Below are positions 1-15,733 of a DNA stretch of 15,733 nt, in pieces; the first letter of the stretch is position 1, and each line of letters opens with the position of its first letter. The stretch comes from a virus. Its lineage: Duplodnaviria; Heunggongvirae; Uroviricota; Caudoviricetes. Below the pieces are notes generated by a model. It saw only the letters and a list, made by a program, of their open reading frames with translations. It was not told the origin of the DNA and made no database searches. The stretch lies in the IMG/VR virus record IMGVR_UViG_3300046674_000485, positions 1 to 15,733 of that record. One strand, written 5' to 3'. Made by a program: the position numbers and the translations under genes.

Positions 1-1409
1 GCGTTGTCCAGCATCAGCCGGATCGCTGCGTTCAGCATCTTCTGGTCGTCGCGCATCACGCTGGCCAGACCCTCGCCGAAGATCGACGTCTCGTCCTTGT
101 CGAACGAGTAGAGGTGGTAGGGCCACGTGGTGCCGTCGATGGGCTGCAGCGCGACCTTCAGCACCTCGCCGGTGTGCAGCAGCCACACGTTGGAGAAGAA
201 GGCCTCCTCGAGGCGGTCCTCGTCCACGGTCACGCCGGCCTCGCGCAGCTGGGCGCCGGTGAGCCAGCCCCAGCGCTCGAGCACCTCGTAGTCCTCGCCC
301 TGGTTGACGCTGTCGACCACGCGGTCGCCGATCTGCTTGAGCTCGTTGTCGAAGTTCGTGCCGGCGGAGCGCGCGCCGCTGGGGTTGGCCTTCAGGTGAG
401 CCAGGATCGCGGCGCCCTTGAAGCTCTTGCGCTTCGAGAGCTCGACCATGCGGTTGCGGTTGAGGAAGTGCCGCTCGAAAACGAAGCGGCAGTTCTCCAG
501 CTCGGTGGCCGCCATGTCGGGGTAGAAGCGCCACACGGGCACGTACTCCACGTAGGGCACCACGTAGTACTCGCTCTTCGGCAGCCACTTCAGCACGACG
601 CGCTCGGACCCATCGGCGCCCTTCACGGTCACCTTGCTCTTCACGAAGCGGGTGCGGACACGGCGCTCGACCAGCGGGCCCTTCAGGATGCCGGTGCCGT
701 AGAGGTGGCCGCTGTGCACGGCGCGGATCGAGACCTCCTTGTAGCGGCTCTCGGTGAGCTGGTCGTCGATGGTCTCCGACATCTTCTTGGCCGCGGTGTC
801 GACGAGCTCCTTGATGGCTGCCTCGACGACGTCCTTGGGCGGCTCACCGTTCTCGAGCGGCGGGCCGGCGGGGCCTGGGCCACCCTGGCCAGCGGGCGCG
901 CCGGCGGGAGGGAAGGCGCCCTGCGGCGGTGCTGCGTCGGGGCCTTGCGGCGGGCCAGCCTGGGCCTGCTGCTGGGCCTGGGCCTGCTGCTGCTGGGCCA
1001 TGGCTGCCTTGGCTGCCTGCATCAGCGTGGCGATGATCTCCTGGCGCACGTCGTCCGCGATCATGGGCTTCGGCGTGGCGCTGATGGTCCAGTTCTTCTC
1101 GCTGCCCGCAGGGAACAGGAGGTCGGCCACACGGCTGTCGATCGTCTTGATCTTCACGCGCGTCTTGCGCATGTAGGCCTGCGAGCGGTTGGCCATCTTG
1201 GCCAGCTCGTCGGCCTCGTACTTGCCGCGGTACTGGCGCAGATCCTGCAGCCAGCGCTGCTCGGTCTCGCTGCGCTGGATCACGGCCTGATTGAACTCGC
1301 CCAGCAGGACGGGGCCGAGCGCATCCGTGCGCAGCTGCTCGCCCGCGGGCTTGCTGTCGTTGGCGAACTCCTGGGTCGCCGCCGCTACGAACTCGCTCGA
1401 CTCGCTCAC
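1..1409 (-). CDS. Portal protein, 5' part (truncated by window edge)
   Basis: Not in the ORF track. My translation from GTG at 1409 (GTGA overlap with the upstream stop) is open to position 1: MSESSEFVAA...WLQDLRQYRGKY...RSQAYMRKTRVK...DLLFPAGSEKNWTISATP...HSGHLYGTGILKGP...WRFYPD...EVLERWG...SIFGEGLASVMRDDQKMLNAAIRLMLDN. These motifs resemble P22/933W-type podovirus portals, and the gene lies just downstream of terL. Confidence 0.9.
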   Translation of the reverse strand, partial: MSESSEFVAAATQEFANDSKPAGEQLRTDALGPVLLGEFNQAVIQRSETEQRWLQDLRQYRGKYEADELAKMANRSQAYMRKTRVKIKTIDSRVADLLFPAGSEKNWTISATPKPMIADDVRQEIIATLMQAAKAAMAQQQQAQAQQQAQAGPPQGPDAAPPQGAFPPAGAPAGQGGPGPAGPPLENGEPPKDVVEAAIKELVDTAAKKMSETIDDQLTESRYKEVSIRAVHSGHLYGTGILKGPLVERRVRTRFVKSKVTVKGADGSERVVLKWLPKSEYYVVPYVEYVPVWRFYPDMAATELENCRFVFERHFLNRNRMVELSKRKSFKGAAILAHLKANPSGARSAGTNFDNELKQIGDRVVDSVNQGEDYEVLERWGWLTGAQLREAGVTVDEDRLEEAFFSNVWLLHTGEVLKVALQPIDGTTWPYHLYSFDKDETSIFGEGLASVMRDDQKMLNAAIRLMLDN

Positions 1410-1612
1410 TGCTCGGCGTCCTTGTCGGCCTGGGTCTTCACGCGCGGCTTCGGCAGCTCGGCGTCGGGCGTGGCATCGAATGCCGATGCGAACTCACCGC
1501 TGTCTGCGGCGAGCGCGTCCTGGCGCTTCTTGCGCTCGGCCAGGGCCACTGCGTCTTCGAGCACGCCAGCGGGCTCGCCCTCGTTCCACTGGGCTGCGTA
1601 GTCTTCGTTCAT
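1406..1612 (-). CDS. Small acidic hypothetical protein (68 aa)
   Basis: ATG at 1612 with AAAGG upstream; MNEDYAAQWNEG...DKDAEQ; its stop overlaps the portal GTG. The longer 1870 start in the ORF track overlaps the neighbouring gene. Confidence 0.75.
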   Translation of the reverse strand: MNEDYAAQWNEGEPAGVLEDAVALAERKKRQDALAADSGEFASAFDATPDAELPKPRVKTQADKDAEQ

Positions 1613-1623
1613 GGGTGTGCCTT

Positions 1624-2148
1624 TCAGGCTCCGCCTGCGGGTTGGTATTGCGGCGCCGGAGCGGCTGCAGGAGCGCCCCAGCCGTACATGTTGGCGGCGT
1701 CGGTGCCGCCCCAGTCCTTGTATTCCTGCATGTCGCGCCACTCCTGGGTGCCTTCCTTGGGAGTGGCCATGCCGTACTTGAACGTGCCGTAGCCGCCGGT
1801 GATGCGGTCGGCGTAGGGGTTGGCCTGGGTCGAGCCAGAGGCGCGGTTCGCTGCCTCCCACTGGGCCCACTGGAAGCCGCCGAGCGTGTCGGTGAAGCCC
1901 TGCTGCGTGAACTTCGGCATCTCCTGGGCGGCCGGCGCGGCGACAGGCTCCAGCACGTTCTGGTTGATGTCGCCGTAGTTGCCGTACTGCTCGTTGGCCC
2001 AGGCATCGCGGTAGGCGTTCTCGCTGGCCGATGCGCCGGCGCTCGGGGCGACTGCCTTGATGGTGCCGCTGGCTGCGACGTTGGCCGCGTTCTGCAGGGC
2101 TTGCGTCGGGTCGGCGAAGTTGTTGCCGGTGTCGATGGCAGTGGTCAT
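1624..2148 (-). CDS. Hypothetical Ala/Gly/Gln/aromatic-rich protein (174 aa), possibly virion-associated
   Basis: ATG at 2148, 10 nt after the terL stop; high GC3; sits between terL and portal. Function is inferred from position only. Confidence 0.75.
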   Translation of the reverse strand: MTTAIDTGNNFADPTQALQNAANVAASGTIKAVAPSAGASASENAYRDAWANEQYGNYGDINQNVLEPVAAPAAQEMPKFTQQGFTDTLGGFQWAQWEAANRASGSTQANPYADRITGGYGTFKYGMATPKEGTQEWRDMQEYKDWGGTDAANMYGWGAPAAAPAPQYQPAGGA

Positions 2149-2158
2149 AGGCGCGCTC

Positions 2159-3673
2159 TCAGTAGCCGGCTGTCGTGGCAGCGCCGCGGGCGCCACCTGC
2201 TGCATCGCCTTCGCTGCGTTCAGCGACTGGCGAGTGGAATGTGAGCGCCAGGGCATCGCCGCCGTCGGGCGAGCGGATCTGGCGCTTCTTCATGCTCTTC
2301 TTCGACTCGAGCAGCTTGCGGCCCGAGGAGTGGATGTCCGGCATCGGTGCGGACAGATCGCTGATCAGCGCGGCGTCGTTGGGCAGCCGGCACGGCAGGT
2401 CCATGACCCACTCGCGCATGTTCCACCACATCTCGGCGCGGCGGTTCTCGTAGATGTCGCTCTTGATCGCCCGCTCGCCGCTGTTCACGCCGATCACCGG
2501 GATGCTCAGCTCGCGCAGGCGGTCGACGATGCCCGAGCCGATGCCGATCTTGTCGACGAACATCGCGTCGGGCTGGAACTCCTTGTGGTAGCCGGCCAGG
2601 AGGCCAGCCACCTGCATCGTGGTCTTCTTCTCGTGGTACTCCACGCGAAAGACCGTGCGGCCGCGCCGGAAGACGATGGACGTCCGGTCGAAGCCTTCCT
2701 CGGCCGGGTCACAGCCGATGATCAGTGGGCCGCGCATCTCGCGGAAGCCGCTGTTGACCGCTGCCGCCACCTGGGTGGGGTTGATCAGCGGGTTGGTCGT
2801 CGAGCTCTTGAACGCCAGGGCCGGCGTCGCCGGGTACTCCTGATCGAACAGCCACTCGAAGCCCTCTCCGTACTCGGAGATCTTGCCGGCGCGCCACGCC
2901 ATCTGCTCCATGTCCAGCCCGTAGGCCAGCATGTAGAGGCGGTCCTCTTCGCTCAGCGTGAAGTCGTCCTTCGGCTGCTTGCGGTACTCGTCTTGCCAGA
3001 ACCACGGCACGAAGATCGCGATGTAGTTCCCGTCGCCGGCCTCGGCCTTCTGCCACATCAGGTGGAAGGCGTTGCCCAGGCCGTTGGCGGTCGACTCGAG
3101 AATCATCTCGGTGCCCTCGGCCTCGGCGATCGTGTTGCCGATACCTGCCAAGTGCATCTGGGCGTTGGCCCAGAACCCGAACTCCGAGCCGTGCAGCAGC
3201 TGCGCGGTGTTGCCGCGGCCGACGTCCTGGCTGCCAGCGGTGGCCAGCTTGTAGCCGCTGTCCAGCTGGCCGAAGATCAGCTCCTTGGCATTCGACGCCT
3301 TGATCGACGGGGCCAGCGCGTTCCACTCGTGGTAGCGCTTGACCATCTCGAACAGGTTGGTCGTCGACTTGTCCTCGTGGGCCACGATGAAGGCGCCCAC
3401 GCTCTTGTTCATCGAGCTCTGGTGGTAGAAGCGCGCCCCGACGTAGGTCGAGATGCCCTGCTGCCGGCCCTTCAGGATCAGCGCGCGGACGTAGCCCTGC
3501 TCCTCGATCTGCTTCTGCAGCCGCATGTGCACGTAGCGCTGCGCACGGTTCCAGATGAACGGGACGTTGCGGCCGACCTTCGGCTTCACCTGCAGGCAGT
3601 TGGAGCAGAAGCCCTCGAGGTCGGTCAGCAGGAAGGCCATCGCCTGCTCGTCCGCTGTCAACTCCTGGCTCAC
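2159..3673 (-). CDS. terL: Terminase large subunit
   Basis: Walker A-like ILKGRQQGISTY, Walker B-like LLHGSE, coupling motif LESTANG, RNase H-fold nuclease motifs IIGCDPA...DRT and SPDGGDALALTF; 504 aa; GTG start overlaps the terS stop. Confidence 0.96.
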   Translation of the reverse strand: MSQELTADEQAMAFLLTDLEGFCSNCLQVKPKVGRNVPFIWNRAQRYVHMRLQKQIEEQGYVRALILKGRQQGISTYVGARFYHQSSMNKSVGAFIVAHEDKSTTNLFEMVKRYHEWNALAPSIKASNAKELIFGQLDSGYKLATAGSQDVGRGNTAQLLHGSEFGFWANAQMHLAGIGNTIAEAEGTEMILESTANGLGNAFHLMWQKAEAGDGNYIAIFVPWFWQDEYRKQPKDDFTLSEEDRLYMLAYGLDMEQMAWRAGKISEYGEGFEWLFDQEYPATPALAFKSSTTNPLINPTQVAAAVNSGFREMRGPLIIGCDPAEEGFDRTSIVFRRGRTVFRVEYHEKKTTMQVAGLLAGYHKEFQPDAMFVDKIGIGSGIVDRLRELSIPVIGVNSGERAIKSDIYENRRAEMWWNMREWVMDLPCRLPNDAALISDLSAPMPDIHSSGRKLLESKKSMKKRQIRSPDGGDALALTFHSPVAERSEGDAAGGARGAATTAGY

Positions 3674-4410
3674 GACAGGCCCAGCTTCGCCTTCACCTTG
3701 TCGAGCATGGTCTCGACGCTGTCCTTCTCGCTCTTCGTCTGGTCGATGCCGAACGCCTCGCGCTCCAGGCGGACAACCTTCTCGAGGATCTCGGTCAGCT
3801 TCTTGGCGCCGTCAATGCGGCCCGTCGTCGAGACCACCGCACGGTAGATCTCGTTCAGCTTGTCCTTGCGCCAGTTGCCGCGCTCATCCGGACCCGACTC
3901 ATCGAGGAGCTCACCCAGCTGGGCGAACAGGTCGAGGTTGTCGGTCGTCAGCTCGAGCTCACCCAGGAGCTGCGAGAACAGCTTGCGAGTGCGGCCGATG
4001 TCCTGGCGGTGACCCATGCGGATGCGGAACTGAATGTCCGCCTCGGCCTCGATCACGGCGTTTTCGGTAACCACTTGCGCCGGGCTCTTCGCTTGGATAC
4101 CAGCGCTGGATACCGCAGCCTTGGATACCTTGGCATCTGCAGCTGCGCGGATCTTCTCGCTCAGGTCGCGGGTCCATCCATCACGCTTGGCCCGCTTGTT
4201 GATTGCCCCGTGAGTGATGCCGTGCTCATCAGCGATCAGCCGCATCGACTTCACGCCGGCGCGGTAGTCCGCCTCGATCTTGGTCCAGTTGACCTCCGCC
4301 TTCACCGCGGTATCCAGCGCAGCTGTGGCGGCCTGGGTCGCAGCCTTCTTGGCGTCGGCAGCCACCTGTTGCGCCAGGGTGCCGATGGTCTTGATCGAGG
4401 CCTTGGTCAC
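3670..4410 (-). CDS. terS: Terminase small subunit
   Basis: HTH-like segment VNWTKIEADYRAGVKSMRLIADEHGITHGAINKRAKRDGWTRDL typical of phage TerS; directly upstream of terL. The GTG start at 4410 is chosen from its overlap with the upstream stop and AGGA upstream. Confidence 0.85.
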   Translation of the reverse strand: MTKASIKTIGTLAQQVAADAKKAATQAATAALDTAVKAEVNWTKIEADYRAGVKSMRLIADEHGITHGAINKRAKRDGWTRDLSEKIRAAADAKVSKAAVSSAGIQAKSPAQVVTENAVIEAEADIQFRIRMGHRQDIGRTRKLFSQLLGELELTTDNLDLFAQLGELLDESGPDERGNWRKDKLNEIYRAVVSTTGRIDGAKKLTEILEKVVRLEREAFGIDQTKSEKDSVETMLDKVKAKLGLS

Positions 4411-5456
4411 TCGACGTCCTGCTTCGCTGCGCACGGGCCTTCGTGGCCAGCAGCGCGGGTGCAGATCCAGCCCAGCGGCGGGAGGTCGCAGCGGCTGGCC
4501 TTGGGCGTGTAGCTGGCATCCATGGGGCGGCCATTGACGTAAAGCTGCGTCGGCACATCGTGCGCGTCGTCAGCGATCACCCGGCGATCCAGGCCGAGCA
4601 CGACGTCGGACGTGGTCACCAGGGCATTGAAGCGGGCGCGATCCATGGCGTCGCCGTATGCCTGGAGGTCTGGGCTGGTGTCCAGCAGATCCGCGTCGAC
4701 CATGTGCTCGGCAGCAGGGATGCGCTCACCCCCTGTGGGCCCTGGACGCAGGCCGTCCATCAGGGGCGCCATCAGCATGGGCTCGAGGTTGCGCACGCGG
4801 ATGCCAGAGATCTCGCCACCTGGGCGGCGGATGAGCGTCATCATCTCCTCGGCCACATCACGGGTCTCGAGCTCCTTGGCGTAGTCGGCCATGGTCATGG
4901 TGACGTCGAGGTGCGTCGGCGGGCAATGCGCCACCCGCACCACGCCACCATGGCGGAAGCCGATGTCGAGATCCTCGTCGTTGGTGATCAGGCCCGGCGT
5001 GAACACGTAGCGTGGCGCGGCAGCGTCCAGCAGGGAGTCGAGCACGCCGTTGATCCGGGCCATGATGTCGGTCGCCATCTGGACGAGCTCGAGGGCCTGC
5101 TCCCTGGTGACCTTCTCGCCCTGGGTGCTCACCTGGGCAAGGCGATCCTCTGCACGCACTCGAGCGAGGCGCATCTCTTCGCGCACTGGGCCCAGGCGAT
5201 CCTGCAGGCTGCGTGCCGGGCACTGGGCGCGGTGGACCTCGATCAGGCCGAGCGGGTTGCGATCCGAGGGCGGCACGTCAGTGATCTCTGCCTGGGCGTA
5301 GGCCACGATGGAGTCCTGGGCGCCGCGCATCACGTCTTGGATGCCGCACAGCTCTGCCTGGAGCTGGGTGAAGGTTCGCGGCGCCGGGTTGTTGCACTGG
5401 GTGCACGGGCAGGCGTTGGTCGCCAGCTGGGTGCGGTCGCAGACGCCGACGATCAC
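4407..5456 (-). CDS. Hypothetical protein (349 aa) with Cys-rich termini
   Basis: Coupled at both ends by GTGA overlaps; N-terminal C...CPCTQC and C-terminal CDLPPLGWICTRAAGHEGPCAA. Confidence 0.75.
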   Translation of the reverse strand: MIVGVCDRTQLATNACPCTQCNNPAPRTFTQLQAELCGIQDVMRGAQDSIVAYAQAEITDVPPSDRNPLGLIEVHRAQCPARSLQDRLGPVREEMRLARVRAEDRLAQVSTQGEKVTREQALELVQMATDIMARINGVLDSLLDAAAPRYVFTPGLITNDEDLDIGFRHGGVVRVAHCPPTHLDVTMTMADYAKELETRDVAEEMMTLIRRPGGEISGIRVRNLEPMLMAPLMDGLRPGPTGGERIPAAEHMVDADLLDTSPDLQAYGDAMDRARFNALVTTSDVVLGLDRRVIADDAHDVPTQLYVNGRPMDASYTPKASRCDLPPLGWICTRAAGHEGPCAAKQDVE

Positions 5457-5737
5457 GCGAACCTCCAGGCGAGAGCTGCGAGCACGAGGCCGACGCCAAC
5501 CCAGAAGCCCGCCCAGGCGATGCCGTCACCCAGTGCGCTCAGGCCTGCGGCGGGGTCGGGCTGGTCGCCCGGGTTCACGATCTGGTCGAACAGGGCCTCG
5601 TCGATGGACTCCTGATTGGCCACGAGGAACTCCTGGCTCATCCCGTTGATCAGCACAGGCACAGCGGCGCACGGGCCATCATGGCCAGCGGCGCGCGTGC
5701 AGCTCCAGCCGAGCGGTGGCAGGTGGCACGCGGTCAT
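5453..5737 (-). CDS. Small membrane protein (94 aa) with N-terminal Cys/His motif
   Basis: N-terminal CHLPPLGWSCTRAAGHDGPCAA; C-terminal hydrophobic helix IAWAGFWVGVGLVLAALAW; ATGA and GTGA overlaps. Confidence 0.8.
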   Translation of the reverse strand: MTACHLPPLGWSCTRAAGHDGPCAAVPVLINGMSQEFLVANQESIDEALFDQIVNPGDQPDPAAGLSALGDGIAWAGFWVGVGLVLAALAWRFA

Positions 5738-6048
5738 GCGCCATCCTTCGGCACCAGGGCGCGCAGCTCCTCGAGCTCACGCAGGACGCCCTCGAGATGC
5801 TGGCGGCGCACCTCGATCGTGGGCAGCTCCATGCTCTTGGCGTAGTCGATCGCCATGCCCAGGCCCTTGCTGCCGCCGGACTTGACCACAGCGCGCAGCA
5901 GGGTGGCCCGCTCTTCGTGCGTGATGGCCTCGCCGCGGAGGTTGCGACGGCGCAGCGCCTCGATCGAGGACAGCCGCTCCTGCTCGAGCTCGAACTGGGA
6001 CAGGCCGAACGGGTTGTCGGCGGTGATGAGGGGGTGGGAGGCGGCCAT
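5734..6048 (-). CDS. Hypothetical protein (104 aa)
   Basis: TGATG overlap at the start and ATGA at the end; coding-like codon bias. Confidence 0.75.
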   Translation of the reverse strand: MAASHPLITADNPFGLSQFELEQERLSSIEALRRRNLRGEAITHEERATLLRAVVKSGGSKGLGMAIDYAKSMELPTIEVRRQHLEGVLRELEELRALVPKDGA

Positions 6049-6398
6049 CAGCGAGATCCGATCTGGACCGTCTGCGCCTGGGGCGGACGGATGACGGTGT
6101 TGATCTGGGCGCCAATGAATGCGGCCAGGACGAGGCCGACGGCCTTCATCACGAAACCGTTGGCGATCTTGCTGGCGGGCGCAGCGTCCTCGAGCACCTT
6201 CAGGCGCAGCTCGATCTTCTCGATGGCCTTGAACGCACGCTCGGTGGCCGCGGCCGCGTCGGCCTGCTTGTGCTCGACGACGGCCAGCTTGGACACCGCG
6301 GTGGACAGCTCCTTCAGCACGATGCGCGTCTCGGCGGCGCCCTCGATCAGGACGTCGACCTTGGTGCCGAGCACCTCGATGGCTGCGTAGTCCGACAT
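6048..6398 (-). CDS. Coiled-coil protein with C-terminal transmembrane helix (116 aa), possible lysis-associated membrane protein
   Basis: Heptad-like N-terminal two-thirds, then FVMKAVGLVLAAFIGA; immediately follows the spanins. Confidence 0.7.
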   Translation of the reverse strand: MSDYAAIEVLGTKVDVLIEGAAETRIVLKELSTAVSKLAVVEHKQADAAAATERAFKAIEKIELRLKVLEDAAPASKIANGFVMKAVGLVLAAFIGAQINTVIRPPQAQTVQIGSR

Positions 6399-6943
6399 CA
6401 GTTCGCGCCCTGGCTCAGTTGCTGGGACGCGCGGGCAGCGTCGTAAAGCGCACGCGTTGCGAGGAGCTCAGCTCGTAGCTCGCGGGTGACGGCAGCTTCC
6501 CCGACAAGAAACTCTCCATCCTCGCGATAGAGTCCGGCCCCTGTGCAGCTGCGCTCAACGGCGGCAGCTCCGGCAGGGCTGGGCAGCTCACCGCTTGCGA
6601 CGGTGGCGACGGGTCGCGAGGGGCGGACGCGCAGCCGCTCAAGAGCAGCATCGCGATCAGCACGAAGGGAGAGAATTTCATTCGCTGTCTCCTGGCGGAT
6701 GTTGCTCGCCAGGGCCTGTAGTCGGCGCTCCTCCGCCCGGTTGGCGGTCTGGAGCTGGGATGTCTTCGTGGCCTGCTCGCCGATGTACGTGGCGAAGGCC
6801 TTGCCCGTGCGGGCCTCGGCTGCCTTGCTGTCGGCGAGCTCGAGCTGCAGATCGACGACGTAGAGCCCGGTGGCCACAGCCGCCAGGATCAGCACGCCCA
6901 GCAGCGCAGTGCGGGCGTAGGCCTTGATGGTCTCGCCGATCAC
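6398..6943 (-). CDS. Rz: Inner-membrane spanin (Rz-like i-spanin), 181 aa
   Basis: GTG at 6943 overlaps the upstream stop; N-terminal TM helix (TALLGVLILAAVATGLYVV), helical periplasmic domain, C-terminal CTGAGLYREDGEFLVGEAA; contains an embedded lipoprotein gene; downstream of the endolysin. Confidence 0.85.
   Translation of the reverse strand: MIGETIKAYARTALLGVLILAAVATGLYVVDLQLELADSKAAEARTGKAFATYIGEQATKTSQLQTANRAEERRLQALASNIRQETANEILSLRADRDAALERLRVRPSRPVATVASGELPSPAGAAAVERSCTGAGLYREDGEFLVGEAAVTRELRAELLATRALYDAARASQQLSQGAN
6415..6681 (-). CDS. Rz1: Outer-membrane lipoprotein spanin (Rz1-like o-spanin), embedded in Rz in another frame
   Basis: AGGAG SD 8 nt upstream; signal peptide with lipobox LSGC; Pro-rich mature part (DPSPPSQAVSCPALPELPP); fully nested in the i-spanin, as in lambda Rz/Rz1. 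Confidence 0.88.
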   Translation of the reverse strand: MKFSPFVLIAMLLLSGCASAPRDPSPPSQAVSCPALPELPPLSAAAQGPDSIARMESFLSGKLPSPASYELSSSQRVRFTTLPARPSN

Positions 6944-7038
6944 TGGTCTTTGCCCTGGACAGGCGTCGGGGCGGTCTTGCTCTGGCCGCCGAGCAGGATC
7001 TGCAGCCACAGCTGCGGGAAGATCTGCCACATGCCCAT
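6940..7038 (-). CDS. Tiny ORF, 32 aa (MGMWQIFPQLWLQILLGGQSKTAPTPVQGKDQ)
   Basis: Below the ORF-track cut-off. Its ATG overlaps the previous stop (TGATG) and its stop overlaps the Rz GTG, filling the gap exactly; high GC3. Confidence 0.6.
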   Translation of the reverse strand: MGMWQIFPQLWLQILLGGQSKTAPTPVQGKDQ

Positions 7039-7163
7039 CAGGCGCCCAGTGCGGAGCCGACAAGGCTCACGGTCACGGTGATGGCGGCCGAGGCGATCGC
7101 GCCGGCGGTGGCGCCCAGGCCGATCGCGGCGATGGACACCAGGGTGGCGAAGATCTTGGTCAT
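7038..7163 (-). CDS. Tiny hydrophobic ORF, 41 aa (MTKIFATLVSIAAIGLGATAGAIASAAITVTVSLVGSALGA)
   Basis: ATG overlaps the endolysin stop (ATGA); almost all codons end in G/C; nearly entirely small and hydrophobic residues. Confidence 0.65.
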   Translation of the reverse strand: MTKIFATLVSIAAIGLGATAGAIASAAITVTVSLVGSALGA

Positions 7164-7735
7164 GGCTTCAGGCACAGGACCGTCTCGGCCTGTCGACGGT
7201 TGAACAGACCCGGCACGAACTTGCCGCTGGCGATGGACCAGTTGGGCTTGCCCTCGGGCGTGAGGCTGATGGCGCGGCAGCCCTCTTCCAGGCGGCCGGC
7301 GTCGATGAGGCCAGCTGCGCGCGAGCCGCACGCGCCGGTGATGCCGACGTTGTGAGCCATGCTCGACATCGCGTCGAACGTGTTCTGCGTCATCGGCGCG
7401 CTGATGCAGTCGAGGATCCCGTACTGGGTCTTCGTGACCACCTCGCGCATCACGCGGTTGCAGCGCTCGACCGACCAGACGTCGCCCACGATCACGGGCT
7501 CGCTGGTCGTGAACTCGGTGATGCCGCCGCACGCGGTGGGCAGGCCCTTGGCCAGCTTGTCGGCGTAGACGGTGCGCGCCTGGACGGTGTCGGTCTTACC
7601 CGGGCCGTTCTCCCAGTTGCCCAGGAAGGCGAGCAGCGCGGCGCTGGCCAGGACCAGCACGCCGCCATTGCGGGCGAGGCGGCGGTCGGCGGCCGGGTTG
7701 TAGCCGCGGCCGCGGGGCATCGTGGCGGTAGGCAT
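7160..7735 (-). CDS. Endolysin, GH24 lysozyme with putative SAR anchor (191 aa)
   Basis: Gly/Ala-rich hydrophobic stretch GGVLVLASAALLAFLG before the catalytic region WE...VYADKLAKGLPTACGGIT; later FDAMSSMAHNVG and GLFNRRQAE motifs of phage lysozymes; ATG at 7735 overlaps the upstream stop (alternative ATG at 7720). Confidence 0.9.
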   Translation of the reverse strand: MPTATMPRGRGYNPAADRRLARNGGVLVLASAALLAFLGNWENGPGKTDTVQARTVYADKLAKGLPTACGGITEFTTSEPVIVGDVWSVERCNRVMREVVTKTQYGILDCISAPMTQNTFDAMSSMAHNVGITGACGSRAAGLIDAGRLEEGCRAISLTPEGKPNWSIASGKFVPGLFNRRQAETVLCLKP

Positions 7736-7926
7736 CAGTCGAGCTCGCAGCCGATGCCGAAGCCCAGGTCGCTCAGGTCGAGCTCTTGGAACACCGGGCG
7801 CGGGCCGGCGGCGGAGCGCAGATCGAACACCTGCTTGCCCTGGCTGGCGGCGAACTCGGCGACGTCGTCCATTCCGGACACCTGATCGCTGGTCAGCTCG
7901 AGGTTGGGCACGTCGCGGCGACTCAC
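7735..7926 (-). CDS. Small acidic hypothetical protein (63 aa) between holin and endolysin
   Basis: GTG at 7926 overlaps the holin stop and its stop overlaps the endolysin ATG; MSRRDVPNLELTSD...DLGFGIGCELD. Confidence 0.65.
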   Translation of the reverse strand: MSRRDVPNLELTSDQVSGMDDVAEFAASQGKQVFDLRSAAGPRPVFQELDLSDLGFGIGCELD

Positions 7927-8192
7927 TGGCCAGCCCTCTGGAGCGACGCGGCGAGCGCCTGCTCGGTGGCCGCCTTCTCGGCAGCCTCGTGCGCCTCGGG
8001 CTGGGCAATGACGCGGGCCACAGCAGTGGCGACGCTCACGATGCACGCAGCCAGGGCGGCGTACGGCTGGCCATCGAGGTAGAAGCCGACACCGGCCTCG
8101 ATACCCGACAGCAGCGCGGCGATGAGCGCCAGACGCACGGTCCAGAGCTGGGTCCAGATCTGTCGTGCGTTGTAGATGAACTGCAGCTGCAT
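7923..8192 (-). CDS. Putative holin with two TM segments
   Basis: FIYNARQIWTQLWTVRLALIAALLSG...AACIVSVATAVARVIAQP resembles the two-TM holins with a W..WSVRL...ARVV.Q pattern; first gene of the lysis cassette. The GAGGG SD spacing favours ATG 8192 over 8198. Confidence 0.75.
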   Translation of the reverse strand: MQLQFIYNARQIWTQLWTVRLALIAALLSGIEAGVGFYLDGQPYAALAACIVSVATAVARVIAQPEAHEAAEKAATEQALAASLQRAGQ

Positions 8193-8220
8193 GGGCATGA
8201 CCCTCGCGTTGAATTCGGAA

Positions 8221-8498
8221 TCCCTCGGCCTCGCGCGCCGCGCTCTATGGCGGTTCGCGTCTGGCCATCAACGGGCGGCGGTGAACGCGATCGCGGTGGC
8301 GGTCAGCCTGTTGCCGGTGCCTGTTGCGGCTTACGACCCCGAGAGGCCAGCGCGGACATCCGTGCAATTGCGATGCGGCTCCTCACCGGCTGTCACCGAA
8401 AGGAGAAGTCCTCGGCATGGGCACTGCGCGCCGGAGCGCCAGGACCAGAGGCCGGGGACGTATTGGGTGGGCTGTCAGCCCGGGGACTCAGTCGTCCC
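8221..8498 (-). ncRNA. Candidate structured RNA in the spacer upstream of the holin
   Basis: No credible ORF; 11-bp long-range helix (8448-8458 with 8221-8232), a GACA-capped hairpin near 8378-8404 and short hairpins at 8470-8498. Folding done by eye only. Confidence 0.35.
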
Positions 8499-8510
8499 AG
8501 CCTTCTCGCA

Positions 8511-8663
8511 TCAGCGGCGCTTGCGGGCCGCCTCGGCGTTGGCGTTCATGCGGGAGGCCGACTCGGTGGCCTCGCGCTCGGTGTCGTGGATCCGCACGTC
8601 GTTGTAGTCGACCGTGTCGAATGTCTTCCAGTAGCCGTTGCTCCATCGCTTCACGTAGCGCAT
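8511..8663 (-). CDS. Small hypothetical protein (50 aa, MRYVKRWSNGYWKTFDTVDY...)
   Basis: Strong GAGGAG SD 5 nt before ATG 8663. Confidence 0.75.
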   Translation of the reverse strand: MRYVKRWSNGYWKTFDTVDYNDVRIHDTEREATESASRMNANAEAARKRR

Positions 8664-8839
8664 TCGATCTCCTCGAGTGAAAGAGCCAGACGCGTCAGAG
8701 GCACCGCAGGAGTGGGCGGTGTGTGCTGCCTCTGCGGCGCTGGTGGCCTGGACTTGCCCGTCCATTGCGCGGGCCGGCTGGGCCTCACCGGCATGGCCCT
8801 GACGGGCGCCGGATCAGTTGCGTGCCGGGTTTGGCGAAG

Positions 8840-9073
8840 TCAGATGTCGCGCAGCTCGAGCGAGTCAACCAGCTCAGCTGCGCGGCCGCTCTCGTACGCG
8901 ACGCCGTAGACCACCTTGCCTGGGTGGAAGTGCACCGAGGTCACCTTGGCCTGCTCGGCCGGGACCGTCTCGAGCCAGCCCTCGGGCCGGCGTTCGAAGG
9001 TCTCTTCGCGCACGACGATCTCGCCGATGGCGTATCGGGACTCGAAGGCGGCAGGGTAGGCGGTGGCGGACAT
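8840..9073 (-). CDS. Small hypothetical protein (77 aa), first ORF of the late operon
   Basis: GGAG SD; alternating beta-strand pattern (YAIGEIVV...AKVTSVHF...GKVVYGV) suggests a small beta-barrel (inference). Confidence 0.7.
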   Translation of the reverse strand: MSATAYPAAFESRYAIGEIVVREETFERRPEGWLETVPAEQAKVTSVHFHPGKVVYGVAYESGRAAELVDSLELRDI

Positions 9074-9089
9074 CGCTGGGGCTCCAATG

Positions 9090-9114
9090 AAAAAGCCACC
9101 GCGGTGGGTGGCTT
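9090..9114 (-). terminator. Intrinsic terminator-like hairpin just upstream of the first late gene
   Basis: Minus strand AAGCCACC-caccgc-GGTGGCTT, with a U5 run (9094-9090) following the GC stem. Confidence 0.6.
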
Positions 9115-9127
9115 CGGAAATTTTGGT

Positions 9128-9212
9128 GGCACCTCTCCTGTCGAAAAGATGCCACTGGCTTTTTGTTCTTGCACCCCGGAGGGTGATCTTGCAATGCCCC
9201 CGGAGGGGTTGC
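9128..9212 (-). promoter_or_regulatory. Structured late leader: two c(UCCG)g hairpins and an 11-bp GACA-capped hairpin
   Basis: Hairpins at 9191-9212, 9172-9185 and 9128-9153; the UNCG/GNRA loops and three G-U pairs work only on the minus-strand RNA. Confidence 0.55.
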
Positions 9213-9222
9213 GGACGGGTGC

Positions 9223-9228
9223 ATTGTA
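9223..9228 (-). promoter_or_regulatory. Possible -10 box (TACAAT) of the late promoter, with no recognisable -35
   Basis: TACAAT lies about 10 nt upstream of the first leader hairpin; the hexamer 17 bp upstream is GGGGAT. Confidence 0.35.
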
Positions 9229-9235
9229 GGCCAGC

Positions 9236-9329
9236 TGTTGGCTGTATCCCCTTGCGCGTGTTGGCGAAAATGACGCAACCACAGAGGGAGATCCCGGGCC
9301 GCCTTGGCTTTTCTGTTGGCCCGCCAACA
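9236..9329. repeat. Clustered TGTTGGC heptamers
   Basis: TGTTGGC at 9236, 9259 and 9314, plus the inverted copy GCCAACA at 9323, forming TGTTGGC-cc-GCCAACA. Confidence 0.6.
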
Positions 9330-9347
9330 CATGGACGGGACCATGCC

Positions 9348-9402
9348 GCAAATTATTTTTGTTGCCTCCTTGCCACGCTGTTGGTTCTTATGCATAATCA
9401 AG
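9348..9402 (+). promoter_or_regulatory. Early promoter/operator copy 1
   Basis: AT-rich tract, TTGCCA (9370-9375), 17 bp, CATAAT (9393-9398); dyad TTGGTT-N9-AATCAA at 9381-9401. Confidence 0.8.
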
Positions 9403-9426
9403 CCTCGCCAACCTACCGGACACCAG

Positions 9427-10218
9427 ATGAAAAACATCCCCGCCCAGATCGCCAGCCTCATCGAGCGCGGCGCCCTCTTCGTCGTGAACCACAGCGGCGG
9501 CAAGGACTCCCAGGCCATGTACCTGCACCTGCGCAGCATCGTGCCGGCGGCCCAGCTGGTGATCGTCCACGCCGACCTGGGCGAGGTCGAGTGGAAGGGT
9601 GCCGTGGAGCACATCAACGACACCACCTTCGGCGAGCCGCTGCACGTGTGCCGCTCGCGCCGCGGCCTGCTCCAGATGATCGAGGAGCGCGGCATGTTCC
9701 CCTCGCCCACCCTGCGCCAGTGCACGAGCGACCTCAAGCGCGGCCCCATCGAGCGCACCATCCGCGGCATCTCGAAGGACACCGGCAAGCTGCTGATCGT
9801 GAACTGCATGGGCATGCGCGCCGAGGAGAGCTCGAGCCGCGCCAAGCTGGCCACCCTGAAGCTGTCGAACAAGAACTCGGTCGCCGGCCGCGAGTGGTAC
9901 GACTGGCTGCCGATCCATGACTGGCTCGTCGGCGACGTGTTCCTGGCCATCAAGGAAGCCGGCCAGGAGCCGCACCCGATCTACGCCAAGGGCATGAGCC
10001 GCTTCAGCTGCTGCTTCTGCGTGATGGCCAGCGAGCACGACCTCCGCACGGCGGCCACCCTGAACCCCAAGCTGTACGCCCGCTACGTCGGCCTGGAGCG
10101 CTCCACCGGCCAAGTGATGCTGATGCCCCGCAAGGGCGTGCGCCGCACCCTGGAAGAGGTCACCGGCGTCCAGGCTGACATGTCCCTGCTCGAGGACAGC
10201 GCGCTCTCTTTGGCCTGA
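9427..10218 (+). CDS. PP-loop protein of the PAPS-reductase/DndC superfamily (263 aa)
   Basis: NHSGGKDS PP-loop, VHADLG, QCTSDLKRGP, GMRAEESSSR, WLPIHDW and RFSCCFC; no C-terminal ECGLH motif. ATG 9427 follows promoter 1, so the 9304 start in the track is unlikely. Confidence 0.9.
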   Translation: MKNIPAQIASLIERGALFVVNHSGGKDSQAMYLHLRSIVPAAQLVIVHADLGEVEWKGAVEHINDTTFGEPLHVCRSRRGLLQMIEERGMFPSPTLRQCTSDLKRGPIERTIRGISKDTGKLLIVNCMGMRAEESSSRAKLATLKLSNKNSVAGREWYDWLPIHDWLVGDVFLAIKEAGQEPHPIYAKGMSRFSCCFCVMASEHDLRTAATLNPKLYARYVGLERSTGQVMLMPRKGVRRTLEEVTGVQADMSLLEDSALSLA

Positions 10219-10223
10219 GCTGC

Positions 10224-10278
10224 CAACTATTTGTTGTTTGCCTTATTGCATGTCTGTTGATTCTTGTGCATAATCAAG
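10224..10278 (+). promoter_or_regulatory. Early promoter/operator copy 2
   Basis: TTGCAT (10246-10251), 17 bp, CATAAT (10269-10274); TTGATT-N9-AATCAA at 10257-10277; T-rich upstream tract. Confidence 0.82.
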
Positions 10279-10319
10279 GCTCAGCTTCACCGATCCCCTC
10301 CACTCACCAAGGACTCACC

Positions 10320-10625
10320 ATGTTCCACACCCCCGCCCACAAGCAGCCCGCCGCCCTGGTCGTCGCCCGCGCCTTCGCCGCGATCCCGGTCGTCGAGATC
10401 GAGAAGCGCGCCACGTTCTTCGCTGTCATGACCGACGACGTGGGCAGCTCGGCCCAGATCGCGGCGGACGGCTACACCCCGGAGCGCGGCGCCGGCGTCT
10501 GCATGACCCGCGAGGAGGCAGAGAAGCGCGGCGCAGCCTACGTGGCGCGCGGCCCGATCACCCTGCACCGCCGCACTGTCCCGCGTGCTTTCAAGATCGT
10601 CGAAGGCACGACGCCCGTGCACTGA
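10320..10625 (+). CDS. Hypothetical early protein (101 aa)
   Basis: AAGGA SD, ATG 10320, downstream of promoter 2. Confidence 0.75.
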   Translation: MFHTPAHKQPAALVVARAFAAIPVVEIEKRATFFAVMTDDVGSSAQIAADGYTPERGAGVCMTREEAEKRGAAYVARGPITLHRRTVPRAFKIVEGTTPVH

Positions 10626-10629
10626 GCCT

Positions 10630-10671
10630 GAGTCCACCGTTGAGCCGGACACGCGGCTCACCAGTGCATTC
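10630..10671 (+). repeat. Conserved intergenic stem-loop element, copy A
   Basis: GAGTcCACCGTT-[GAGCCG gacacg CGGCTC]-ACCAGTGcATTC. Confidence 0.75.
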
Positions 10672-10696
10672 CGTCCAACAACCCCAGGAGCCCAGC

Positions 10697-11107
10697 ATGC
10701 CCGTCATCAGCACCGCCAACTTCACCGTCACCCTGCCGAGCGGCCACAAGGCCGTCTACGCCATCGAGCCGGGCCACGTGGCCAAGGTCGCCGGCCCCGA
10801 TGCCAACCGCAAGGCCATCGACTACGGCACCCAGGTCGCGCACCAGCTGGGCCACAGCTGGTACAAGGCCGGCGGCTGGGACGAGATCACCGATCTGCGC
10901 CAGATCGCGGCGCTCGAGCGCTGCCCCGATGCCCAGCGCGTCGAGGACACCCACGCCGCCAACCGCGTGCGCCGCGCCAACCAGTACGGCTACGAAGCCG
11001 GCGCCGGCTGGGGCGCCTCCACGGCCCGCAACCCCTACGCCGAAGGCTGCCAGGAGGCGGCCGCCTGGGACGCCGGCTTCGCGCAGGCCGGGCGCGCGCC
11101 CCTCTGA
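10697..11107 (+). CDS. Early protein (136 aa) with C-terminal Rmf-like motif
   Basis: CCCAGGAG SD; C-terminus ANQYGYEAGAGWGASTARNPYAEGCQEAAAWDAGF. Confidence 0.8.
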   Translation: MPVISTANFTVTLPSGHKAVYAIEPGHVAKVAGPDANRKAIDYGTQVAHQLGHSWYKAGGWDEITDLRQIAALERCPDAQRVEDTHAANRVRRANQYGYEAGAGWGASTARNPYAEGCQEAAAWDAGFAQAGRAPL

Positions 11108-11111
11108 GACT

Positions 11112-11152
11112 GAGTCCACCGTTCTGCCGGACTGCGGCAGACCAGTGAATTC
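11112..11152 (+). repeat. Conserved intergenic stem-loop element, copy B
   Basis: GAGTcCACCGTT-[CTGCCG gactg CGGCAG]-ACCAGTGaATTC. Confidence 0.75.
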
Positions 11153-11177
11153 CGTTCAACCACCCAGGAGCTCGACC

Positions 11178-11609
11178 ATGACTGTCACCTGCGCCCTCGA
11201 CAACCCCACCCGGCAGCCCGGCGCCCTGGCGCTCGAGGTCCGCTCCATGAAGCTGGCAGCCCAGGAGCGCGGCGCCATCGGCCGCATCTTCGGCGGCCTG
11301 CTGGTCGAGGCCTGCCAGCGCGACAGCGGCCGCGTGACCTGGGCGGTCGAAGGCAAGCGCGCCTCCATGCACGACGCCGAGCAGGCCGTCATCAACCACA
11401 TGACCACCTTCCGCGCGTTCAAGGACGTCGCCCTGGGCGAGCGCTTCGTCTTCGCCGAGCAGACCGACTTCTCGCTGGGCAAGACCTTCGTCAAGGTCGG
11501 CCCGCGCAGCTACGAGGAGGCGATCCACGGCATGGCCTCTGTGGCCGCCGGCCGGTTCATCCGCCGCCATCAGGTCGGCACCATCAGCATCGCCACCCTC
11601 CCCGTCTGA
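11178..11609 (+). CDS. Hypothetical early protein (143 aa)
   Basis: CCCAGGAG SD, ATG 11178; high GC3. Confidence 0.8.
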   Translation: MTVTCALDNPTRQPGALALEVRSMKLAAQERGAIGRIFGGLLVEACQRDSGRVTWAVEGKRASMHDAEQAVINHMTTFRAFKDVALGERFVFAEQTDFSLGKTFVKVGPRSYEEAIHGMASVAAGRFIRRHQVGTISIATLPV

Positions 11610-11632
11610 CCCATCAACCCCAGGAGCTCACC

Positions 11633-12088
11633 ATGGCAATCTTCCACCTGTTCACCGTCCACCTCGATGAATACGCGGACCACGAAGTACCGCAGGTTCG
11701 CATCGGCGACTACATCGTCCAGGCCAAGAGCATGGCTGCAGCAGTCACCGAGCTCCGCTTCGACTACGGCAAGGTCGACACGGCCAGCGAGATCTGGGGC
11801 TACCGCCGCACGAGCGCCACCTCGGTCCTGGCGTCGCCCAGCAACGTGCGCGACCGCCGCGAGAGCCTGCACCAGCACCAGCACTGGGCCCGCGTCCAGG
11901 GCGTCTACAAGCTGGTCCACCAGGGTGCGAAGAGCCTCGACCAGCTGAAGGACGAGCACTTCGCCAAGCGCTACCCGCAGCACGCCGCCGCCGACCGCGC
12001 CATTGCCGCCGGCGCCACCCCTGGCGACTCGGTGCCGGGCGTCAGCACTCGCGACCTCGTCGAGGCCCAGGCCAGGGCCCGCGCCTGA
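11633..12088 (+). CDS. Hypothetical early protein (151 aa)
   Basis: CCCCAGGAG SD; high GC3. Confidence 0.8.
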   Translation: MAIFHLFTVHLDEYADHEVPQVRIGDYIVQAKSMAAAVTELRFDYGKVDTASEIWGYRRTSATSVLASPSNVRDRRESLHQHQHWARVQGVYKLVHQGAKSLDQLKDEHFAKRYPQHAAADRAIAAGATPGDSVPGVSTRDLVEAQARARA

Positions 12089-12112
12089 TCCACCCACCCC
12101 AGGAGTCCAGCC

Positions 12113-12619
12113 ATGACCGCCACCCACGCCGACTGCCCGCAGTGCGACCCGCTCCACCCGGAGCTGGACGAGAGCGGCCGCGCCTACACCTGCTACTTCT
12201 GCTGCGACACCGGCCGCGTCGATGCCGCCGTGGCTGCCGCCTGCCACCGCGCCCAGGACGATGAGCTCGAGCGGTTCCGCCCGGCCATCCTGGGCGTCTT
12301 CCCGAAGCGCGCGCCGGCCACGTACAGCTCCGACGGCGAGCGCTGCGAGGCTGACGCCTACGACGGCCTGGAGCCCGTGATCTGCTCCTCCTGCGACGGC
12401 CAAGGCCGCACCCAGCCCGTCGGCCCCCAGGACGAGACGCAGCGCTGCTCCGCCTGCCGCGGCGATGGCGTCACCCACGAGCCGATCCAGTACCAGCCGG
12501 GCCACCGCCTCTTCACCGGCCTGGGCGAGATCGAGCGCGCCATCCAGGCTGCCCGGTACGTCGCGATCCAGGCCGCCCGCCGTCAGGCGACCGAAGACCT
12601 CGACGAGATCCCGTTCTAA
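12113..12619 (+). CDS. Zinc-finger protein (168 aa) with DnaJ-type CxxCxGxG repeats and an acidic DEIPF tail
   Basis: CPQC...CYFCCDTG and CSSCDGQG...CSACRGDG; ends EDLDEIPF; CCCCAGGAG SD. Confidence 0.82.
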   Translation: MTATHADCPQCDPLHPELDESGRAYTCYFCCDTGRVDAAVAAACHRAQDDELERFRPAILGVFPKRAPATYSSDGERCEADAYDGLEPVICSSCDGQGRTQPVGPQDETQRCSACRGDGVTHEPIQYQPGHRLFTGLGEIERAIQAARYVAIQAARRQATEDLDEIPF

Positions 12620-12671
12620 CTTTTTTTTGTTGGCGCTGTTGCTCCGGTGTTGATTCTTGTGCATAATCAAG
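12617..12671 (+). promoter_or_regulatory. Early promoter/operator copy 3
   Basis: T8 tract, TTGCTC (12639-12644), 17 bp, CATAAT (12662-12667); TTGATT-N9-AATCAA at 12650-12670. Confidence 0.82.
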
Positions 12672-12697
12672 GCTCACCTCAACAACCGGAGATCAGC

Positions 12698-12940
12698 ATG
12701 GCAAGAAAGACCGACGACGAGCTGGCAGTGGGCCGCGAGATCCGCCGCGGCAAGGCCGAGGCCCGCGCCGTCGACAAGCTGGATGCCCAGCTCGACGCGG
12801 CCGACGCCCTCATCGGCAAGCTGGTGCGCGAGGGCCGCACGGTCCTCTACATCAACCTGCTGCCCCTGCACCGCGGCAAGACCCTCGAGGGCTCGCGCCA
12901 GGAGCTCATCTCCTACCTGATCCGCAACCGCTACATCTGA
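12698..12940 (+). CDS. Hypothetical early protein (80 aa)
   Basis: GGAG SD, ATG 12698, after promoter 3. Confidence 0.8.
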   Translation: MARKTDDELAVGREIRRGKAEARAVDKLDAQLDAADALIGKLVREGRTVLYINLLPLHRGKTLEGSRQELISYLIRNRYI

Positions 12941-12959
12941 CCACCCCAGGAGCCCGCCC

Positions 12960-13307
12960 ATGACCACGCCCTACGCCCTCTCGCTGCGCAAGACCAGCAA
13001 GTACGTCGACAGCTACCGCCACCTCGACCGCGAGGAGTTCGTCTGCAGCGTCAAGCTGACCACGCCGACCATGCTGCGCGCGCCAGAGGACTTCGACGAC
13101 GGCGGCCAGTACGTGCGCTTCGGCCGCATCCCCGCAGGCGCGAGCCGCAAGGACCGCCGCGACATCGTCCAGGCCGCCAGGGACACGTTCTCTCACTGGG
13201 GCTGCTCCCACCAGCACGACTGCTGCGGCTGCCAGCTGGTGCGCGCCGATGCCACGCTGCGCGGCCGCACGCTGCGCATCACCACAAGCGTCAGCTTCAA
13301 CTACTAG
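12960..13307 (+). CDS. Hypothetical protein (115 aa) with CSHQHDCCGC metal-binding-like motif
   Basis: CCCCAGGAG SD; Cys/His cluster at 13203-13232. Confidence 0.8.
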   Translation: MTTPYALSLRKTSKYVDSYRHLDREEFVCSVKLTTPTMLRAPEDFDDGGQYVRFGRIPAGASRKDRRDIVQAARDTFSHWGCSHQHDCCGCQLVRADATLRGRTLRITTSVSFNY

Positions 13308-13326
13308 CCCGCCCAGGAAGGCCACC

Positions 13327-13575
13327 ATGATCAAGTCGAAGACCGCCCTGATCGCCGCCATGAAGGCGCGCCCCGGCTGCCGGATCTGCGGGCACATGGG
13401 CGCCCGTCCGGCGGCGCCCTGGCGCTACGAGCTGCAGGCCGCGGACGGCGCCCTGGTCGACCGCGTGTCCAGCGTGGCCGTCGATGCGATGCACAAGGCC
13501 GACAGCCTCTACACCGTGCACTCGAGCTGGCAGTACGGCGTCTACCGCCTGCGCGCCCGCGTCCGCAACGCCTGA
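13327..13575 (+). CDS. Hypothetical early protein (82 aa)
   Basis: AGGAAGG SD, ATG 13327. Confidence 0.7.
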   Translation: MIKSKTALIAAMKARPGCRICGHMGARPAAPWRYELQAADGALVDRVSSVAVDAMHKADSLYTVHSSWQYGVYRLRARVRNA

Positions 13576-13591
13576 TCCAAAGGAGATCCAC

Positions 13592-13780
13592 GTGTCCATG
13601 TCCCTACCGTCGGCCGCCATCAGGTCGATCAACAACAACCGGGCCCGGCAGCGCGCGAGCGCTGTCTCGCAGCGCATCAGCGAGGTCTCGCGGATCGCCG
13701 GCGAGCTCGTGGCTAGCACGCCCGGCCTCTCGCGGACGGAGGCCCTGCGGGTCGCCGAGCGATTCATCCCCCACGCCTGA
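13592..13780 (+). CDS. Small basic hypothetical protein (about 62 aa)
   Basis: AGGAG SD 6 nt before GTG 13592 (alternative ATG 13598). Confidence 0.65.
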   Translation: MSMSLPSAAIRSINNNRARQRASAVSQRISEVSRIAGELVASTPGLSRTEALRVAERFIPHA

Positions 13781-13785
13781 CTGCC

Positions 13786-13980
13786 ATGGCAACCCTCAAG
13801 CGCAAGACCCCCGCCCAGGCCAAGGCCCTGAAGGCCTACGAGGCTGCCGAGCGCCAGTACGACCGCTACATGGGCAGCGTGTTCGTCACGACTGTCGGCC
13901 AGCGCCAGGAGGAGGCCAAGGTCACGGCCGCCTACGAGGCCTGCAAGGCCCTGGGCATGACCCACGAGCACGGCCTCTGA
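13786..13980 (+). CDS. Small hypothetical protein (64 aa)
   Basis: ATG 5 nt after the previous stop; high GC3. Confidence 0.7.
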   Translation: MATLKRKTPAQAKALKAYEAAERQYDRYMGSVFVTTVGQRQEEAKVTAAYEACKALGMTHEHGL

Positions 13981-14023
13981 GCCGCAAAACCAGGCTCTAA
14001 TTCGGCGATGCGCTTGGCGCGTC

Positions 14024-14078
14024 AACAAATTTGTTGTTGACCCTATTGCATCTTGGTTGGTTCTTGTGCACAATCAAG
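14024..14078 (+). promoter_or_regulatory. Early promoter/operator copy 4
   Basis: TTGCAT (14046-14051), 17 bp, CACAAT (14069-14074); TTGGTT-N9-AATCAA at 14057-14077. Confidence 0.78.
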
Positions 14079-14101
14079 TCTCAGCAACACAGGAGCAGCA
14101 G

Positions 14102-14302
14102 ATGAACAAGCCCACCGTCTCGATGATCGCCGCAGTTCGCGCGGTCGCCCCGCAAGAGCGCCTCGCCGCTGCCAAGCTGGCCGAGGTCACCTTCTTCGCC
14201 GCCATCGCGCGCTTCACGATGTTCGGCGACTTCGACGCCGCCACCAACCGCGAGATGGCCGGCGACATGGCCGCCGCCGAGGTCTCCTTCCACTTCGCCT
14301 GA
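14102..14302 (+). CDS. Small hypothetical protein (66 aa)
   Basis: AGGAG SD, ATG 14102, after promoter 4. Confidence 0.72.
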   Translation: MNKPTVSMIAAVRAVAPQERLAAAKLAEVTFFAAIARFTMFGDFDAATNREMAGDMAAAEVSFHFA

Positions 14303-14318
14303 GCCCAGGATCCACCCC

Positions 14319-15269
14319 ATGACCATCGAGCGCATTCAGAAGTACGAAGCCCGGGCCCGCGAGCTGTTCGCCGCCGGCTTCACCACGAAGTCCAGCCAGA
14401 AGGACGCCCGCGAAGCCGCGAGCCGCGCCTACAGCGACGTGCGCCGGGCGATCTTGGACGCCTGCCTCGCCGAGGACCGCGGCGCGAAGTCCGATGCGGT
14501 CTACTGGGGCATGCCCGACTACCCGCACCTGTGGAAGGCAAAGCACGCCCAGCTCGTGCGCGACAACATGCCCGCGGCTGCCGGCTGGATCGAGCACGCC
14601 GACCGCCTCGCCATCCTGACGGCTGAGATCAAGGCCGCGCCCGTCGTGCCGAAGCCGCCGAAGAAGCTCAACGATGGCGGCCTGCCAATCACCCTGTCGG
14701 ACGCCTTCAACCCCGAGCTCAAGGCTCAGTTCCTGGCCCAGGCGCCAGAGATCAAGGCGAGCTACATCGCCGACGTGCGCCGCGCCGGAGCTCGCATGGT
14801 CGAAACCTTCGGCCCGCGGGTGCCCGCCAGCATCAGCGACGAGCAGATCAAGGCGCTCAAGCTGTCGAAGTTCTTCGTTGCCGACCACGACCTCTTCCGC
14901 CATCACTGCAACGTCGTGCAGCCGCTCATCTCTGGCGCCCGCTGGCTCGAGCTGGACGAGGCGCGCCTCGAGGAGCAGGCCGAGCGCTACTCGATCCTCG
15001 TCGCCCTGCAATGGTTCTACAAGGTCAACGGCAAGCTGGGCCAGCTGGCCGAGGCGACCCTGCACCGCGACCAGGGCGGCTACGTCCTCGTGAGCGGCGT
15101 GAAGGCCGACGGCTCGAAGGTCAACATGCGTCAGCAGCGCGTCATGAAGTGGGCACCCGTGGCCGGCGGGTACTTCAACCAGTTCCCTAGCCACCTCTAT
15201 GTGGACGGGAAGTTCCACACCGCCCTCGAGTACGTCGACCGCTTCGCCGACGCCACCGCCGAAGAATGA
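14319..15269 (+). CDS. Hypothetical early protein (316 aa), apparently two domains
   Basis: Long ORF with high GC3; helical N-terminal half ending AEIKAAPVVPKPPKK, then a beta-rich C-terminal half (...YFNQFPSHLYVDGK). Confidence 0.85.
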   Translation: MTIERIQKYEARARELFAAGFTTKSSQKDAREAASRAYSDVRRAILDACLAEDRGAKSDAVYWGMPDYPHLWKAKHAQLVRDNMPAAAGWIEHADRLAILTAEIKAAPVVPKPPKKLNDGGLPITLSDAFNPELKAQFLAQAPEIKASYIADVRRAGARMVETFGPRVPASISDEQIKALKLSKFFVADHDLFRHHCNVVQPLISGARWLELDEARLEEQAERYSILVALQWFYKVNGKLGQLAEATLHRDQGGYVLVSGVKADGSKVNMRQQRVMKWAPVAGGYFNQFPSHLYVDGKFHTALEYVDRFADATAEE

Positions 15270-15311
15270 TCAACCCCGCCCGGCCGCCGCGCCGGGCACC
15301 CTGGAGAAACC

Positions 15312-15542
15312 ATGTCCCTGTCCAAGACCGAAGAGCGGGTGATCCGCGAGATCATCGCCCGCCTGGAATGCCAGCCCAAGAGCGTCAATGGCGAGCCCTT
15401 CCCGCGCGAATCCGACGAGGTGCGCGCCGCCCTGACCGGCAGCCACGCAAAGATCTATCTCGACACCTGGGTGATCGCCCCCATGAAGCTGCTGCTGCCC
15501 GAGAGCCGCAACCCCAGCCTCGCCGAGCGCCTCGCGCGCTGA
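15312..15542 (+). CDS. Hypothetical protein (76 aa)
   Basis: GGAG SD preceded by a 7-bp GC hairpin (GCCCGGC/GCCGGGC). Confidence 0.75.
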   Translation: MSLSKTEERVIREIIARLECQPKSVNGEPFPRESDEVRAALTGSHAKIYLDTWVIAPMKLLLPESRNPSLAERLAR

Positions 15543-15545
15543 CTC

Positions 15546-15591
15546 GAGTGACACCGCCATGCGCAGCTGGTCTGCGCATGCCAGTGCATTC
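15546..15591 (+). repeat. Conserved intergenic stem-loop element, copy C
   Basis: GAGTGaCACCGC-[CATGCGCAG ctggt CTGCGCATG]-CCAGTGCATTC. Confidence 0.7.
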
Positions 15592-15610
15592 AACCACCCC
15601 AGGAGCTCAC

Positions 15611-15733
15611 ATGCCCAACCAAGCCACAGCAAAGGCGCGCATCGAGCCGCGCAGCGCCATCACCCGCCGCCAGAAGCGCTACGTCGTGCAGATCCGCGAC
15701 GTGGTGATCCAGTCCGGCTGGATGGATGTCTTC
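15611..15733 (+). CDS. 5' part of a hypothetical protein (truncated by window edge)
   Basis: CCCCAGGAG SD; MPNQATAKARIEPRSAITRRQKRYVVQIRDVVIQSGWMDVF is open to the end. Confidence 0.7.
   Translation, partial: MPNQATAKARIEPRSAITRRQKRYVVQIRDVVIQSGWMDVF

Follow-up and report, generated by a model that had tools for sequence, protein, structure and literature searches.

The window, the whole 15,733-nucleotide stretch of viral DNA that was analysed, contains three copies of a short hairpin that sit in sigma70-driven early operons, every one of them preceded by a stop codon and followed by a ribosome-binding site (Table 1). The operons are headed by a repeated box with seven copies genome-wide, whose consensus suggests a putative early promoter. 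An earlier note on this DNA had placed three such copies between a stop codon and the Shine–Dalgarno (SD) sequence of the next gene, and both this arrangement and the positions given there were borne out. The pattern CACCG-N12-40-CCAGTGNATTC has three matches in the window against 0.01 expected, and three or more matches were obtained in none of 200 shuffles of the window. Its assignment of CCCAGGAG as the SD also stands, but this is the phage's ordinary SD, present as well ahead of genes that have no hairpin (11619, 12098, and 12945). In the window copies the helix starts 5–6 nt after the upstream stop codon. The first bases of copy 1 are formed by a second in-frame TGA (10629–10631), and copy 2 likewise has a second in-frame TGA at 11111–11113. 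Stop-codon read-through was considered for these two copies and rejected because the TGA at the helix base lies 68 and 67 nt, respectively, before the next ATG, out of frame with it.

Table 1. Hairpins, predicted cuts, and neighbouring features in the window
Feature	Position	Strand	Basis or remark
Repeated box TGCATAAT, putative early promoter	10261..10278	+	-10-like; heads unit with copies 1 and 2
101-aa gene upstream of copy 1	10320..10625	+	no PHROG family
Hairpin copy 1	10629..10672	+	fold, pattern; covariance model (CM) R3, E=1.7e-11, training member
Predicted RNase III 3′-side cut, copy 1	10674..10675	+	inferred from T7 R1.1/16S register; 22-nt leader to ATG 10697
SD CCCAGGAG of 136-aa gene	10683..10690	+	outside hairpin
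136-aa gene between copies 1 and 2	10697..11107	+	unknown function; ATG 10697
Hairpin copy 2	11111..11153	+	fold, pattern, CM
Predicted RNase III 3′-side cut, copy 2	11155..11156	+	inferred; 22-nt leader to ATG 11178
SD of 143-aa gene	11163..11170	+	outside hairpin
143-aa gene downstream of copy 2	11178..11609	+	no PHROG family; ATG 11178
Repeated box, putative early promoter	14061..14078	+	heads unit with copy 3
76-aa gene upstream of copy 3	15312..15542	+	phrog_34903, unknown function
Hairpin copy 3	15545..15592	+	fold; CM E=0.001
Predicted RNase III 3′-side cut, copy 3	15594..15595	+	inferred; 16-nt leader to ATG 15611
SD of 70-aa gene	15598..15605	+	outside hairpin
70-aa gene downstream of copy 3	start ATG 15611	+	

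All three copies fold alike, as had been proposed, with RNA folding z values of −3.7, −3.3, and −3.2 for copies 1, 2, and 3. Copy 1 consists of a GAGU/AUUC basal arm (G-C, A-U, G-U, and U-A), a C-C mismatch, CAC/GUG, a C-A mismatch, a G-C pair, a U-C mismatch, and a 7-bp apical helix with a 6-nt loop. Copy 2 has the same core, with C-A replacing C-C, and a 7-bp apical helix with two-sided changes relative to copy 1 and a 5-nt loop. Copy 3 is built of GAGUG/CAUUC, a bulged A, CAC/GUG, C-A, G-C, C-C, a 9-bp apical helix, and a 5-nt loop, and was detected by both CMs though absent from their training sets. The earlier description therefore needs amending in two places: GAGU/AUUC and CAC/GUG are present but separated by C-C or C-A in copies 1 and 2 and by a G-C pair and the bulged A in copy 3, and the apical helices are paired as claimed but were quoted too short, copies 1 and 2 having an extra U-A pair. 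Pattern and covariance model searches found no fourth copy in the complete 85.6-kb podophage genome. A U-tract directly 3′ of the stem, as in an intrinsic terminator, is found in none of the three window copies and in 2 of 31 copies overall. Comparison with Rfam 15, which the earlier note had proposed, gave no family at or near threshold for the hairpins; the window yielded only a chance match to mir-4079 and the remainder of the genome only tRNAs. As a sequence family the element is thus undescribed, but the kind of element to which it most likely belongs is already known.

Scans for further members, likewise proposed in the earlier note, recovered the same fold from ~30 further viral contigs, the homologues not being independent of one another. 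The carriers are lambdoid Burkholderia prophages, phiKMV-like phages, and terminase-related phages, and the repeats are genuine hairpins in RNA whose family, so far uncatalogued, is common to many unrelated Burkholderiales phages, where the hairpins again lie between a stop codon and an SD. The early region of one phiKMV-like contig (T7 supergroup) holds arrays, and contig L034 carries eight copies, one per gene, one of which is a canonical long stem with U-A at distal-box position 1 (db1). The mismatches, described earlier as invariant, are strongly but not absolutely conserved across this wider family: the C-A is replaced by a C-G pair in L536 and by U-A in L034:4690, and the Y-C by U-G in G003:4925-4974. 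The pair below the C-A is C-G in 11 of 24 aligned homologues and G-G in the other 13.

The element is patchy even among kin, as no family match was found in G009, G011, G015, G020, G023, G027, and G028, which are most of the complete terminase relatives. Neither did the Massilia phage-plasmid contain a match, nor did phiKMV, Paku, RS-PII-1, Prado, T7, lambda, or HK022, and the family model likewise matched neither the last three nor rRNA stems. One weak look-alike with the same C-A occurs in Curvibacter phage P26059B. Strict-pattern scans of metagenome and genome collections returned almost exclusively chance matches without an apical helix, and blastn searches with copy 1 and the L499 element against cultured phages gave nothing meaningful. 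At least two matches were obtained from 141 Burkholderiales genomes, with 44 candidates scored per genome, a result with little bearing on absence from chromosomes. No relevant publication on put RNA or on RNase III sites of phages was found in the literature searched.

Selection on structure, as the earlier note had argued from the three copies, is upheld by the family alignment, in which 75.6% of cells are paired, 12 pairs show two-sided changes, and the covariation score was reached by none of 500 shuffles. The apical helices of 28 distinct homologues contain 15 G-U against 0 C-A, and 10 of the 28 have cUNCGg loops. Both the wobbles and the loops are marks of RNA from the sense strand rather than of ssDNA.

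The hairpins appear to match one half of an RNase III signal, which makes cutting and protection of the early mRNA, as in T7, their most likely role; we give about an even chance to an RNase III cut-and-protect half-site. The numbering of the model substrate uR1.1, in which A9:U30 is proximal-box position 2 (pb2) and U12:G27 and C13:G26 form the middle box (PMC1540722), maps onto the sequence of T7 R1.1, which is cut at 5887 (PMC8708148). The CAC/AGUG core of the hairpins aligns with T7 R1.1 and with the 16S rRNA processing stem: the E. coli stem (rrnH), AGTG-CT-CAC-ACA with cuts at +33/−115, shares its register relative to the +33 cut with AGTG-CA-TTC-CGT of the window, as does the Undibacterium stem, which also has a CAC/AGTG core. 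The cut positions of T7 R0.3, R0.5, R1, and R1.3, reportedly those of Dunn and Studier in 1983, are consistent with the sequence. Like the hairpins, the E. coli 16S stem has a mismatch just past the distal box; unlike them, 16S stems are long two-sided duplexes cut on both strands, with U-A in place of C-A and a different proximal box.

In this register, pb2 (position D) is A-U in all three window copies and position J is G, pb2 being contacted by Q157 and position J by H27 of the enzyme (PMC6212723). At pb4 (position B) the window has U-C, U-C, and C-A, and R1.1 also has U-C. The register was tested on the 28 distinct homologues, which had been found without a basal-arm constraint. Positions F, E, D, C, and B are paired in 23, 22, 25, 26, and 22 of them, and the positions beyond in 11, 7, and 5; pairing extends to the last proximal-box position and then stops. 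G-C, the catalytic antideterminant at position B, occurs there in 0 of 28, and position D is A-U or U-A in 20 (including compensatory U-A), G-C in 5, and mismatched in 3. Positions B to L are paired with two single mismatches and are followed by 6–12 more pairs, which gives at least 11 stacked positions. The hairpins are intercistronic and on the sense strand of a polycistronic early transcript, downstream of host-type promoters, and RNase III is encoded in all five Burkholderiales genomes checked. No mimic of the host pnp leader was found in the two leaders read in the right orientation.

On the half-site reading, host RNase III would dock on the 11-position helix that comprises the proximal, middle, and distal boxes, from the basal pair to the C-A/G-C block, and would nick the 3′ strand 3 nt below AUUC (Table 1). 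A hairpin would then protect the end of the upstream gene's message, and the downstream message would begin 16–22 nt ahead of its AUG with the SD free, so that, as in T7, the polycistronic transcript would be divided into messages that are each stable on their own. The C-A at db1 probably gives the helix distortion that the U-G wobble gives in T7 R1.1, and the apical helix would merely extend and close the stem, hence its variation in sequence and length.

The T7 sites R0.3, R0.5, R1, R1.1, and R1.3 are, like the family, intercistronic hairpins in the host-polymerase early transcript. Both have a 3′ arm (A/G)GUG-NN-YUY-NNN before the cut (predicted in the family), A-U at pb2, a weak or unpaired pb4, and an SD downstream of the cut. 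In T7, db1 is U-A, the proximal box is AAGG/CCUU, the apical caps are short, and a lower helix lies beneath an internal loop with the cut in it. In the family, db1 is C-A, db2 is often G-G, U-C or C-C is mismatched above the distal box, and the apical helix has 6–12 bp; T7 sites are not recognised by the family model. No lower helix was detected in the family (flank duplex −5.68 kcal/mol against −5.94 kcal/mol for a swapped-flank null), whereas all five T7 sites have one, and double-cut E. coli targets in vivo are ~90% paired at A/A′. The suggestion of T7-like RNase III sites in the earlier note is the best-supported reading, but the missing lower helix limits it to a half-site.

Precedent for such a half-site is given by uR1.1, in which a lone set of proximal and distal boxes in an 11-position helix, with no full second half, suffices for cutting and additional pairs above the distal box leave the cut site unmoved (Pertzev and Nicholson 2006, PMC1540722). 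It differs from the family in being artificial, with a fully paired distal box, weakly bound, and cut on the 5′ side. In many homologues a 5′ cut would land immediately ahead of the stop codon, so only a 3′ nick would be plausible here. The distal box is also not the E. coli optimum of U-A/U-G, being C-A at db1 and C-G (window) or G-G at db2. Every distal-box substitution in uR1.1 lowered cleavage at least about 5-fold, and the box may vary between RNase III orthologues (PMC1540722); C-G at db2 is also found in T7 R0.5 and R1.3. Part of the register signal is confounded: the upstream TGA or TAA occupies positions 7–9 in ~15 homologues and accounts for much of the U at B and the A at D. With a weight matrix built from T7 sites only, the proposed register scores best within each hairpin and ~2.3 sd above the genome mean, but many stretches score higher, and for copies 1 and 2 the minus strand outscores the plus strand.

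If the half-site reading is true, the hairpins would form a natural family of RNase III substrates whose distal box contains C-A. They would reveal how the Burkholderiales enzyme recognises its targets, and a single portable processing signal would be common to lambdoid, T7-supergroup, and Bcep22-like phages. The predicted cut positions are exact, and cultured Burkholderia carry members in their prophages. Punctuation of early phage transcripts by RNase III is a principle known since T7, so what would be gained is a motif for annotation and not a new mechanism.

A tentative alternative is that the hairpin is an uncut, stop-codon-anchored mRNA structure that acts as an insulator against scanning re-initiation resembling a ribosome termination structure (RTS), a barrier to 3′ exonucleases, or both; as an insulator, it would let each gene start de novo at its own SD. 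The lack of a lower helix fits this, as does the placement of the stem: in most members it starts no more than 6 nt from the upstream stop (right at the stop in ~15 homologues and in most L034 copies), and in every member it leaves the SD outside. RTSs, like the family, are stable folds directly after stop codons and are enriched at intergenic distances of at least 25 nt (Chemla et al. 2020, PMC7518266). However, they are depleted inside operons and are defined by stability alone, with no conserved sequence or mismatch pattern (PMC7518266), which leaves unexplained the conserved mismatch block that weakens the stem, the lack of G-C at position B, and the core identity with rRNA processing stems.

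It is rather unlikely that the (C/G)-G, C-A, G-C, Y-C block instead docks another host factor that tunes translation, stability, or read-through; this could be an RNA-binding protein, RNase III that does not cleave, or, as with HK022 put, RNA polymerase. Conservation is higher in the distal block than in the basal arm, partly forced by the search patterns used, and the block occurs in phages of unrelated types, suggesting a partner supplied by the host; lambdoid members carry the element in the left early operon, ~45–60 nt above boxA, and copy G003:4925-4974 adjoins an intrinsic terminator. Against this, boxA follows only 2 of 31 copies and a terminator lies within 80 nt of 1 of 31, the background rate, and the mismatches become pairs in some members. 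For nut/put antitermination, which calls for boxA next to the hairpin or for a put structure of two hairpins close to a promoter, no boxA was found at the window copies and no model match in HK022 or lambda; G000 lacks a sense-strand boxA, and its early units are short, each with its own promoters. The hairpins may also be a binding site for a translational regulator, as the earlier note had suggested. We consider it unlikely, too, that the family is a portable RNA module of Burkholderiales phages, anchored at the stop codon, that either has its mismatch block read by a host factor other than cleaving RNase III or ties the access of RNase III to termination by the ribosome, which would melt the basal arm; in the latter case, processing would depend on translation of the upstream gene.

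The earlier note had also suggested a folded ssDNA recombination site for moving single-gene cassettes, attC-like or HUH-type, which is very improbable and largely refuted. Like integron attC sites, the copies are imperfect palindromes between single genes, often with one gene between two copies (10697-11107 in the window, G069/G072, and L034), and as DNA the minus strand gives the more stable fold (−12.1, −12.3, and −17.9 against −7.8, −8.6, and −12.2 kcal/mol). The RNA signatures are nevertheless confined to the sense strand, and there are no R″/R′ boxes in attC order (RYYYAAC ... GTTRRRY), the boxes being unpaired with AAC outside the stem and after GTT, no extrahelical-base pattern, and no integrase; models for tyrosine recombinases (PF00589) and Y1 transposases (PF01797) had no match in the complete genome. 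Nor does the element travel with a shared gene: the G003 homologue of gene 13786-13980 is followed by it but the window gene is not, and none of 41 homologues of gene 9427-10218 adjoins a strict copy. The repeats may nonetheless serve passively as homology for shuffling. That the element is a small RNA that cleaves itself, or is cut by a phage ribozyme acting in trans, as the fixed mismatch block in a simple hairpin and the one-per-gene arrays might suggest, is scarcely credible: known ribozyme classes have a pseudoknot or a junction, a single 42-nt hairpin has neither, and no Rfam ribozyme was found in the window or the remaining genome.

Unrelated phages from a single host order carry a covarying sense-strand hairpin between a stop codon and the next SD. 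The earlier note had described three intergenic copies in the window with a common fold (basal arm GAGU/AUUC, CAC/GUG core, C-A mismatch, G-C pair, Y-C mismatch and a variable apical helix); these are real, far above chance, and fold as it stated. They are the only copies in the 85.6-kb genome by pattern and covariance-model search, and no Rfam family matches them. In each, the helix begins 5–6 nt past the upstream stop, with the SD outside the stem. Ahead of copies 1 and 2 lies the direct repeat CTGAG-N-CTGAG, which creates a pair of in-frame TGA codons, 6 nt apart; the second TGA is the real stop in many homologs.

Coordinates of the window hairpins and of associated features
Feature	Record	Position	Strand	Detail
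Hairpin copy 1	window	10629..10672	+	RNase III register AGTG-CA-TTC-CGT; predicted cut after 10674
Hairpin copy 2	window	11111..11153	+	RNase III register AGTG-AA-TTC-CGT; predicted cut after 11155
Hairpin copy 3	window	15545..15592	+	RNase III register AGTG-CA-TTC-AAC; predicted cut after 15594
Direct repeat	window	10620-10634, 11102-11116		precedes copies 1 and 2
Early promoter box TTCTTGTGCATAATCAAG	window	9385-9402, 10261-10278, 12654-12671, 14061-14078	+	7 copies genome-wide
Early promoter box TTCTTGTGCATAATCAAG	whole genome (G000)	16428, 17498, 23041	+	
First early gene	window	9427-10218		phrog_424, E=4e-39
Cys-rich protein	window	12113-12619		weak PHROG matches only
Terminase	NZ_CP024609.1	6953-8377		63% identical to window terminase
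Eight-hairpin array	L034 (IMGVR_UViG_3300046018_000224)	4690-7959		
Prophage element	L499	2398-2425	-	left early operon
Prophage element	L496	5731-5758		left early operon
Prophage element	L498	520-547		left early operon
Second module	L473 (in G041)	~1210-1260, 1560-1610	-	CCCGGAGGCACCGGG ... CCAGGCGTTGCGCCTGG
Tandem repeat	L445 (in G003)	7010-7070	-	GTTTTTTAT
Separate element	L010	928-976		GAGT...CACCG.GG...CCCCAGTGCATTCCCTT.ACTCCGT
Separate element	L032	2263-2310		as L010

Outside this genome, the first strict-pattern match came from one unrelated phiKMV-like contig (L021), which holds several hairpins of this type in its early region and has Curvibacter phage P26059B as its nearest phage; G-G lies beneath the C-A in a variant carried by the terminase relatives G003 and G014. 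A covariance model built on seven copies picked up copy 3, outside its training set. Two scans in which only core and apical letters were fixed returned 40 stretches. An apical helix of 6 bp or more, not demanded by the pattern, is present in 28 distinct stretches; lambdoid prophages akin to Burkholderia phages are among them, and one stretch (L522) is probably a chance match. An alignment of 24 rows has 75.6% of its cells paired and two-sided changes at 12 pairs, and no shuffle attains the covariation score, a statistic that kinship among rows can inflate. The corrected model found an eight-copy array, one per gene, in a contig outside training (L034), where the hairpins flank a 75%-identical homolog of the first early gene of the window; the first of the eight has a long near-perfect stem and resembles a canonical double-cut RNase III site. 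By model search, the element is missing from many complete relatives. The sequence family is uncatalogued, and is distinguished by a missing lower helix, a C-A distal box, stop-codon anchoring and its spread over three phage types. An element common to two unrelated viral contigs (L010 and L032), though matching the search pattern, seems to be another motif.

The virus record is complete, with terminal repeats, and the window is its first 15.7 kb (67% GC). Here the minus strand bears the terminase and portal genes, and on the plus strand small early genes follow host-type promoter boxes. The virus probably infects a member of the Burkholderiales, because the closest named relative, with 63% terminase identity, is an 87-kb Massilia violaceinigra "plasmid", likely a phage-plasmid, which encodes ParA/ParB and a repressor pair and lacks the hairpin. 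The first early gene encodes a PAPS-reductase-like protein with 38 relatives across diverse viral contigs and is therefore a mobile accessory gene. The Cys-rich protein ends in EDLDEIPF, resembling an SSB acidic tail.

Because the carriers have no phage gene in common, we infer that the hairpin has a host factor as its partner; RNase III, encoded by these hosts, is the likeliest. The published minimal-substrate numbering for this enzyme (PMC1540722) fits the T7 R1.1 sequence, cut at 5887. In the E. coli 16S stem, whose cuts are at +33 and -115, the AGTG of the window copies recurs opposite CAC, twelve bases ahead of the cut, and the Undibacterium 16S stem shares the core of E. coli 16S and the window hairpins. 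RNase III contacts positions D (proximal-box position 2) and J directly (PMC6212723), and all three window copies have the correct A-U at D and G at J; position B (proximal-box position 4) is unpaired, as in R1.1, and the C-A mismatch falls at distal-box position 1. Among the 28 homologs, with the basal arm unconstrained, pairing extends through B in 22–26 and then drops to 11, 7 and 5 below; G-C at B occurs in none, and A-U or U-A at D in 20. The enzyme would nick the 3' side, since in many members a 5' cut would land immediately ahead of the stop codon. The upstream message would end hairpin-capped and hence stabilised, the outcome described for single-strand cuts (PMC3867540), and the downstream message would keep a 16–22-nt leader.

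Several features fit less well. T7 sites have a lower helix, whereas this family does not; its distal box differs from the E. coli optimum, and five of the 28 homologs have G-C at D. The upstream stop codon occupies positions 7–9 in ~15 homologs and could alone yield U at B and A at D, no enzyme being needed, although members with T-G-T at these positions, which keep U-A at both B and D, argue that the stop codon does not explain everything. A T7-only matrix selects the proposed register within each hairpin yet is not discriminating genome-wide, and the family model has no match to T7, lambda, HK022 or rRNA stems. For these reasons the element is not classed as a T7-site member; most probably it works like one half of a T7 site. 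The chief alternative is that the structure remains uncut and serves as a termination insulator or a barrier to exonucleases (PMC7518266). The case for another ligand or for a put-like role is weaker, since neither boxA nor terminators are enriched downstream of the hairpins.

The ssDNA recombination site proposed in the earlier note was not borne out: apical helices across the family contain 15 G-U pairs against 0 C-A on the sense strand, apical loops are cUUCGg, cUCCGg or cUACGg in 10 of 28 homologs, no attC arrangement was found at the hairpins, neither a tyrosine recombinase nor a Y1 transposase was found in the complete genome, and there is no sign of the element moving together with a gene. 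The minus strand of the window copies, taken alone, folds slightly better than the sense strand because C-A reads there as T-G. The sense-strand signs in the apical helices and loops across the family nevertheless point to RNA.

Other motifs adjoin some members. In the lambdoid Burkholderia-type prophages, boxA (GTTCTTTAACAA) sits ~45–60 nt below the element, with a small GAAG-loop hairpin ahead of it; this is the boxB-boxA order of rrn type. The tandem repeat in L445 follows one family copy, ahead of the SD. The two-copy intergenic module of L473 is likewise followed by an SD; one copy comes directly after a family hairpin, and a similar module is present in another contig (L509).
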